Positions 1 through 64,000 of a stretch of DNA of 64,000 nt are shown piece by piece. The first letter of the stretch is position 1. Each line of letters starts with the position of its first letter. Under the pieces are notes generated by a model. It did not search any database and was not told where the DNA came from. It saw only the letters and a list, made by a program, of their open reading frames with translations. Origin of the DNA: an uncultured Rhodospirillaceae bacterium (lineage in GTDB: Bacteria > Pseudomonadota > Alphaproteobacteria > Rhodospirillales > Defluviicoccaceae). Position numbers and translations under genes: made by a program. The stretch covers positions 2,030 to 66,029 of the forward strand of contig CAYVUM010000002.1 in the NCBI GenBank assembly GCA_964454795.1, read 5' to 3'.

Positions 1-1336
1 TCCCGTTCATCACCGCCGCCATGGCGTGCTCGCGCACACCGTAGTGGATGTAGCGCCCCGAGTAATCGCCCGGGCCGATCTCGGTCAGGTGCGACGTCTG
101 GGTGAAGCAGGATTCCGTCAGGTCGGCCGAGCCGCCGATGATCTCCGGGAACATCGAGGTGAGGATTTCCAGCGCCTGGCCTGAGGCCTTCCGGGTCGCC
201 CAGGTGGGCTTCTCGTCGGCAAGCTTGCGCTTGAACTCGTTGAGCGGCGCCTGCCAGCCGGGCGCCAGCCGCCCGGCGCTGGTCCGCCGGAACTCCGCCT
301 TGCGATCTTCGGCCAGCGCCTCGAAGCGCTGTTCCCAGGCCAGCCGCTCCGCCGCGCCGCGGCCGCCGGCGGTCCGCCACGCCTCGAGGATGTGGTCGGG
401 AATGTGGAACGGCGGATCGTGCCAGCCGATCGCCTCCCGGAACCGGGCAACCTCATCTTCGCCGAGGGGCGCGCCGTGGGCCGCTGAAGTTCCCTGTTTG
501 TTTGGTGCACCGCGACCGATGACGGTCCGGCAGGCGATCAGCGACGGCCGGTCGGAGCGGCGCGCCTTGACAATGGCGGCAGCCACGGCGTCCGGATCGT
601 CGCCGTCGACGGCGATGGCGTCCCAACCTGAGGCCTCGAACCGGGCCAGCTGGTTATCGCCGGTTGCCAGAGCCGTGGGCCCGTCGATGGAAATGCGGTT
701 GTCGTCCCAGAACACGATCAGCTTGTGCAGGCGCAGGTAGCCGGCCAGCGAGATCGTCTCATGGCTGAGCCCTTCCATCAGGCAGCCGTCGCCGACGATG
801 CAGTAAGTGAAGTGGTCGACAATGTCGTCGCCCCAGCGATGGTTGCGCAGCCGTTCAGCCAGGGCCATGCCGACCGCATTGCCAAGCCCCTGGGCGAGGG
901 GGCCGGTGGTCGTCTCAATGCCGCGGGCAACGCCGTATTCCGGGTGGCCCGGAGTGCGCGAGTGGAGCTGGCGGAAGCGGGTGATCTCTTCGAGGGTATA
1001 GTCTTCATAGCCGGTCAGGTAGAGCAGCGCATAGAGCAGCATCGAGCCATGGCCGGCGGAAAGAATGAACCGGTCGCGATCCTCCCACTCGGGATGGCAG
1101 GGATCGAACTTCAGAAACCGGGTCCACAGAACCGTCGCCACGTTGGCCATGCCCATCGGCAGGCCCGGATGCCCGGATTTCGCTTTCTGCACGGCGTCGG
1201 CAGCCAGGATGCGGATCGCGTCAACCATCTCCGCGTGGGTCGCCACCCGCCGGTCCTCGCTGACGTCCCGGGCGAACGGAACCCCCGCGGCTTCGATCCC
1301 CGGATCGTCGACCGGCGTTACGCTCACACCCGACAT
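1..1336 (-). CDS. tkt: transketolase (N-terminal ~445 aa; 3' end runs off the window)
   Basis: Reverse-strand translation from ATG (1336..1334) reads MSGVSVTPVDDPG...KSGHPGLPMGMANVATVLW...LSAGHGSMLLYALLYLTGY...GPLAQGLGNAVGMA...VGDGCLMEGLSHE, which are the transketolase TPP-binding motifs. An AAGGGAGAA SD lies upstream. It is missing from the ORF track because there is no stop in the window. Confidence 0.9.
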   Translation of the reverse strand, partial: MSGVSVTPVDDPGIEAAGVPFARDVSEDRRVATHAEMVDAIRILAADAVQKAKSGHPGLPMGMANVATVLWTRFLKFDPCHPEWEDRDRFILSAGHGSMLLYALLYLTGYEDYTLEEITRFRQLHSRTPGHPEYGVARGIETTTGPLAQGLGNAVGMALAERLRNHRWGDDIVDHFTYCIVGDGCLMEGLSHETISLAGYLRLHKLIVFWDDNRISIDGPTALATGDNQLARFEASGWDAIAVDGDDPDAVAAAIVKARRSDRPSLIACRTVIGRGAPNKQGTSAAHGAPLGEDEVARFREAIGWHDPPFHIPDHILEAWRTAGGRGAAERLAWEQRFEALAEDRKAEFRRTSAGRLAPGWQAPLNEFKRKLADEKPTWATRKASGQALEILTSMFPEIIGGSADLTESCFTQTSHLTEIGPGDYSGRYIHYGVREHAMAAVMNG

Positions 1337-1349
1337 CGATTTTCTCCCT

Positions 1350-2282
1350 TCAGCTGACATGCTGGTCCAGCGCTGCCGTCAGCAGATAATGGGTAATGAG
1401 GAGTTGCGACAGCGCCAGAGGCGGGCTGTGTTGTTCGCTGCCGCTGCGGTTGGTGAACTGACCGATCTCCGCGTGACTGCGGGTCTCGCCCGGGATCATC
1501 TGCCAGAGCGCTTCCTCCAGGGCTGCCGCCTGATCGGCTGCCAGGCCGCCCGAGACATGGAGGATGTCCACCGGCCGGCCGTCGACGTCGCGCGCCAGTT
1601 CGAGAACCAGCCCCCCGTCCCGTCCCGCCTCCAGCAGCGGCGTGAGATCAAGATGCGGGAGGGTCGGGCGCAGGATGTGGGCACAGTTCAGGTTCGCGTC
1701 GGCCACCTCCGGGTTGCGGTCGGGCGCATAGAAACTAACGACCATGTCGGCATGGCGCCGCTGGGGGATCACGTACCGCTCGCTGTCGGCCCGGAGCCGC
1801 TCAATGGTTGCCTGAAACTCCGCCGCGGTGTAGCCGCTCCGCCCGGTGTCACGCTGGAGCTTCCAGCGCAGTCGCACCGCCTCCTGCGGCTCCAGATAGA
1901 GTTTCACATCATAAACGTCGAGGAGTGCCGGGATCGCGTAGCCGAGCAGACCCTCGAGGACGATGAACGGTTTCGGCTCCACATACTCGGGCGGTTCGAG
2001 CACCCCGCCGTTGTGGTTGTAGACGGGCTTGAGGATTGGCTGGCCCTCGCGCAGCAGGGTGATGTGCTGCTCGAGGATGTCCATGTAATTGCAGGCGGGA
2101 TCGTGGGGGGTCAGCCCGTTGATCGCCCGCTGTGTGCGGTCATAGCGGTGATAATCATCGATGCAGATGTTGAGGGTGCGCTCGCGGCCGAGAACCTCGG
2201 CGATGCCGCGGGCGAGGGTCGTTTTGCCGGCGCCCGAATCGCCGACTATGCCGATGATGACGGGGTGCTGGTTGTGATTCAT
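1350..2282 (-). CDS. prk: phosphoribulokinase
   Basis: MNHNQHPVIIGIVGDSGAGKTTLARG (P-loop), then ...ICIDDYHRYDR...KPFIVLEGLLG, the PRK/uridine-kinase family. The track ORF 1350..2561 was trimmed to ATG 2282 because the first 93 aa are Arg/Pro-rich junk. It ends 13 nt upstream of tkt, giving cbbP-cbbT order. Confidence 0.92.
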   Translation of the reverse strand: MNHNQHPVIIGIVGDSGAGKTTLARGIAEVLGRERTLNICIDDYHRYDRTQRAINGLTPHDPACNYMDILEQHITLLREGQPILKPVYNHNGGVLEPPEYVEPKPFIVLEGLLGYAIPALLDVYDVKLYLEPQEAVRLRWKLQRDTGRSGYTAAEFQATIERLRADSERYVIPQRRHADMVVSFYAPDRNPEVADANLNCAHILRPTLPHLDLTPLLEAGRDGGLVLELARDVDGRPVDILHVSGGLAADQAAALEEALWQMIPGETRSHAEIGQFTNRSGSEQHSPPLALSQLLITHYLLTAALDQHVS

Positions 2283-2732
2283 GGCCCGATGTTTCAGCCG
2301 ATTCGTCGCCGCGGTGGTGGTTCCCGCACCGACGGCCGACCCGGGTGGGGTCGCGGCCGGCGCATTCCGGCGCCCCTCATCAAAGCGCCCGGTGTTCCGG
2401 CGCCGCGTTCGTTCCGTCCCCGCCCTGTCTCGCCCCCGCGCCGCCGGGCCCCATGCCGGTCTCACCGAGGCCGCAGGGTCCGCCGGCGAACAGGTCTGGG
2501 CACGAAATAAAGTGGACGACGCGCCGGTCGCGCGTCGCCGTGATGGGCGCCCGCTGTTCACGGCGGGAGAAAACCGCCGCGGACCCGCAGAGTCAAGGAG
2601 CTATCCGCCGCGATCCTCACGCTTTGCGCCCGTTGCGGTCACGAAACCTTAACCCGGCAAGCCCAGACTCGTGCATCCGCTGGCTGCGGTCTTCACAAAC
2701 CGCGGCACGACCTCTGTGATGGGCCGCCGCCG

Positions 2733-3371
2733 ATGACCTTCATGCCATGGACTGAAGCGCACGCCAGTCAGATCGAGTTCTTCGACGCCGACCACAAGGC
2801 CCTTTACGACTGCTTGAACAGCCTCCACACCACCGCCGCCGGCGGCGATCCGGACGCGATTCGCCGCCGGCTCGACTGGCTCAGCGCGCGCATCGAGGAC
2901 CACTTCGAGCGCGAACAGCTGCTGATGGAGCGGTCGCGCTACCCCCACACCCGGGCCCATCTGGATGAGCACCGGGACTTTCTGCGAACGATCCACGCCA
3001 TCCGCCGCCTCTATACCGAGCGGCCTCAGCGCGTCGAACTCGCCAAGGTGGCCACATTCCTCAAATCGGCGATCGGCAACCACGTGCTGCGCAGCGATGC
3101 CGTCCTCGTCGCCTATCTCAAGGGCGGCGGCTGCGGGCCGGCGATGCTGGACCCGGACTCGGAGGACGCCCCGCCGGCCCGGGATCGCGACAGTGAACTG
3201 GTATCGGTGATGGTGCGGGTGCCGGCGCACCGGGTCGACGCCATTCGCGGCTGCGGCCGGCTGCTCCGTCAGGGCGGGCCGGAGGCGGAGCAGATCTGTG
3301 CCATGGCCGCGCCACTGACGACGATGTCGGTGGACGAGGCCGCGAGTATCACCGCCGCGGCAACCCGCTGA
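2733..3371 (+). CDS. hemerythrin-like metal-binding domain protein with ~80-aa C-terminal extension
   Basis: The N-terminus FMPWTEAHASQIEFFDADHKALYDCLNSL...IEDHFEREQLLM...HLDEHRDFL matches the bacteriohemerythrin W..(I)D..H / H...E / H..H pattern. Divergent from prk. Confidence 0.75.
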   Translation: MTFMPWTEAHASQIEFFDADHKALYDCLNSLHTTAAGGDPDAIRRRLDWLSARIEDHFEREQLLMERSRYPHTRAHLDEHRDFLRTIHAIRRLYTERPQRVELAKVATFLKSAIGNHVLRSDAVLVAYLKGGGCGPAMLDPDSEDAPPARDRDSELVSVMVRVPAHRVDAIRGCGRLLRQGGPEAEQICAMAAPLTTMSVDEAASITAAATR

Positions 3372-3454
3372 CCGCGGCTCGCGCCGCGAAGGCCCGCTGA
3401 CCGCGGCTCGCGCCGCGAAGGCCCGCTGACCGCGGCTCGCGCCGCGAAGGCCCG
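3364..3454. repeat. perfect 29-bp tandem direct repeat, 3 full copies plus 4 nt (unit cccgctgaccgcggctcgcgccgcgaagg)
   Basis: Read directly: units at 3364-3392, 3393-3421 and 3422-3450 are identical. Each contains a small palindrome gcggc-tcgc-gccgc. The first unit contains the TGA stop of the hemerythrin-like gene. Confidence 0.95.
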
Positions 3455-3463
3455 GACCACCGC

Positions 3464-4813
3464 TTAGTCCTCATCGCGGCCGATTAACCCCCGGGCGTGG
3501 CGCACCCCGAACCAGACCAGCCCGACGACCACCGGGATCGCCAGACCGGTCACCAGATCGACGTCGAGGGCGACCCCGCCGGCCTTGATCGCCTTGGCCG
3601 CGTAGGCGATGAGGCCGAGCACGTAATAGCTGATCGCCGCTGCCGAGAGGCCCTCGACGGTCGCCTGCAGGCGCAGCTGCAGCTGCGCCCGCCGGTTGAT
3701 CGCCTCGAGGAGTTGCTGGTTCTGGGCTTCCAGCGCCACGTCGACCCGGGTGCGGAGCAGCGTGCTCGCCCGGGCGACCCGGTGGGCAAGACCGTCGATC
3801 CGGGCTGCCGTCGCTTCGCAGGTGCGGATCGCCGGCCAGAGCCGCCGGTCCAGAAAGATGCTGAGTCGCTCATAGCCCCCGGCCCGCTCCTCCCGAAGTT
3901 CGCTCAGCCGCGAGCGGACGATCGCCGCGTAGGCCTCGGAGGCGCTGAACCGGTAGCTCGTCGCAGCAGCGATCCGCTCCACTTCGCCGGCGAGTGCGGT
4001 GATCGCGTCGAGCAGCGCCCGCTCGTCGACCACATCCTCGAGCCGACCGAGCCGCTCGGAAAGATCGCCAAGCGCCTTCTCCACCTGGCCGAGCCTGGGC
4101 GCCATCGCCTGGGCCAGCGGCAGGCCGAGCACCGCCATCTGGGTGTAGGTGTTGATCTCCAGCAGCCGCTGGATCGACCGGCCGGCCCGACGGTCAGAAA
4201 TGCCGCGGTCGCGAAGCAGAAAGCGGGTAAAGCCGTCGTCATCGGGGCGGAGATCAGTGAAGTATTCAGCCGAGCCGCCGGCGATGACGCTGCCCAGCAC
4301 GGTATGGTGGTTGAACAGCCGCGACAGCGCCTCCGGGTCCCGCTCCGGCGCATTGGCGGCATCGAAGGCAAGATGGGCAGCAACCAGCACTTCCCCGGGA
4401 ATGGCATCACGCCACTCGCGGGGGACGAGGTTGATCACCGGATCGGCGAACGGATCGGCGAACGGCCCCGGACGGATAAAGGTGTAGGTGCAGAACTCGG
4501 TGTGACGTTCCCAGCGCAGCTTGAACGGCCCGAAGTCCTGGATGAAGTGCTTGGCACCCTCCGCAGGCGGCGCGACGTCGTAGCGGCCGCAGAGGTGCTT
4601 GAAATGCTCCCGCTCCCGCTCCGGAACGGTGGCGCCGGCGGGCTCACCGGTGATGAGCGCCAGGTAGGACAGCCGCAGCGGCGCCGTCGCCGGATCGTAA
4701 GGCCGGGAGTGGACCTCGTTGACCACCGCCGCGCGCAGCGGATGCGCCGGTCCGAACAGGGCCGATGCAGGCGACCGGTTGGAAAGCGAAGGCGGCTGGT
4801 CGGCTGGGATCAC
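3464..4813 (-). CDS. DUF3422 family membrane-anchored protein
   Basis: 449-aa ORF with HSRP...LRWERHTEF...LLEINTYTQMAVLGLPLA...RFSASEAYAAIV and two C-terminal TM helices, which is the typical DUF3422 layout. Confidence 0.8.
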   Translation of the reverse strand: MIPADQPPSLSNRSPASALFGPAHPLRAAVVNEVHSRPYDPATAPLRLSYLALITGEPAGATVPEREREHFKHLCGRYDVAPPAEGAKHFIQDFGPFKLRWERHTEFCTYTFIRPGPFADPFADPVINLVPREWRDAIPGEVLVAAHLAFDAANAPERDPEALSRLFNHHTVLGSVIAGGSAEYFTDLRPDDDGFTRFLLRDRGISDRRAGRSIQRLLEINTYTQMAVLGLPLAQAMAPRLGQVEKALGDLSERLGRLEDVVDERALLDAITALAGEVERIAAATSYRFSASEAYAAIVRSRLSELREERAGGYERLSIFLDRRLWPAIRTCEATAARIDGLAHRVARASTLLRTRVDVALEAQNQQLLEAINRRAQLQLRLQATVEGLSAAAISYYVLGLIAYAAKAIKAGGVALDVDLVTGLAIPVVVGLVWFGVRHARGLIGRDED

Positions 4814-5163
4814 GGCTGACGGCGGGCCGGTTGCGAGGCGACGAAGAACTCTGATCCCTGCCCCCGGAACACGATCAACGGATGGACGACCGAAGCCGGG
4901 GCGACCGGGGATATTCCTGGATCCCGACCCTGACAGGCAGAACAGCGGCGAGGCGGCCGAACCGCTGTGCGCGATGGCACCCGCACTGGACCGGAAGCGG
5001 ACTGCTGATCATAGCCCGAGCGCGCGGCCGATCACAACCTGCCGGGCGAAACCTGGGTGCGGAGGCGGGATCAATCCGCCGGCTGGCCGTCGGCCGGAAC
5101 CGGCGCGACCCGCATTCCGGCGGCGACGGCGATCCGGCCGCTGCGTCGGTGGGCGTTTCGGCA

Positions 5164-7122
5164 TCAGACGGCGAAGCAGGAGCAGCCGAGGGCGCCCCAG
5201 AAGGACTTGAGGTCGCGCACCGGAATCGGCTTGTTCCAGGCGATCCCGTGGTCGTGGCCGTGGACGGCGCAGCGATTCGTGCAACCGTCGTGGCAACTGC
5301 GCGCCTGCTGCAGCGGCGCCGTCGCCGCCGCTGTCCGCATGGCCGGCGTGTCGAAGCTGCCGACCGGCGTCCAGGACGGGCTTGCCGGCGGCAACGGCGG
5401 ATCAAGATCGGCGAAGGCACCGGCAGCATGGACGATCCTGCCGCCCACAATCGTCAGCAGCGAGGCGATGCGGCGGATGTCTTCCGCACGGACCGTAAAG
5501 AAATCATCGGACAGCACGGCGAGGTCGGCGTACTGGCCGACCGCCAGCGTGCCTTTGCGGTCCTGCTCGCCGGAGAACCAGGCCGAGCCCGCAGTCCACA
5601 GCCGCAGCGCCGTCTCCCGGTCGAGCGTACTGGCCTCGGGGTAGAGCCTCAGCCCGCCGAGGGTCCTGCCGGTGGTGATCCAGTAGAGCGCAACCCAGGG
5701 GTCGTAGGAGGACACCCGGGTGGCGTCCGTCCCCATGCCGACGGGCAGGTCGGCCGCCAACATCTGTTTGACCGGGGGCGTGCGCGCCGCGGCCCGGGCG
5801 CCATAGCGCTCCACGAAGTACTCGCCCTGAAACGCCATGCGATGCTGAACAGCGATGCCGCCGCCGAGCGTCTTGACCCGCTCGATGTTGCGCTCGCTGA
5901 TCGTCTCGGCGTGATCGATGATGAAGCGGGTCTCGAACGGCTGGCGGCCATTGACCCGCTCGAAGACCGACAGGAACCGGTCGATGCTCTCATCGTAGGT
6001 CGCATGGATCCGGAACGGCCACTTGTTGGCGGCGAGAAGCTCGACGATCGGTTCGAGCTCGGCTTCCATCACTGGCGCGAGATCGGGCCGCGGCTCCAGG
6101 AAATTCTCAAAATCGGCCGCCGACCAGGTGAGGTTCTCGCCGCCGCCGTTCATGCGCAGCATCGCATCGCCCGCCCCGGGCGTCGTCATCGCCAGCCAGC
6201 GTTCATAATCGGACAACTCCGAGCCGGGCTTTTGCGCGAACAGGTTATAGGCGATGCGAACGGTCAACTGGTCGGCTTCGTGGAGCCGCTGGATGACGTC
6301 ATAGTCTTCCGGATAGTTCTGGCCGCCGCCGCCGGCATCGATCACCGAAGTGATCCCGAGGCGGTTCATCTCGCGCATGTAGTGGCGGGTGGAGTTGATC
6401 TGGTCTTCGAGCGGGAGCTTCGGCCCCTGCGCCAGGGTCGAATACAGAATGAACGCCGAGGGTGTTGCCAGAAGAAGGCCTTTGGGTAAGCCGCTGGCAG
6501 TGCGCTCGATGGTCCCACCCGGCGGATCCGGCGTGTCGCGGGTGATGCCGAGCGCCGCAAGCGCTGCCCGGTTCAGCAATGCCCGGCCGTAGAGGTGGAG
6601 GATGAACACCGGCGTGTTCGCCGAGACGGCGTTGATCTCGTCCAGGGTCGGCATCCGCCGCTCGGCGAACTGGAACTCCGACCATCCGCCAACCACCCGA
6701 ACCCACTGCGGCGGCGGCGTCCGGTCGGCCTGCCGCTTCAGCATTCGCAGCGCATCGGCCAGCGACGGCGCCCCCTCCCAGCGCAACTCCATGTTGTAAT
6801 TGAGGCCGCCGCGGATCAGGTGGGTGTGGCTGTCGTTCAGGCCGGGAATGACCCGGCGGCCACCGAGGTCGACGCTCCGGGTGTCCTCGCCGGCCAGCCG
6901 CAGGACGTCCGGCTCCGTGCCGATGGCGGCGATCAGCCCGTCGCGGATGGCGATCGCCGCGGCTTCGGGACGGCTCCGGTCGAGGGTGGTGATGCGGCCA
7001 TTGCGGAGCACGAGGTCGGCGGCATCGGCCATGGTCTGGCTTCCGGCAGGGCTGGACCCGAGGAACGGCAGCGCGGTCGTCACTGCCATACCCCTGACGA
7101 AATCGCGGCGGCGGATCGGCAT
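5164..7122 (-). CDS. Tat-exported amidohydrolase-3 family metal-dependent hydrolase
   Basis: MPIRRRDFVRGMAVTTALPFLG is a twin-arginine signal. GLNDSHTHLIRGG is the HxH metal site, followed by ...IIDHAETI...GTDATRV. The track ORF was trimmed from 7206 to ATG 7122. Confidence 0.85.
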   Translation of the reverse strand: MPIRRRDFVRGMAVTTALPFLGSSPAGSQTMADAADLVLRNGRITTLDRSRPEAAAIAIRDGLIAAIGTEPDVLRLAGEDTRSVDLGGRRVIPGLNDSHTHLIRGGLNYNMELRWEGAPSLADALRMLKRQADRTPPPQWVRVVGGWSEFQFAERRMPTLDEINAVSANTPVFILHLYGRALLNRAALAALGITRDTPDPPGGTIERTASGLPKGLLLATPSAFILYSTLAQGPKLPLEDQINSTRHYMREMNRLGITSVIDAGGGGQNYPEDYDVIQRLHEADQLTVRIAYNLFAQKPGSELSDYERWLAMTTPGAGDAMLRMNGGGENLTWSAADFENFLEPRPDLAPVMEAELEPIVELLAANKWPFRIHATYDESIDRFLSVFERVNGRQPFETRFIIDHAETISERNIERVKTLGGGIAVQHRMAFQGEYFVERYGARAAARTPPVKQMLAADLPVGMGTDATRVSSYDPWVALYWITTGRTLGGLRLYPEASTLDRETALRLWTAGSAWFSGEQDRKGTLAVGQYADLAVLSDDFFTVRAEDIRRIASLLTIVGGRIVHAAGAFADLDPPLPPASPSWTPVGSFDTPAMRTAAATAPLQQARSCHDGCTNRCAVHGHDHGIAWNKPIPVRDLKSFWGALGCSCFAV

Positions 7123-7386
7123 GGTGCGGTCCTCTTCACGGCAAGACACGGGCGAACGCCAAGAGTCTGGCACAAGCGTCTGGCGAATGGCGAGCGGCGA
7201 GGCCACCCGGCGTCGGCTCCGGTCGCGGGACTATTCAGCCGCCCGAGAAGCCGACCCGCTCACCGGCTCCAGCCGGCCGCCGAGGCTGACCCGCTCACCG
7301 GCTTTGTGGACCATGGTGCCGGCGTCGTCGACCTCCATGCCGCAGGCGCCCGAGTGCTCCCTGACGATGCCAATCACGGCGTCCTA

Positions 7387-7505
7387 GCGGTTCGATGCTG
7401 ACGGATGGGTCCCATCCGTCAGCTGAATCGAACAACAGGATGAGGAGCTTAGCCGATCGACCGATCCTTCGCTTGGGAACCAGGCGGAGGATCCGATCCA
7501 CTGGC
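7387..7505 (+). repeat. copy A of a ~118-bp structured intergenic repeat (REP/MITE-like)
   Basis: About 85-90% identical (by eye) to the reverse complement of 12629-12745, and similar to 10787-10900. It contains a perfect 12-bp stem / 3-nt loop (7397-7423, gctgacggatgg-gtc-ccatccgtcagc) and a second imperfect hairpin (gatccttcgc...gcggaggatc). Confidence 0.85.
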
Positions 7506-8225
7506 TCAGGCCCGGCTCGCGACCTCGGCCACCCGGGCGCAAAGCGTGAGCTTTCGGCTCAATCAATATATTCCTTAGCGAAATGTTGCCAAAAACAGAC
7601 AAATAGTATATCCATGTTAATGTGATGCTGTGACAGGGCCCTAGTTTTAACGGCGCATGCGCTGTCCCGTGGGGACGACGTTGCGTCGTGTGCGGGGGGT
7701 CACGATGAAGTTTGCCGTGACTGGCAAGATTGAGTCGGCCAAGGCTACTCCTCTATGCAGCCGCTTTCGACGCAGGCTCCGCAAATCGAGGGCTGCGCAG
7801 AAGCCGGTTGGAGGACCGGGGCTGTACTTGCGCGACAGGGCGACTCCCCCTGCGGACGCATGCCAGCGCTCCTGCCATCCTGATCGATGCCGAGCGGATG
7901 CCGCTGCGCCGATCGTCGCCCGGCGTCAGGAGCCTTGCCCAGTCACCCAAGTGCCCCGGCAAGCCGATCGCAACCACGCCCATCCGGTGGTGACAGCCGT
8001 CTGGCCATGCCGCGCGGCCGGCAACCAAGCCGTATTGGAGCGCCGCGGTGCCCGGGACAAGCCGGTGCCGCATCGAACGCCGCGGGGACACCCAGTTGAG
8101 GTCCGGCACCGGCCGGCTCATCGCCGCGGCTGGCGGCTGCCGGCTGGCGGGCCGCCCTCGCCTGTCGTCGGCCGTCACGACGCGTTGATCATAACTGTCG
8201 ACCCTGAGGACTGAGGAGGATCGCC

Positions 8226-8606
8226 ATGGAATTCCATGACTGGAAGCAAAATCTGGTTGCGGAGGTGGAGGACGCGGCCGCCCGGTGCGGCGAACGGGCG
8301 CTTGCCGACCGCCATGATCCCCGAAATGAAACCGCCCAACAGGTTCTCGCCCGACTGGCAAGCGAGCTCAAAACGCTGCCGGCCGATCATCAGGGTCTGA
8401 CCGCTCTCTACAAAGAGGAGCAGGAATTCGCCAATCTGGCGAGGCCGGAGGCCGGGGAGCCGGAACACCGGTATCGCGATGCCAAAGAGGCGATCCTCAG
8501 GTCCATTGGCTACGAGAATGAGCCTTTTGAGACGGCAGACCAGTTCCTTGAGGTCCTTCGCAATGTCGCCGACGAAACCATCACCGAGTACCGCTATCGG
8601 CCGTAA
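8226..8606 (+). CDS. hypothetical acidic protein (126 aa)
   Basis: Strong SD (GAGGAGGA) 6 nt before the ATG. The composition is protein-like (MEFHDWKQNLVAEVEDAAARCG...ETADQFLEVLRNVADETITEY). I recognise no family. Confidence 0.6.
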   Translation: MEFHDWKQNLVAEVEDAAARCGERALADRHDPRNETAQQVLARLASELKTLPADHQGLTALYKEEQEFANLARPEAGEPEHRYRDAKEAILRSIGYENEPFETADQFLEVLRNVADETITEYRYRP

Positions 8607-8653
8607 GACCGTCAGCGGCGCGGGAAAGCCGGGCCCTTTCTTGGACCGTAGCC

Positions 8654-9925
8654 GTGGAGATGATGATGAAACGAAAACTGGGTCGGGGTGTCACCGTTAT
8701 CGGCGTTGGAAAGTCCAGGTTCGGCATGTTCAAAGACCGGGACTCAAAGGATCTGTTTTCGGAGGCGCTGACTAAAACACTCGCATCCGTCGACAAAGGC
8801 ATCGATCCGAACGACATCGACGCCCTGTACCTCGGCAATTTCTCGAACGACTACTTCGTCCGGCAGGCCCACTGGGGGCCACTCGTCTCCGATGTGGCCG
8901 GGTTTATACCAAAGGCAGCAACCCGGACCGAAGGCGCCTGCGCGTCCAGTTCCCAGGCGTTCCGCGAAGGCGTCTTCGCGATCGCCTCTGGCTATTACGA
9001 CATTGTGCTGGTTGGCGGCCTTGAAGATATGTCAAAGCGAACCACCGAAGATGTGGCCGAGGGACTGGCACTGGCGGCCTCGCCTTATGAGATCCGGGCG
9101 GGCTTTACCTTCCCAGGCGTTTTCGGGGCGATCGCGACGGCGTATTTCGCAAAATATGGTGCCGCTCGCCAGCACCTGTGGAACGTGACCATCAAGAGTC
9201 ACAACAACGCCAAACTCAACCCCGAAGCACAGTTCAATACCAGCCTTCGCGATATCATGGCGATCAAAACCGAATCGGCGAAGGACAAAGGAAAACCAAT
9301 ACCAGAATGGCGTGATGAGAAGGAATTCCTCGCCGATATTAAGGCAAACCCCCCGGTTGCCTGGCCGATGCACCTGTTCGATTGCTGTCCGATCAGCGAT
9401 GGCGCCGCGTGCGCGATCCTGGTTGCCGAAGACCTCGCCCGTAGTTTTACCGACAGGCCCCTCCACGTCATCGGTCTCGGGCAGGGAAGCGGCCGCGGTC
9501 TGCATGACTGCGAAGACCTCACCTCCTTCGAAGCCAACCGGTATGCCGCACAGGAAGCGTACGCGATGTCCGGACTCGGCCCTGAAGACATCCAGTTCGC
9601 CGAAGTTCACGATTGCTTTTCAATCGCAGAACTCATCCACATGGAAGATCTGGGCTTCTACAAGCCGGGCCAAGCCTACAAAGCTGTGGAGCAGGGTGAA
9701 TCCAGGCTCGACGGGCCGCTGCCGATCAACACCTCAGGGGGACTGAAGTGCAAAGGGCATCCGGTCGGCGCCACGGGCGTCGGGCAGATGGTCGAACTGT
9801 GGGCGCAACTGCGCGGCGAAGCGGGCGACCGGCAAATCCCCAAGGGCGACCTGCGGATCGGTGCCGCACAAAATCTCGGCGGCACCGGCGGCACCTGCAC
9901 GTTTACGATCCTCGAGAGGCGGTAG
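8654..9925 (+). CDS. thiolase-fold protein (archaeal/SCP-x-type acetyl-CoA acetyltransferase-like)
   Basis: TRTEGACASSSQAF carries the active-site Cys, followed by ...AEVHDCFSIAEL...NTSGGLKCKGHPVGATG, the thiolase signature. The start may be GTG 8654 or ATG 8660. Confidence 0.88.
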   Translation: MEMMMKRKLGRGVTVIGVGKSRFGMFKDRDSKDLFSEALTKTLASVDKGIDPNDIDALYLGNFSNDYFVRQAHWGPLVSDVAGFIPKAATRTEGACASSSQAFREGVFAIASGYYDIVLVGGLEDMSKRTTEDVAEGLALAASPYEIRAGFTFPGVFGAIATAYFAKYGAARQHLWNVTIKSHNNAKLNPEAQFNTSLRDIMAIKTESAKDKGKPIPEWRDEKEFLADIKANPPVAWPMHLFDCCPISDGAACAILVAEDLARSFTDRPLHVIGLGQGSGRGLHDCEDLTSFEANRYAAQEAYAMSGLGPEDIQFAEVHDCFSIAELIHMEDLGFYKPGQAYKAVEQGESRLDGPLPINTSGGLKCKGHPVGATGVGQMVELWAQLRGEAGDRQIPKGDLRIGAAQNLGGTGGTCTFTILERR

Positions 9926-9932
9926 GGCCAAG

Positions 9933-10349
9933 ATGAACGACGCGCGCTTCAACGATGTCTCGTACGAACGGTTCCTCAGTGAGGAAAAGCTGATGGGCTG
10001 CCGATGCAGCGGATGCGGGCAGCATTACGTCCCGCCGCGGCCGATCTGCCCGAAATGTTACAGCAGCACCATGGAGTGGGTGCAGATGAGCGGAAAAGGA
10101 CGCCTCGCTGCCTTTACCTGCATTCGCGTCGTTCCGCCGAACATGCAGCAATGGGGATTCAACCGTGATAATCCCTATTGTTCAGGTGTTGTTGAACTTG
10201 AAGACGGCGGCCGGGTCGTGGCGCTGATCGATGATGTCGACCCGAAGCAACCGGAGACCATCCGGATCGGCACGCCCCTTGCCGTGAAATTCCTCCACCG
10301 CGGCGAAGGCGAGGGAAAGCAGACCATCCTGGCCTTCAGCCCGGCGTAA
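9933..10349 (+). CDS. Zn-ribbon/OB-fold protein (DUF35), thiolase partner
   Basis: MGCRCSGCGQHYVPPRPICPKCYS is a 4-Cys ribbon, followed by the OB segment GKGRLAAFTCI...GVVELEDGGRV. The track ORF was trimmed to ATG 9933, 5 nt after the thiolase stop. Confidence 0.85.
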   Translation: MNDARFNDVSYERFLSEEKLMGCRCSGCGQHYVPPRPICPKCYSSTMEWVQMSGKGRLAAFTCIRVVPPNMQQWGFNRDNPYCSGVVELEDGGRVVALIDDVDPKQPETIRIGTPLAVKFLHRGEGEGKQTILAFSPA

Positions 10350-10498
10350 CTTCCGCGGGGATGGGGACGTTGGAGCGCGGGCGTGAGCCGACGTGAAATC
10401 CGGTCCCGGCTTTCCGCCCCCGGGTCGCTCCGGGGCAACGGCTTTGATCCTGTCGTTACCGATCCGGATCCGGGTGGCGGATCGTGATCGCGGGTGCT

Positions 10499-10576
10499 TG
10501 GGGCGAGAGATGGGATTCGAACCCACGACCCCCTGGACCACAACCAGGTGCTCTAACCGACTGAGCTACTCCCGCC
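10499..10576 (-). tRNA. tRNA-His (anticodon GTG) with encoded G-1 and CCA
   Basis: The reverse complement folds by hand: G(-1)-GCGGGAG-TA-GCTC-AGTCGGTTA-GAGC-A-CCTGG-TTGTGGT-CCAGG-GGGTC-GTGGG-TTCGAAT-CCCAT-CTCTCGC-C-CCA. The extra 5' G opposite C73 is the tRNA-His hallmark. Confidence 0.9.
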
Positions 10577-10786
10577 GCCGTAAAGGGTGATGTACGGGAA
10601 CCCCGGGCCGGCCGTCAAGCGGGGCCATGGCGGCCGGCATCGCGGCGCCCGGATCCGGCTGCACCGGTCGTGCGGTCGCGCCTTGTCCTTTTCGTCGAAG
10701 AAAGCGCTGAGGTGGCACCACTGCGCTGGATTGCGTTGGTGCGCTCGCCACCACGCAAGCGTCCGCAGGCAGCGGCCGCGCCGCTC

Positions 10787-10900
10787 GTCGATCGGATCCT
10801 TCGCCCGGTTCCCAGGCGAACGACCGCTCGGTCGGCCAAGCTCTGGATTTTGGAGTTCTAGTCAGCTGACGGATGGGACTTTTCCGTCAGCATCGAACCA
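10787..10900 (-). repeat. copy B of the ~118-bp structured repeat
   Basis: Aligns with copy C in the same orientation. The hairpin gctgacgga-N9-tccgtcagc lies at 10865-10891. It overlaps the last 13 codons and the stop of the FHA-SLT gene. Confidence 0.8.
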
Positions 10901-12589
10901 CGAGGACCAGTCCGGAGCGTAAGTGCGCAGCGGGTTGTCGAAGTCGAAGCCGAACAGGCGGGGGTTCTCGCCAATCACTGCCGCCGAAATGATGTAGAAC
11001 ACATAATGGTAGGTTTCCTCGGGGATCTCGTACTTCTGCAATAATGCCCAGAAGTTCCGCTCCCGCGGGTTTTCCGGCATGGTCCGGATGCGCTGGATGA
11101 TCCGGTGCGGACCCCAGTTATAGGACGCCATGACCAACAGCCCGGAGGCCTGGGCGTCGGTGTTGTAGATATCGCGCAGGAACCGCGCCGCCGCGCGGGT
11201 CGCGGCGAGAAAATCGAAGCGGTCATCGTGGGGATCGAACACCCGCTGGTCTTTCAACGGCCCGATCCTGAGGCCGTATTCCTGGCCCGTCGCCGGAATG
11301 AACTGCCAGGCGCCCTTGGCGATTCCGAAGCGGGTTTCGGGACCAATCGCCCGGATGTTGAAATTGCTTTCCTGCAGGCCGAGGTACAGGAAGTGGGGCG
11401 GCAGGCCCTGGTCGATGAGCGCCCGGGCGACCACGTCCAGGTGCCCCCGTTCCTCGAGCGCCCGCAATGCCCGCTCCAGCCGGTCCGTGGCTTGCCATTT
11501 CCGGATGTAGGTCTTGACCTCGCGAAGGAACGACGGCGGCATCTCCAGCTCACACTCGCCGAAGATCCGGGCGATCCGCAGGATCAGCGCGTCTTCGTCG
11601 TCCAGGTCCGGGTCGATCAGCCCGGCGTCCTGAATGAAGCTGTCGTAGCGGGCGCGCATCTGGCGCATCTGCGCCCGGTTGCGGCGAAGCTGGGCGATCA
11701 GCTGTTCCTCACCGGTGGCACGCACCGCCGCCTCCAGCCGGCCCAGCTCCACCTCCAAAGTCTTGATGTCGTAGAACAGGTCGATGGCGAGCCGGCGGCT
11801 CTGGTCCTCCTGCCGCGCCTGATAGAACAGGCCGCCGACGGCGGCGAGCAGCAGCCCCCCTACCCCGCCGAGGGCCAGCAGCCAGCGCCGGCGCTGGCGC
11901 CTGTGCTGCTCGCGCCAGACGAAGCGGACCGCGCGAGTGTGCTCTCCCACCTCGTCGTCGCCCGTATCCGAAAAGTAGTGGTCGCGGATCTCCTCGCGGC
12001 TCATCGGCTCGGCGTCCGGCTCCCGGGTTCCGGCCGCCTGTTCCTCGCCGGGCCCGGACGGAGCCGCCGGACCCGCTGCCGACCTGCGGTAGTGGGCGGA
12101 ACGCCCGGGCTGTGGCAGGGGCTCGGGCTCCGGTTCCTCCTCGTCGCACCGGCCGCCGCCCCTGCCACCGCTGCCGAACCAGCCGGACCGCCCCTCGCGT
12201 GCATCAGGGAGACGGGTGGCGTCGTCCCCGGCCGTGGCCCGGACCCCGCCCGGTGCCGTCCGACACACCGACAGCACCGGCCCCTGCCCGCCCAGCTGGA
12301 TCCGGGCACGGTCCGGCAGGGCCGCTTCGCCGATTCGCCGGCCGTCGAGGAACGTGCCGTTGCTGGAGCCGAGATCACGGACCGTCCAGCCGCCGCCGGC
12401 CGGCACGACCTCCGCATGTCGCCGGCTTACCCCCGCATGGGGAAGACAAACGTCATTTTCGGGATCGCGGCCGATGCGGACGGTGCGGGCGAACCGCCGG
12501 GTGACCGGCCGGCCGTCGCCGCCCGTCCAGATAATCTCGATTTCGTCCGGGATCCCCGGGCCACCGCCCGACCGTCCGCGCCCGAACAT
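10862..12589 (-). CDS. FHA-domain / transmembrane / SLT-domain lytic transglycosylase fusion protein
   Basis: N-terminal FHA: VRIGRDPENDVCLPHAGVSRRHAEV...VRDLGSSNGTFLDGRRI. TM helix: WLLALGGVGGLLLAAVGGLFY. Then a coiled-coil segment and a C-terminal SLT domain: LGLQESNFN...GIAKGAWQFIPATG...VMASYNWGPHRI. The track ORF (to 13018) was trimmed to ATG 12589 with a GGAGAGG SD, because the discarded N-terminus is a read-through of repeat copy C. Confidence 0.85.
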   Translation of the reverse strand: MFGRGRSGGGPGIPDEIEIIWTGGDGRPVTRRFARTVRIGRDPENDVCLPHAGVSRRHAEVVPAGGGWTVRDLGSSNGTFLDGRRIGEAALPDRARIQLGGQGPVLSVCRTAPGGVRATAGDDATRLPDAREGRSGWFGSGGRGGGRCDEEEPEPEPLPQPGRSAHYRRSAAGPAAPSGPGEEQAAGTREPDAEPMSREEIRDHYFSDTGDDEVGEHTRAVRFVWREQHRRQRRRWLLALGGVGGLLLAAVGGLFYQARQEDQSRRLAIDLFYDIKTLEVELGRLEAAVRATGEEQLIAQLRRNRAQMRQMRARYDSFIQDAGLIDPDLDDEDALILRIARIFGECELEMPPSFLREVKTYIRKWQATDRLERALRALEERGHLDVVARALIDQGLPPHFLYLGLQESNFNIRAIGPETRFGIAKGAWQFIPATGQEYGLRIGPLKDQRVFDPHDDRFDFLAATRAAARFLRDIYNTDAQASGLLVMASYNWGPHRIIQRIRTMPENPRERNFWALLQKYEIPEETYHYVFYIISAAVIGENPRLFGFDFDNPLRTYAPDWSSWFDADGKVPSVS

Positions 12590-12628
12590 CCTCTCCCCGC
12601 CTCGCTGTTGACCGCCCGGTGAGTCCCT

Positions 12629-12745
12629 GCCAGTGGATCGGATCCTTTGCCGGGTGCCCAAGCGAAGGATCGGTCGATCGACGAAGCTCTTGATCCTGTG
12701 GTTCGATTCAGTTGACCGATGGGACTCATCCGTCAGCATCGAACC
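12629..12745 (-). repeat. copy C of the ~118-bp structured repeat
   Basis: Its reverse complement aligns almost base-for-base with copy A (ggttcgatgctgacggat..gtcccatc.gtca.ctgaatcgaac.acaggat.a.gagctt...cgatcgaccgatccttcgcttggg.acc.gg....ggatccgatccactggc). Confidence 0.85.
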
Positions 12746-12761
12746 CCTGGGGCGAAGCAAT

Positions 12762-13850
12762 CTAGGGCGTTTGCCCGCATGCTGTCCACGCCAGCCGACC
12801 GGGCCGGCGGGCCAGCTCAGGCGCCGGGGCGTGCGAAGGCAACGGCGCCGCCGGATTGCCGATCCAGGCGGCGACGTCCGCCCAGACCCGTTCGGCATCC
12901 AGGTCGCGGAGCAGCATGTGGTAGGCATCCGGGTAGAGGGCGGTCCGTCGCACCCCCGTGTTATCGTAGCCCAGCCGGCTGAGAAACCGGCACATCGCCA
13001 CATCGGGCACCAGCTCATCCCGGCCGCCGAGCAGGATCAGCACCGGCCCGCGAAGCTGCGGAGCAGACGCCTGGGCCGCATCCATCAGATTGACCAGGCC
13101 CTGGATCGCGTCGATACGGGTTTCCTTGATCACCAGCGGATCGCGGCCCAGCGCCCGCAGCATCTCGACATTGTCGGAGGGCTTGACCCCGAGGCCGCGC
13201 CCGGAGAGGGTCATGCTCGGAGCGATCCGGCTCGACACCCAGAGGGCGGCGTTCTGGTACCAGGGCATCGTCTCCCGGCCGCGGACCGCCGGCGCCGCCA
13301 GGATCAGGCCATCGGCATCCAGCCCGGCCGGTCCGGTCGCCGCGACGATCGCCACCGCGCCGCCCATGCTTTCACCGAGCACGAACAGCGGCGTGGCGGG
13401 GTGGCGGGCGCGCACAGCAGCGACGGCATCGCGAAGGTCTCCGACCAGAGTGGCGGTGCCAGGCCAGATGCCCGGGTTTGGCGCGCCCCCGAAGCCGCGC
13501 TGGTCGTAGGCATAGGCGGCGATGCCGCGGGTCGCCAGCCAGGTGCCGGGCTTGGCGAAGAACCGGCCGTAATCATTGAATCCGTGAAGCGCCAGGATCA
13601 CCGCCGCGGCCTCACCGTCCCCGGGCAGCCAGCTGTGGAGTGGCAGCGCCGCGCCGTCGCGGACCAACAGACTCTCGCCCGCCAGGGCCGGAGCCATCCG
13701 CTCGGGGCCGGCAGGGATGACCGTCGCCGTACAGGCGCCGATCCCGGCCAGGGCGGCAATCAGCAGGCCGCGGAGAAACCGCCCGACGGCGACGGCGGCT
13801 CCTGCCGGGTCAGGACCGCCCGGCGTCCCTTTCGATGTCGGAGTCATCAT
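12762..13850 (-). CDS. alpha/beta hydrolase (lysophospholipase/monoglyceride-lipase-like), probable lipoprotein
   Basis: LLIAALAGIGAC is a lipobox. HGFNDY...YDQRGFG...VLGESMGG is the nucleophile elbow. It overlaps the upstream ABC ATPase gene by 41 nt, and the exact start is uncertain. Confidence 0.8.
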   Translation of the reverse strand: MMTPTSKGTPGGPDPAGAAVAVGRFLRGLLIAALAGIGACTATVIPAGPERMAPALAGESLLVRDGAALPLHSWLPGDGEAAAVILALHGFNDYGRFFAKPGTWLATRGIAAYAYDQRGFGGAPNPGIWPGTATLVGDLRDAVAAVRARHPATPLFVLGESMGGAVAIVAATGPAGLDADGLILAAPAVRGRETMPWYQNAALWVSSRIAPSMTLSGRGLGVKPSDNVEMLRALGRDPLVIKETRIDAIQGLVNLMDAAQASAPQLRGPVLILLGGRDELVPDVAMCRFLSRLGYDNTGVRRTALYPDAYHMLLRDLDAERVWADVAAWIGNPAAPLPSHAPAPELARRPGRLAWTACGQTP

Positions 13851-14826
13851 CTCTCTGGCTGGTCAGGCGGACGAAGACGTCCTCGAGGTCGGCCTCGCGG
13901 GTCGCCACGTCCAGCACCGTCAGTCCCGCCTCGCGGACGGCGGTCAGCACCTCGCCGCTCTGCACCGTGCTCGGCGGAAACAGGAACTCCAGGCGGCCGG
14001 GTCGCGGCACGCTGACCTTGAACCGTTGCAGCGCCTCCGGTGCGGTGGTGACCGGTTCGGCTACGGTGACCGCCAATTCCCGGGAGTCGAGGCGGCGGAG
14101 CAGCGCCTGGGTGGATTCGCAGGCGACCAGCCGGCCGTTGTTGATGATGGCCACGGTGTCGCACAGTTCCTCGGCCTCGTCGAGGTAGTGGGTGGTGAGC
14201 AGGATCGTCGTGCCCCGTTCCTGCAGCCGGCGCATGGAGGCCCACAGCCCGCGGCGCAGTTCCACGTCGACCCCGGCGGTCGGCTCGTCGAGAACAAGGA
14301 TCGGCGGCGAGTGGACCATCGCCTTGGCAACCAGCAGCCGCCGACGCATGCCGCCTGACAGGGTCCGGGCATAGGCGCGAGCCTGCCGGGTGAGGCCGAC
14401 CAGCTCAAGGATCTCGTCGGTGCGGCGCTCTTCCGGTGCCACGCCGTAAAGCCCGGCCTGAACCTCCAGAAGCTCGCGCGGGGTGAAGAAGGGATCGATG
14501 TTCAGCTCCTGGGGCACGATCCCGATTGAGCGGCGGGCCGCCCGCATGTTCCGGTCAATGTCGTACCCCCAGATCCGCACCTCGCCGCCCGAGCGTACGA
14601 CCAAGCCAGCGAGGATGTTGATGAAGGTGGACTTGCCGGCGCCATTGGGGCCAAGCAGCCCGAAAAACGAGCCCTTTGGGATGGTCAGATCGATGCCCTT
14701 CAGGGCATAGACCACCGGCTCATCCTTGCGCCGGTTGTAGGTCTTCGTCAGATTGACGGCTTCGATCGCGGCGTCCGGATCGGGCGGGTGCGCCGCCGCT
14801 GCCGTTTCGAGGGCCGGGGTGGTCAT
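13810..14826 (-). CDS. ABC transporter ATP-binding protein (ABC-2/DrrA-like)
   Basis: Walker A GLLGPNGAGKST, Q-loop, signature LSGGMRRRL, Walker B ILVLDEPTAGVD and H-loop TTHYL. Confidence 0.9.
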   Translation of the reverse strand: MTTPALETAAAAHPPDPDAAIEAVNLTKTYNRRKDEPVVYALKGIDLTIPKGSFFGLLGPNGAGKSTFINILAGLVVRSGGEVRIWGYDIDRNMRAARRSIGIVPQELNIDPFFTPRELLEVQAGLYGVAPEERRTDEILELVGLTRQARAYARTLSGGMRRRLLVAKAMVHSPPILVLDEPTAGVDVELRRGLWASMRRLQERGTTILLTTHYLDEAEELCDTVAIINNGRLVACESTQALLRRLDSRELAVTVAEPVTTAPEALQRFKVSVPRPGRLEFLFPPSTVQSGEVLTAVREAGLTVLDVATREADLEDVFVRLTSQRDDDSDIERDAGRS

Positions 14827-14987
14827 CGGGTGGCGCGATCACTCCAGACGCCGGCAGTCACGCCGGCTCACCGCGGGCGTTGATCCGCCGCAGGCATTCG
14901 CTATCATCACGGGCCATCCGGGGCAACGCTCCGCGTGTCCCGGAACTCAGCCAACCTTTCACGACGGTCATCCGCGGAACCCAGTCC

Positions 14988-15221
14988 ATGTCCTCAGCCA
15001 ACGGCGCCGGCCCGTCTTCCTCTTCCGCGCCTTCGGGCGAAGCTCACCGCTTTGACGAGACGGTGGTCGTCGACACCCCGACCGTTGCCTGCGATGGCGG
15101 TGGCGGTCCGCTCGGCCATCCTCGGGTGTTCCTCACCCTGGGCGATGACGGGGAGATCGTCTGCCCTTACTGCTCGCGGCGGTTCGTTCTGTCGCCGGAT
15201 GCACCAAGGGGCGCGCACTGA
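14988..15221 (+). CDS. zinc-finger (zf-CHCC / NDUFS6-like) small protein
   Basis: VACDGGGGPLGHPRVFLTLGDDGEIVCPYCSRRF is the C..H...C..C pattern. The track ORF was trimmed to ATG 14988. It lies directly upstream of polA. Confidence 0.72.
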   Translation: MSSANGAGPSSSSAPSGEAHRFDETVVVDTPTVACDGGGGPLGHPRVFLTLGDDGEIVCPYCSRRFVLSPDAPRGAH

Positions 15222-15226
15222 CCGGC

Positions 15227-18007
15227 GTGAACAGCGCCGCCGGTCCGACGGCTGCAGCCCCGCCGCCCCGCCACGTCTTTCTCGTCGACGGCTCGGGGTT
15301 CATTTTCCGGGCGTTCCACGCCATTCCCCTGCTGACCCGGCCGGACGGCACCCCGGTCAATGCCGTGTTCGGCTTCGTAAACATGATGGTCAAGCTGTTC
15401 GAGGAGACTGACGCCGACCATCTGGCGGTGATTTTCGACAGCGACCGGGTCTCGTTCCGCAACGCCATCTACCCGGACTACAAGGCACACCGGCCCGAGC
15501 CGCCGGAGGCGCTGATCCCACAGTTTGCGCTGCTCCGCGAGGCCACCGCGGCCCTCGATATTGCCTGCGTCGAGCTTGAGGGATTCGAGGCCGACGACCT
15601 GATCGCCACCTATACCCGGCTGGCCCGCGAGGCAGGGGCCGAGGTGACGATCGTCTCCTCGGATAAGGATCTGATGCAGCTGGTCGGCGATGGCGTCGCT
15701 CTCTACGACGCGATGAAGGACCGGCGGATCGGCCCGGCCGAAGTCGCCGAGAAATTCGGGGTGCCGCCGGCGCAGGTCATCGACGTCCAGGCCCTCGCCG
15801 GCGATTCCGTCGACAACGTTCCGGGGGTTCCCGGAATCGGCGTCAAAACCGCCGCCCAGTTGATCGAGAGCTATGGCGATCTGGACACTCTGCTCGCCCG
15901 CGCGGCCGAGATCCCTCAGCCGAAACGCCGCCAGAACCTGCTCGACCACGCGGAGGATGCCCGGATCTCCCGGGACCTGGTACGGCTGCGCACCGACGTT
16001 CCGGTGCCCGAACCTCTCTCGGCACTGGCCAAACGGGTGCCTGATCTCGGCGCATTCCGGCGGTTCTGCGAAGCCCAGGGCTTCCGGTCGGTGGTCGCCC
16101 GCATCGATGCCAGATTGGCTGACGGTCGCGGCCCATCGGAGGTGGAGGCGCCGCCGGAAGTTCCTCGCAACTACGTCCTGGTTCAGGACGAGTTCACCCT
16201 CGAGGACTGGATCGCCGCTGCCCGGCAGCAGGGACTGGTCGCCGTCGACACCGAGACCACCTCGCTCGATCCGTTCCGGGCCCGCCTGGTCGGCGTCTCT
16301 CTGGCGCTTGCGGCCGGCCAAGCCTGCTATATCCCACTGGGGCATACGGCGCCCGGGCGGGCCCATGAAGGACTCGCTCTCGAGGCCGGGCCGCCGCCGC
16401 CGGACCAGATTTCCCTTGACCGGGCACTTGAGCTGCTCGGTCCGCTGCTCGCCGACGACTCGGTTCTCAAGGTCGGCCAGAACATCAAGTACGACCTGGA
16501 AGTGCTGGGCCGCTACGGGCTGACGATCGCGCCGATCGACGATACGATGGTGCTGTCCTACGTCATCGACGGCGGCCTGCACGGCCATGGCATGGACGAG
16601 CTGTCCCGACTCCACCTCGGCGTTGACACGATCAAGTACGCCGACGTCACCGGGACCGGCAGGGATCAGGTGACCTTCGACCGGGTGTCGCTGGACCGGG
16701 CCTGCGCCTATGCCGCTGAGGACGCCGACATCACCTTTCAGCTCCACGCTGTCCTCAAGCCGCGCCTGGTGGCGAGCCGGGTGATCAGTGTCTACGAGAA
16801 TTTCGAGCGTCCGCTCATTCCGGTGCTCGCGGCCATGGAGACGGCCGGCATCCGGGTCGATGCCGACGCCCTCCGCGGGCTCGGCACCGAATTCGGGGCC
16901 CGACTGGCCGCGCTGGAGGCGGAGATCCACGCGCTGGCCGGACGGCCCTTCAACGTCGGCTCGCCCAAGCAGCTCGGCGAGGTGCTGTTCCTCGACATGG
17001 GACTGGCCGGCGGCAAGAAGGGCAAGACCGGTGCCTATGCGACCGGCGCCGAGGTTCTCGAGACCCTCGCCGCCGAGGGACACGAGCTGCCCACCCGGGT
17101 GCTCGCCTGGCGACAGCTGGCCAAGCTGAAAAGCACCTATGCCGATGCCCTGGTCGGCGAAATCAACCCGGAGACCGGGCGCATCCACACCTCCTACGCT
17201 CAGACCGTCGCCGGCACCGGCCGGTTGTCCTCCACCGACCCCAATCTCCAGAATATTCCGGTGCGCACCGACGAGGGGCGGAAGATCCGCCGGACGTTCG
17301 TCGCCGAGCCCGGCTGGCTGCTGCTCAGCGCCGACTATTCGCAGATCGAGTTGCGCCTGCTCGCTTCCGTCGCCGGCATCGTGGCACTCAAGCAGGCGTT
17401 TCGCGACGGCCATGACATCCATGCGATGACCGCCTCGCAGGTGTTCGGGGTCGCCATCGAAGGCATGGACCCGATGATCCGCCGCCAGGCCAAGGCGATC
17501 AATTTTGGAATCATCTATGGCATTTCGCCGTTCGGCCTGTCGCGGCAGCTGGGGATCTCCCGGGGCGAGGCGGCGGCCTATATCGACGCCTACTTCGAGC
17601 GCTATCCCGGTATCCGCGACTACATGGAGCGGACCAAGGCGGCAGCACGCGAGCGCGGGTTCGTCACCACGCTGTTCGGGCGGCGCTGCCACGTGCGCGG
17701 CATCAACGACAAGAACCCCTCCGCACGCAGCAACGCCGAGCGGGCGGCGATCAATGCGCCGATCCAGGGCGGCGCGGCCGACATCATCAAGCGCGCGATG
17801 ATCCGGATACCGCCCGCCCTGGCGGCGGCCGGACTGTCAGCGCGGATGCTGCTGCAGGTCCACGACGAGCTCGTATTCGAGGTGCCGGAGAACGAGGTGG
17901 AGGACACTAAGGAATTGGTAATCCGGGTCATGGAACATGCCGCCGACCTGGATGTTCCTCTCGTGGTCGACACCGGCGTCGGCCGGAACTGGGACGAAGC
18001 CCACTAA
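15227..18007 (+). CDS. polA: DNA polymerase I
   Basis: 926 aa with a 5'-nuclease N-terminus (FLVDGSGFIFRAFHA), a 3'-5' exo domain (VAVDTETTSLD) and pol motifs (LLSADYSQIELRLLA, QVHDELVFE). Confidence 0.97.
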   Translation: MNSAAGPTAAAPPPRHVFLVDGSGFIFRAFHAIPLLTRPDGTPVNAVFGFVNMMVKLFEETDADHLAVIFDSDRVSFRNAIYPDYKAHRPEPPEALIPQFALLREATAALDIACVELEGFEADDLIATYTRLAREAGAEVTIVSSDKDLMQLVGDGVALYDAMKDRRIGPAEVAEKFGVPPAQVIDVQALAGDSVDNVPGVPGIGVKTAAQLIESYGDLDTLLARAAEIPQPKRRQNLLDHAEDARISRDLVRLRTDVPVPEPLSALAKRVPDLGAFRRFCEAQGFRSVVARIDARLADGRGPSEVEAPPEVPRNYVLVQDEFTLEDWIAAARQQGLVAVDTETTSLDPFRARLVGVSLALAAGQACYIPLGHTAPGRAHEGLALEAGPPPPDQISLDRALELLGPLLADDSVLKVGQNIKYDLEVLGRYGLTIAPIDDTMVLSYVIDGGLHGHGMDELSRLHLGVDTIKYADVTGTGRDQVTFDRVSLDRACAYAAEDADITFQLHAVLKPRLVASRVISVYENFERPLIPVLAAMETAGIRVDADALRGLGTEFGARLAALEAEIHALAGRPFNVGSPKQLGEVLFLDMGLAGGKKGKTGAYATGAEVLETLAAEGHELPTRVLAWRQLAKLKSTYADALVGEINPETGRIHTSYAQTVAGTGRLSSTDPNLQNIPVRTDEGRKIRRTFVAEPGWLLLSADYSQIELRLLASVAGIVALKQAFRDGHDIHAMTASQVFGVAIEGMDPMIRRQAKAINFGIIYGISPFGLSRQLGISRGEAAAYIDAYFERYPGIRDYMERTKAAARERGFVTTLFGRRCHVRGINDKNPSARSNAERAAINAPIQGGAADIIKRAMIRIPPALAAAGLSARMLLQVHDELVFEVPENEVEDTKELVIRVMEHAADLDVPLVVDTGVGRNWDEAH

Positions 18008-18060
18008 GGGCCTCGATGCCACAGGGGCGTTGAGGGGATCGTGCCGTCGGAGGCCTGCTG

Positions 18061-18450
18061 ATGCCGATGGAATTGCGCAAGATCGTCTTCTCCAAGGACG
18101 AAATCCTGACCGCTGTCTACGACCACTGTCTGCGCAACCACAAGGCCATGCCGGCGGCGGCCGTGACCGACGTGGAGGTCAGCAGGACGCACGAAGTCAC
18201 GGTCGTCCTGCACTTCGACGTCTCCGATCCGCAGGACGAGCGCAGCCTTGAGATCGGCAGCGCCGACGTGGCGGCGGCGATGATCCGCTACTGCAGCCGG
18301 ATCGGCGTGCCTCTGCCCCGCTCCGCCCGCAAGGCTTTGCAGCCGGAAGGCTCAGGGCTGGCAATGTTGATCAACCTCAACTACCGGCCGGCCCCGGCAG
18401 CCCAGGATCAGGCCACCGCCGAACGCCCGGACGAGTCGGAAGCAGCCTGA
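18061..18450 (+). CDS. hypothetical protein (129 aa)
   Basis: Protein-like composition (MELRKIVFSKDEILTAVYDHCLRNHK...VVLHFDVSDPQDERSLEIGSADVAAAMIRYC). I recognise no family. Confidence 0.55.
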   Translation: MPMELRKIVFSKDEILTAVYDHCLRNHKAMPAAAVTDVEVSRTHEVTVVLHFDVSDPQDERSLEIGSADVAAAMIRYCSRIGVPLPRSARKALQPEGSGLAMLINLNYRPAPAAQDQATAERPDESEAA

Positions 18451-18504
18451 CAAGGCCGGAGAAGGCCCCCCTGCCTGCAGGCCCAGCCGCGCTCGCCCGC
18501 CCCT

Positions 18505-21500
18505 TCATGGATGAGCCTCCGGAGCCTGCTCCGCAGGCTGCCGCGCCGGCGCGCTGCGGCGCTCGCCCTTGATCCTCTCACGCAGCCACTGGAAGACGAC
18601 ATAAAGTACCGGGATCAGGAAGATCCCGAACAGCGAGGCGAACAGCATGCCGCCGAACACGGCGGTGCCGACCCCGCGCTGGCTGGCAGCACCGGCGCCC
18701 ACGGCGGTGATCAGCGGCACCAGCCCGAGGATGAACGCGAAACTGGTCATCATCACCGCGCGGAACCGCATCCGGGCGCCGAGGGCCGCCGCGTCCTCAA
18801 TGCCCATCCCCTCCTCCCGCCGCTCCTTGGCAAACTCGACGATGAGGATGGCATTCTTGGCCGCGAGCGCGATCAGCACCACCAGGCCGATCTGGGCGTA
18901 GAGGTTGTTGTCGAGACCGGCGACCCACAGCGCCACCATCGCCCCCAGCACGCCGACGGAAATCGACAGCATCACCGGCACCGGGATCGTAAAGCTCTCG
19001 TACTGGGCAACGAGGAACAGGAACGCGAACAGCACGGCGAGGCCGAGGATGATCCCCACCTGGCCGGCCGCCTGCTTTTCCTGAAGGGCGGTCGAGGTCC
19101 ACTCGTAGGCGAATCCGGGCGGCAGCACCCGCGCCGAGACCGCTTCCATCACCTCAAGCGCCCGGCCGGTGCTGACCCCCGGAGCGGGACTGCCGTTGAT
19201 CGTGACGCTGCGATAGTTGTTGTAGCGGATCAGGGTCTGCGGGGCGAGGAACAGCCGGGTCTCGGCAATCGCCTGCAGCGGCACCATTTGGCCGTCGCGG
19301 TTGCGGACGTAGATGCGGTTGATGTCGTCGACAGAGTTCCGGTCGGCCGCCTCGCCCTGGATGATCACCTGCCAGACGCGGCCGAACTTGTTGAAGTCGT
19401 TAACGTAGAACCCGCCGAGGGTGGCCTGCAGGGCCTGGAACACATCGCTGATCGCCACCCCCAGTGTCTGCGCCTTTTCCCGGTCGAGATCGAGGAACAA
19501 CTGCGGGGTGTTGGCAGCGAACGTGCTGAACACGCCCTGAAGCTCCGGCTGCTGGTTGGCCTCGAAGACCAGGGCACGCATCACTTCGGCGAGCTCTTCG
19601 GGACTGGCGCCGGTCAGTGATTCAAGCTGGTATTCGAAACCGCCGGTGGTGCCGAGACCGACGATCGGCGGCAGATTGAATGGAAACACGTTGGCCTGGG
19701 GAATCGCGTAAAGCTGGCCGGCCAGCCGGTCAATAATCTGCTCCACATGAAGACCCGGCGTCTCTGTCCGTTCCGAGAACGGCTTGAGGGTGACCACGAA
19801 GAAAGCCGCGTTGGATTGGTTGACGCCGTCAAGGATGTTGTAGCCGATCACCGAGAGGAAACTCTCCACACCGTCCGCTTCGTCGAGCAGCTGTTCGATG
19901 TCCTCCACGACCGCCTTCGTGCGGTTGACCGATGAGCCCTCGGGCAACTGCGCGGCCACAAAGAACGCCCCCTGGTCCTCGGACGGCAGGAATCCGGTCG
20001 GGGTCTTCTCGAACAGCCAGCCGGCAGCCAGGATCACCGCGAGCAGCGCGACCACGCCGAGCAGGGCCATCCGCACGAGCCGCGTCACCACCCAGGCGTA
20101 ACCGTCGCGGGCCTTGTCGATGCCGCGCAGCACCGGCCGGACCAGGGCCGGCGGCCGCGTCCCGCGCTTCATCACGATTGCCGCCAGCGCCGGGCTGAGG
20201 CTCAAGGCGTTGATCGAGGAGATCACCACGGCCACCGAGATCGCCACTGCGAACTGCTGGAACATCTGCCCGGTGATCCCGGGGATGAAGCCGACCGGCA
20301 CGAACACCGCGAGCAGCACCAGGGTGGTGGCGATGATCGGGCCGGTGATCTGGCCCATCGCCGTGCGCACCGCCTCGCGCGCCTCCAGCCCCTCCTCGTC
20401 CATCAGCCGCTCGGTGTTCTCGACGACGATGATTGCGTCGTCGACGACGATGCCGATCGCCAGAACCAGCGCAAACAGCGACACCGTATTGGCGGTGAAG
20501 CCAAGCAGCAGCATCACAGCCACGGTGCCAACCAGGGAAACCGGCACCGCGATGAGCGGGATCAGGGTGACCCGAAGCTGGCCGAGAAACAGGAAGATCA
20601 CCAGGATCACCAGGGCGAACGCTTCGATCAGGGTTTGGACGACCGAATTGATCGTTTCCTTGACGAAGACCGTGGTGTCGTAGGTGATGTTGTAGTCGAT
20701 GTCGTCCGGAAAGCGAGTTTTCAGCTCCTCCATCCGCGCGACCACGGCGTCGGCGGTGGCGATGGCGTTGCTGCCGGGTGCCTGGTAGATGCCGAGCGCG
20801 GCCGTGGGATCGCCGTTCAACCGGGCGACCGAGTCTGACGTGCGCGCGCCCAGTTCCACACGGCCGACGTCCCTGATGCGCAGGACGGATCCGTCCGGGT
20901 TGGCGCGAAGGATGATGTTCTCGAACTCCGCCACATCGGTCAGCCGGCCTTTGGTCTGCAGCGAGAGCTGAAACTGCTGATCATCGCCGATCGGCTGAGC
21001 GCCGATCCGCCCGACCGCCGCCTGAATGTTCTGCCCCCGGATCGCGGCGATGATGTCGTTGGCGGAGAGTTCCAGCGCCGCAAGGCGGTCCGAGGACAGC
21101 CACACCCGCATACTGTAGTCGAGCGGGCCGAAGAGTGTCGCATCGCCGACCCCGCCGATCCGCGCCAGCTCGTCGCGGATGTTGATGGTGGCGTAGTTGC
21201 TGAGGAAAAGATTGTCGTAGGTGCCGTTCGGCGAATAGATGTTAACAACCTGCAGCAGCGCCGATGACTGCTTGCGGGTAATCACCCCCTGGCGCTTGAC
21301 ATCTTCGGGTAGTTGGGCTGTGGCCTGTGCGACCCGGTTCTGGACGTTGACGGCATTGATGTCGGGATCGGAGCCGACCTCGAAGGTCACGGTGAGGGAA
21401 TAGCTGCCGTCGTTGCCACTCACCGATTTCATATAGATCATGTTGTCCACCCCAGTGACCTTGGACTCGATCACTTGGGCGATGCTCTCTTCAACCACAC

Positions 21501-21666
21501 CGGCACTGGCACCGGGATAAGAGGTAGTGACCCGCACCTGCGGCGGGACGATGTCGGGAAACTGGGCGGTCGGAATGACCAGGATCCCGATGACGCCGGC
21601 AATGGTGATAACGAGAGAGATGACGATCGCCAGCCGCGGGCGGTCGATGAAGACCCCGGAGATCAC
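18505..21666 (-). CDS. RND (HAE1, AcrB/MexB-like) efflux permease
   Basis: 1053 aa starting [25 protein letters not shown], with 12-TM topology, two large periplasmic loops and [15 protein letters not shown]. Confidence 0.95.
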
Positions 21667-22979
21667 TCTGCGCCACCCTCGGCGCCACCCGCCTCCGGCG
21701 CCGCCTGTTGGTCGTCGGCGACAGTGGCGGCGTCCGTCTCGGGAGCGGCGTCCGTCTCGGGAGCGGCGTCCGGGCCCGGCTGGACCTCCTGACCGGGGCG
21801 AACCTTCTGGAGGCCCTGGACGATCACCGACTCGCCTTCATTCAGGCCCTGCTTGATTTCCGTCTCGCCCGTCCGCTCGACGCCGGTGGTGACCCGCCTG
21901 ACCTGCACGGTGTTGTTCTCGTCCACGACCAGAACGAAGCGGCCGCTCTGGTCGGTCTGAAGGGCGCTCTGCGGCACGAACAGGGCCATCGACGGCTCTT
22001 CGCGCTCAATGAAGACCGGACTGACCTGGCCGTCGATCAGCAACCCATCGGGATTCGGAAAGACAGCGCGGACCAGGAGCGTGTCGGTGGTGCGATTAAT
22101 CGAAATGTCGGCAAAGTCGATCTTGCCCGGGTGTTCGTAGGTGGTGCCATCGGCGAGCCGGAGACGAACCACGAAACCGGCTTGATTTTCTCTCTGTTCC
22201 GCAGTCTGTTCTGCGGTGAGCTTCTGATAACTCAGAATTTGCAGACGGCTGATCGGGAAGGTCACGTAGATCGGGTCCTCACTGACGATCGTCGCCAGCA
22301 CTCCGCTGTCCGGTCCGACAAGGTTGCCCACCGAATACTGCTCCGCGCCGATCGTGCCGTCGATCGGCGCGGTAATGTCAGTGTAATCGAGGTTGATCTC
22401 CGCTATCTGAACGTCGGCGGCCGCGGCCATGATCTGGGCTTCGGCCATTTCCTCAGCGGCGATGGCTTCATCGAGCTGCTGACGGCTGACCGCCCCCGAT
22501 TTCACCGCCTGCTCATTCCGGGCGCGGAAGGCCTTGGCTTCGGCGAAGCGGGCTTTGGCCTGTGCGAGAGCCGCCTCGGCGGCATTGACCGCCGCTTCGA
22601 ACGGGGCTTTCTCGATCACAAACAGGAGTTCACCGTCGCGCACCGGCGTGCCTTCGGTGAACAGCCGCTTTTCGAGAAATCCGGTGACGCGGGCGCGCAG
22701 CTCCACCCGGTCAACGGCCTCGACCCGGCCGATGAACTGAGTGGATGCGGTCAGCTCCTTTTCGACAACCGGAGTGACCATGACCGAGGGCGGCGGCGGC
22801 GCCGGCGCCTGATCGTCGCCAGGCTGCTGATCGCAGGCGGACGCGACAAGCCCGACCACAACCAGAATGGCGAGCGGACGCACACCAGCGCGGAGCCACG
22901 GAAATCTGTCCAAGGGATGGGTCCTGCGGTGAAGTTGCGGCAGCGACCTGCGCCAGCGGGGAACCGGATCGCCGGTCAC
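21663..22979 (-). CDS. RND efflux periplasmic adaptor (MFP, AcrA-like) lipoprotein
   Basis: LVASAC is a lipobox. The coiled-coil hairpin, [14 protein letters not shown] (lipoyl motif) and beta-barrel segments are present. A 4-nt overlap links it to the RND gene. The start is uncertain. Confidence 0.9.
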
Positions 22980-23032
22980 CCCCGGTTATGCCACCTGTAA
23001 GCGTTGCAGAAAAGGCAAATACGCGCGCCGGG

Positions 23033-23716
23033 TCAGGAGGCCGCCGGGCTGCGGGCCCGGACGCGGTGGCGGAACCGCCCCACCACCCGCCAGCCGAGCA
23101 GGATGCTGAGAATGCCGGCGTAGATGGCCGGCTCGCGCAGGTCGGCCTTGACCATCATCAAGAAGTGAATCACGGAGAGGATCGCCGCCGGATAGACCAG
23201 ACGGTGCAGGGCCTGCCAGCGGCCGGCGCCGAGCCGCTTGATCCATCCCTTGGTCGAGGTCACCGCCAGGGGCAAAAGCAAAAGGAACGACAGCATCCCC
23301 ACGGTGATGTAGGTGCGTTTCAGAACGTCGGACCAGATGTGCGACCAAGCAAAGAACTGATCGAGGCCCATGTAGCTGAGCAGATGCAGCGAGACGTAGA
23401 AGAACGCAAACAGTCCGAGCATCCGCCGGAACTGCAACAGCGTTTTGAGGCCGGTAAGCGCCGCGGCCGGGGTGACCGCCAGAGCGATCAGCAGAAGCCG
23501 CAGCGCCCAGTCGCCGAGCGCCCGGGTCACCGCCTCGATGGGATTGGCTCCCAGCGCCCCGGCGCTGGCCTGCCAGGCCAGCCACGCCAGCGGCAGCAGG
23601 CAGGCGATGAACACCGCCGGCTTGGCGAGGTAGCGAATCCAGGCCTGCTTCGCACTCCGTCGCCGGGTCCGCGCCGGCGCACCTGCAGACGGCGTGCTGG
23701 CGAACGCTAGTACCAC
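23033..23716 (-). CDS. msrQ: protein-methionine-sulfoxide reductase heme-binding subunit
   Basis: YedZ-like protein with 6 TM helices and conserved His residues (...[11 protein letters not shown]..., ...[19 protein letters not shown]...). It overlaps msrP by 10 nt. Confidence 0.88.
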
Positions 23717-24687
23717 CGGCTTAAGTCCATTCCGGTGTAAAGCCCCGCCACCTCGTCAGCATAGCCATTGAAAGGCAGGGTATCACGGCGGAAGAACTCG
23801 CCGATCCGCCGCTCCCGCGCCTGGCTCCATCGAGGATGGTCCACCTCCGGATTGACGTTGGCGTAGAAGCCGTACTCTTGCGGTGCCGACCTGTTCCAGG
23901 CGGTGGGTGGCATCTCTTCCGTAAAGCGCATCCGGACAATCGACTTGATGCTCTTGAAACCGTACTTCCAGGGCACCGCCAGCCGCACCGGGGCGCCGTT
24001 CTGGTTGGGCAGCACCTCCCCGTAAAGGCCGACCACGAACAGGCTCAGCGGGTGGACCGCCTCGTCGAGGCGCAGCCCCTCAACATAGGGCCAGTCGAGA
24101 ATGCTGCGGCGCTGCCCGGGCATCTGCTCCGGATCATGGAGGGTTTCGAAGGCCACGAACTTCGCGCTGCCGGCGGGCTCGAACCGGTTGATGACGCTGG
24201 CCAGTGGCACGCCGACCCAGGGGATCACCATTGACCAGGCCTCGACGCAGCGCAGCCGGTAGATGCGCTCTTCCAGCGGAAAGCCGGTCAGCAGCGTCTC
24301 GATGTCGAGAACACCGGGTCTGGCACAGGCGCCGTCCACCTCGATCGTCCACGGTCGGGTCCGCAGCGTGTGGGCATAGCGGGCCGGATCCTGCTTGTCT
24401 GTACCGAACTCGTAGAAATTGTTGTAACCGGTGACCGCGTCCCGGTCCGTCAGGTCTTCGTCGGTGCTGAACGCCCGGTTGAACGTTACCCCGTCGAGGG
24501 TGTTCGCCGGCTCCTCCGCCCGTGAGGGCGACATCAGCCCGGGTCCGCCGAGCAAAACACCGGCGCCGGCGACAGCCGCGGTGCGCAGAAATTGCCGGCG
24601 GGCTTCGAACACTGACCTGGGCGTGATCTCGGACGGCCTGGGGTCCGAAGGTCTGCCGATCCGGATCAGCATGCGCACGGTCTCCAT
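23707..24687 (-). CDS. msrP: protein-methionine-sulfoxide reductase catalytic (molybdopterin) subunit
   Basis: Tat signal ([14 protein letters not shown]) and YedY motifs: [44 protein letters not shown]. Confidence 0.92.
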
Positions 24688-24919
24688 CGATAGCCAGATG
24701 ACGAATGGGCTGAGGCACCGCGATCACCGGACGCACTCAAGCGATCACCGGGCGCGCTTGACCGTTGAAATGGCGGCGATCCTCTCGCCCGTCGAATAAA
24801 AACCGTGTGAACACAGAGCGACCGGCGGATCGCCGCCGCCCTTTCTGGCCGGCCGTCGCTCCTGTAGAACTCCCGACAAACGCCCTCCGCCGCTCCCGTA
24901 ACCCAGCGGGTCCTCCACC

Positions 24920-26275
24920 ATGTCCGCCGACAAATGGCTGCTCGTCTGGTTCCTGGCCCTCATCGTGATTGGTGCGATGATCCTGCTGCTGCCGGCGATG
25001 TCCCCCGGGGGCGGCCTTGCTCCGATCGACGCCCTGTTCACCGCTGCTTCGGCCGTCTCGGTGACCGGCCTGATGGTCATCGACATGGAACAGGATCTGA
25101 CGCTTGCGGGCCGGGCCGTGGTTCTGGTCCTGATCCAGTGCGGCGGGCTTGGGATCGTCACCCTCGCCAGCGTGATGATCCTCTCGGCGCAGCGGCGACT
25201 GCCGCTGAACTATGAGGAAATGGTCGACTCGACGGTGGCGGCCGGCCGGTTCACCTCGGTCAGGGAGGTCGCCCGGGTGGTGCTGGCCATGACCCTGGCG
25301 ATTGAGGCCGTAGCGGCGTTGCTGATGTTCGCGCTCTGGCCCAGCGACGGCCCCGCCGGCTTCGCCAGCTGGCCGGACAGGCTGTGGGCAGCCGTATTCC
25401 ATTCCGTCTCGGCGTTCTGCAACGCCGGCATCACGCTGTTCTCCGAGAACCTGAGAGTGGTCCGCGAGGAGCCGGCGATCCAGTTGATCGTGAGTGTTCT
25501 TGTCATCATCGGCGGCTTCGGCTTCATCAACCTCCAGGAACTGGTTCACCGCCTGCGCAACGGTGCATTCCGGTGGTCGCGGTTTTCGCTCCTCCTCAAG
25601 GCCACGATCGTCCTCACCATCAGTCTCAATCTCGGCGGAGCCCTGGCGATCGGTCTTCTCGAAGCGGATGTTGCCTTCGCGGGCATGAATGCCGGGGAGC
25701 ATATTCTGGCGGCGCTGTTCCACGCCGTCTCGACCCGCACTGCCGGCTTCGAGACCGTGGCCATCAGCGGCTTCACAGCGGTCTCACTGATGCTGATGAT
25801 GGCGCTGATGTTCGTGGGGGCGTCCAGCGGCAGCTGTGCCGGTGGCATCAAGCTCAGCACCCTGACCGTACTGTTTGCGGTGGTCCGCAGTTACCTGCGC
25901 CACGACAGCGAGCCGGTGTTGTTCAACCGCCGGCTCACCAAGATCGACCAGCGCAAGGCCTTTGTGCTGATCGTCGCCTCGGTTCTGGTGTTCACGCTCG
26001 CCGTGCTGATCGTGTACCTCGTGGAGAATGAGCCCCAACCGCTGACCGAGTCCCGTGCCGAGCTGTTCCGGTTCGGCTTCGAGGTGATGTCGGCGATGGG
26101 CACGGTCGGGCTGTCCACCGGCATCACCGGGACATTGTCGCCGACCGGCAAGGCGATCATCATTGCGCTGATGATCGTCGGCCGGCTCGGGCCGCTTGCG
26201 GTGATCGCCGCCTGGGCGCGGCGGCCAACCCCCCGGCCCTTCACCAACCCGGAAGAATCGATGCCGATCGGATGA
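24920..26275 (+). CDS. Trk/Ktr-family K+ transporter membrane subunit (KtrB/TrkH-like)
   Basis: 451 aa with four MPM repeats carrying selectivity-filter glycines (SAVSVTGL, AFCNAGI, STRTAGF, MGTVGLSTG). Confidence 0.9.
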   Translation: MSADKWLLVWFLALIVIGAMILLLPAMSPGGGLAPIDALFTAASAVSVTGLMVIDMEQDLTLAGRAVVLVLIQCGGLGIVTLASVMILSAQRRLPLNYEEMVDSTVAAGRFTSVREVARVVLAMTLAIEAVAALLMFALWPSDGPAGFASWPDRLWAAVFHSVSAFCNAGITLFSENLRVVREEPAIQLIVSVLVIIGGFGFINLQELVHRLRNGAFRWSRFSLLLKATIVLTISLNLGGALAIGLLEADVAFAGMNAGEHILAALFHAVSTRTAGFETVAISGFTAVSLMLMMALMFVGASSGSCAGGIKLSTLTVLFAVVRSYLRHDSEPVLFNRRLTKIDQRKAFVLIVASVLVFTLAVLIVYLVENEPQPLTESRAELFRFGFEVMSAMGTVGLSTGITGTLSPTGKAIIIALMIVGRLGPLAVIAAWARRPTPRPFTNPEESMPIG

Positions 26276-26294
26276 TTCCTGAAAGAGGCGCCTG

Positions 26295-26954
26295 ATGAGC
26301 AAACGCATCGTGGTGCTGGGGGTCAGCACCTTCGCCAACTTTCTGCTGCGCTTTCTCCACGCCAGCGGCCGCGCCGAGACGATCGCCGTGGACCGCGACG
26401 AGGACCGGATCAACGCGATCACCGAGGTCGTCGACCGGCCGGTGATCGGCAACATCCGCAATCGCGAACTGCTCACCGAAATCGGCGTGGCCAGCGCCGA
26501 CATGGTCGTGGTGTCCCTTGGCGATATCGAAGGCAGCCTCGTGACCGTTCTCTATCTGCGCGATCTCGGAGTCGAACACATCGTGGCCAAGGCCCTTAAC
26601 AGCGAGCATGAGCATATCCTTCGGCTGCTGGGGGTCGAGACCATCGTGTTTCCAGAACGGGGAATGGCCGAGCAGGTGGCTTACCGCCTCGTCTTTCCGG
26701 ACGTCACGGACTCGATGAGCCTCCAGGGCGGGGAACGCATCATCGAAACCGTCGCGACCCCCGAACTCATCGGCACGGAACTGCACCGGCAGAAGATTTA
26801 TGCCGATTTCGGGGTCTTGCTGGTGCTGGTCGTCGACAGTGACGGCGCGCCGCAGGTCGGGATGGCGGAGACCCACGAAGTGGCCGGCGGTGACCGCCTG
26901 ATCTTCTATGGCACCGACGAGGCCCTGGACGCGTTCCGCAAGAGCCTCGACTGA
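26295..26954 (+). CDS. TrkA/KtrA-like RCK regulatory subunit
   Basis: 219 aa with TrkA-N and TrkA-C layout (KRIVVLG...IAVDRDED...ADMVVVSLG...; C-terminal GDRLIFYGTDEAL). It starts 19 nt after the KtrB-like stop. Confidence 0.85.
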   Translation: MSKRIVVLGVSTFANFLLRFLHASGRAETIAVDRDEDRINAITEVVDRPVIGNIRNRELLTEIGVASADMVVVSLGDIEGSLVTVLYLRDLGVEHIVAKALNSEHEHILRLLGVETIVFPERGMAEQVAYRLVFPDVTDSMSLQGGERIIETVATPELIGTELHRQKIYADFGVLLVLVVDSDGAPQVGMAETHEVAGGDRLIFYGTDEALDAFRKSLD

Positions 26955-27042
26955 CCCGCCTCACTCCGCTTCGCGTCGCCGGCCGTCCGTGGCCCTGTTT
27001 TGGGGCGTTTGCGGCACGTTTGGATCGATGTAAGGAAGGGCC

Positions 27043-27711
27043 ATGCGGACCCTGCTCCACGTCCTTCTCTCGCCAGCCTGTCGCGTTGTCCGGATCGCAC
27101 TTGCGGAGAAACGGATCGCTTTCACGCTGGCAGAGGAACCGGTCTGGGAACGGCGCCCGGCGTTTCTCGCGCTCAATCCGGCCGGCGAGGTTCCGGTGCT
27201 GATCTCCGACGACGCGCCGCCTCTGGCCGACACCCTGGCAATCTGTGAGTACCTGGAGGAGACCGTGCCGGAACCGCCACTCCACGGCGCCGATCCGGTC
27301 GAGCGGGCCGAGGTCCGCCGGCTGTTCGCCTGGTTCCACCTGAAATTCAGCGCCGAGGTGACCGAAAACCTTGTCGGCGAAAAACTGATGAAGCGCCGCG
27401 CCGGTGGCGGCCAACCTGATTCCCGGGCGATCCGCGCCGGCCATGCCAACATCCACGCCCACCTCGACTACATCGCCTACCTCACCGGCCGTCGCAACTG
27501 GCTGGCCGGAGAGCGTCTGACCTTCGCGGACCTCGCTGCCGCTGCCCATCTCAGCTGTGTTGATTACATCGGTGATGTGCCGTGGGACGAGCACGCCGAT
27601 GCGAAGGACTGGTACGCGCGCATCAAGTCCCGGCCGAGCATCCGGCCCTTACTGACCGAGTCCCTCCCGGGGCTGCCGCCGACGCCAAGCTATGCCGACC
27701 TGGACTTCTGA
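27043..27711 (+). CDS. glutathione S-transferase family protein
   Basis: N-terminal thioredoxin-like fold (SPACRVVRIALAEK...NPAGEVPVL...ICEYLEE) and a C-terminal helical GST domain. Confidence 0.88.
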   Translation: MRTLLHVLLSPACRVVRIALAEKRIAFTLAEEPVWERRPAFLALNPAGEVPVLISDDAPPLADTLAICEYLEETVPEPPLHGADPVERAEVRRLFAWFHLKFSAEVTENLVGEKLMKRRAGGGQPDSRAIRAGHANIHAHLDYIAYLTGRRNWLAGERLTFADLAAAAHLSCVDYIGDVPWDEHADAKDWYARIKSRPSIRPLLTESLPGLPPTPSYADLDF

Positions 27712-28648
27712 GCGCCCCGGAAGCGGCGGCCGGCCCCACCTGTTCTGCTTCGGTCTCGGCTACTCGGCGCTGGCGCTGGCGCGGCTGCTGATCCGCGAGG
27801 GCTGGCAGGTCTCGGGGACGTGCCGCGATCCCGCAACCATGGGAGCCTGCGCCGCGCTCGGCATCCGCTGTGTCCCGTTCGACCGCGAGCGGCCGATCGA
27901 GAAGGTCGGGGCGACCCTTGCCGGGGTCACCGATATCCTGAGTTCCGTGCCGCCCGATCCGGCCGGCGACACGGTTCTCGACCTCCACGCCGAGGACATC
28001 GCCCGGCTGCCGGGGCTGCGGTGGATCGGCTATCTTTCGACCACCGGCGTTTACGGCGACACCGGCGGCCGGGAAGTGGACGAGACCGCGCCTTTGAATC
28101 CCACCTCGGCGCGCAGCCACCGTCGCGTCGCTGCGGAAACAGCCTGGCGGCGGCTCCGCCCGGAGTCGACGGCCTCGGTGCATGTGTTCCGGCTCGCCGG
28201 CATCTACGGCCCCGGGCGCAGCGCCTTTGATGCGATCCGCGCCGGCCGGGCCCGGCGGATCGACCGGCCGGGCCATGCCTTCTCGCGCATCCACGTGGAC
28301 GACATCGCGGCCGTGCTGCGCGCCTCGATCGCCCAGCCCGAAGCCGGACAGGTGTTCAATGTCTGTGACGATGAACCGGCGGAACCGGCCGCTGTGACCG
28401 CCTACGCCTGCGGCTTGATCGGGGTCGAACCGCCGCCGCTCGAGCCTTTCGAGACCGCCGCCGCAAGCCTTTCTGCGATGGCGCGGAGTTTCTGGCAGGA
28501 CCGCCGCCGGGTCTCCAACGCCCGGATCAAGACCGCCCTCGGGGTCACCCTGCGCTATCCCGATTACCGCCGCGGCCTTGCCGCCGTGCTCGCCGCTGAG
28601 CGGCGGGAGCCGGTGGACAACGTGGCCGGGTTGGGCCAAGATCCTTAA
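27692..28648 (+). CDS. NAD(P)-binding Rossmann-fold (SDR/epimerase-like) protein
   Basis: HLFCFGLGYSALALARLL is a degenerate GxGxxG, followed by ...YLSTTGVYGD...RLAGIYGPGR. It overlaps the GST stop by 20 nt and the start is uncertain. Confidence 0.72.
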   Translation: MPTWTSERPGSGGRPHLFCFGLGYSALALARLLIREGWQVSGTCRDPATMGACAALGIRCVPFDRERPIEKVGATLAGVTDILSSVPPDPAGDTVLDLHAEDIARLPGLRWIGYLSTTGVYGDTGGREVDETAPLNPTSARSHRRVAAETAWRRLRPESTASVHVFRLAGIYGPGRSAFDAIRAGRARRIDRPGHAFSRIHVDDIAAVLRASIAQPEAGQVFNVCDDEPAEPAAVTAYACGLIGVEPPPLEPFETAAASLSAMARSFWQDRRRVSNARIKTALGVTLRYPDYRRGLAAVLAAERREPVDNVAGLGQDP

Positions 28649-30191
28649 GCAGCGTCTGGCGCGACCGGCGTCGGGCGCCGCCGGTGGAGGATCTGGGTTG
28701 CGCCTCGGCGTCCTGTTTCTGGTAGTCGGACTGCTTGCGGCGCTTGCCGGCAGCGCCGCCGACAGTCCTGTCCTCGTCGTCGACATCGAAGGCCCGATCG
28801 GTCCGGCGACCGCTGACCATGTCGTGCGGGGCCTGGAGCGGGCGGCCGACGAAAACCGCCCGGCGGTGGTCCTGCGCATGGACACACCCGGCGGCCTCGA
28901 CACTTCGATGCGGGAGATCATCCAGGCGATCCTCGCCTCCCCGGTCCCGGTGGTCTCCTGGGTGGGGCCGAGCGGCGCGCGCGCGGCCAGCGCCGGCACC
29001 TTCATCAGCTATGCGGCCCACGTGGCGGCGATGGCGCCCGGCACCAACCTGGGCGCGGCCACTCCGGTGCAGATCGGCGGCGTGCCCGGAACGCCCGGCG
29101 ACCGGCCGCCCGAAAGCGATCAGCCGCCGGGCGGTGAGCCGCCTGCGGACGGCGAGAAGCCTGCCAGTACCGGTTCCCCGTCCGCGGACGAGCAACCCGG
29201 AAACGGTGAGCCGTCCCCGGCGGACGCGGGCAGGGGCGAGCCTGCTGAGGCACCGGCCGGGGAGCTGCCCGCGGTCAAGCCCGGCTCGGCCGACAAGGCC
29301 GTCAGCGACGCCGCCGCCTATATCCGCAGCCTCGCGCAAATGCGCGGGCGCAATGCCGAATGGGGGGCCAAGGCGGTCACCGAGGCGGCAAGCCTGTCGG
29401 CAGAGGAGGCCCTGAGCGCCAATGTCATCGATGTGATCGCCGCCAGTCTGCCGGAACTGCTGACCCGGATCGACGGTCGCACCGTCACCGTCGCCGGGGT
29501 GGAACGCCGCCTCGAGACCGGCGATGCGGTCGTCGAAGTTCAGGAGGTGGACTGGCGGACCGAGTTCCTGGCGTTCATCACCAATCCCAACGTTGCCTAT
29601 ATCCTGATGCTGATTGGCATCTACGGGATCCTGTTCGAGTTCTACACTCCCGGGCTGATCGGGCCGGGCGTGGTTGGCGCCATCTGCCTGATCCTGGCCT
29701 TCTACGCCTTCCAGCTGCTGCCGGTGAACGCCGGCGGCCTGGCTCTGACCCTGCTCGGCCTGGCCCTGATCGTCGCCGAGGCGGTGACTCCCAGTTTCGG
29801 TGTCCTCGGCATCGGCGGCATCGCCGCCTTCGCGATCGGCTCGGTGATGCTGATGGACACCGACGTGCCCGGCTATACCGTCGCCTGGGAACTTGTCGGC
29901 GGCATTGCCATCGTCGCCGGCGGCCTGCTGTTGCTGGTGCTGACGATGGCAGTCAGGGGCCGCAAGCGGCCGGTGGTCTCCGGCGTGGCGGCCATGCTCG
30001 GCTCGACCGGAGTGGTCTCCGAGTGGCACGGCGACGAGGGCCTCGTTCATACCCACGGCGAGATCTGGCAGGCGCGCGCCGACACGCCGTTGCGGGCGGG
30101 GGAGACAGTCAGAGTTAAGGCCGTCAACGGCCTTCTGCTCGATGTGGAGCCGCTTCGCAACCTCCCCGAAGATAAGGAGAGCGGGAGATGA
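28578..30191 (+). CDS. NfeD-family membrane-bound ClpP-class serine protease
   Basis: VLVVDIEGPIGPATADHVVRGL...VVLRMDTPGGL...ARAASAGTFISYAAHVAAMAPGT is the protease domain, followed by 4-5 TM helices and a C-terminal OB domain (GLVHTHGEIWQARAD...VRVKAV). The start is uncertain; it may be an internal TTG near 28697. Confidence 0.85.
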   Translation: MPPCSPLSGGSRWTTWPGWAKILKQRLARPASGAAGGGSGLRLGVLFLVVGLLAALAGSAADSPVLVVDIEGPIGPATADHVVRGLERAADENRPAVVLRMDTPGGLDTSMREIIQAILASPVPVVSWVGPSGARAASAGTFISYAAHVAAMAPGTNLGAATPVQIGGVPGTPGDRPPESDQPPGGEPPADGEKPASTGSPSADEQPGNGEPSPADAGRGEPAEAPAGELPAVKPGSADKAVSDAAAYIRSLAQMRGRNAEWGAKAVTEAASLSAEEALSANVIDVIAASLPELLTRIDGRTVTVAGVERRLETGDAVVEVQEVDWRTEFLAFITNPNVAYILMLIGIYGILFEFYTPGLIGPGVVGAICLILAFYAFQLLPVNAGGLALTLLGLALIVAEAVTPSFGVLGIGGIAAFAIGSVMLMDTDVPGYTVAWELVGGIAIVAGGLLLLVLTMAVRGRKRPVVSGVAAMLGSTGVVSEWHGDEGLVHTHGEIWQARADTPLRAGETVRVKAVNGLLLDVEPLRNLPEDKESGR

Positions 30192-30961
30192 TTCTGGAGT
30201 TTCTTTTTAACAATATTCTCGGTTTGGCGGTCGTTCTGCTCATCGTCATCCTGGTCATTGCCTCGCTTTACATCTTCCGCGAGTACGAGCGTGGCGTGGT
30301 GTTCTTCCTCGGCCGGTTCTGGAACGTCAAAGGCCCGGGCTTGGTAGTCATCATCCCGGTGGTGCAGCAGGTTGTCCGGGTCGACCTTCGCACCCGGGTG
30401 CTCGATGTGCCGCAGCAGGACGTGATCTCCCGGGACAACGTCTCGGTGCGGGTCAATGCGGTGATCTATTACCGGGTGATGGACCCGGAACGGGCGATCA
30501 TCCAGGTCGAAGAGTTCACCGCCGCAACCAGCCAGCTGGCCCAGACGACGCTGCGCTCGGTCCTCGGTCAGCACGATCTCGACGAGATGCTTGCCGAACG
30601 GGACAAGCTCAACGCCCATATCCAGCGCATCCTCGACGAGGCGACCGAAGCCTGGGGCATCAAGGTCTCCAACGTGGAACTGAAGCACGTGGACCTGGAC
30701 GAGAGCATGATCCGGGCGATCGCCAGGCAGGCCGAAGCCGAACGCCTGCGCCGGGCCAAGATCATCGACGCCGAGGGCGAGAAGCAGGCCGCCCAGCGCT
30801 TCCTCGACGCCGCCAATGTCCTGGCCCAGCAGCCCCAGGCGTTGCAGCTGCGCTATCTGACCACCCTGAGCGGCATCGCCAGCGACAAGACCTCGACGGT
30901 GGTCTTCCCGCTGCCGCTGGAGATGCTGCGCGCCTTTGGAATGACCAGCAAGGGCGAGTAA
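30188..30961 (+). CDS. SPFH/band-7 (stomatin-like) protein
   Basis: REYERGVVFFLGRF...GPGLVVIIPVVQQV...VPQQDVISRDNVSV. A 4-nt overlap with NfeD gives the classic NfeD-stomatin operon. Confidence 0.92.
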   Translation: MILEFLFNNILGLAVVLLIVILVIASLYIFREYERGVVFFLGRFWNVKGPGLVVIIPVVQQVVRVDLRTRVLDVPQQDVISRDNVSVRVNAVIYYRVMDPERAIIQVEEFTAATSQLAQTTLRSVLGQHDLDEMLAERDKLNAHIQRILDEATEAWGIKVSNVELKHVDLDESMIRAIARQAEAERLRRAKIIDAEGEKQAAQRFLDAANVLAQQPQALQLRYLTTLSGIASDKTSTVVFPLPLEMLRAFGMTSKGE

Positions 30962-31033
30962 CGGGAGAGCAGAGCCAGGCTCTTCCCTGTCAGCCGGCGA
31001 CGTTCTCCGGCAGGCGCCTTCCGCTTGCGCAGA

Positions 31034-31831
31034 TCAGTCAGCCGTACCCGCGGCCGCCAGGACGACCTCAAGGGTCCGGCACAGCCGCTCCAGGTCTGCC
31101 GGCTCGGACAGCCGGTGGCCCCCACCTTTGATCAGGGTGACCTCCACATCCTGCGCGTTCAAGCGCTCCGCAAGGGCCAGGGAGGTCTGCCAGGGGACGT
31201 CGGGGTCCTCGAGGCCGTGGATCAGTCGCACCGGCCCCGCAAACGGGATCGGCGCACGCAACACCAGGTGGTTGCGGCCGTCCTCGAGAATCCGCCGGGT
31301 CACCAGGGTGGGTTCGGGATCGTAGGGACTGGAAAGCGGTACGACCCCGTCGCGGGCGAGCACCTGTTTCTCCGTATCGCTGAGCCGGGGCACGATCAGG
31401 TCTTCCGTGAAATCGGGGGCGGCGGCGATTCCCAACAATCCCGCGACCCGCTCGGGGCGGCGTCTTGCCACCAGGGTCATGATCCAGCCACCGAGGCTGG
31501 AGCCGACCAGCACCTGCGGCCCTTCGGTCAGGTGGTCGAGAACGAACACGGCATCGTCGGCCCAGCGGCCGATCGTGCCCTCGTTGAAGGCGCCGCTGGA
31601 GGCCCCGTGGCCGAGATAATCGAAGCGCACGAACGCCCGGCCCCAATCCTGGCAGTGGCGTTCGAGCCGGAGCGCCTTGCCGCCGGTCATGTCGGAACGG
31701 TAGCCGGTCAGGAAGATCACCCCGGGAGCCTTGCCAGGGGTGCGATGGTAGGCGATCATCATTCCGTCCTCGCGTGCGATCCGCCCGGGTGCCGTCGCAT
31801 CACCGCCGGTGAAGCCTGCCCTGTCCGTCAT
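31034..31831 (-). CDS. alpha/beta hydrolase
   Basis: VIFLTGYRSDMTGGKA...DYLGHGASSG...LVGSSLGG (nucleophile elbow)...GLEDPDVP...GGGHRL. The track ORF (to 32128) was trimmed to ATG 31831. The internal MMIAY start is also possible. Confidence 0.83.
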   Translation of the reverse strand: MTDRAGFTGGDATAPGRIAREDGMMIAYHRTPGKAPGVIFLTGYRSDMTGGKALRLERHCQDWGRAFVRFDYLGHGASSGAFNEGTIGRWADDAVFVLDHLTEGPQVLVGSSLGGWIMTLVARRRPERVAGLLGIAAAPDFTEDLIVPRLSDTEKQVLARDGVVPLSSPYDPEPTLVTRRILEDGRNHLVLRAPIPFAGPVRLIHGLEDPDVPWQTSLALAERLNAQDVEVTLIKGGGHRLSEPADLERLCRTLEVVLAAAGTAD

Positions 31832-33059
31832 GCTGCCCTCCGAACTCGAGCCCGCCGTGGCCGGCCCGGATCCTAACATCCCGGCGCCGGTGGCGCCCAC
31901 CGCTCCCGACCTGACCGGCCGGACGATCCTGCAGGTGCTGCCGGCGCTCGGCTCCCAGGGGGGCGTGGAACGGGGCACGGTGGAGGTCACCGGCGCGATC
32001 GCCGCTGCCGGCGGCCGGGCGCTGGTGGTGTCCGCCGGGGGGCCGAGGATGGCGGCCGTCCGCCATGCCGGCGGCGAGCATATCGAACTGACCGTCGATA
32101 CCAAGAATCCGCTCGTGATCGCCGCCAACGCGGTGCGGCTCGCCGCGATTCTCCGGCGCGAGAGCGTCGATTTAATTCACGCCCGCTCGCGGGCGCCGGC
32201 GTGGAGTGCCTGGCACGCGGCGGGCCGGGCCGGTGTGCCGTTCCTGACCACCTTCCACGGCACCTACGGACATGGCAGCCGCCTGAAACGAGCCTACAAT
32301 CAGGTGATGACCCGCGGTGAGCGGGTGATCGCGATCTCCCGTTTCATCGCTGATCATCTGGTCGCCATCTACGGGGTCGATCCCGCCAGGATCCGGGTGA
32401 TCCATCGCGGCGTGGACATCACCACGTTCGATCCGGACAAAGTCTCAGGGGTCAGGGTTTCGGCGCTGGCCGGCCGCTGGCGCCTGGCCGATGGCCTGCC
32501 GGTGGTCCTGCTGCCCGGACGGCTGACCCGCTGGAAGGGTCAGACGGTGTTCCTGGAAGCGCTCGCCAGGCTCGGCCATACCCGCCTGCAGGCAGTGATT
32601 CTCGGCAGCGATCAGGGCCGCACCGGATACCGCGACGAACTGGAGGGACTGGTGCGCCACTACGGTCTCGAGACCGTCGTCCGCCTGATCGACCATTGCG
32701 AGGATATTCCTGCCGCCTACCGGCTGGCGGACGTGGTTGTCTCGGCCTCGACAGAGCCGGAGGCGTTCGGCCGGATCGCCATCGAGGCGCAGGCGATGGC
32801 CCGTCCGGTGATCGCCACGGACCACGGCGGGGCGCGGGAGACGGTGCTTCCCGGCCGGACCGGCTGGCTGATTGCGCCGGACGACGCCCCGGCGCTGACC
32901 GCCGCCCTCGATCACGCTCTCAAACTTCCCACCGCCGCCCGCGAGGCCATCGGCGCGGCCGGCCGCACCCATGTGCGGAGCCGCTTCACCACCGCACAGA
33001 TGTGCCGGGAGACGCTCGCCGTGTACGCCGAAGTGCTCGCCGGAGCCGGGCGGCGGTGA
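31809..33059 (+). CDS. glycosyltransferase family 4 (GT-B, group 1)
   Basis: ILQVLPALGSQGGVERGT...; the C-terminal EPEAFGRIAIEAQAMARPVIATDHGGARETV is an E-x7-E-type motif. The start is uncertain (GTG 31809, ATG 31830 or further downstream). Confidence 0.87.
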   Translation: MKPALSVMLPSELEPAVAGPDPNIPAPVAPTAPDLTGRTILQVLPALGSQGGVERGTVEVTGAIAAAGGRALVVSAGGPRMAAVRHAGGEHIELTVDTKNPLVIAANAVRLAAILRRESVDLIHARSRAPAWSAWHAAGRAGVPFLTTFHGTYGHGSRLKRAYNQVMTRGERVIAISRFIADHLVAIYGVDPARIRVIHRGVDITTFDPDKVSGVRVSALAGRWRLADGLPVVLLPGRLTRWKGQTVFLEALARLGHTRLQAVILGSDQGRTGYRDELEGLVRHYGLETVVRLIDHCEDIPAAYRLADVVVSASTEPEAFGRIAIEAQAMARPVIATDHGGARETVLPGRTGWLIAPDDAPALTAALDHALKLPTAAREAIGAAGRTHVRSRFTTAQMCRETLAVYAEVLAGAGRR

Positions 33060-34057
33060 CCGACCCGCCAGCGATTCTGGTGATCAAGCACGGCGCTCTC
33101 GGCGATTTCGTCCAGGCTTTCGGCCCCTTTCAGGCAATCCGCCGGCATCACCGGGACGCCCGGATCGTCCTGCTGACCACCGCGCCGTTCGTCGACTTGG
33201 CCACGCAGACCGGCTGGTTCGACGTCGTGTGGGTCGACGAACGGCCGAAACCGCTGCAGGCGGCCGGCTGGCTGGCGCTTCGCCGACGCTTGCGGGGCGG
33301 TCGTTTTGCCCGGGTGTACGACCTGCAGACCTCGACCCGCAGCTCCGCTTATTTCCAGCTGTTGCGACCGGGACCAAGGCCCGAGTGGTCGGGGATCGCG
33401 CCCGGCTGCTCCCATCCCCACGATAACCCGCGGCGGGATGTCCTGCACACCCTCGAGCGCCAGGCCGAGCAGCTTGCCCGCGCCGGGATCGCCGCCGTGC
33501 CGCCGCCCGATTTCTCCTGGCTGCCGGGCCCGCCAGCCGGCGATGGTGATGATCCGCCGCCGGTGCTGCTTGTCCCCGGCGGCTCCGGCCATCGGCCCGG
33601 CAAACGCTGGCCCGCGGAGCGGTATGCAGCGCTGGCAAGCCGGCTGATTGCGGCCGGTCAGCGGCCGGTCCTGATCGGCACCGCCGGCGAAGCCGACCTG
33701 CACGCGCGGATCCGCGCTGCCTGCCCCGGGGCCGAGAGCCTTGCCGGCCGGACCGGGTTGACCGACCTGGCGCGGCTCGCCCGTCGCGCCGCAGCCGCGA
33801 TCGGCAACGATACCGGCCCGATGCACTTGTTTGCGGTCGCCGGCTGCCCGTCCGTGGTGTTGTTCTCAGCGGAGTCCAATCCGGCGCTGTGCGCACCCCG
33901 CGGTCCGGCCGTCACCGTTCTGCGCCGGTCCCGCCTCGCGGATCTGGGCCTCGAAGAGGTGTTGAGCGCCGTTGCTTTTCCGGGTGCCGTCCTTGACAGC
34001 GGCGCTCTGCTCTCTAGAGTCCCGGGAGAGCCCGAGGTCGTGGTGGCCAAGCGGTAA
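33056..34057 (+). CDS. glycosyltransferase family 9 (heptosyltransferase-like)
   Basis: [26 protein letters not shown]...[21 protein letters not shown]...[12 protein letters not shown] 33056 overlaps the GT4 stop (GTGA). The rest of track ORF 32696.. is out-of-context junk. Confidence 0.85.
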
Positions 34058-34073
34058 CCGCTCCGGCTTTTTT
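34046..34073 (+). terminator. possible weak intrinsic terminator/attenuator (interrupted hairpin plus T6)
   Basis: gcc-aa-gcgg-taa-ccgc-tcc-ggc is followed by tttttt (34068-34073). A T6 run is rare in this GC-rich window, but the stem is short and interrupted. Confidence 0.3.
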
Positions 34074-34074
34074 C

Positions 34075-36048
34075 GTGACAATCGATGGACGAACCGTCGT
34101 GGATCAACAGCTCGCTCTCGAGAGCGTCGTGCGCATTACCCTGCCCGATGGCAGCGTGCGGACCTATGACCGCCCGGTCAGCGGCGGGGAGATTGCTGCC
34201 GACATCGGCCCCGGCTTGGCCAAGGCCGCCCTGGCTGTGCGGATCGACGGGCGGCTCTGCGATCTGGCGACGGTCATCGGCTCCGACGCAAGCGTCGCCA
34301 TCGTCACCCGCAACGATCCGGAGGCGCTGGAACTGATCCGCCACGATGCCGCGCACGTCATGGCGCAGGCCGTCCAGGAGCTGTTTCCTGGCACCCAGGT
34401 GACCATCGGCCCGGCGATCGAGAACGGCTTCTACTACGACTTCGCCCGCAACGAGCCGTTCAGCACCGATGATTTTCCGGCGATCGAGCAGCGGATGGTG
34501 GAGATCGTCGACCGGGATCTGCCGCTGGTGCGCGAAATCTGGGACCGGGGCGAGGCCATCGCGTACTTCGAAGGGATCGGCGAAAGCTACAAGGCGGAGA
34601 TCATCCAGGATCTGCCGGAACACGCGCCGATCAGCGTTTATCGCCAGGGTGACTGGCTCGACCTGTGTACCGGACCGCATCTGCCCTCCACCGGCAAGCT
34701 CGGCAAGGCATTCAAGCTGATGAAGCTGGCCGGCGCGTACTGGCGCGGGGATTCGCGCAACGCCATGCTGCAGCGGATCTACGGCACCGCCTGGGCCGAC
34801 GAGAAGCAGCTGAAGTCCTACCTGCACCTCCTTGAGGAAGCGGAGAAACGTGATCACCGCCGGCTCGGCCGGGAGTTGCATCTGTTCCACTTCCAGGAGG
34901 AAGCCCAGGGTTCGGTCTTCTGGCATCCGAAAGGCTGGACGCTGTACCGCCTGCTCGAACGCTACATGCGCGAGCGGCTCGAGGCCGCCGGCTACGTGGA
35001 GGTCAAGACCCCCCAGCTCGTTGACCGCTCATTGTGGGAGCAATCGGGCCACTGGGAGAAATTCCGCGAGGACATGTTCACTGCCGAGGCGGAGGATAAG
35101 ACCCTCGCCTTGAAGCCGATGAACTGTCCGTGCCACGTGCAGATCTTCAAACAGGGTCTGAAAAGCTATCGTGACCTGCCATTGCGGATGGCGGAATTCG
35201 GTTCGTGCCATCGTAACGAAGCGTCCGGCGCCCTCCACGGGCTGATGCGGGTGCGGGCGTTCACCCAGGACGACGCCCACATTTTCTGCACCGAGGATCA
35301 GATCATCTCGGAGACCCGGATCTTCTGCGACCTGCTTCGCAGTGTTTACGAAGACCTCGGCTTCACGGACGTGGTGGTCAAGTTCTCTGACCGGCCGGAG
35401 CGCCGCGCGGGCAGCGACGACGTCTGGGACAAGGCGGAACGGGCGTTGCGTGAAGCGACGGCGGCGGTGGGACTTGAGACCCTCCTTAATCCCGGCGAAG
35501 GCGCATTCTACGGCCCGAAGCTCGAGTTCGTGCTCCGCGATGCCATCGGCCGCGACTGGCAGCTCGGCACCTTGCAGGTGGACTTCGTGCTGCCGGAGCG
35601 GCTCGATGCATCCTATATCGGCGAAGACGGCGAAAAGCATCGCCCGGTCATGCTGCACCGCGCGATCCTCGGATCGTTCGAGCGATTCATCGGCGTTCTG
35701 CTTGAGCATTATGCCGGCAGACTGCCGTTGTGGCTGGCCCCGGTGCAGGTGGTGGTTGCGACGATCACCAACGAAGTCGACGACTACGCCCGGGACGTCG
35801 GCGCAACCCTTGCGTCTGCCGGCCTGCGAACCGAAATCGATACACGTAACGAAAAAATTAATTATAAGGTGCGAGAGCACAGCCTCGCGAAAGTTCCGGT
35901 GATCGCCGTTGTCGGCGAGCGCGAGCGGGAGGAGCGCACCGTGGCCTTGCGGCGGCTCGGCAGCACCATGCAGCACACCTGTGGCCTGAGCGAGGCCGTG
36001 GCCGGTCTGTCCGAGGAGGCGAGGCCGCCCTCGGGCGCCCGGCCGTGA
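34075..36048 (+). CDS. thrS: threonine--tRNA ligase
   Basis: TGS domain ([12 protein letters not shown]), editing domain ([11 protein letters not shown]), class II core ([26 protein letters not shown]) and anticodon-binding C-terminus. The start is GTG 34075 (track), or GTG 34129, which would give the typical [10 protein letters not shown]-terminus. Confidence 0.96.
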
Positions 36049-36482
36049 TCCTGCCCGTGACATCGATGGGGCAGTCGCGAGGGGGCGCTGGTCAAACCGC
36101 ACGCTCCTCGTGGGAGGTCCGGATGTTTCCCGAGACCGCATATTGACATGCACGTGAGCAGGCGGGCTCGGAGACCGGACCTGAATGGTCGGCGCGGGCG
36201 GCTGCCTTTTGGCCGGTGGCCTGCGGCCGTCGCCGGGATCGTGCGGCTTCGCGGATCGTACCCGGCACCCCAAGCCGCTGCGCGGCCCGCGTTGGGAGCC
36301 GCCCGGTACGGGACCGAAGCGGTGATCGCGGCCGGTTCATCGCGCCCGGCCGAGATGATCGCCGGCCGTTTTGCGGCGACAGCGCCGTGTGCATCCGGCC
36401 CCCTGCCCAACCTTTACCCGCGCGGGGGCGCTCTTGTGACGGACGAGATGTCCGCGTCTCAACAACCAAAGGAGATGTTGCC

Positions 36483-37019
36483 ATAGCCAGACCGACGACC
36501 CCCCAACCGCCCGTCAAGGAAGGCCCACGGATCAATGAGGAAATCACCGTCCCGAAAGTCCGGGTGATTGGTGCCGCCGGCGAACAGCTCGGGATTCTGT
36601 CGATCACCGAAGCGCGTCGTGCGGCCCTCGATGCGGGTCTTGACCTTGTTGAGGTGGCCGGCACCGCCGATCCGCCAGTGTGCAAGATTCTCGACTACGG
36701 AAAATTCAAGTACGAGAGTCAGAAAAAGAAAAACGAAGCCCGGAAAAAGCAAAAGGTCATCGAGGTCAAGGAGATTAAAATGCGGCCGGGAATTGACGAG
36801 CATGATTACAATGTCAAGCTCGGTCATATGCGCCGCTTCCTTGACGAGGGTGACAAAGTCAAGGTGACGATCCGCTTTCGCGGCCGGGAGCTTGCCCACC
36901 AGGACCTGGGTCTCAAGGTCCTCGACCGGGTCCGGGAGGAGCTCGACGAACTGGCCAAGGTCGAGCAATTTCCGAAGGTCGAAGGCCGGCAGATGATCAT
37001 GGTGATTGCGCCGCGCTGA
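36483..37019 (+). CDS. infC: translation initiation factor IF-3, apparent ATA start
   Basis: ...[25 protein letters not shown]...[13 protein letters not shown]...[14 protein letters not shown]...IRFRGRE. AAGGAG (36469-36474) lies 8 nt before ATA 36483. No in-frame ATG/GTG/TTG sits at a plausible position. The resulting length of 178 aa is typical. Confidence 0.88.
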
Positions 37020-37212
37020 GGCACCTCCGCCTGCCCTTGCATTCCCCGGGCTGCACCCGTATAAGCCCTGGCTTCAGGCCAAAGCTGCCGGGGTCGGGGC
37101 CGGGTTGTCCGGGCCGCGAACATCCGTCGTCCGGCAGCAGATTGCAGAAGCCTGTCGCTGCCGGCAACGGTGGTGGAGCATCGATCCGCGCCAGCCAATT
37201 AAGGAGCGCCAC

Positions 37213-37410
37213 ATGCCTAAGATGAAGACGAAGTCCGCGGCCAAAAAGCGGTTCGGCGTTACCGGCTCGGGCAAAATTCGTGCCAATGTCGCCTACAAGC
37301 GCCATAACCTTCGCAAGCGATCACAAAAAATGAAGCGCAAAGCGCGTGGCACCTTTACTCTTGAGAAAGGTGACTCCCGTCTCGCCAAATCGTGCCTTCC
37401 CTACGCCTGA
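37213..37410 (+). CDS. rpmI: 50S ribosomal protein L35
   Basis: [23 protein letters not shown]..., with an AAGGAG SD 7 nt upstream. The track ORF was trimmed to ATG 37213. Confidence 0.93.
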
Positions 37411-37423
37411 GGAGCTCTGAGCA

Positions 37424-37789
37424 ATGGCCCGTGTTAAGCGGGGCGTGACAAGCCACGCCCGCCACAAGAAAATCCTCAAAAAGGCCGAGGGGTTCAGCGG
37501 TCGCGCCAAGAACACGATCCGGATCGGCCGGCAGCGGGTCGAAAAAGCACTGCAGTACCAGTACCGCGACCGGCGCACGAAGAAGCGGCAGTTCCGGCGG
37601 CTGTGGATCGTTCGGATCAATGCCGGTGCCCGCGAGCACGGCCTGACCTATGCCCAACTGATCAACGGCCTCGCCCGCGCCGAGATCGAAGTGGATCGCA
37701 AGGTGCTGGCTGACCTCGCGGTCCGTGAACCGGACGCTTTCAAAGCGCTGGTTGACAGCGCGCGCAACGCCCTCGAAAAAGCCGCGTGA
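37424..37789 (+). CDS. rplT: 50S ribosomal protein L20
   Basis: [24 protein letters not shown]...[24 protein letters not shown]. Confidence 0.96.
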
Positions 37790-37880
37790 CGATCCGCCGG
37801 GCGGCGGCACCGGCGGCTTCGTCCTGACCCTGGCCCCCTGCACAAGCGCGAGACCGCGCCGCGAGGCGAACGGCAAACCC

Positions 37881-38957
37881 ATGGACACACCGGACTCCCT
37901 GCGGGACTCCCTGCTCGCCGCGGTCACCGCGGCCCCCGATCTGGAGACGCTGGAACGGCTGCGGATCGCCGAACTGGGCAAGAAGGGACGCATCACCGCG
38001 CTGATGAAAGGCCTCGGCAACCTCTCACCCGAGGAGCGCCGGGAAGCCGGGGCGGCCCTCAACCAGTTGAAAGACGAGGTCTCGGCCGCCCTGGAAGCGC
38101 GCAAGGCGGCGCTGGCTGATGCCGCTCTCGAGGAACGGCTCGCCAACGAGGTGGTGGACGTCACCCTGCCGGTGCGACCCGAGCCGGCCGGCTCGGTGCA
38201 CCCGGTCAGCCAGACCATCGATGAGATCGTCGCGATCTTCGGGGAGATGGGCCTCACTGTCGCCGAAGGCCCGGATATCGAGGACGACTGGCACAACTTC
38301 ACCGCCCTGAACATGCCCCCTGAACACCCGGCGCGGCAGGAACACGACACCTTCTACCTGCCGGGCAATCGGGAGGGGCTGCGGATGGTTCTGCGCACGC
38401 ACACCTCCAACGTTCAGATCCGGACGATGCTGAAGCAGCAGCCGCCGATCCGGATCATCGCCCCGGGGCGCACCTATCGCTGCGATTCCGACGCCACCCA
38501 CTCGCCAATGTTCCACCAGGTGGAAGGGCTCGTGGTCGACGAACAGACCCATATGGGCCATCTCAAGGGCTGCCTGATCGAGTTCTGCCGGGCGTTCTTT
38601 GATATCGACGATCTGCCGGTGCGGTTCCGCCCCAGCTTTTTTCCATTCACCGAGCCGTCAGCGGAGGTGGACATCGGCTGTACCCGCGCCGGCGGCCAGC
38701 TCAAGATCGGCCGCGGCGACGACTGGCTGGAAATCCTGGGTTGCGGCATGGTCAACCCGCGGGTACTGGGGAATTGCGGCATCGACCCCGAGCGCTACCA
38801 GGGCTTCGCGTTCGGCATGGGGATCGAGCGGATCGCCATGCTGAAATACGGTATTCCGGACCTGCGCACTTTCTATGAGTCCGATCTGCGCTGGCTCCGC
38901 CACTACGGTTTCAATGCCCTTCAGGTGCCGTCCATGGTCGGAGGGCTGGACCCGTGA
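37881..38957 (+). CDS. pheS: phenylalanine--tRNA ligase alpha subunit
   Basis: ...[19 protein letters not shown]...[21 protein letters not shown]...[11 protein letters not shown]...FHQVEGL...[16 protein letters not shown]. The track ORF was trimmed to ATG 37881. Confidence 0.96.
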
Positions 38958-41377
38958 AGTTCACGTTGTCCTGGCTGAAGGACCATCTGGACACCGATGC
39001 CGGGGTCGAGGAGATCGGCTACCGGCTGACGATGACCGGCCTGGAGATCGAGGAGATCGTCGATCCCGCCGCCGGCCTCGAGTCCTTTGTCGTCGCTCGG
39101 GTTGTCGAGGCGGTCCCGCACCCGAACGCGCACAAGCTGCGGGTCTGCACCGTCGACACCGGGTCTGAAACGGTCCAGGTGGTGTGCGGCGCTCCCAACG
39201 CCCGCGCCGGGATGAAGGGCGTATTCGCGCCGGTCGGCGCCTATGTTCCCGGAACCGGCCTGACCCTGAAGCAGGCGGCGATCCGCGGCGTCGACAGCTG
39301 CGGGATGCTGCTGTCGGAACGGGAGATGGGACTGTCCGATGCCCACGATGGCATCGTCGACCTGCAGGGAGACGCCCCGGTCGGCGCCCGCGCGGTGGAC
39401 GTTATGGGCCTCGCCGATCCGGTCTTCGACGTGGCGATCACCCCAAACCGTGGCGACTGCCTCGGGGTGCGCGGCATGGCCCGCGACCTTGCCGCTGCCG
39501 GCCTTGGCCGGTTGAAGCCGCTCACCATCGGGGCCGTGCCTGGCGGGTTCGAAAGCCCGATCGGCGTTCACCTGGAGTTTGCAGCCGGGACCGCTTCGGC
39601 GTGCCCGTACTTCGTCGGTCGGATGGTGCGCGGGCTTCGCAACGGGCCGAGCCCGGAGTGGCTGCAGCGCCGGCTGCTGGCCGTGGGCTTGAAGCCGATC
39701 TCGGCGCTGGTCGACATCACCAACTACATCACGTTCGATCTGTGCCGGCCGCTGCATGTGTTCGACGCCGCGCAGGTGCGGGGCGACCTGCACGTCCGAC
39801 TCGCCCGGCCAGGTGAACGCCTGCGTGCCCTCAACGGCCGGGATTACCCGCTCGATCCCGAAATGACCGTCATCGCTGACGATCGTGAGGCTGAAGCGCT
39901 GGCCGGAGTGATTGGCGGCGAGCGGACCGGCTGTACCGCGGAGACCGTCGATGTGTTCATCGAGTCGGCGCTGTTCGATCCGGTGCGCACAGCGGCGACG
40001 GGCCGCAAGCTCGACCTCCAGACCGACGCCCGCTACCGGTTTGAGCGCGGCATCGATCCGGCGTTCGTGATCGGCGGGGCCGAGTTGGCAACCCGGATGA
40101 TCCTGGAATTGTGCGGTGGCGAGCCGTCCCGTCTCGTCATCGCCGGCGCCGAGCCGCCGCGCCAACCGGCGATCCCGTTTCGCCCGGGGCGGCTCGCCTC
40201 CCTTTGTGGCGTCGAGGTTCCGCCCCGGCGGATCGTCGAGATACTCGACACCCTCGGCTTCGCTGTGGAGGGGGCCGACGGCGAGCCGGGCGAGGTGTGG
40301 CAGGTGAGGCCGCCCACGTGGCGCAGCGACCTCGATGGTGAAGCCTGCGTGGTCGAAGAAGTGATCCGCCTGCACGGCTATGAGCACATTCCGGTGGTTC
40401 CGATGGCCCGGGAAGCCGCCTCCGCCCTGCCCCATCCGGCCCTCGACAGCGGCCAGCGCCGACGGGTGCTGGCCCGCCGGTTGCTCGCTGCCCGCGGGCT
40501 GACCGAAGCGGTGACATTTTCGTTCTTGCCGGCCGCCCAGGCCGACCTGTTCGGCGGCGTCAGCGAGACGCAACGGCTGGTCAATCCGATCAGTACCGAT
40601 CTCGATGTGATGCGGCCGTCGCCGTTGCCGAACCTGATCTCCGCCTGCGTCCGGAACGCCGCCCGCGGCTATCCGGACGTGGCGCTGTTCGAGGTGGGTC
40701 CCCAATACGCGGGCGACCGGCCAGCGGACCAGAGCTGGGTCGCCGCCGGGGTCCGCGCCGGCCGCACCGGTCCCCGCCACTGGTGCCAGCCGCCCCGCGA
40801 CGTGGACGTGTTCGACGCCAAGGCCGACGCGCTGGCGGTGCTGGCCGCGCTCGGCGTCCCGGTCGATCGCGCCCAGGTCACCGCCGGAGCACCTGCCTGG
40901 TACCATCCGGGCCGCTCGGGGGTGATCCGGCTGGGACCGAAGACGCTGCTCGCGGCCTTCGGCGACATGCATCCGCGGGTCGCCCGGGCCCTCGACGTGG
41001 CCGGGCGGCTGGTTGCCTTCGAGGTGTTCCTGGACGCTATCCCGGCCCGCAAGGGCAAGGGAGGCGCACTTCGCCCGGCACTCGCCGCGTCCGCGTTCCA
41101 GCCATTGGAACGGGATTTTGCCTTCGTTGTTGCGGCCGGGCTGCCGGCGGACGACCTGGTCCGGGCGGTCCGCGCCGCCGACGACGCCCTGATCCGGGAT
41201 GTGCGGGTGTTCGACGTTTTCACAGGGCCCGGTGTCGGCGAGGGCCAGAAGTCGCTGGCGGTGACGGTGATTCTGCAACCGATGGAGCGAACCCTTACCG
41301 ACGCCGACCTGGACGCCTTTGCCGGCCGGGTGGTCGCAAGCGTTTCGAGCCGGACCGGCGGCATCTTGCGCACCTGA
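38954..41377 (+). CDS. pheT: phenylalanine--tRNA ligase beta subunit
   Basis: [14 protein letters not shown]...[23 protein letters not shown] (tRNA-binding domain), followed by B3/4, B5 and FDX-ACB domains. The GTG start overlaps the pheS stop (GTGA). Confidence 0.96.
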
Positions 41378-41413
41378 CCGCCGGCTCCCCATTTTTGAGC
41401 GACACGCCGGACA

Positions 41414-42355
41414 ATGCCGATGACTGCGGATCTGACCCGACGAAAATTTCTCGCTCTTGCCACCGCGATCGGCGCCGGCTCGCTGGTCGCGCCCGGTTCT
41501 GGCCGGGCTGCGGTCGATTATTCGGGCCAGGACGATCTGGTCGGCGAGTTGCGCTTCTACACCACGGCTTACGAAGACACGCTGCTTCAGGTCGCCCGTG
41601 ACCACGGCCTCGGCCTGATCGAGTTGATGGCCGCCAATCGCGGGGTGGACCCGTGGTTGCCTGGCGACAACCGCCGGCTGCTGCTGCCAACCGCGCACGT
41701 CCTGCCCGATGCGTCGCGCCGCGGTATCATCATTAATCTCGCCGACCTCCGCCTCTATCTGTTCGGAAAGGACGGACAGGCGGTGGCGAGCTTTCCGCTC
41801 GGCGTCGGCCGCGATGGCGCCCGCACGCCAAAGGGAAGAACGAAGGTGGTGCGCAAAGCAAAAGACCCGGCGTGGCATCCGCCCGCATCCATCCGCCGCG
41901 AGGATCCGGAACTGCCAGGCCGGGTTCCGCCGGGGCCGGACAATCCCCTTGGCACACGGGCGCTTTATCTGGGATGGCCGGCCTACCTGATCCACGGCAC
42001 CAACAAGCCCTACGGCGTCGGCCGGCGGGTCAGCCATGGCTGCATCCGGATGTATCCGGAAAACGTTGAGTGGCTGTATGAACAGGTCCCGGTCGGCACG
42101 CCGGTGACGGTGGTGGATCAGCGGGTCAAGCTGGGCCGTCGCAACGGTGATCTGTTCCTGGAGGTGACCCCCTCGCGGGAGCAGATCGACCAGATCGAGG
42201 AGAGCGGCGTGCCCGACTTGGAGTCCGACGTCCTCGAGGTCGACCCGGACCCGATCGTCGAGGCGGCCGGCAACGACGAATGGCGGCTCAACTGGACGAT
42301 GATCAACTGGGCGTACGCCCAGCGTGAGGGGATCCCTGTTCAGATCACCCGGTGA
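41414..42355 (+). CDS. L,D-transpeptidase (YkuD) with LysM-like N-domain, Tat signal
   Basis: TRRKFLALATAIGAG is the Tat signal. The YkuD catalytic motif is LIHGTNKPYGVGRRVSHGCIRM. Confidence 0.9.
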   Translation: MPMTADLTRRKFLALATAIGAGSLVAPGSGRAAVDYSGQDDLVGELRFYTTAYEDTLLQVARDHGLGLIELMAANRGVDPWLPGDNRRLLLPTAHVLPDASRRGIIINLADLRLYLFGKDGQAVASFPLGVGRDGARTPKGRTKVVRKAKDPAWHPPASIRREDPELPGRVPPGPDNPLGTRALYLGWPAYLIHGTNKPYGVGRRVSHGCIRMYPENVEWLYEQVPVGTPVTVVDQRVKLGRRNGDLFLEVTPSREQIDQIEESGVPDLESDVLEVDPDPIVEAAGNDEWRLNWTMINWAYAQREGIPVQITR

Positions 42356-42981
42356 TCGCGTCCCGGCTCCTGCGGAACGATACCGACCAGGCTGATCGGG
42401 ACGTTCCGGCCGGCGCCGTGGTAGTCAACGGCCGTTTCCACGAACCCGGCGCGCTCCATGGCCTCAAAGGCCCGCTTCTCCAGCCGGCTGTCGCCGTCGC
42501 GCCGGAACACCAGAACCAGCCGGCCACCGGGCTTGAGCACCCGGCGGATCTCCGCGACATCATCGTCGGGCCGGGGCCAGTGCGGAAAGCTCTCGATCGC
42601 GAACGCCCTGGCGAACCAGTGGTCCAGGTAGGGCAGGCGGGAGACCGCAGCTTGGCGGACCTCAAGCCGGCCATACTCGATCGCCTCGATATTGCGGCGG
42701 ATGGCGAGCCTCGCCATCAGCGCCGAATGGTCGATCCCGGTAACGAAGCCGAGATGATCACGCTCTATCAGGGCGGCGATCGCCCGGCCGGTCCCGCAGC
42801 CCACTTCCAGCACGTTGTCCATCGCCGTCAGGTCAAGCTTATCGAGCGCGATGCGGATCAACCGGCTGTTTCTGAGGCCGGTCAGCCGGCCGATCAGCGC
42901 GCCGATGGTTCCCCTGGGATAGCGCCGCTGGCGGGTCAGCCAGTTCGTCGGATCCGGAGCACGTTGGGAAAAGTCAAGCAT
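42340..42981 (-). CDS. class I SAM-dependent methyltransferase
   Basis: VLEVGCGTGRAIAAL (motif I)...KPGGRLVLVF. Its 3' end overlaps the L,D-transpeptidase 3' end by 16 nt (convergent). Confidence 0.85.
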   Translation of the reverse strand: MLDFSQRAPDPTNWLTRQRRYPRGTIGALIGRLTGLRNSRLIRIALDKLDLTAMDNVLEVGCGTGRAIAALIERDHLGFVTGIDHSALMARLAIRRNIEAIEYGRLEVRQAAVSRLPYLDHWFARAFAIESFPHWPRPDDDVAEIRRVLKPGGRLVLVFRRDGDSRLEKRAFEAMERAGFVETAVDYHGAGRNVPISLVGIVPQEPGRDHRVI

Positions 42982-43235
42982 CGGTCAGCTCATGTCTTCC
43001 CGTCGGTCCGCCGTTTTGGCCACGTGCCCGGCTTGTCCAGCACAGCGCCCTCTCTCCCTTATACCCCCTAACGGGTATATTTTGGCTCGTTTTGGGCGCA
43101 TCAACGGGTTTGCTTAAGCGCCGCTTGCGGCCTGCTGTCCATCAAGCCGGGACATAGGCATTCATCATGGCCGATCGATGTCATGAACGAACCGCCGGCG
43201 ACCGGGATTTCGCGTAAACTGATCCCCAATGAGGG

Positions 43236-45059
43236 TTATTCGACCGTCACGCTCTTGGCGAGGTTTCGTGGCTGATCCACGTCTGTGCCTTTGGCGACCG
43301 CTACGTGATAGGCGAGTAACTGGACCGGGATGGTGTACAGGATCGGGGCAACGAACGGATCGACGGCCGGCAACTCGAGGGTCGCGGCCGCCATGGTGCC
43401 CAGCGTCTCGATCCCTCGCCGGTCGGAGAGGAAGATCACCCGGCCGCCGCGGGCGATCACCTCCTGCATGTTCGAGGCCGTCTTCTCGAACAGCTCGTCG
43501 CTGGGGGCGATCACGATGATCGGCATGTTCTCGTCGATCAGCGCGATCGGTCCATGCTTCATTTCCCCGGCAGCGTAGCCCTCGGCGTGGATATAGCTGA
43601 TTTCCTTCAGCTTGAGCGCGCCTTCGAGGGCGATCGGGTAGCCGGTGCCGCGGCCGAGATAGAGCACGTCGCGGGCCTCGGCCACCTCTCGGGCAAGCTC
43701 GGCCAGCCGTTCGTCGTGGATCAGCACGTCGTTGGCGCGGCTCGGGACCTCGGTCAGCGACTGGCACAGGCGGGTCTCGGTGGCGCGGTCGATGGCACCG
43801 CGCGCTGCCGCCATGGCGATCACCAGGCAGGCGAGCACGGTCAGCTGGGTGGTGAAGGCCTTGGTCGACGCCACCCCGATTTCCGGACCGGCATGGGTCA
43901 GCAGGCAGGCATCGGAGGCCCGGGCCATCGAGCTTTCCGCGACGTTGACGATGCTGAGCACCTTCTGCCGCCGGCCCTGGGCGTAGCGCAGCGCTGCCAG
44001 GGTGTCAGCGGTTTCTCCCGACTGCGAGATGAAGATCGCCAGCCCGCCCTGCGGCAGATCGGCGTCGCGGTACCGGAACTCGGAGGCGATATCCACCTCG
44101 CAGGCGATCCGCGCGACCCGCTCGAACCAGTAACGGGCGACCATGGCGGCGTGATAGGAGGTGCCGCAGGCAACCATGGTGACCCGCGAAACCCGGGTCA
44201 TGTCAAACGACAGCGGCGGCATGGTCACCACGTGGTTCCACGGATTGAGCAGCGCGTGCAGGGTGTCGCCAATCACCGTCGGCTGCTCGTAGATCTCCTT
44301 CAGCATGAAATGGGCGTAGTTGCCCTTGCCGATCATCGCCCCGGAGGTGGCGGTCAGCTTGATCGGCCGCTCGACAATCGCGCCCGCAGCGTTGTAGAGC
44401 ACGGCTCCGCCAGAGCGGACCACCGCCCAGTCGCCCTCCTCCAGGTAGCAGATACGCCGGGTCAGGGGCGCCAGTGCCAGGGCATCGGAGCCGAGGTACA
44501 TCTCGCCATCGCCGTAACCGACGGCGAGCGGGCTGCCGCGCCGCGCACCGATCATCAGGTCGTTATGACCGGCGAACAGGATCGCGAGGGCGAAGGCGCC
44601 TTCGAGCCGGCCGAGCGACTTGCGCACCGCCTCCTCCGGCGAGTCCCCGGCGCGCAGATAGCTGGAAATCAGGTGAACGACGACCTCGGTATCGGTTTCG
44701 GTGCCGAACAGCACCCCGGCGGCGGTCAGCTCGGTGCGGAGCCGGTGGAAATTCTCGATGATCCCGTTGTGGACCAGCACCACCCGGTCATCGGCATGCG
44801 GATGGGCATTGTTCTCGGTGGGGGCCCCGTGGGTTGCCCAGCGGGTGTGACCAATACCGATATGACCGTTGACGGGCCGTTCGGCGAGTACCGCTTCCAG
44901 ATTGACGATCTTGCCTTCCGCCCGGCGCCGCTCGATTGTGCCGTTGGCGAGGGTTGCCACCCCGGCAGAGTCATACCCCCGGTACTCAAGACGCTTTAAG
45001 GCGTCGATCAGCAGCGGGCCGGCTTCGCCCCGTCCGATAATGCCGATAATACCGCACAT
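43236..45059 (-). CDS. glmS: glutamine--fructose-6-phosphate aminotransferase
   Basis: MCGIIGIIGR is the Ntn Cys. Two SIS domains follow, and the protein ends LAKSVTVE. The track ORF was trimmed to ATG 45059, giving 607 aa. Confidence 0.97.
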   Translation of the reverse strand: MCGIIGIIGRGEAGPLLIDALKRLEYRGYDSAGVATLANGTIERRRAEGKIVNLEAVLAERPVNGHIGIGHTRWATHGAPTENNAHPHADDRVVLVHNGIIENFHRLRTELTAAGVLFGTETDTEVVVHLISSYLRAGDSPEEAVRKSLGRLEGAFALAILFAGHNDLMIGARRGSPLAVGYGDGEMYLGSDALALAPLTRRICYLEEGDWAVVRSGGAVLYNAAGAIVERPIKLTATSGAMIGKGNYAHFMLKEIYEQPTVIGDTLHALLNPWNHVVTMPPLSFDMTRVSRVTMVACGTSYHAAMVARYWFERVARIACEVDIASEFRYRDADLPQGGLAIFISQSGETADTLAALRYAQGRRQKVLSIVNVAESSMARASDACLLTHAGPEIGVASTKAFTTQLTVLACLVIAMAAARGAIDRATETRLCQSLTEVPSRANDVLIHDERLAELAREVAEARDVLYLGRGTGYPIALEGALKLKEISYIHAEGYAAGEMKHGPIALIDENMPIIVIAPSDELFEKTASNMQEVIARGGRVIFLSDRRGIETLGTMAAATLELPAVDPFVAPILYTIPVQLLAYHVAVAKGTDVDQPRNLAKSVTVE

Positions 45060-45117
45060 TCGTCGATGATCCTCTTTCGGAGCTGCTCCACGGCCCGGCC
45101 AGCCGCAGCCCTGCCTG

Positions 45118-46521
45118 CTATTCTGCCGGCGTCGGCTCTCCCGGCTGACCGGTGCCGGCCGGTGCCGGCGCCTGGCGGGCTGCCTTTTCGGCAGCCCGGC
45201 GCTTGCGGAACGCCCTCGCCCACCCGTCCCGGACGGTAAAGGGTCCGCGCACCACCGCCAGGGCGTCGGCCGGCACATCCTTCGAGATGGCGCTTGACGC
45301 ACCGACGATCGCGCCGTCGCCGATCTTAACCGGCGCCACCAGGCAGGTGTTCGAGCCGATGAACGCCCCGGCGCCGATGTCGGTATGGCTCTTGAAGAAA
45401 CCATCATAGTTGCAAGTGATCGTGCCGGCGCCGATGTTGGCTCGGGCGCCGATCCGCGCATCGCCGATGTAGCTCAGGTGATTGACCTTGGCGCCGCTCT
45501 CCACCGAGGCATTCTTGATCTCGACGAAATTGCCGATATGCGCGTCCGGGCCCACCTGCGCGCCGGGGCGCAGCCGGGAAAACGGGCCGACGACCGCGCC
45601 GCTCGCCACATGGGCGCCCTCGATATGGCAGAAGGCGCGGATTTCCACGTCATCGCCAACACTGGCGCCGGGGCCGAACACCACCGACGGGCCGATCACG
45701 ACATCGCGGCCGATCCGGGTGTCCATGGAAAAGAACGTCGAGGGTGGATCGATCAGGGTCGCGCCGTCGAGCATCGCCCGGGTGCGCAGCCGGTTCTGGA
45801 CGATCACCTCCGCCTCGGCCAGATCGACCCGGGAATTGACCCCCACGAACTCCTCGACCGCGCCTTCGACCACCGCGCAAGCGAGACCATCGGCGCGGGC
45901 CAGCTCGACGATGTCGGTCAGATAGTATTCGCCCTTGGCATTGTCGTTACCGATCCGCTCAAGCAGCGGAAACAGGTGGCTGCCATCCACAAGAAAGACG
46001 CCGGAATTGCAGAGATCGATGGCGAGCTGGCCAGGGGTTGCGTCGCCCGCCTCGACGATCGCCTCGAGCCCGCCGTCGCCACCGGTGACGAGGCGTCCGT
46101 AGGCGCCGGGATCGGCCGGCCGGAAGCCGAGAACGACCACGGCGGGCGGGTCGGCCGCGGCCCGAACCGACCGCATCCGCTCCAGGGTTTCAGCGGTGAT
46201 CAGCGGCGTATCGCCATAGAGGATCAGCACGTCGCCCTCGAACCCGGCCAGCGCCTCTCGGGCCATCAGGACTGCGTGGCCGGTGCCCAGCGGCGGGTCC
46301 TGCAGCACCGTGCGGTGTGGCGCGACGGCAGCGGTCACGGCATCGGCGCCGGTGCCGACAACGACGACGATCTGCTCCGGGGACAGGGCATCGGCCGTGG
46401 CAAGGACGTGATGGATCAGGCTGCGGCCAGCGATCTCGTGGAGAACCTTGGGGCGCGCCGACTTCATCCGGGTGCCGCGGCCGGCGGCGAGGACAACCAC
46501 GGCGGTTTTCCTGTTGGTCAT
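45118..46521 (-). CDS. glmU: bifunctional UDP-GlcNAc pyrophosphorylase / GlcN-1-P acetyltransferase
   Basis: VVLAAGRGTRMKSARPKVLHEIAG plus C-terminal left-handed beta-helix hexapeptide repeats. Confidence 0.96.
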   Translation of the reverse strand: MTNRKTAVVVLAAGRGTRMKSARPKVLHEIAGRSLIHHVLATADALSPEQIVVVVGTGADAVTAAVAPHRTVLQDPPLGTGHAVLMAREALAGFEGDVLILYGDTPLITAETLERMRSVRAAADPPAVVVLGFRPADPGAYGRLVTGGDGGLEAIVEAGDATPGQLAIDLCNSGVFLVDGSHLFPLLERIGNDNAKGEYYLTDIVELARADGLACAVVEGAVEEFVGVNSRVDLAEAEVIVQNRLRTRAMLDGATLIDPPSTFFSMDTRIGRDVVIGPSVVFGPGASVGDDVEIRAFCHIEGAHVASGAVVGPFSRLRPGAQVGPDAHIGNFVEIKNASVESGAKVNHLSYIGDARIGARANIGAGTITCNYDGFFKSHTDIGAGAFIGSNTCLVAPVKIGDGAIVGASSAISKDVPADALAVVRGPFTVRDGWARAFRKRRAAEKAARQAPAPAGTGQPGEPTPAE

Positions 46522-46609
46522 CGGATGGGACCTCGTTTAGGAAGGAGCGCCGCTTGGCGGGCGCAGCCGGCCGGAAGCTGCCACAGCCGGGCGCAGGGCG
46601 CCAAGTCAA

Positions 46610-47365
46610 ATGGTGTTTCGGTGTGTATCGCCGCCACCCTCGCCGATCAGGGTTAACGCTTTGCCACTCTCCCCGTATTTCGGCGCCGTCATCTTCGATC
46701 TGGACGGCACGCTGGTCGACAGCGCCCCCGATCTGACCCGGGCACTCAACCGGCTGCTCGACGAGCTCAAGCGCCCGGCGCTCGATCTCGAGGCAGTGGT
46801 CGGAATGATCGGGGATGGTGCGACAAAGCTGGTGGAGCGGGCGATGACCGCGACCGGCGGCCTTGGCCCCGGAGACGATCTCGGCAGCCTGACCGGCCGG
46901 TTCCTCAACCTCTATGAAGGGGCGACGGCGGTGGACACCCGCCCCTATCCCGGGGTGTGCGAAGCGCTGGCCAATCTGTCGGCGCAAGGCTGCCGGCTCG
47001 GCGTGTGCACCAACAAGCCGGAAGCGCCCGCCCGGGCGGTCCTGGAAGACGTGGGGCTTGCCGGCTTCTTCGGCGCTGTCCTCGGCGGCGACAGCCTCGG
47101 CGAGATCCGCAAGCCCGATCCCCGCCACCTGCTCGCCGTCCTTGACCGGCTCGGGATCGGCGCCGGGCGGGCCGTGATGGTCGGCGACAATGCCAACGAT
47201 GTCGCGGCCGCCCGGGCTGCCGGCCTGCCGGTCATCCTCCGTGCCGGTGGCTATACCCGGGTGCCGGCGGCCGATCTGGGCGCAGATCTGGTGATTGAGG
47301 ACTTCGCGGCACTGCCAGCGGCGCTCACCACCCTTGGCGCTTCGCCGCCGGCTAAACTTCGATAG
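46610..47365 (+). CDS. gph: HAD-IA hydrolase, phosphoglycolate phosphatase-like
   Basis: VIFDLDGTLVDS (motif I)...GVCTNKP (motif II)...MVGDNANDVAAARAAG (motif III/IV). The N-terminal ~20 aa of the ORF are doubtful, so the start is uncertain. Confidence 0.83.
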   Translation: MVFRCVSPPPSPIRVNALPLSPYFGAVIFDLDGTLVDSAPDLTRALNRLLDELKRPALDLEAVVGMIGDGATKLVERAMTATGGLGPGDDLGSLTGRFLNLYEGATAVDTRPYPGVCEALANLSAQGCRLGVCTNKPEAPARAVLEDVGLAGFFGAVLGGDSLGEIRKPDPRHLLAVLDRLGIGAGRAVMVGDNANDVAAARAAGLPVILRAGGYTRVPAADLGADLVIEDFAALPAALTTLGASPPAKLR

Positions 47366-48125
47366 TCAGGCCGTCGTAGGCGGCGATCACCCCGCAGGGC
47401 AGGCGATCGCTCAGCCGGCGGTAGTCAAGATCATTGCCGAGGTGGCTCAGCACCGCCTGGTCGGGCTTGATCCGGGCGATCCATTCCAGCGCCTTGCCCA
47501 CATCGCAGTGGGTGGGATGGGGATGATCCACCAGCGTGCCAATCACCCACAGCCGTACCCCGGCAAGCGCTTCGAACGCCGCTTCCGGCAGCTCAACCAC
47601 ATCGGTGGTGTAAGCCACGGAGCCGAACCGGAATCCGAAGGTCCGGCTGAAACCGTGGGACTGCTCAAAGGCCGTCACGGGGATCGTGCCGATCTCGAGA
47701 TGCTGGAGATGATGGAGTTCCCGGGGAACCAGCGTCGGCTTGTAGTAGAAGCGGGCGCCCTCGTCGAGCGGCTTGAACACATAGCCGAACCGGCGGTTGA
47801 TCTCGGCGAGGGTATGGGCATCGGCGTAGCAGTCGAGCGGCGCACCGATCGCCCGGTTGATGGCGCGCAGGTCGTCGATGCCGTGGAGGTGATCGGCATG
47901 GGCGTGGGTGTAAATGACCGCGTCCAGGGTCGAGACCCCTGCGGCGATCAGCTGGTCGCGCAACTCCGGCGCGGTATCGACGAGAATGCGGGTCCCGTCG
48001 TCCTCGACCAGAATGGACGGCCGGGACCGGCGGTTGCGCGGCTCGGCGGGATTGCAGCCGCCCCAGCCCCAGTCGATTGCCGGCGTGCCGCTGGACGCAC
48101 CGGCACCGAGGATCACCAGTTTCAC
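47352..48125 (-). CDS. MBL-fold metallo-hydrolase (PhnP-like)
   Basis: MKLVILGAGASSGTP...ILVDTAPELRDQL...VIYTHAHADHLHGIDDLR, which contains the HxHxDH motif. Confidence 0.88.
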   Translation of the reverse strand: MKLVILGAGASSGTPAIDWGWGGCNPAEPRNRRSRPSILVEDDGTRILVDTAPELRDQLIAAGVSTLDAVIYTHAHADHLHGIDDLRAINRAIGAPLDCYADAHTLAEINRRFGYVFKPLDEGARFYYKPTLVPRELHHLQHLEIGTIPVTAFEQSHGFSRTFGFRFGSVAYTTDVVELPEAAFEALAGVRLWVIGTLVDHPHPTHCDVGKALEWIARIKPDQAVLSHLGNDLDYRRLSDRLPCGVIAAYDGLTIEV

Positions 48126-48142
48126 CTGTCCGGCTCCTGCGA

Positions 48143-48946
48143 TCAGGCCCGCATCGCTGGGGCCTGCTCCGGCCGGGCCGCCTTGCGGAACAGCGTGAAG
48201 AAGTTGTCGGTCGTGGTGGCGGCCAGTTCGGCCACCGTGACTCCGCGGACCCGCGCCACCTCGGCTGCCGTGTAGGCGACGTAGGCCGGCTCATTGCGTT
48301 TCCCCCGCTTCGGCACCGGCGCCAGGTACGGCGAATCGGTCTCCACCAGGATCCGGTCGGCCGGCAGGGCAGCGGCGACGGCGCGGAGCGCGTCGGCCGT
48401 CTTGAAGGTGATGATTCCCGAGAACGAGATCAGCAGCCCCAGCCCGACCGCCCGGTCGGCCAGCCGCTGCGTGGAGCTGAAACAGTGGATCAGGCCCGGA
48501 AACGCACCGTCGGCGTGCTCCTCGGCGAGGATTGCAGCCGTGTCGTCATCCGCCTCCCGGGTGTGGACGATCAGCGGCAGGCCGGTCGCCCGCGCCGCGT
48601 GGATATGGGCACGGAACGACCGCTGCTGTGCCGCCCGCGGGGAGTGCATGTAATGATAATCGAGGCCGGTTTCGCCAAAGCCGACCACCTTGGGATGGTC
48701 GGCCAGTTCGATCAGCCGGTCCGCCGGGGTTTGCGGTTCCGCGCCCGCCTCGTGGGGATGGATGCCGACCGTGCACCAGACCCGATCCCAGCGTTCGGCA
48801 ACGGCGAGGACCTGCTCGAACCGGGTGACGTGGGTGCAGATGGTCAGCATGGTGCCGACCCCGGCGTTGCCGGCGCGGGCCATGACCCCGTCGATCTCGG
48901 CGGCAAGCTCCGGGAAGTCGAGATGACAGTGACTGTCAACCAGCAC
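48143..48946 (-). CDS. TatD-family metal-dependent hydrolase
   Basis: MLVDSHCHLDF...GETGLDYHY...IVHTREADDD...HCFSS...ISFSGIITFK...ETDSPYLAP. Confidence 0.93.
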   Translation of the reverse strand: MLVDSHCHLDFPELAAEIDGVMARAGNAGVGTMLTICTHVTRFEQVLAVAERWDRVWCTVGIHPHEAGAEPQTPADRLIELADHPKVVGFGETGLDYHYMHSPRAAQQRSFRAHIHAARATGLPLIVHTREADDDTAAILAEEHADGAFPGLIHCFSSTQRLADRAVGLGLLISFSGIITFKTADALRAVAAALPADRILVETDSPYLAPVPKRGKRNEPAYVAYTAAEVARVRGVTVAELAATTTDNFFTLFRKAARPEQAPAMRA

Positions 48947-48951
48947 GACGC

Positions 48952-50526
48952 TCAGCCTCGCTTTGCGGGTGAACGGCTTTCAGTCCCCTCGGCAACGTAC
49001 CGCGGAAACACCGGCGCCGGTTCCGGCAAAGCCGTGCCGGCGGTCAGGGCATGGTCCGTATCGAGGGCCGCGAACGTCCGCTGCTCGACCGGGACGGCGA
49101 GCTGATCGAGCAGCCGCGCCGACGCATCCGGGACCAGCGGCTGGGTCAGGATCGCCAGATGGCGGAGGGTCTCGGCGAGCACCCACAGCACCGTGCCCAT
49201 CCGCTCCGGATCGGTCTTGCGCAGCGTCCAAGGCGCCTGGCGGTCCACATAGCCGTTGGCGGCGCGGATGACGACCCAGATCCGCTCAATCCCCTCATGG
49301 AACGCCTGGACGTCAAGGGCTGTGCGGACGGCAGGCAGCAACGCCCCGGCAGCAGCAAGCAGAGCCCGGTCGTCGTCGGCAAGCGGCCCCGGCGCCGGGA
49401 CGGCTCCGTCGCTGTTCCGGGCGACCATCGACAGGACCCGCTGGGCGAGATTGCCGTAGTCGTTGGCCAGTTCCCCGTTAATCCGGCTGACGGCCGATTC
49501 GTGCGAGAAATCGCCGTCGTTGCCGAACGGCACCTCGCGGAGCATGACGTAGCGAACCTGGTCGAGCCCGTACTCGTCGATCAGGTGCAGCGGATCGATG
49601 GCATTGCCGAGGGACTTGGACATCTTCTGGCCCTCAATCGTCCACCAGCCGTGGGCGAACACCCGTTTCGGCGGCTCGAGCCCGGCAGCCATCAGGAACG
49701 CCGGCCAGTACACGGCATGGAAGCGCAGGATGTCCTTGCCGACCATGTGCAGATCGGCCGGCCAATAGCGGGCGAAGTCGCCGGAGGTCTCTGGAAAGCC
49801 GAGAGCGGTGATGTAGTTGGTGAGGGCGTCGAGCCAGACGTACATGACATGCGCCTCGTCGCCCGGCACCGGCACGCCCCACGAAAACGTCGTCCGCGAG
49901 ACCGACAGGTCCTGCAGGCCGCCGCGGACAAAGCTGGTCACTTCGTTGAAGCGGGCTTTCGGCCCGACGAAGGCGGGGTTGGCGGCGTAGAACGCGAGCA
50001 GCCGGTCCTGCCAAGCCGACAGCCGGAAGAAGTAGCTGGGCTCCTCGATCCACTCCACCGGCGCGCCGGAGGGGGCGAGCCGGGTGCCGTCCGCCGCCGT
50101 TGTCAACTCGGCCTCGGCGTAGAACGCCTCGTCCCGGACCGCATACCAGCCGGTATAGCCGCCGAGGTAGATCTCCCCGGCGTCGATCAGGCGCTGCCAG
50201 AGCGCCTGGCAGGCCCGGCGATGCCGGGGTTCTGTGGTGCGGATGAAATCGTCGTTGGTGAACTTCATGGCCACTGTCAGGTCGCGGAAATTCTGCGCCA
50301 CCTGATCGGTGAAGGTCTGCGGCGCCACCCCGGCCGCCGCTGCGGCCTTGTCCACCTTCTGACCGTGTTCGTCTGTGCCGGTCAGAAACCGCACATCGAA
50401 GCCGTCCAGGCGCTTGAACCGCGCCACCACGTCACACGCGAGCGAGGTGTACATGTGACCGATGTGCGGCTTGTCGTTGACGTAGTAGATCGGCGTCGTG
50501 ACGTAGTAGGTGCCGGGCGCAGCCAT
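48952..50526 (-). CDS. metG: methionine--tRNA ligase (short form)
   Basis: YYVTTPIYYVNDKPHIGHMYT is the HIGH motif and KMSKSLGN is the KMSKS motif. The track ORF was trimmed to ATG 50526, giving 524 aa. Confidence 0.96.
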   Translation of the reverse strand: MAAPGTYYVTTPIYYVNDKPHIGHMYTSLACDVVARFKRLDGFDVRFLTGTDEHGQKVDKAAAAAGVAPQTFTDQVAQNFRDLTVAMKFTNDDFIRTTEPRHRRACQALWQRLIDAGEIYLGGYTGWYAVRDEAFYAEAELTTAADGTRLAPSGAPVEWIEEPSYFFRLSAWQDRLLAFYAANPAFVGPKARFNEVTSFVRGGLQDLSVSRTTFSWGVPVPGDEAHVMYVWLDALTNYITALGFPETSGDFARYWPADLHMVGKDILRFHAVYWPAFLMAAGLEPPKRVFAHGWWTIEGQKMSKSLGNAIDPLHLIDEYGLDQVRYVMLREVPFGNDGDFSHESAVSRINGELANDYGNLAQRVLSMVARNSDGAVPAPGPLADDDRALLAAAGALLPAVRTALDVQAFHEGIERIWVVIRAANGYVDRQAPWTLRKTDPERMGTVLWVLAETLRHLAILTQPLVPDASARLLDQLAVPVEQRTFAALDTDHALTAGTALPEPAPVFPRYVAEGTESRSPAKRG

Positions 50527-50558
50527 CGGCTCGGAGATCCTCTGCGGGGCGGCGGCGG

Positions 50559-51653
50559 TTACGCCGGGGTTCGAACGGCAGGGTCCCGGTACCTGCGGAC
50601 GGCTTCGCGAAGCTCCAGCAGCAGGGTCAGAAACACCTGCCGCCGGTCCAGATTGGCACTCTCCGTCCGCGCCAGGAGGCCGCGGCTCTTGTCCCACAGC
50701 TCCAGCCACCGATCAAGGCCGACCCGGCCATGGGGCGGCGAAGCGGTCGCTCCGGTTGCCGTTTCCGCGGATCGCGCGGCGCCGGCCGCGATTCGGATCC
50801 GCTCGGCAAGCCGGTCCGTGAGGTGATCGGCGGCGAGCCGGAACAGACCCTCCGCCCCGGACTTGCCAACCCGGTCGGCAAGCCCGAACAGCGCGGCCGG
50901 ATCCGCCTCGGCGAGGCCGCTCAGCACATCATCGATCTCCGCCAGCACCGCCGCGCCGCCGCTCGCGGCCAGGGTCAACGCCCGGCCGGCACTGCCTCCG
51001 GCCAGCCGGACCACCTCAGTCCGGCCCGCAACGTGGTCCAGTGATGCATACCGGGCGAGCAGCGTGTTCACATCGGCATCGGCGAGCGGGCGCAGTGGCA
51101 ACTGCCGGCACCGCGACCGCACCGTCGGCAGCAACCGGCCGGGCCGGTGACAGACCAGCATCAGCACCGTCCGCGCCGGCGGTTCTTCCAGGACCTTGAG
51201 CAGCGCATTCTGGGCGTTGAGGTTCATCTCGTCGGCCGGATCGATGATCACCGCCCGCCAGCCGCCTTCGGCTGCGGTACGGCCAAGCCGCTCGCGGAGT
51301 GCCCGGACCTGCTCGACAACGATCTCGCCGCGCAGCCTGCCGGTGTTCTCGTTCACCGCGCGCTCGATGGTGATCAGGTCGAGATGGCCGCCGCTGGCGA
51401 CCCGCCGGAACACCGGGTGGTCCGGATCAATCCCCAGTCCCGCCCCCGACGCCAGTGCACCTTCGCCGCCGGCAAGGACGAAACGGGCGAACCGGAAGGC
51501 CAGCGTCGCCTTGCCGATGCCGGCCGGGCCGGTGACCAGCCAGCCGTGGGCGAGCCGGTCGCGCTCCCAGGCGTGGCGGAGGGCGATCTCGGCCTCACGA
51601 TGTCCGAGCAAATCGGGATTGGCGCGGGGCGGCGGCGGGGTCACTTCGCTCAC
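50559..51653 (-). CDS. holB: DNA polymerase III subunit delta'
   Basis: HAWLVTGPAGIGKATLAFRFARFVL...AVIIDPADEMNLNAQNALLKVLEEPP...SRCRQL. Confidence 0.9.
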   Translation of the reverse strand: MSEVTPPPPRANPDLLGHREAEIALRHAWERDRLAHGWLVTGPAGIGKATLAFRFARFVLAGGEGALASGAGLGIDPDHPVFRRVASGGHLDLITIERAVNENTGRLRGEIVVEQVRALRERLGRTAAEGGWRAVIIDPADEMNLNAQNALLKVLEEPPARTVLMLVCHRPGRLLPTVRSRCRQLPLRPLADADVNTLLARYASLDHVAGRTEVVRLAGGSAGRALTLAASGGAAVLAEIDDVLSGLAEADPAALFGLADRVGKSGAEGLFRLAADHLTDRLAERIRIAAGAARSAETATGATASPPHGRVGLDRWLELWDKSRGLLARTESANLDRRQVFLTLLLELREAVRRYRDPAVRTPA

Positions 51654-52279
51654 AAGGCAACTCCCAGACGCTCCGCGACCACAGCACAGGCGCGGAGGGC
51701 GACCGCCGCCTCGGCCCCGTCGCCAGCGACGACGGCGCAGCGATCCGGTTCCCGGCGGGCGATCTCGAGAAAGCCCGCGCGCACCCGCTCATGGAAGGCC
51801 GGATCCAGGCGCTCGTAGCGATCGCCGTCGGGAGAGCGGGCGCGGGCGCGGGCCAGCCCGGCGGTGACGTCGAGATCGAAGATGAGCGTCAGGTCGGGCC
51901 GGATGTCGGGAACCACCAGGGCGTGCAGTCCGGCGATCAACTCCCGGCCGAGTCCGTGGCCGTATCCCTGGTACGCCATCGTTGAATCGGCGAACCGGTC
52001 CGAGACCACCCACGCGCCGGCCGCCAGCGCCGGCAGCACCGTCGCATCCAGATGTTCGCGGCGGGCGGCGTAGTGGAGCAGGGCCTCCGAAAGCGGCGAG
52101 AGGGCCGTCTCCCCGGTCAGCACCACGGTGCGGATCGCCTCGGCGGCCGGGGCACCACCCGGCTCGCGGGTCAGCCGGGTCGGGTAGCCGCCCGCGGTCA
52201 ACGCGTCGGCGAGCCGTCGCGCCTGGGTCGACTTGCCAGCCCCCTCGATCCCCTCGACGGTGATGAAGCGCCCGCGCGT
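51650..52279 (-). CDS. tmk: thymidylate kinase (5' end unresolved: no canonical start upstream of the P-loop)
   Basis: In-frame upstream of the track ORF (TTG 52201) the reading frame continues as RGRFITVEGIEGAGKSTQARRLADAL, which carries the essential P-loop. The coordinate 52279 is the ACG codon occupying the position where homologs have Met (T-RGRFITVEG). See the finding on tmk. Confidence 0.8.
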   Translation of the reverse strand, partial: TRGRFITVEGIEGAGKSTQARRLADALTAGGYPTRLTREPGGAPAAEAIRTVVLTGETALSPLSEALLHYAARREHLDATVLPALAAGAWVVSDRFADSTMAYQGYGHGLGRELIAGLHALVVPDIRPDLTLIFDLDVTAGLARARARSPDGDRYERLDPAFHERVRAGFLEIARREPDRCAVVAGDGAEAAVALRACAVVAERLGVAL

Positions 52280-52301
52280 TCCGGACGTGGCCCGTCTCCC
52301 C

Positions 52302-53507
52302 TCACTGCAACTGGTGCATGACTAGGTGCTCGACGACGGCGAACAGCCGGCCGAGGACTCCCAGCTTCTCGACGTCGGCGCCGGCGACCAGTGGGAACCG
52401 CATCGGCTCCACGCCTTCCGCACTCACCTCCAGGGTAGCGATGGCAGCACCGCGGGCGATCGGCGCGGGCACGGGGCCGTCGTAGCGCACCACCGCTGCC
52501 ATGCTGTCGCGGGCGTCGCGCGGCAGGGTGACAACCAAGTCGGTCTCCGAGGTCAGCGGGACCGTGTCGGTCGCACCGAGCCAGACGTCGGCCTCCTCCA
52601 GCGTCGCACCGGCGGCCAGCAGGGTGTAGTTCTCGAACTCCCGGAACCCCCAGGCCATCAGGCGTTCGGCCTCGGCGGTCCGCTGGCGGATGCTCTCCAG
52701 GCCATTGATCACCAGAACCAGCCGCCGGCCGTCCTGCACCGCCGAGGCGGTCAGGCCATAGCCGGAAGCCTCGGTGTGCCCGGTTTTCAGCCCGTCGGCG
52801 CCGATGTTTTTGTACAGCAGCGGGTTGCGGTTGCCCTGGCGGATGCCGTTGTGGGTGTATTCGGTCTCCGCATAATAGTGGTAGTAGGCAGGGAATCGCC
52901 TGATTGTCTCGATCGCCAGGGTCGCGAGGTCACGGGCCGTGGTCAGATGCCCTGGATCAGGAAGGCCGGCGGCATTGGTAAAGGTTGTGCTGGTCAGGCC
53001 GATGTCCCTGCCGACCCGGGTCATGTCGCGCGCGAACGCCTCTTCGCTGCCCGACAGGCCCTCAGCCAGGACGATCGAGGCATCGTTGCCGGACTGAACG
53101 ATGATGCCGCGAAGCAACTCCTCGACCGTGACCTCTGAGCCGACGTCGAGAAACATCGTCGAACCGCCGCTGGCGGCACCGCCCTTGCGCCAGGCGTTCT
53201 CGCTGACCGTAAAGGTGTCGTCCAGGGCGAGGCGGCCTTCGCTCAGCGCTTGGAAGGCCATGAACACAGTCATCACCTTGCTCATCGACGCCGGCGGCAT
53301 GGGCTCATCGGCGTTCTTCGCGAACAGGGTAACGCCGGTGGTGGCATCGACGAGCAGCGCCTGCGGCGCTGCGGACTCGAAGGCTGTGAGCGGGCGCGCC
53401 GCAGCGACCTGAAGGGCTGCCAGGGCGAGAATCGCACAGGCCACCCGAAAGGACCACGGCGGACGGGCAGGTCCGATTCGCGGCGATGACGGCTGCCAGT
53501 TCATCAT
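52302..53507 (-). CDS. D-alanyl-D-alanine carboxypeptidase (PBP5/6, S11 family)
   Basis: Signal peptide, then PPASMSKVMT (SxxK), SGND (SxN) and LKTGHT (KTG), followed by the C-terminal PBP5_C beta domain. Confidence 0.92.
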   Translation of the reverse strand: MMNWQPSSPRIGPARPPWSFRVACAILALAALQVAAARPLTAFESAAPQALLVDATTGVTLFAKNADEPMPPASMSKVMTVFMAFQALSEGRLALDDTFTVSENAWRKGGAASGGSTMFLDVGSEVTVEELLRGIIVQSGNDASIVLAEGLSGSEEAFARDMTRVGRDIGLTSTTFTNAAGLPDPGHLTTARDLATLAIETIRRFPAYYHYYAETEYTHNGIRQGNRNPLLYKNIGADGLKTGHTEASGYGLTASAVQDGRRLVLVINGLESIRQRTAEAERLMAWGFREFENYTLLAAGATLEEADVWLGATDTVPLTSETDLVVTLPRDARDSMAAVVRYDGPVPAPIARGAAIATLEVSAEGVEPMRFPLVAGADVEKLGVLGRLFAVVEHLVMHQLQ

Positions 53508-53578
53508 CTGCGTTCGCTCCCCTCAATTCCTACCGGCACCCGACCGGACACGACCCGCAGCGGATGCCTGACTGATCT

Positions 53579-54403
53579 TCAGTCGACGATAACCCGCGAG
53601 GCGGGAAAGCCGGCATCGCTTGCGGCCATCCGCAGCCGCTCGGCCTCGTCCACCGACGACACCGGACCGAGCCGCACCCGAAAGACCTCACCCTGCTCAA
53701 TCACCACCGGGGAAACCTGGACCGGGCCGAGATCACGCAGCCGGCCGCTGACCTCCAGGGCGTTATGATAGCGCGCGAAGGCGCCGGCCTGCACGTACAC
53801 CGCGCCCGTTCCGCCGCGGCGGACTGTGGGCTCCGTCCGCGCCGCTGGCGCAGTTGGGACCGGCGCTGCCGGCGACGGCGCAGCGGCTGCGGTCTCCAGG
53901 GGCTGGTCGGCGAGCACCTGAACCCGAACCCGGGCAACCCCGGCGTGACGGAAACCCAGCACCTCGGCAGCCCGGCGCGAGACGTCGATGATCCGGCCAT
54001 GGGCGAACGGCCCACGATCATTGATGCGCAGATCGACGCTGCGGCCGTTTTCAAGGTTGGTCACCCGCACCATTGTCGGCATCGGCAAGGTGGTGTGCGC
54101 CGCGGTCATCGCGTGCATGTCGAACCGCTCACCGTTGGCGGTGCGGCGACTGTGGAACTTCCGGCCATACCAGGAGGCAACACCGACCTGGTCATAGGTC
54201 GGATCGACCCGCGGCTCATAGTCGACGCCGTTGATCCGGTAGGGCTTACCCACCTTGTAGCCAGGCGGCGGGGGAGACGCCGAAGGCGCCCGTTCGACCG
54301 GGCGGGTCTCGGCACAAGCCGCGAGAAGCAGCAGAGTCGCCAGGGTCAGCCAGAGGCTGCTCGGCATCCGCGCGGCCGCTGTCTGTCCGAAACGGGCGGT
54401 CAT
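53579..54403 (-). CDS. rlpA: septal-ring lytic transglycosylase RlpA-family lipoprotein (DPBB plus SPOR)
   Basis: LLLLAAC is a lipobox. GVASWYGRKFHSRRTANGERFDM...VRVTNLENGRSVDLRINDRGPF is the DPBB domain. The C-terminal SPOR domain is VYVQAGAF...FRVRLGP. The ATG 54403 overlaps the upstream stop (ATGA). Confidence 0.9.
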   Translation of the reverse strand: MTARFGQTAAARMPSSLWLTLATLLLLAACAETRPVERAPSASPPPPGYKVGKPYRINGVDYEPRVDPTYDQVGVASWYGRKFHSRRTANGERFDMHAMTAAHTTLPMPTMVRVTNLENGRSVDLRINDRGPFAHGRIIDVSRRAAEVLGFRHAGVARVRVQVLADQPLETAAAAPSPAAPVPTAPAARTEPTVRRGGTGAVYVQAGAFARYHNALEVSGRLRDLGPVQVSPVVIEQGEVFRVRLGPVSSVDEAERLRMAASDAGFPASRVIVD

Positions 54404-55641
54404 CTGGGTGGCCCCTGCTGCAGGCGCCGCAGAACGACGATGCTTGGATGACCGTCTGCAGGCAGGCCGTGGCGCTGCTGAAATCCGCGGATCGCTGCCC
54501 GGGTCTTCGAGCCGACGACGCCGTCGATACCACCGGTATCGTAACCGTAGCTGGCCAGCAGCCGCTGCAGTTCCCGGACCTGGGCCTGGGAAAGCGCCAC
54601 CTCGTTGGCCGGGGCGGGCGTTACCAGCGGACCGCTGCCCGCCAGACGGTCGGCCAGATGGCCGACGGCGACGGCATACAACTCCGAGCGGTTCCAGGCG
54701 AGAATCACCTGAAAGTTCTTGTAGGCGAGAAACGCGGGACCGCCACTCGCGCCGCCGGGCAGAACCACGGCCGCAGAGATCGCCGCCTCCGGAAGCGGGC
54801 CACCGCGGGCGTCCCGCACCCCGAGCGCTGCCCATTCGGCGACCGGACGACGGCGCTCGAGCCCGGTGCGGGCGTAGTCGAAGCCGGCCGGCAGCATCAC
54901 TTCCCGACCCCAGCGCTCATCGGCCTGCCAGCCCGAGGCCGCCAGGTAGTTGGCGGCAGAGGCAAAAATATCAGGGAGGCTCCGCCAAAGGTCACGGCGG
55001 CCGTCGCCATCGAAATCCACGGCGTAGCTCTCATAGGTGGTCGGGATGAACTGGGGCTGGCCCATCGCCCCTGCCCACGAGGACCGTGCATCGAGGGGAA
55101 TGTCGCCCCGCCCCGCGCCCCGCAGGGCAGCCAGCAATTGCGCACGGAAAAACCCGCCGCGGCGGGGATCGTACGCCAGGGTGGCGACCGCCTCGAACAG
55201 CCGGAAATCCCCGGTATAGCTGCCGTAATTGCTCTCCAAACCCCAGAGCGCCACCAGCACCGCCGCGGGGACGCCGTATCGCCGTTCCACCTGCTCAAGC
55301 AGGGCGCGGTGCTCCACAAGCAGGGCACGGCCGCGGGAAATCCGCTCGTCGGTGACCCGGCGCTCGAGATAGCGCCAGAAGGTCTGGGTGAACTCCGGCT
55401 GCCTGCGGTCGAGTTCGATGATCCGGGGATTGCGGCGAACGCCGGCGAGCGCCTGCTGCACCACCTCTGCATCGACGCCGCCAGCGACGGCTTGGCGGCG
55501 GATGCCGTCCAGGAACGCCTCGAAGCTTTCGGCGCGGGCGGACGACGGGGTGACCACCAGGCCCACCGCCAGAGCCAGCATGATCGCCGCAACACCGATC
55601 GCCAGCCGCCTCGCCGCCACCTCTGAACTTCGGAGCCTCAT
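54400..55641 (-). CDS. lytic murein transglycosylase (MltB-like) with C-terminal PG-binding domain
   Basis: YGVPAAVLVALWGLESNYG (catalytic Glu)...GAMGQPQFIPTTY...DGDGRRDLW. The C-terminal LQRLLASYGYDTGGIDGVVGSKTRAAIRGFQ is a PG_binding_1 domain. The track ORF was trimmed to ATG 55641. Confidence 0.9.
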   Translation of the reverse strand: MRLRSSEVAARRLAIGVAAIMLALAVGLVVTPSSARAESFEAFLDGIRRQAVAGGVDAEVVQQALAGVRRNPRIIELDRRQPEFTQTFWRYLERRVTDERISRGRALLVEHRALLEQVERRYGVPAAVLVALWGLESNYGSYTGDFRLFEAVATLAYDPRRGGFFRAQLLAALRGAGRGDIPLDARSSWAGAMGQPQFIPTTYESYAVDFDGDGRRDLWRSLPDIFASAANYLAASGWQADERWGREVMLPAGFDYARTGLERRRPVAEWAALGVRDARGGPLPEAAISAAVVLPGGASGGPAFLAYKNFQVILAWNRSELYAVAVGHLADRLAGSGPLVTPAPANEVALSQAQVRELQRLLASYGYDTGGIDGVVGSKTRAAIRGFQQRHGLPADGHPSIVVLRRLQQGPPR

Positions 55642-56498
55642 GGTTTGCCAGTGCGCGATTCGCGAGCCGTTGTCAACCGGCCCGGTTCGCCGCCACGCGG
55701 CCCGGGAAACGGCGTTTCCACATAGTCGTTCAGCCAGTAGGCAAGCAGACCGACCCATTCGTGAATCGCCAGAGCCAGGAGATCGAGGCCGCCGGCGACG
55801 GCGAACCCGGGCGGCCACCAGGAGAGCATCCCGTCACTGCGATAATCCACGGGAAACGGAATCACTGGCAGGCCGACGCGCCGGAAGCAGCCCACCGACC
55901 GCGGCATGTGATAGGCCGAGGTGACCAGGACCCAGGCGCCTTCCGGCGCCTCGCCGGCCTCGGTGAGCATCTGCGCCACGTACAACGCGTTCTCGTAGGT
56001 GTTGCGCGACGCGGCCTCGGTCTCAACGCGATCCGGCGGCAGCCCGGCCTGACGGAAGACGGTGCGGGCGAACTCCGCTTCGGTCAGGCCGACCCGGGTC
56101 AGCGAGGCATCGCCGCCGGTGAAGATCAGCCGGGCGCCCGGGTAGCGGTGGGCGAGGCCGGCCCCTTCGGTCATCCGCTCGGCGCTCGCCTTGAGCGCAA
56201 CCTGCCCGCGGCTCGCCGACAGGTGTGGGCCGATCGCACCGCCGAGAACAATGATCCCGTCGATACGCTCCGGCAGCGGGCGGGCCTGGGGAAAACGGTT
56301 CTCGAGGAGACGCAACGACCACTCCGGCAGTGGCGTCGCCGCCACGAGGATGACGAACAGCGCCGAGAACAGGGTCACCGCGACGCCGAGGCGCCGCCAC
56401 GGGGACAGCAACAGCAGGGCGGCCGCACAGACGGCGAGGCCGAGGAAATTGTGCGGGGTCAGCAGCCAACCGGCCAGCCGTGAAGCGAGAAAGAACAT
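55638..56498 (-). CDS. YdcF/DUF218 family (ElyC-like) membrane protein
   Basis: N-terminal TM helices, then IDGIIVLGG...IFTGGD...SRNTYENA...VLVTSAYHMPRS. Its stop overlaps the next start (ATGA). Confidence 0.85.
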   Translation of the reverse strand: MFFLASRLAGWLLTPHNFLGLAVCAAALLLLSPWRRLGVAVTLFSALFVILVAATPLPEWSLRLLENRFPQARPLPERIDGIIVLGGAIGPHLSASRGQVALKASAERMTEGAGLAHRYPGARLIFTGGDASLTRVGLTEAEFARTVFRQAGLPPDRVETEAASRNTYENALYVAQMLTEAGEAPEGAWVLVTSAYHMPRSVGCFRRVGLPVIPFPVDYRSDGMLSWWPPGFAVAGGLDLLALAIHEWVGLLAYWLNDYVETPFPGPRGGEPGRLTTARESRTGKP

Positions 56499-56741
56499 GG
56501 GGCGGACCTTGCCCTGCGCCGGCTCGGGAGTGCAACGTCCAAAGATCCACCTGAAGCCCTGGCTGCGATCTTGGCGGCGACCTGACTGTCGTCTGCTCGA
56601 AACAATTTCAGAAGAAAAAACGTTGACATTCTTCGGCGTTAACGCAGCACTTGGCTGTTGATTTCCAACCAGCGGTGCGCCAAAGTGAATGCACGAGCCA
56701 ACGCTGCAAGGTTATTCGCCCGCCGAAGTCTTGATGTAAAC

Positions 56742-57002
56742 ATGTCAAAAGAAGGAAAAACGCCCGTGCTGATGGACCGTACACTGGATCAACCATGGCT
56801 CATCCCCCCCCGGTCAGCAGAAACCAGAAATTCCCGGTGGGTCGGCGAGCCCCGCCTGGTTGATCTGCTTGCTGATCCGGTCCTGCGTGCGCTGATGAGT
56901 CGCGACCGGGTTGATGTGGACGACCTGCTCGGGCTGGCCCGCGGTCTTCAGGCCCGGTTCACTGACATTCAGGGTCAGCCGGTCGCGGCCGCCGGGCTGT
57001 GA
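56742..57002 (+). CDS. hypothetical small protein (86 aa), weak call
   Basis: ATG 56742 follows an AT-rich stretch. The C-terminal half looks helical and real (PRLVDLLADPVLRALMSRDRVDVDDLLGLARGLQARF), but third-position GC is lower than in neighbouring genes and I recognise no family. Confidence 0.4.
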   Translation: MSKEGKTPVLMDRTLDQPWLIPPRSAETRNSRWVGEPRLVDLLADPVLRALMSRDRVDVDDLLGLARGLQARFTDIQGQPVAAAGL

Positions 57003-57015
57003 CATCGGCCGGTGT

Positions 57016-57684
57016 TCACATTGCGGTTTCAAGCAGAGCGAAGCGGACCGGCAGCGTCGGCGTGGTGCGGATCCGGCCATCCTCACCCTTCTCGACCAGG
57101 GTAAGACTCTGCGATTCCGGCAGGCCGGTCGGCACCACCATCCGCCCGCCCGGCTTCAGTTGGCCGAGCAGGTTGGCCGGAACAAGGTCGCTGGCTGCGC
57201 AGACCAGGATACGGTCAAACGGTGCGTTCTCGGGCCAGCCATATTCGCCGTTGCCGATCCGGACGTCGACGTTGCGATAGCCGAGGCGGGCAAGCCGTTC
57301 CCGGGCCTCCTGACCCAGTTCCTCGACAATCTCCACCGAAAACACCTGATCGGCGAGGTTCGAGAGGATCGCCGCGTGGTATCCGAGGCCGGTGCCGACC
57401 TCAAGCACCCGGTGCGATCGCTCGACCTCAAGCAGATCGGTCATCAGGGCAACGATAAACGGCTGCGAGATCGTCTTGTCCCAGCCGATCGGCAACGGCT
57501 GGTCGGCATAGGCATAGGGGGTCAGTTCCACGGGGACGAACTCGTGACGGGGCACCCGCCCCATGACTTCCATAATTCGCGGGCTCAGCTCGGCTTTGCC
57601 GATCTGTTCGCGCGCGTAATGGGCGTGCGCGGCGATGGCATGCGCCATCTGTTCCAGCATCAGCGCCAAAAGATTGTCGGTCAT
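57016..57684 (-). CDS. pcm: protein-L-isoaspartate O-methyltransferase
   Basis: VPRHEFVP...ISQPFIVALMTDLL...VLEVGTGLGYHAAIL...ILVCAA...LKPGGRMVVP. The track ORF was trimmed to ATG 57684. Confidence 0.93.
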   Translation of the reverse strand: MTDNLLALMLEQMAHAIAAHAHYAREQIGKAELSPRIMEVMGRVPRHEFVPVELTPYAYADQPLPIGWDKTISQPFIVALMTDLLEVERSHRVLEVGTGLGYHAAILSNLADQVFSVEIVEELGQEARERLARLGYRNVDVRIGNGEYGWPENAPFDRILVCAASDLVPANLLGQLKPGGRMVVPTGLPESQSLTLVEKGEDGRIRTTPTLPVRFALLETAM

Positions 57685-57881
57685 GGGCCGGGACTCCTTC
57701 GTCGTACCGTCCGCTGGCGCACAGGGGCATCCGTCTGCCGCGGACAAGACCATAAAACAGAACGGGAGCGAGGCAAATCGCCTTCACGGGGCGCCCGGCC
57801 GCGCAGCGTTTGAGGCGCATCGCCGCGCAGCGGGGCGGATCGTCGCAGGATCGCCGGGAGACGGTGAACGGAGCCGGCGGA

Positions 57882-60656
57882 TCATGACAGGATGGCGTGG
57901 ACCTTCTCGAGCAGCGCCTCGCGCCGGTACGGTTTCTGGAGGAACGGATAACCGCTGTCGGAGAGCCGGGCTGCTGTCTCCGAGGACGGATAGCCGGATG
58001 TGAACAATACCCGGGCCCCGGGCCGGGACTTCAGCACCTCGCGGGCCAGCGCGTTTCCGTCCACCCCTTCGCGCAGAACGATATCGGTGAACAGCAGGTC
58101 GAGCTCGGGCATGGTCTCCAGGCAGCGGCGCGCCTCTTCGGCGCTGGCCGCCTCGCGAACCACGTAGCCGTTGCGCTGAAGCACCCGCACAGCCGTCCGG
58201 CGCACCCGCTCGTCGTCCTCGACCACAAGGATGACGGCGTGATCCGCATCCACGGTGGGTATCGCCGGCGATTTCGGGTCCTCTGCGCTCTCGCCCTCCG
58301 CCTCCGTCTGCGGCAGATAGATCAGCATCGAGGTGCCGGCATCGGGGGCGCTGTCGACGACGATATGGCCGCCCGACTGGGTAACGAAGCCGTAGACCAT
58401 GCTGAGGCCGAGACCGCTGCCTTTGCCGAAGCCCTTGGTGGTGAAGAACGGCTCGAAGATCCGTTCGACCACGTCCGGGCTCATGCCGCAGCCGGTGTCG
58501 GTGACGGCGATCCGAACGTACTGTCCTGGCGGCGGCCCCGTCTGGTCCGGGTCGGGGGCCGCATCGACGATGACGTTGTGGGTGGCCAGGGTGACCACGC
58601 CGCCGTCAGGCATCGCGTCGCGGGCGTTGACCACGAGGTTGACGATAGCGCTTTCCAGCTGACCGCGATCGATCATCGTCATCCACAGACCTTCGGCCAG
58701 GATCTCGCGGATGGCGATCCGGTCGCCCAGGGTCCGGCGGAGCAGGTCGGTCATTTCCCCGATCACCACGTTGACATTGGTGTTCTTGGGATTGAGCCGT
58801 TGGCGACGGGCGAAAGCGAGGAGGCGGTTGGTCAGCTCGCTGCCCCGCTCCACCGACCAGATGGCATCGGCGATCAGCTCGTGGCGCTCATCGCCGGGGT
58901 CGAGCTCTTCGTCGAGGAGCTGCAGGTTGCCCAGAATGATGGCGAGCAGATTGTTGAAATCGTGGGCAATGCCGCCGGTCAGCTCGCCCACGGCCTTCAT
59001 CTTTTGAGCCGTCCGCAGCCGCTCCTCGTTGGCCTTGCGCTCGGTGATGTCCTCCTTGACCGCCACGTAGTGGGTGACCTTGCCGCGAACGTCGCGAACC
59101 GGGGCGATCGATGCCAGCTCCCAGAACAGCTCGCCGCTCTTTTTCTTGTTGTAGAGTTCCCCGCTCCAGACCCCGCCGGCAGCGATCGTCCGCCACAACG
59201 CCTGATAGGTCTCAGGCGGCGTCAGCCCGGACTTGAGAATGCTGGGGTTTTTACCGACAACTTCTGCATATGTGTAGCCAGTCGCTTCCGTAAACTTCGG
59301 GTTCACATATTCGATCCGACCGGTGACGTCGGTGATCACCACCGACACCGGGCTCTGCTCAATGGCCTGGAACAGCTTGCGCAGGTCGCCCTCGGCCCGG
59401 CGGTGCGCGGAGATGTCGCGGATGAACAGAAGAAACTGATCCTCGCCGTCCCAGCGCATGGGAATGGCCTGCATCTCGGCGTAGGCAACGCCGCCGCCGG
59501 GCTTGAGGATCTCGATCTCGGCCACATCGCCAGCGACGATTGGAAAGCCAAAGGGCTCGCCGATCAGCTGCTCGGAGGACGTTCCAAATAACGCTTCCGC
59601 CGCCTGGTTGACGAAACGGATCCGGTCTTCGGCATCGACCACCATGGTCGCTTCGGCCTGCAGGGCGATGATCGAACGCCACCGGGCCTCGCTGTCCCGA
59701 ACCGACTGTTCGGCCTTCTTCTGCTCGGTGACATCATCGTAGAGGGTGACGACCTCGCCGCCCGGCAGCCGGAAGACGTAGGTATCCCGCCACCCGCAGA
59801 CCCGGTCGTTTTGATAGTAGCGGACCGGCAGACGCTCCGGTTCGCCGGTGCGCGCAACCCGGCGCATCACCTTCGGCAGTCCGTAATCCTCGAGTCCCGG
59901 GTAGACCCGGCTCAAGTAGGCGCCGACCACCTCGTCGGCGCTCACCGCGTCGATCCGCTCGGCAGCGCGGTTGAACGCGCGGATGACGAAGTCGCCGCTG
60001 GCATCATCCAGATCGACGATCATCGCGCCGCTGCGCATGGTGTCAAACAGCTCGCGAAACCGTGACTCGCCGGCATGAAGCCGGTCCATCAGCGGCGCGC
60101 CGAGGGTCTGGAACGTGAACACGCCAAGGGCGATCAGCAGACCGGCAATCACCACCGTGTAAATGCCCGACCGCACGAACGGCGTGCGCAGGTGCCAGAG
60201 GTCGACGGCGGCGATGACAATCAGACCACCGGACCCGGCCGGCGCATAGGCGCCGAGCACCGTTTTGCCCGTGGCATCGCGGCCGATCCTCGTGCCCGTC
60301 TCCCCCGCGAAAGCCGGCTCGAGCCAGCCGGGATCGCCCGCCGGTCCGGGGCCGAGCCCACCCTCGCGGCCGCGGCTCAGCACCACCTCCCGCCTCTGAC
60401 CGTCGGCGGTGACCAGGGCGGCCCAGCCCCTGTCTGCCACACCGGGAAGAAGCTCCAACGCCAGCGTTTCGGCGCCGCCGCCCTCGATCACGGCCGCGGC
60501 ACGATCGACCGTCTCCCTGAGGGTGGTACGTTCCCGGTTGAGGGCCGTTCCGTAAAACAGGGCCATGGCCACGCCGCCCACGGCGACAGCAACGACGGCG
60601 ACGATCAGCGAAAGCAGGTAGAGGGGCCGGTTGTCGCCGATTGCTTTCGTCCTCAG
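57882..60656 (-). CDS. hybrid sensor histidine kinase/response regulator (2 TM plus periplasmic loop, 3 PAS, HisKA, HATPase_c, REC)
   Basis: H-box GGIAHDFNNLLAIILGN, N/G boxes (NLVVNARDAMP, DTGCGM, GSGLGLSMVYG) and a C-terminal receiver (ILVVEDDERV...LLFTDIVL...TSGY). The track ORF starts at GTG 60581, in the middle of the first TM helix. I extended it to the in-frame CTG at 60656 (see finding). Confidence 0.88.
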   Translation of the reverse strand: MRTKAIGDNRPLYLLSLIVAVVAVAVGGVAMALFYGTALNRERTTLRETVDRAAAVIEGGGAETLALELLPGVADRGWAALVTADGQRREVVLSRGREGGLGPGPAGDPGWLEPAFAGETGTRIGRDATGKTVLGAYAPAGSGGLIVIAAVDLWHLRTPFVRSGIYTVVIAGLLIALGVFTFQTLGAPLMDRLHAGESRFRELFDTMRSGAMIVDLDDASGDFVIRAFNRAAERIDAVSADEVVGAYLSRVYPGLEDYGLPKVMRRVARTGEPERLPVRYYQNDRVCGWRDTYVFRLPGGEVVTLYDDVTEQKKAEQSVRDSEARWRSIIALQAEATMVVDAEDRIRFVNQAAEALFGTSSEQLIGEPFGFPIVAGDVAEIEILKPGGGVAYAEMQAIPMRWDGEDQFLLFIRDISAHRRAEGDLRKLFQAIEQSPVSVVITDVTGRIEYVNPKFTEATGYTYAEVVGKNPSILKSGLTPPETYQALWRTIAAGGVWSGELYNKKKSGELFWELASIAPVRDVRGKVTHYVAVKEDITERKANEERLRTAQKMKAVGELTGGIAHDFNNLLAIILGNLQLLDEELDPGDERHELIADAIWSVERGSELTNRLLAFARRQRLNPKNTNVNVVIGEMTDLLRRTLGDRIAIREILAEGLWMTMIDRGQLESAIVNLVVNARDAMPDGGVVTLATHNVIVDAAPDPDQTGPPPGQYVRIAVTDTGCGMSPDVVERIFEPFFTTKGFGKGSGLGLSMVYGFVTQSGGHIVVDSAPDAGTSMLIYLPQTEAEGESAEDPKSPAIPTVDADHAVILVVEDDERVRRTAVRVLQRNGYVVREAASAEEARRCLETMPELDLLFTDIVLREGVDGNALAREVLKSRPGARVLFTSGYPSSETAARLSDSGYPFLQKPYRREALLEKVHAILS

Positions 60657-61066
60657 TCCGCCGTGTCCTGACCGCCCTGGAGGGCCGGGGTCGCGACGGC
60701 GTGGGCGAGCGTCTCCCGCAGCCGGCTGACGGTGACCGGTTTGCTGAGCGTCCGCACCGATTTCAGGCCCTTGTATTCAGCCAGGAGCCGGGCGTTAACC
60801 GCATATTGCGGGGAAAACCCGGTAATAATGATGATCGCGGCATCGCACTTCTGCTGCACCAGCCAGAGGACCAGCTCATTTCCATCGATCTCCGGCATGA
60901 CCATGTCGATCACCACCACATCGGGCTTGCGCCGGCCATAGGCCTCGATGAAATCGCGGCCATGGCAGGTGATTTCCACCTCGAAGCCCATCGGCCTCGC
61001 GACTTTTCCGACGAAGGCCGCAAACTTCGGCTCGTCGTCGACAATCAGCAGGCGTTTTTCCGGCAT
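60653..61066 (-). CDS. single-domain response regulator (CheY-like receiver)
   Basis: MPEKRLLIVDDEP...PDVVVIDMVMPEIDG...AAIIIITG...LSKP. All canonical receiver residues (DD, D, T, K) are present. Confidence 0.88.
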   Translation of the reverse strand: MPEKRLLIVDDEPKFAAFVGKVARPMGFEVEITCHGRDFIEAYGRRKPDVVVIDMVMPEIDGNELVLWLVQQKCDAAIIIITGFSPQYAVNARLLAEYKGLKSVRTLSKPVTVSRLRETLAHAVATPALQGGQDTAD

Positions 61067-61436
61067 CGACCTCTCTCGCAATCGCGGGAGTTCCGGTTTT
61101 GATCGTCATCCCCGGTCCAGTCCAGGGGGCAAACTCGCCACAATCGGCCAGGTTACCCCCTCAATCATGGCGCGGAGGCGCCCTCGGCGCTAAAAGACCC
61201 CGACAGACTTACGCCGACGGCGCGATTGCACCAGCGCCGGGCCGTCGCGCACAATGACAGGCTCCTGCAACCTGACGATATCATAACCGAACAGGGGTCG
61301 CACGCGGCGACCCGCGCGCCGCTCAGGACCCTGGATTGCTGTCAGGATACGGCCGGCGGCCGTCCAATCCGTCCGGATGGAGGTCCGCTGTCGCGATCCA
61401 CCAACCCTCAACCGGCACGGACCCCCTGGTCATGCA

Positions 61437-62363
61437 ATGAACCGCTGCCGCATCATTCTGCTGGACCTGTCGCCGGGCCGGCCGCTGCTCGCGGCGATGT
61501 CCGACACGCTGTCGGGCCCGGGCCGGATGCAGCCCCGGTCGCTCATCGCGGCCCGGGCGATCAGCGATTTGCTGGCCCGACTGGAGGACGGCGTGGAAAC
61601 CGCTGTGGTTCTGGCCGCCCGGGAGGCCACGGCCGATTTCTGGCAGGCGCTGGCGCTGATCACCGAGCACGCCCCGGCAACGGCGGTCGTCGCCGTCCTG
61701 GCGGCGGCCGATCCCGATAACCGCGTGCTGGTCTCGCGGTGTCTGCAGGCTGGAGCCGATGACATGCTCACCGAAACCGAACTGGCGACACCGCTGGCTC
61801 ACCGGACCCTGCAACGGGCGATCGAACGCCGCCGCCACGACCGCGATCCCCGACGCGGGCGCAGCGCGCCGGCCGCTGAAGGCGGTGTTAAGGACTGGGC
61901 GTGGTCGCGCCGCCTCTATGGCAGCGGGCCGCTTGCGGTGAGCGAGCGAAGCCTCGGCACGTCCGATCTTTCGACCGTGGATCCGGTTACCTATGCCGAG
62001 ATCGTCGAGGAATACGGCCGTCTTCTCGACCGGTCGCTGGAACAGCAGGTCCACTGGAACCAGCACATGCTGAGCGAAGACGTCAGTGCGTTTGCCGACC
62101 GCCTCGGACTGCTCAGCGCCGGTCCCCGGGATGTCATCGAAATCCACAAGGCGGCGATCAACCCCCGGCTCGAAGAAAAATCAACGACAAAGATAAGGGC
62201 TTATGTCGATGAAGGACGATTGCTGATGTTAGAGGTCATGGGCTATTTAGTATCCTTCTACCGGCGCCTGACATGGGGAGGTCGGAACAGTTTCGAACGC
62301 CGGCACAGTCTGGAAAATGAGCCTGGCCAGCCGCCATTCGCCAAGGATGAAAACGATGAGTAA
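61437..62363 (+). CDS. pseudo-receiver domain protein with C-terminal KaiA/RsbU-like helical domain (KaiA-position gene)
   Basis: The N-terminus has a receiver-like beta/alpha pattern ([10 protein letters not shown]...AVVLAAREA...[10 protein letters not shown]...[12 protein letters not shown]). It lacks the phospho-acceptor Asp (VVLAAR) and the conserved Lys (TE instead of KP). The C-terminal segment [48 protein letters not shown] aligns, from memory, with S. elongatus KaiA ...KVVEIHMELMDEFAKKLRVEGRSEDILLDYRLTLIDVIAHLCEMYRRS and with the RsbU N-domain ...EIISIHRKVL...FLIEVMIGYGMAY. Its stop overlaps the kaiB start by 8 nt. Confidence 0.7.
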
Positions 62364-62631
62364 GTTCTCACTCAAGCTCTATATCGCCGGTCGAACGGTG
62401 AGAACCGAACAGGCGATTGCGAATCTCCGGAAAATTTGTGAGACTGATTTAGCTGGCAAATACACGCTGGTCGTGATCGATGTTCTGGAACGGCCGCAAT
62501 TGGCCGAGAACGAGAAAATTCTCGCCACGCCGACGCTTGTCAAGGATCTGCCACCCCCGCTGCGCCGCATCGTCGGCGATCTTTCCGATCGGGAACAGGT
62601 CCTGGTCGGCCTCGATCTGGCCGAGATCTGA
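62356..62631 (+). CDS. kaiB: circadian clock protein KaiB
   Basis: [29 protein letters not shown]...[53 protein letters not shown] is near-diagnostic of KaiB (compare ...[49 protein letters not shown]). An AAGGA SD lies 8 nt upstream. Confidence 0.93.
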
Positions 62632-62670
62632 GCCCGTCCTCCGGTCCAAATCTGCGGAAATTGAACGTCG

Positions 62671-64000
62671 ATGAATAAGAATCTGGTTGAAAAAATCCCA
62701 ACGGGGATTCCCGGTCTCGACTTCATTGCTGATGGCGGCCTTCCCAAGGCTCGCACCGTCCTGGTCGCCGGATCGGCGGGCAGCGGCAAGACGGTGTTCG
62801 CGGCTCAGTACCTGGTCGAAGGGATTCGCCGCAACAACGAGGCGGGCGTTTTCGTGACCTTCGAGGAGCACCCCCGCGATATTCGCCGAAATGTCCTGCC
62901 GTTCGAATGGGACATACCCGGGTGGGAGAAGACCGGCCTCTGGACGTTCGTGGACGCCGCCCCCGAGCCTTCCCAGGATGTCACCATCGTCGGCGCCTAC
63001 GATTTCGGCGCGCTGCTCGCCCGCATCGAGCATGCGATCCGCTCGACCGGCGCGACCCGGATCGTCCTCGATTCGATCGGTGCCGTTTTCGGTCAGTTCT
63101 CGGACCACCGCCGTGTCCGCCATGAGCTGTTCCGGATCGTCTCCGCCATGCGGGAGATGGGGGTCACGGCCGTGCTCACCGCCGAACGGGTCGAGGAATA
63201 CGGCGGCATCGCCCGGCACTCGGTCGAGGAATTCGTCTCAGACGGAGTGATCATCCTCCGCAACGTTCTGGAGGAAGAGAAACGGCGGCGGACGATCGAA
63301 ATCCTTAAGTTCCGCGGCACCACCCACCACAAAGGCGAGTACCCGTTCACGATCATCCCGAACGAGGGGATCATCGTCATCCCGCTCTCCGCGATCGAGC
63401 TCCGCCAGCGCTCCGGGGATGTGCGGGTGACCTCCGGCAGTGCCGCGCTCGATGCGATGTGCGGCGGCGGCCTGTTCAAGGATTCGGTGATCCTGGTCTC
63501 CGGCGCCACCGGCACCGGCAAGACCCTGCTTGTGACCCATTTTGTCGCCGGAGGGGTCGCCGCCGGCGAACGCTGCCTGCTGTTCGCCTACGAGGAGAGC
63601 CGCGAACAGCTCGGCCGCAACGCCATCGGCTGGGGAACAGACTTCGACACCCTCGAACAGGAAGGCAAGCTGCGGGTGGTCTGCGAATACCCGGAGTCGG
63701 CCAGCATCGAGGACCACCTGATCCGCATCAAGGAACAGATCGAAGAGTTTCGCCCCGACCGCATCGCCATGGACAGCCTGTCGGCCCTGGAGCGGATCTC
63801 GACCCTGCGCGGCTTCCGGGAGTTCGTCCTTGGGGTCACCTCATTCTTTAAACACCAGGAAATCACCGGGCTGTTCACCTCCACCACCCCCACCCTGACC
63901 GGCGGAACGTCGGTCACCGAAACCCACATCTCCTCGATCACCGATATGATCGTTCTGCTCCGCTATGTGGAGCTGTTCGGCGAGATGCGCCGCGGCCTGA
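62671..64000 (+). CDS. kaiC: circadian clock protein KaiC (first ~443 aa; continues past window end)
   Basis: Hand translation from ATG 62671 stays open to the window end. CI: GIPGLDFIADGGLP, Walker A GSAGSGKT, FVTFEE, ERVEEYGGIARHSVEEFVSDGVIILRN, ILKFRGTTHHKGEYPF. CII: Walker A GATGTGKT, FAYEES, ETHISSITDMIVLLRYVE. It is absent from the ORF track because there is no stop in the window. Confidence 0.95.
   Translation, partial: MNKNLVEKIPTGIPGLDFIADGGLPKARTVLVAGSAGSGKTVFAAQYLVEGIRRNNEAGVFVTFEEHPRDIRRNVLPFEWDIPGWEKTGLWTFVDAAPEPSQDVTIVGAYDFGALLARIEHAIRSTGATRIVLDSIGAVFGQFSDHRRVRHELFRIVSAMREMGVTAVLTAERVEEYGGIARHSVEEFVSDGVIILRNVLEEEKRRRTIEILKFRGTTHHKGEYPFTIIPNEGIIVIPLSAIELRQRSGDVRVTSGSAALDAMCGGGLFKDSVILVSGATGTGKTLLVTHFVAGGVAAGERCLLFAYEESREQLGRNAIGWGTDFDTLEQEGKLRVVCEYPESASIEDHLIRIKEQIEEFRPDRIAMDSLSALERISTLRGFREFVLGVTSFFKHQEITGLFTSTTPTLTGGTSVTETHISSITDMIVLLRYVELFGEMRRGL

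Follow-up and report, generated by a model that had tools for sequence, protein, structure and literature searches.

The window, a stretch of 64,000 nt of DNA from an uncultured Rhodospirillaceae bacterium, carries an alpha/beta hydrolase gene, a gene for an FHA-TM-SLT lytic transglycosylase (FHA-SLT), a tRNA-His gene and three copies (A, B and C) of a short structured repeat (Table 1). The exact bounds of the copies were taken from an alignment of 75 copies from the genome. The first-pass annotation had proposed that the three sequences are related; all three are present, and chance is excluded by about 130 loci in the genome. Its estimate of 85-90% identity holds for A and C (88% over 121 nt, ungapped) but is somewhat too high for the pairs that include copy B (79% with A, 78% with C). 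Each copy folds into two hairpins and copy A contains a perfect 12-bp stem, as described; this stem is apical (GCTGACGGATGG/CCATCCGTCAGC). Copy A lies 234 nt upstream of the start of an amidohydrolase gene, in a divergent or promoter-side gap. Copy C was correctly placed 40 nt upstream of the FHA-SLT start, but with the boundaries redrawn its distance from the hydrolase stop is 11 nt, not 17. All three copies are old: they are 82-89% identical to the consensus and their ends have decayed in different ways.

Table 1. Repeat copies and neighbouring features, with positions counted from the first letter of the window.
Feature	Position	Strand	Description
Copy A	7384-7504	+	121 nt; 89% identical to consensus; ends CTAG...CTGG
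tRNA-His(GTG)	10499-10575	-	208 nt beyond copy B
Copy B	10784-10904	-	82% identical to consensus; ends CTCG...CGAG; first 43 nt form the 3' end of the FHA-SLT gene
Element-encoded FHA-SLT tail	10862-10903	-	former stop TCG (Ser), WFDADG, AAA (Lys; consensus TGA), VPSVS, TGA
FHA-TM-SLT lytic transglycosylase gene	10862-12589	-	575 aa; Pfam FHA, Yop-YscD_cpl and SLT; homologues
Copy C	12630-12750	-	88% identical to consensus; ends CCAG...CTGG; intergenic, between hydrolase stop and FHA-SLT start
Alpha/beta hydrolase gene	12762-13850	-	Hydrolase_4 (Pfam); own TAG stop 11 nt ahead of copy C, within a CTAG of its own

The 75-copy alignment showed that the element has sharp ends, C-TA-G...C-TA-G, with conservation falling to background exactly beyond C1 and G121. 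The core is 115 nt long (GTGG...CCAC), begins with G and finishes with C. It is built of two hairpin modules of about 50 nt, HP1 and HP2, which have an identical base (GTGGWTCGA/TCGAWCCAC) and are separated by a linker of 10-14 nt. The consensus folds accordingly into two arms and a linker, with a minimum free energy of -69.7 kcal/mol (z = -11 versus shuffles). The terminal inverted repeats match at 11 of 13 positions (left end CTAGTGGTTCGAT versus reverse-complemented right end CTAGTGGATCGGAT) and at about 14 of 18 positions in the type of element found in another genome, G008; the element terminus can be written CTAG-GTGGWTCGATGCTGACGG. The element is non-coding, with stop codons in the entering frames.

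The family extends far beyond the three copies of the window. A genome-wide search for further copies, which the first-pass annotation had suggested, found the element at about 130 non-overlapping loci in the 3.56-Mb draft genome, 83 of them full-length and about 31 truncated where a contig ends. Since at least 31 loci, and 55 of the 281 raw matches, touch contig ends, the repeat is probably a major cause of fragmentation in the assembly of this genome and of related MAGs. In this genome the copies average 89% identity to the consensus and no pair reaches 97%; they are probably inactive fossils. We rejected local clustering: triples of copies within 6 kb were seen four times versus 2.2 ± 1.7 expected by chance, and chance placement on this assembly accounts for three copies within 5.4 kb. 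Of 300 alphaproteobacterial genomes sampled, 18 carry related elements. Thirteen of 41 genomes searched carry the element, this one included, and the named carriers among the relatives are Defluviicoccus and Rhodospirillaceae MAGs; G008 has at least 35 element matches. Presence is patchy among close relatives, a same-genus genome showing one weak match only. The element found no real match in Rfam, which has no CIR family and where copies A and C drew only two weak, far sub-threshold matches to miRNA models, attributable to chance; the sole real Rfam match in the region is the tRNA-His. A blastn search of PLSDB plasmids with the element gave no match.

We compared filled and empty sites in two Defluviicoccus-group genomes, G003 and G023; all the empty-site evidence comes from these relatives and none from this genome. 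At one site G023 is filled (CTAG...CTAG) while G003 is empty (a single CTAG), and the indel is exactly 117 nt. At another site G003 is filled and G023 is empty, reading CTCG, and the indel is again 117 nt. Insertion polymorphism and target-site duplication, both singled out at first pass as worth a search, are thus found. The element inserts at CTAG and adds exactly 117 nt, leaving CTAG at both ends. The duplicated target may be the TA inside CTAG or the 4-nt CTAG; both give the identical sequence and the data fit either. The empty site reading CTCG counts against a strict CTAG target, because it requires either decay after the two genomes diverged or a looser target. Further searches with G003 and G023 flanks gained no empty site: L137 and L138 lie in strain-specific DNA, L148 is shared and filled, and the L149 flank had no match in G023 at E<=1e-60, a cut-off that the element itself would fail. 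Two orthologous copies common to both genomes have termini that mutated independently in each. We also considered two other models of the ends. A variable 2-nt target-site duplication was rejected (left and right tetranucleotides are uncorrelated), as was an asymmetric insertion of TAGTGG...CCAC at C^TNG with no duplication (TA is equally variable at both ends).

CTAG is very rare in this genome (397 observed versus 1949 expected), and many of its harmless CTAGs are a C followed by a TAG stop codon. The G at the start of the core means that a C-TAG stop codon regains its TAG when the element inserts there, and element edges therefore often coincide with gene ends. The terminal TAG serves as the stop of a called gene at 20 of the 150 ends of the 75 copies; at five ends the TAG is mutated, and the gene's frame continues to a stop within the element. 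An intact TAG is seen at 20 of the 25 ends that genes use and at 20 of the 123 that they do not (Fisher p = 1.2e-9). The aligned copies point firmly to a terminal TA that decays fast after insertion unless its TAG is used as a stop codon. The TAG frame is rich in long ORFs (at least 150 codons) at both element ends, 22 and 22 ends versus 2-11 for the other frames. None of the 83 full-length copies lies wholly inside a called gene or over a gene's 5' end, and overlaps are confined to 3' ends. On the same count we rejected an RPE-like in-frame intragenic palindromic element.

Copy B illustrates how such an end can lengthen a protein. It covers the last 13 codons and the stop of FHA-SLT, as first annotated, and the protein ends ...DWS-SWFDADGKVPSVS. 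The closest homologue, P0002 (71% identity), ends ...RAYAQDWY-TGA exactly at the TCG codon of FHA-SLT and has no element nearby, and the same-genus ortholog ends ...GFVDVASQ, with no element there. A comparison of homologue C-termini had been proposed at first pass, and the 13-residue tail is absent from both of these proteins. Neither outcome named at first pass as refuting was seen, as the copies far exceed three and the homologues lack the tail. The view that the repeat remodels the gene end is therefore right in that the last 13 residues are encoded by the element, but the element most likely came to rest on the TAG stop and not within the coding sequence. We propose that copy B was originally placed on the TAG stop of FHA-SLT, at the position of the P0002 TGA. 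In copy B the TAG would then have changed to TCG and the first in-frame TGA of the element to AAA, so that translation would continue for 13 codons within HP1 and end at the next TGA. A scan of JGI metagenomes for strain variants with a 30-mer from the FHA-SLT 3' end gave no match, and a look-up of contigs encoding the FHA-SLT protein found none on record.

Taken together, these results suggest that A, B and C are very probably old, immobile copies of a MITE-type non-autonomous DNA transposon, widespread in the Defluviicoccus group and other Alphaproteobacteria. The element is of an ordinary kind, with an unusually clear record of protein lengthening. It would have been mobilised in trans by a DDE transposase. 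An IS630/Tc1-mariner-type enzyme is a credible candidate for the mover, with a chance that we put just short of even; an IS5/IS427-type enzyme is also possible, though the chances are against it. There is no transposase in the window, in agreement with the first-pass annotation, and a non-exhaustive search of this genome and of the fetched loci of relatives found no autonomous partner with matching ends. The ends of the two IS630-like genes of this genome (C131 and C155) and of the IS in L066 are unrelated to the element, and no TAGTGGWTCGA ends were found at the IS630-like loci of this genome, G020, G024, G006 and G003. A multicopy IS630-like IS of the related MAG CBDHDN was rejected as a partner: it has a different end, GAGCGGGTCCGG..., and it targets the CTAG at the edge of a copy. 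We likewise rejected half-element matches away from contig ends as the ends of larger units; they are deletion derivatives, one of which (C24:34248) adjoins flgH and a photolyase gene. G008 gave no DDE_3 match despite its many elements; IS elements are often lost from MAGs, and this evidence is weak.

A further observation counts against the MITE reading. Between lineages the apical parts of both hairpins stay paired through compensatory changes, and a transposase that recognises only the termini needs no such pairing. The maintained pairing favours a REP/REPIN-type element, spread as single-stranded hairpins by a RAYT (Y1, IS200/IS605-like) transposase, as do the long imperfect palindrome formed by each module and the doublet arrangement, which is like that of REPINs and BIMEs. 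We nevertheless give this reading almost no credence: Y1_Tnp (PF01797) is found in none of the 13 element-bearing genomes but in 16 element-free ones among the 41 searched, the ends are CTAG and not a GTAG-type REP head, and the target is duplicated on insertion, whereas IS200/IS605-type elements make no target duplication. The first-pass label, REP/MITE-like, is thus apt for an interspersed, MITE-like repeat in many copies and not for a REP in the RAYT sense. We also think it unlikely that the element belongs, as a single branch, to a superfamily of CTAG-bounded double hairpins that spans the Alphaproteobacteria, includes CIR and Bru-RS and spreads via hairpin structure and an enzyme other than a RAYT or a usual IS630 partner. 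On that view the G...C core ends would have been adapted to make insertion into amber stops silent, and the loss of flanking TA would reflect a CTAG-specific genome process or the excision of copies with intact flanks.

The element could instead serve the host in the manner of CIR, as a 3'-end RNA stabiliser or terminator or as clustered CcrM (GANTC) sites, with mobility secondary; we hold this to be quite improbable. Copies do lie mostly after genes (22 in convergent and 37 in tandem gaps versus 6 in divergent ones), the folds are very stable and the published CIR description is alike (PMC2229807), but CTAG/TAG targeting combined with purifying selection accounts for this placement. The HP1 consensus has two GANTC sites, and the GAATC of the bulge is kept across distant lineages while the GAGTC of the loop is not; against a function, these sites are intact in only 54 and 44 of 75 copies, respectively, no better than adjacent positions. 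Stem changes inside this genome are mostly uncompensated, G.U and A.C being about equal (110 versus 123), and the copies favour neither orientation with respect to genes (21 codirectional versus 16 opposite); the same counts led us to reject strand-specific RNA selection. The patchy presence among close relatives also argues against a host function. A quick motif search of crude gene calls found no CcrM gene, which is uninformative either way. As for a composite transposon or cassette, in which a larger unit carrying a 3.3-kb lower-GC stretch or FHA-SLT would be bounded by the inverted pair A and B or the direct pair B and C, we see hardly any chance of it. Inverted A and B do flank a stretch of lower GC (0.55-0.62 versus 0.67) beside the tRNA-His, and B and C flank one gene as direct repeats. 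However, relatives that lack B and C have the hydrolase and FHA-SLT genes in the same order, and the earlier claim that the copies bracket genes is not supported; triples of copies are at chance level, and all three copies are old, with differently decayed ends. The longest identical run between B and C is 17 bases, and the deletion or duplication of FHA-SLT through these repeats, as once envisaged, is unlikely.

Read as a MITE-type transposon, the element explains odd C-terminal tails in the annotation, in five genes of this genome, as well as long spurious ORFs that end at element edges. It is a clean natural example of how a CTAG target and G...C end bases allow life on stop codons, with later decay of the stop codon adding short peptides to proteins. 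Insertion polymorphisms between Defluviicoccus-group genomes are possible strain markers in wastewater communities, and the case brings into sharper focus the question of the enzyme that mobilises CIR/Bru-RS-like repeats in Alphaproteobacteria.

Among described repeats, CIR/Bru-RS come closest. The CIR, or CcrM-associated intergenic repeats, are found in Caulobacter, Brucella and further Alphaproteobacteria (Chen & Shapiro 2003, summary in PMC2229807); that review calls their mobility unresolved. As far as the summary describes them, they share with our element an alphaproteobacterial host, a size of about 110-120 nt, two separate long inverted-repeat arms with a linker rather than one end-to-end stem, 5'-TA-3' at the termini, an intergenic location and stop codons in the reading frames. 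A GANTC in or at a loop may be a further likeness, since HP1 of our consensus carries GAGTC in its loop and GAATC in its bulge. The likeness drawn here is one of description, and GANTC is intact in only 59-72% of our copies; compared with that summary, our data show directly that the target is CTAG, that insertions of 117 nt are polymorphic and that edges coincide with stop codons. Bru-RS1 and Bru-RS2 of Brucella are likewise palindromic intergenic alphaproteobacterial repeats, of about 103-118 nt, tied to YTAR/CTAG sites with TA duplicated (PMC3163539, PMC2267715). IS711 duplicates TA at YTAR sites within Bru-RS1 (PMC3163539), and similarly, an IS630-like IS of a related MAG occupies precisely the CTAG that ends one of the element copies. 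As described, the two cases differ in that the Brucella repeat is the target of an IS, whereas our repeat is the inserted unit.

The preferred target of IS630 is the TA of CTAG (Tenzen & Ohtsubo 1991, as cited in PMC2170065). IS630/Tc1-mariner elements and their MITEs (IS630, ISY100 and RUP of S. pneumoniae) resemble our element in having TA flanked by C and G, 5'-CTAG-3', and the MITEs also in a length of about 100-120 nt, terminal inverted repeats, high copy number and lack of coding capacity (PMC2170065, PMC2229807). Unlike RUP, whose terminal inverted repeats match IS630-Spn1 (PMC2170065, PMC2229807), our element has no IS with matching ends among those found, and its two-hairpin dimer architecture is atypical for IS630-derived MITEs. 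MITEPsy1 of Pseudomonas syringae, derived from the IS5-family ISPsy2, is a 100-nt MITE that duplicates a CTAG (or YTAA) target; it differs in its GGAAGGT-type terminal inverted repeats, unrelated to GTGGWTCGA, in its single inverted-repeat pair and in its few copies (PMC3189936). QMITE1/2 of Coxiella, ERIC/YPAL/RU-3 and Correia elements, like ours, run 1-50 bp into the C-terminal ends of genes, and EnhC of the Dugway strain gained an element-encoded C-terminal tail, one documented case (PMC5896051, PMC2229807). In contrast to that group, the overlap here has a defined cause, the terminal TAG acting as the stop codon, and a signature of selection is measurable, with TAG kept at 20/25 used versus 20/123 unused ends.

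The element belongs to a mobile repeat family that is real and well defined. We set its bounds by aligning 75 full-length copies from the genome, together with flanks of 25 nt. Conservation is confined to a block of 121 nt and drops to background precisely at its borders, which fixed the coordinates of the three window copies (table). Repeat search and MAFFT recovered these look-alike copies, as the first-pass annotation had reported, but the 85–90% identity it assigned them fits only A and C (88%); the ungapped A–B and B–C identities are 79% and 78%. The family consensus, CTAGTGGTTCGATGCTGACGGATGAGTCCCATCCGTCAGCTGAATCGAACCACAAGATCAATCGCTTAGTGGATCGACCGATCATTCGCTTGGGAACCAGGCGAAGGATCCGATCCACTAG, forms two distinct hairpins with a linker between them (HP1, positions 4–53; HP2, 67–120), bearing out the claim of a structured two-hairpin repeat; the fold reaches −69.7 kcal/mol as RNA (z = −11.0) and −43.8 kcal/mol as DNA (z = −10.8). 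The opposite strand folds nearly as stably (−65 kcal/mol).

Copies of the element, and genes between A and B
Feature	Position	Strand	Remark
Copy A	7384-7504	+	75-copy alignment; 89% identity to family consensus
Copy B	10784-10904	-	75-copy alignment; 82% identity to family consensus
Copy C	12630-12750	-	75-copy alignment; 88% identity to family consensus
Thiolase-like gene	8654-9925		in lower-GC stretch
ChsH2-type OB-fold/zinc-ribbon gene	9861-10349		in lower-GC stretch

Whole-assembly BLAST and iterated nhmmer (3.56 Mb, 201 contigs) gave 281 raw hits, which collapse into ~130 non-overlapping loci, well beyond the three first noticed: 83 full-length, ~31 truncated at contig ends, plus a small number with internal deletions. 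A contig end is touched by 55 of the 281 raw hits, and the fragmentation of the assembly is probably owed in large part to this family. The copies in this genome are old: mean identity is 89% to the consensus and 83% between pairs, with no pair at or above 97%. Linked variants define two subfamilies, 65C-86T-100G and 65T-86C-100A, and all three window copies belong to the first. Having three copies in 5.4 kb is unremarkable: the genome has four triples within 6 kb, where random placement gives 2.2 ± 1.7. The deletion derivatives (C24:34248-34312 in this genome; locus L089 in the relative G008) have the left arm of HP1, or all of HP1, fused straight to the right end of HP2, and three loci in relatives (L072, L063, L128) are single, perfectly palindromic HP1 units.

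Both ends of the element read C-T-A-G. C1, G4, C118 and G121 are retained in 85–93% of copies; for the T and A that they enclose the figure is only 49–67%. Left and right tetranucleotides were uncorrelated across copies; thus there is no variable direct repeat. The first-pass annotation had proposed looking for target duplication and insertion polymorphism, and decisive evidence on the target came from two filled/empty pairs in the relatives G003 (UXAT02 'DF3PA' assembly) and G023 (Defluviicoccus sp. SCELSE-4-Def), whose flanks are 93–95% identical. At locus 1, G023 is filled (...GGGGC-CTAG-TGGTTCG...GATCCA-CTAG-ATCAAACC) and G003 empty (...GGCGT-CTAG-ATCAAACC); at locus 2, G003 is filled (CTAG...CTCG) and G023 empty (CTCG). 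Filled minus empty is exactly 117 nt at both loci, that is, a 115-nt core GTGG...CCAC plus TA or, equally, a 113-nt core plus CTAG. The CTCG empty site is plausibly a decayed ancestral CTAG, since two further copies common to both genomes have independently mutated termini (CTAG vs CTCG; CTAG/CTCG vs CGAG/GTAG).

CTAG is ~5-fold under-represented in the window's genome (397 observed vs 1949 expected from trinucleotide frequencies). At element ends, the TA of CTAG disappears at several times the rate of the other positions in the element. T->G/A->C changes are as frequent there as transitions, a spectrum that does not resemble classic VSP repair. Two G023 copies (L137, L138) lie in DNA without a counterpart in the sister genome, and these at least seem to be in strain-variable regions; for a G003 copy (L149), the lack of a match at E<=1e-60, a cut-off that the element itself would fail, carries no information. 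Another CTAG-bounded element, an 853-bp unit with 20-nt inverted repeats beginning at CTAG (CTAGGGTCTGTTGACATACA...), occupies L052:2627-3479 (G020:C3); its ends are unrelated to those of the 121-nt element.

We then related element edges to gene ends. The core has G as its first base and C as its last, so a copy inserted into the TA of a C-TAG stop restores TAG on either strand. Long upstream ORFs are enriched in the TAG frame at both ends: those of at least 150 codons number 22 at the left and 22 at the right, whereas the other two frames have 8 and 11 at the left and 2 and 6 at the right. With genes called by a simple codon-usage caller (2761 genes, 83% coverage), the terminal TAG is a gene's stop codon at 20 of 150 element ends; at five, the TAG is mutated and the gene continues past it in frame, to stop within the element, and at two a gene ends there in another frame. 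No full-length copy was found inside a called gene or over its 5' end. Convergent, tandem and divergent gaps hold 22, 37 and 6 copies, and no orientation bias was found (21 vs 16). TAG is intact at 20/25 in-gene-frame ends versus 20/123 other ends (Fisher p = 1.2e-9), showing that it is maintained by selection where it serves as a stop; elsewhere TA decays several times faster than the rest of the element. A 195-codon ORF at 6800-7387 (+), antisense to the amidohydrolase gene, closes exactly at the TAG of copy A; it is a spurious ORF that owes its stop to the element end and could mislead annotation.

The lytic transglycosylase gene FHA-SLT (10862-12589, -) ends ...GAC TGG TCC TCG TGG TTC GAT GCT GAC GGA AAA GTC CCA TCC GTC AGC TGA. 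Its TCG and AAA codons are element positions 2–4 and 23–25, where the consensus has TAG and TGA. The closest homologue, P0002 (71% identity, on a Logan contig), terminates ...RAYAQDWY followed by TGA, exactly at the TCG codon; no element was found downstream, and only 34 nt separate the hydrolase gene from the P0002 start. The ortholog in the same-genus genome G001 ends ...NPLQGFVDVASQ, also with no element found. Twenty further homologues have short, unrelated tails. The suggestion that the element supplied this C-terminus thus held up: the tail is absent from P0002 and from the G001 ortholog, both element-free. The element would have sat on the stop codon, TAG would then have become TCG and the element's TGA would have become AAA, yielding the 13-residue tail SWFDADGKVPSVS. 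Four other genes of this genome have shorter tails of the same origin, usually WFDADG, closed by the first in-frame TGA of the element. On the contig of the closest relative (L027:1355-1390), CCTAGTGGATAGAACAATGGCGGATCGATGG lies within the 3' end of the hydrolase gene; its likeness to the terminal motif of the element may mark a remnant or be due to chance.

Between the inverted copies A and B (7506-10786), GC is 0.55–0.62 vs 0.67 for the genome. This stretch holds a tRNA-His and an AT-rich core near 7560-7660. No convincing gene was found in 7506-8650 (~1.1 kb), and ORFs 8226-8606 and 7753-8361 had no Pfam hit. Relatives (L014, L027) have different DNA downstream of FHA-SLT, which is what a variable region adjoining a tRNA gene would show.

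BLAST detected the element in 13 of 41 relatives, patchily even inside genera. An 18-mer scan of named genomes found hosts among Defluviicoccus-group or 'Rhodospirillaceae' alphaproteobacterial MAGs, and an HP1-like module in an Acetobacteraceae MAG. A REP sequence moved by a RAYT is rejected: among the 41 relatives searched, none of the 13 with the element has a Pfam Y1_Tnp hit. Nor is the element a gene-moving cassette. Copies B and C had been proposed to bracket FHA-SLT and to be able to mediate its deletion or duplication, which is not supported; gene order is the same without them, and their longest identical run is 17 bases. HP1 is almost invariant within the family and HP2 varies by lineage with pairing retained (10 pairs changed on both sides). 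Searching a class-wide sample of 300 genomes with covariance model R1 gave two-hairpin relatives, full-length and bounded by CTAG, in 18 of them (~17 families), where HP1 too has compensatory changes; GANTC (GAATC) is conserved across these lineages in the HP1 bulge, not in the loop. In the window's genome, most departures from the consensus pairing lack compensation (220 mismatches, 123 A.C, 110 G.U, only 38 compensated), and a strand-specific RNA element is rejected there.

Candidate movers were sought among IS630-like (DDE_3) genes. The window's genome has two, on C131 and C155, whose ends are unrelated to the element's, and a DDE_3 search of G008 (at least 35 element matches) gave no hit. 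A multicopy IS630-like IS of MAG CBDHDN has the terminus ...GGACCCGCTC-TA-G at each of three different sites. One of its copies (L066) directly adjoins the CTAG at the end of an element copy, and two others likewise end at CTAG; thus IS630-type elements in these bacteria use CTAG, those of the repeats included. As the element's cognate partner this IS is ruled out. At L066:2564-4980 it is split by an IS3-family element.

Of most interest are the direct filled/empty evidence for CTAG, a stop-codon logic that leaves a signature of selection, a protein tail that arose in steps, the rapid decay of CTAG and the missing transposase. The target fits two published behaviours: that of IS630, which uses TA within CTAG (cited in PMC2170065), and that of IS5-family elements such as IS711, which uses TA at YTAR in Bru-RS1 (PMC3163539), and MITEPsy1, which duplicates CTAG (PMC3189936). 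MITEs overlapping gene 3' ends, with occasional C-terminal extensions, are documented for QMITE, ERIC, YPAL and RU-3 (PMC5896051, PMC2229807). Judged by published descriptions, the element is similar in size to Bru-RS of Brucella, whose Bru-RS1 contains YTAR target sites of IS711. Its architecture matches that of the alphaproteobacterial CIR repeats as described in PMC2229807 (~110 bp, two arms and a linker, GANTC at a loop, TA termini), where CIR mobility is called unresolved; membership in CIR, judged from that description, is a well-founded lead.

Follow-up and report, generated by a model that had tools for sequence, protein, structure and literature searches.

Upstream of kaiB and kaiC in an alphaproteobacterium resembling the Rhodospirillales, we find a gene whose product, judged from sequence comparison and structural models, appears to be a genuine KaiA relative of the KaiA3 type. 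The three genes lie together at the end of the stretch of DNA analyzed here (64,000 nucleotides, hereafter the window). The KaiBC systems of proteobacteria have mostly been portrayed as hourglass timers that operate without KaiA. By analogy with characterized clocks, this kaiA3-like protein probably belongs to the KaiA3 family in function as well, acting in a KaiA3-like clock role together with KaiB and KaiC; its most likely activity would be to stimulate KaiC autophosphorylation, with KaiB as the antagonist.

A first reading of the window from sequence only had presented such a partner as a novelty outside cyanobacteria, which was an overstatement: KaiA3 orthologs with kaiA3B3C3 synteny have been reported in Rhodospirillum and Bradyrhizobium (Köbler et al. 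2024, PMC11372060), and Rru_A3293 of R. rubrum has been named as a KaiA3 ortholog upstream of kaiB/kaiC (PMC10931921). Since proteobacterial KaiA3 proteins are already published, the window gene is a further example and not a first. Term matching in Dvornyk & Mei 2021 (PMC8113500) found no mention of non-cyanobacterial KaiA homologs.

Gene order and domain organization

The kaiA3-like gene, delimited as an open reading frame with its translation, occupies positions 61437..62363 of the + strand and encodes 308 amino acids followed by a stop codon. An alternative in-frame ATG at 61377 would give a product of 328 amino acids; the 308-residue form is that of the NCBI-sourced protein P0001, and its N terminus agrees with that of the homolog P0003. 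Next on the same strand is kaiB (62356..62631, +; 91 amino acids), and kaiC (62671..64000, +) starts 39 nucleotides past it. The window holds the first 443 codons of kaiC, over which the product is 100% identical to P0275, the full protein of 504 amino acids. Both identities, already proposed from the sequence, are borne out. The kaiB product matches Pfam KaiB (E = 1e-28) and NCBIfam PRK09301 (116.5 bits for a cut-off of 110) and scores about 100-104 bits against KaiB chains in the PDB, while the kaiC product matches NCBIfam KaiC at E = 1e-189, exceeding both curated cut-offs.

The overlap between the upstream gene and kaiB was also read correctly. The TAA stop codon of the kaiA3-like ORF (62361-62363) and the ATG of kaiB (62356-62358) are both contained in ATGAGTAA, a shared segment of 8 nucleotides at 62356..62363 (+), and the same overlap is present in the close relative L081 (end of the first gene at 4168, start of the second at 4161). 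By virtue of this overlap, the kaiA3-like gene appears to be translationally coupled to kaiB.

An AlphaFold2 model of the full-length kaiA3-like protein begins with a pseudo-receiver domain (residues 1-136; 61437..61844, +), where a five-strand alpha/beta receiver fold spans residues 5-136 and Foldseek returns matches to receiver domains. The pLDDT per block is mostly 64-87 in this part; residues 27-34 are modeled with low confidence. Aligned with CheY, the domain has Ala at the equivalent of D57 and has lost the equivalents of T87 and K109 too, as the earlier description of a receiver-like domain devoid of acceptor Asp and conserved Lys had anticipated. With no acceptor Asp, any input via the pseudo-receiver must be by binding and not by phosphotransfer. 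The domain is followed by a linker (residues 137-182; 61845..61982, +) modeled with low confidence, pLDDT falling below 50 over residues 137-172; residues conserved in the family lie at about 165-180, with the consensus V-T/S-A-x-x-F/L-G-x-x-P-L.

The C-terminal part is a KaiA-type four-helix domain (residues 183-280; 61983..62276, +), defined by a domain model, Foldseek, hhalign and a family HMM. Modeled on its own, it forms four helices with a pLDDT of 87, the first two at residues 183-206 and 212-225. The overall architecture is thus the one proposed at the outset, a pseudo-receiver joined by a linker to a C-terminal four-helix domain of KaiA type, except that the disordered linker has about 45 residues where some 100 had been expected. 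Both of the first two helices lay inside the segment formerly taken for linker. No enzymatic or DNA-binding output domain was detected in the protein.

Within the C domain, VIEIH is found at residues 233-237 and EGR...YRR at 259-277, the 17-residue Arg...YRR motif covering residues 261-277. The equivalents in S. elongatus KaiA are VVEIH at 233-237 and RLTLIDVIAHLCEMYRR at 262-278, a residue numbering that was verified against Table 1 of PMC4844972. The motif match noted in the first reading therefore stands as regards positions, which are nearly identical, but the gap between His and Arg is of 24-25 residues and not about 35.

Relationship to KaiA and to the KaiA3 family

The Pfam profiles KaiA, RsbU_N and Response_reg had been put forward as a check on this protein. 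None of them gave a significant match, nor did NCBIfam, and KaiA produced no match even at E up to 10. For want of a significant Pfam match, the link to KaiA has to be made through family profiles and structure, and as the protein lies below the curated KaiA profile threshold, we do not file it as a canonical KaiA. Against a KaiA HMM built here, the C domain of the window protein scores 6.2 bits, compared to a maximum of 3.9 for 1,000 shuffled sequences and 3.0 for the reversed one. This score is weak; far stronger evidence comes from the family as a whole and from structure. An HMM of the family scores up to 24.3 bits on 120 real KaiA sequences (best shuffled, 8.5; best reversed, 9.5), and an hhalign comparison of the family with KaiA is colinear over 87-89 columns, with P = 0.0016 and 0.0048 and a probability of only 7-16%. 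Pfam KaiA itself reaches E<0.01 in 3 of 132 family members. Searches of PDB sequences with phmmer and with profiles of 6 or 57 sequences retrieved KaiA at E about 0.5 only, and their top matches (SHERP, glucokinase) were spurious.

Structural comparison places KaiA first. When the C-domain model is compared with the PDB using Foldseek, KaiA chains are the top 7 matches and 11 of the top 14, aligned on their C domain (TM 0.5-0.73, probability 0.9-1.0, E 0.04-0.8; structures 5jwr, 1q6a, 1v2z, 5n8y, 1r5q, 1r8j, 5c5e and 4g86). For the full-length AlphaFold2 model, the top four matches are all full-length KaiA (1r8j chains A and B, 4g86 and 5c5e) at E about 1e-5. The four-helix fold that the sequence-only reading expected of a KaiA-type domain is thus predicted, with KaiA structures as its best matches.

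Compared to canonical KaiA (S. elongatus PCC 7942; 1R8J, 5C5E; PF07688), the window protein has in common an Asp-less pseudo-receiver, a C-terminal four-helix domain, the EIH (233-237) and R...YRR (261/262-277/278) motifs at nearly identical positions and a gene located upstream of kaiBC, with KaiA as its best structural match in the PDB. However, identity in the structural alignments is 16-19%, the helix through which KaiA contacts KaiC (residues 239-259) is not conserved in sequence, and the window protein falls under every Pfam/NCBIfam threshold.

The C-terminal stretch of about 125 amino acids defines a family, in which a profile search of 1.84 billion representative proteins with E up to 0.001 placed at least 1,712 protein clusters. 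The family domain is C-terminal in every case, and is preceded by receiver, PAS, GAF, MASE3 or MEDS domains. Pfam Response_reg is matched by 84 of 132 family members, the window protein not being one of them, and the acceptor Asp is missing in about one third of the receiver-type members (48 of 152). Directly downstream of the family domain, kaiB is found in 71 of 77 loci distributed over more than 10 phyla; kaiC is adjacent in 61 of 74 loci, and Microcystis accounts for 12 of the 13 loci where it is not. Homologs therefore occur nearly always beside kaiBC, the co-occurrence that would be expected of a clock component according to the first reading. The C domain of this family is covered by no model in Pfam or NCBIfam, so that annotation pipelines probably enter its genes as response regulators or as hypothetical proteins.

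The choice of KaiA3 as nearest precedent proved apt, as the family includes the KaiA3 of Microcystis and the genes hold the same position. Microcystis proteins of KaiA3 type, found by a genome scan, show 41% identity to the window protein over the C domain (E about 1e-29), and it is through them that the family link to KaiA3 was measured. They resemble the published Microcystis KaiA3 in that kaiB is adjacent, kaiC lies elsewhere and the acceptor Asp is missing. When a Microcystis protein is searched back against the window, the kaiA3-like ORF is its sole match (E = 1.8e-30). In the analysis of Köbler et al. (PMC11372060), KaiA3 forms a clade of its own that is basal to KaiA. Like KaiA3 of Synechocystis (Sll0485, PCC 6803) and its orthologs, the window protein combines a receiver-fold N terminus, an unconserved linker and a KaiA-like C domain in about 300 amino acids, and is encoded directly upstream of kaiB, then kaiC. 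The phosphorylatable beta-3 Asp, a trait of the KaiA3 family represented by D65 in Sll0485 (Köbler et al. 2024, PMC11372060), is absent from the window protein; this loss is shared with the KaiA3 proteins of Microcystis and Pleurocapsa, in which the acceptor Asp is also missing (PMC11372060). Compared to KaiA3, the window receiver is more fully degenerate (equivalents of T87 and K109 gone, no Pfam Response_reg match), the host, placed through named relatives of its KaiC and through related loci, is a Rhodospirillales-like alphaproteobacterium, and the clade carries a conserved divergent pair formed by a response regulator and a PAS hybrid kinase.

The window locus is a further candidate for asking whether three-component Kai oscillators exist outside cyanobacteria. 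Alone it adds little, because R. rubrum, a cultured and more tractable organism with reported rhythmic hydrogenase activity, has already prompted the same question. The more useful by-product is the family survey, with its roughly 1,700 clusters, many sensor-domain fusions and near-obligate linkage to kaiBC.

The partner KaiC and the neighboring genes

In its sequence, the window KaiC seems to resemble the KaiA-dependent KaiC of cyanobacteria (565-587 bits against PDB chains) far more closely than the KaiA-independent KaiC of Rhodobacter (323 bits). Its best PDB match is a reconstructed ancestral KaiC-beta (8ZN5, 703 bits). At 504 amino acids, it is devoid of the Rhodobacter-type C-terminal extension, which stands in for KaiA (PMC11372060). 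The hourglass of Rhodobacter sphaeroides (8DBA, 8FWI) is likewise built on a proteobacterial kaiB-kaiC pair; however, its KaiC has 568 amino acids including the extension, whereas the window locus has the shorter KaiC and a KaiA-type gene upstream. With this predicted KaiA3-type activator and an extension-less, cyanobacterial-like KaiC, the window locus would form a class apart from the KaiA-less KaiBC systems of proteobacteria.

The tail of the window KaiC, SEIERLDQLF, is similar to that of S. elongatus, which we take to be SELSRIVRGV, and 53 partnered KaiC proteins share a conserved motif, E-x-[DE]-R-[LIVM]-x-x-[LM]-F, at this place. Similar tails are found in KaiC paralogs lacking a KaiA3-like neighbor, so the motif does not discriminate, and it was dropped as evidence of a KaiA-binding site.

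Two signaling genes are divergent from the cluster. The first encodes a single-domain response regulator with a canonical receiver (60653..61081, - strand; Pfam Response_reg, E = 3.5e-17), whose true start is likely the ATG at 61066. It is kept in place in six loci (five Rhodospirillales/Defluviicoccus genomes plus L081) with 69-84% identity. The second, in an operon-like arrangement with it, encodes a hybrid histidine kinase with the Pfam architecture PAS-PAS-HisKA-HATPase_c-receiver (57882..60581, -), and is found upstream and divergent in loci L081, L032, L008, L014, L018 and L023 at 55-80% identity; L081 is the closest relative of the window locus. Both gene products are candidate partners for input or output.

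The divergent intergenic region (61082..61436, no strand assigned) has 355 nucleotides and presumably holds promoters for both units, given the arrangement of the genes. A scan of 60900-62800 for promoters (sigma-70 consensus) and terminators yielded nothing over shuffle expectation, and searching the window for Rfam families and tRNAs gave one tRNA-His only, far from the locus. As the neighbors of the locus are housekeeping genes, a mobile-element context was rejected.

Possible modes of action

Starting from gene order, homology, fold, synteny and KaiC type as observed, we infer every binding and kinetic step of the following scheme by analogy with Synechocystis KaiA3/KaiB3/KaiC3 and canonical KaiABC. 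The kaiA3-like protein, presumably co-translated with KaiB and with KaiC produced next, would dimerize via its C domain. The dimer would bind the C-terminal tail (A-loop segment) of the 504-residue KaiC and thereby stimulate KaiC autophosphorylation. Once phosphorylated, KaiC would be bound by KaiB, which would then recruit and sequester the kaiA3-like protein, and KaiC would dephosphorylate, the outcome being a three-protein phosphorylation cycle. As in canonical KaiA, the pseudo-receiver can no longer be phosphorylated; the linker would be flexible. In Synechocystis, KaiC3 phosphorylation is promoted by KaiA3, which binds KaiC3, and this effect is reversed by KaiB3; together the three proteins oscillate in vitro (PMC11372060).

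We may further hypothesize that the pseudo-receiver KaiA3-type protein, KaiB and the cyanobacterial-like KaiC of 504 amino acids constitute a self-sustained, temperature-compensated oscillator in this Rhodospirillales bacterium and, jointly, that the KaiA-type C domain is an ancient and widespread effector module. This double proposal is tentative, and rather unlikely to hold in full. If true, more than 10 phyla would have, upstream of kaiBC, a KaiA-type C domain fused to receiver, PAS, GAF, MASE3 or MEDS sensors, and KaiA-dependent clocks or timers would be neither an invention of cyanobacteria nor confined to them.

There is a substantial chance, somewhat short of even, that the same contacts serve a driven timer: activation of KaiC by the kaiA3-like protein would require a signal, environmental or from a two-component system, to engage the pseudo-receiver, and KaiBC would be an hourglass reset daily, without self-sustained temperature-compensated oscillation. 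The sensor N termini seen across the family suggest such signal gating; a conserved pair of kinase and response regulator adjoins the kaiA3-like gene, and ancestral KaiC-beta is the nearest PDB relative of the window KaiC. Furthermore, the KaiC of R. rubrum, a group III protein, was arrhythmic in the sets described (PMC12081879). Those sets, however, contained the heterologous KaiA of S. elongatus and not the KaiA3 ortholog of R. rubrum itself, and S. elongatus KaiA is inactive on KaiC3-type proteins: it cannot substitute for KaiA3 on KaiC3 (PMC11372060). Also at odds with a driven timer, the KaiA3 systems of Synechocystis and Cyanothece, whose KaiC is of group III, oscillate in vitro (PMC11372060, PMC12081879), and the receiver of the window protein is not phosphorylatable.

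The kaiA3-like protein might also dock on KaiB-KaiC, for example via its receiver-like domain in the manner of the CikA pseudo-receiver, and relay the state of the clock with no stimulation of KaiC autophosphorylation. A receiver-fold domain with adjoining two-component genes would suit signaling, and the lack of sequence conservation in the KaiC-contact helix is consistent with this role. We nevertheless consider it improbable: the KaiA-type C domain is the most conserved part of these proteins, kept while N termini are swapped, the characterized family member stimulates KaiC3 phosphorylation (PMC11372060), and an output domain, enzymatic or DNA-binding, is absent.

The first reading had also noted a resemblance to the RsbU N-domain, which did not hold up. 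RsbU_N (PF08673) was rejected as the identity of the C domain, which has no match to this profile, no associated PP2C domain and no such structure in the Foldseek top 50. It is very improbable that the domain resembles KaiA only superficially and stands next to kaiBC by coincidence, being in fact a generic helical bundle or a partner-switching module like RsbU_N: Pfam RsbU_N and KaiA do overlap on some KaiA proteins (P0175), RsbU_N reaches E = 0.14 in one of six members and helical bundles score weak Foldseek E-values, but neither a PP2C nor an RsbT-like partner was seen among the nearby genes examined, Foldseek ranks seven KaiA chains first, real KaiA scores about 15 bits over shuffled and reversed controls, and the idea is largely refuted by synteny, given that kaiB adjoins the family domain in 71 of 77 loci, from more than 10 phyla.

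The kai cluster and the identity of its first gene

The 3' end of the window carries three genes on one strand: an ORF of 308 aa (61437-62363, plus strand; TAA stop 62361-62363), kaiB (62356-62631, plus strand; 91 aa) and kaiC (plus strand, from 62671, 443 codons to the window edge). Pfam KaiB (E=1e-28) and NCBIfam PRK09301, above its cut-off, recognize the second gene and NCBIfam KaiC (E=1e-189, exceeding both curated cut-offs) the third, placing the identity of both beyond doubt, as a sequence-only reading had held. The overlap of the upstream stop with the kaiB ATG, also reported there, is read in ATGAGTAA, the stretch that holds the TAA (62361-62363) and the ATG (62356-62358); kaiC starts 39 nt downstream of kaiB. 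The complete KaiC (P0275, 504 aa) is found on the same 68-kb NCBI contig, and its nearest named relatives come from Rhodospirillales bacteria.

The setting is ordinary chromosomal, with housekeeping neighbors: flanking genes encode PCMT, a DPBB/SPOR lytic-transglycosylase-type protein, a D-Ala-D-Ala carboxypeptidase (PBP5 type), thymidylate kinase, MetG, TatD, GlmS and PheT. The window has a G+C content of 67%, and a tRNA-His (GTG; 10499-10575, minus strand) is the sole Rfam/ARAGORN match in its 64 kb. GC3 is 0.65-0.68 across the C-terminal domain of the first ORF and kaiB (61902-62631), compared to mostly 0.78-0.87 in neighboring genes; kaiC and the ORF's receiver part are both at 0.83-0.84. 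The closest relative locus, L081, has the same dip (kaiB 0.48, kaiC 0.75); tuning of expression or the module's history could be the cause.

Divergent from the cluster lie two minus-strand genes, one for a canonical response regulator with a single domain (60653-61081) and one for a hybrid kinase of PAS-PAS-HisKA-HATPase-receiver architecture (57882-60581). This pair is kept in place in L081 and in five Rhodospirillales/Defluviicoccus genomes (L008, L014, L018, L023, L032). Across these six related loci, the response regulator shows 69-84% identity and is better conserved than the product of the first kai gene; the kinase shows 55-80%. The two genes may form a candidate input or output pair of the clock.

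The first ORF had been proposed to encode a KaiA-type partner of KaiBC. Our comparisons confirm this identity with small corrections, and sequence similarity assigns its family to KaiA3. KaiA3 (Sll0485) consists of a receiver domain and a KaiA-like C-domain, and its gene lies upstream of kaiB3; in Microcystis, kaiC3 is located elsewhere in the genome, apart from kaiA3 (Köbler et al. 2024, PMC11372060). The Microcystis loci that we recovered display the published KaiA3 traits: kaiB adjoins, no kaiC is nearby and Ser occupies the D57 position. Their proteins are 41% identical to the window's C-domain (E ~1e-29) and, when a Microcystis protein is used as query against the window, the KaiA3-like ORF is the sole match. 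The novelty claimed for a proteobacterial KaiA-type gene was, however, overstated, because both proteobacterial orthologues (R. rubrum Rru_A3293, upstream of kaiB/kaiC; PMC10931921) and KaiA3 variants without the acceptor Asp (Microcystis and Pleurocapsa; PMC11372060) have been published.

Domains of the KaiA3-like protein

Standard libraries are silent on this protein. Neither KaiA, RsbU_N nor Response_reg matches it in Pfam or NCBIfam at E up to 10, and phmmer against PDB sequences yields just a marginal receiver match. Taken literally, the absence of a significant KaiA or RsbU_N match counts against the KaiA-type proposal, and deeper tests were therefore needed. The suggested alternative, a resemblance of the C-terminal segment to the RsbU N-domain, is unsupported by profile scans and by Foldseek.

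Three independent lines, each modest alone, agree that the C-domain is KaiA-like by structural modeling and sequence comparison. First, a domain-only AlphaFold2 model (57 sequences; pLDDT 87) has four helices, and a Foldseek search of the PDB returns KaiA chains as the top 7 and as 11 of the 14 best matches, aligned on the C-domain (TM 0.5-0.73, rmsd ~3.7-4.3 Å over ~100 columns, probability 0.9-1.0). The E-values are weak (0.04-0.8), as expected for a small and helical domain; with the full-length model (pLDDT 68), the top four matches are full-length KaiA at E ~1e-5. Second, a 153-sequence family HMM scores up to 24.3 bits on 120 genuine KaiA proteins, against best scores of 8.5 bits on 600 shuffled and 9.5 bits on 120 reversed KaiA sequences. 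Third, hhalign aligns family and KaiA colinearly over 87-89 columns (P=0.0016 and 0.0048), and Pfam KaiA matches 3 of the 132 family members scanned at E<0.01. Both proteins have an EIH motif at 233-237, and R-L-x-L-x-[DE]-V-x-x-x-L-x-x-x-Y-R-R spans 261-277 in the window protein and 262-278 in S. elongatus KaiA (numbering confirmed against PMC4844972). The KaiA helix carrying KaiC-contact residues (239-259) is not conserved, which fits the inability of S. elongatus KaiA to act on KaiC3 (PMC11372060).

Residues 5-136 are modeled by AlphaFold2 as a five-strand receiver fold. An alignment with CheY and 151 other receiver-type members of the family places Ala at the D57 position and shows that the counterparts of T87 and K109 are gone too; the loss of the acceptor Asp and Lys had been noticed correctly, and the domain is therefore a pseudo-receiver. 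Canonical KaiA has a pseudo-receiver as well, and within KaiA3 this is not the only case: the Asp is kept in 104 of 152 family members and lost in about one third, including P0002 and P0003, the nearest two relatives, and some further members from Rhodospirillales. The linker, previously put at ~100 aa, spans only ~45 aa of low-confidence model. Its distal part is conserved in the family and might, speculatively, be the counterpart of the KaiA linker strand that docks KaiB.

Linkage to kaiB and kaiC and a proposed role

We used KaiB and KaiC of the window as tblastn queries against the genome-scan loci. A kaiB gene lies immediately downstream in 71 of the 77 loci with room for it (L040 and L081, whose genes overlap, included) and kaiC comes next in 61 of 74, Microcystis accounting for 12 of the 13 exceptions. 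Homologues lacking kaiBC, which would have spoken against a KaiA role, are thus clearly not common. The six loci without adjoining kaiB are all from Planctomycetota (L031, L038, L054, L059, L065, L066): the KaiA3-like gene is followed by a gap of ~200-330 nt and then kaiC, and tblastn (E up to 1e-5) detects no KaiB. These are either KaiA3-KaiC pairs without KaiB or systems whose KaiB has strongly diverged. Several genomes (loci L016, L023, L071 and others) encode KaiB and KaiC a second time, no more than a few kb from the cluster. The additional KaiCs show 50-56% identity to that of the window and similar C-terminal tail motifs, and no KaiA3-like gene accompanies them.

P0275 has no C-terminal extension and a HISSITD phospho-site motif. 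It scores 565-587 bits with S. elongatus and T. elongatus KaiC, but only 323 bits with the KaiA-independent Rhodobacter KaiC (568 aa). Its tail, SEIERLDQLF, resembles SELSRIVRGV, the S. elongatus KaiC segment bound by KaiA. Since similar tails occur in paralogues without a KaiA3-like neighbor, the tail is consistent with the KaiA3 model, not diagnostic. The best PDB match (703 bits; extant cyanobacterial KaiC reaches up to 587) is 8ZN5, the ancestral KaiC-beta reconstructed by Mukaiyama et al. (2025, PMC12081879).

In the characterized system, KaiA3 binds to KaiC3 and stimulates its autophosphorylation, KaiB3 promotes KaiC3 dephosphorylation and is required for the large ternary complex, and the three proteins oscillate in vitro (PMC11372060). 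By analogy, the KaiA3-like protein would activate the window's KaiC and KaiB would antagonize it; we infer that the ORF most likely encodes a KaiA3-type activator of its KaiC, opposed by KaiB, both binding and kinetic steps being drawn from the cyanobacterial system. Mukaiyama et al. (2025, PMC12081879) describe R. rubrum KaiC as arrhythmic in sets that contained S. elongatus KaiA in place of its own KaiA3 orthologue.

Breadth of the KaiA3-type family

A word-indexed search yielded just five relatives besides the query protein, three with a canonical receiver domain. Searching a profile of the conserved C-terminal ~125 residues exhaustively against 1.84 billion representative proteins gave 1,712 clusters (50% identity) at an E cut-off of 0.001, of which 1,399 remain at 1e-10. 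The domain is C-terminal in all 154 retrieved sequences (median tail 18 aa), and N-termini differ: Response_reg is found in 84 of 132 scanned members, PAS in 44 and GAF in 9. Architectures seen at single loci are receiver-PAS-PAS, MASE3-PAS, MASE3, MEDS-PAS-PAS, MEDS-GAF and PAS-PAS. At the sensor-fused loci (L024, L027, L037, L048, L050, L052, L053, L058, L073), kaiB and kaiC lie directly downstream wherever the contig is long enough. No paper on such fusions turned up in one full-text search for KaiA-like proteins together with KaiB and PAS domains. The family's breadth and sensor fusions, along with its lack of a Pfam or NCBIfam model, are probably of more use than the window locus.

With one genome per GTDB species, the genome scan returned 80 loci. 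Hosts are Microcystis, Rhodospirillales and Defluviicoccus, Acuticoccus, Chloroflexota, Planctomycetota, Desulfobacterota, Nitrospinota, Verrucomicrobiota, Latescibacterota, Spirochaetota, Chromatiaceae, Accumulibacter, Magnetococcales, Chlorobiales/Bacteroidota, Actinomycetota and Obscuribacterales. This spread over more than 10 phyla goes far beyond the five non-cyanobacterial genera of Köbler et al. 2024.
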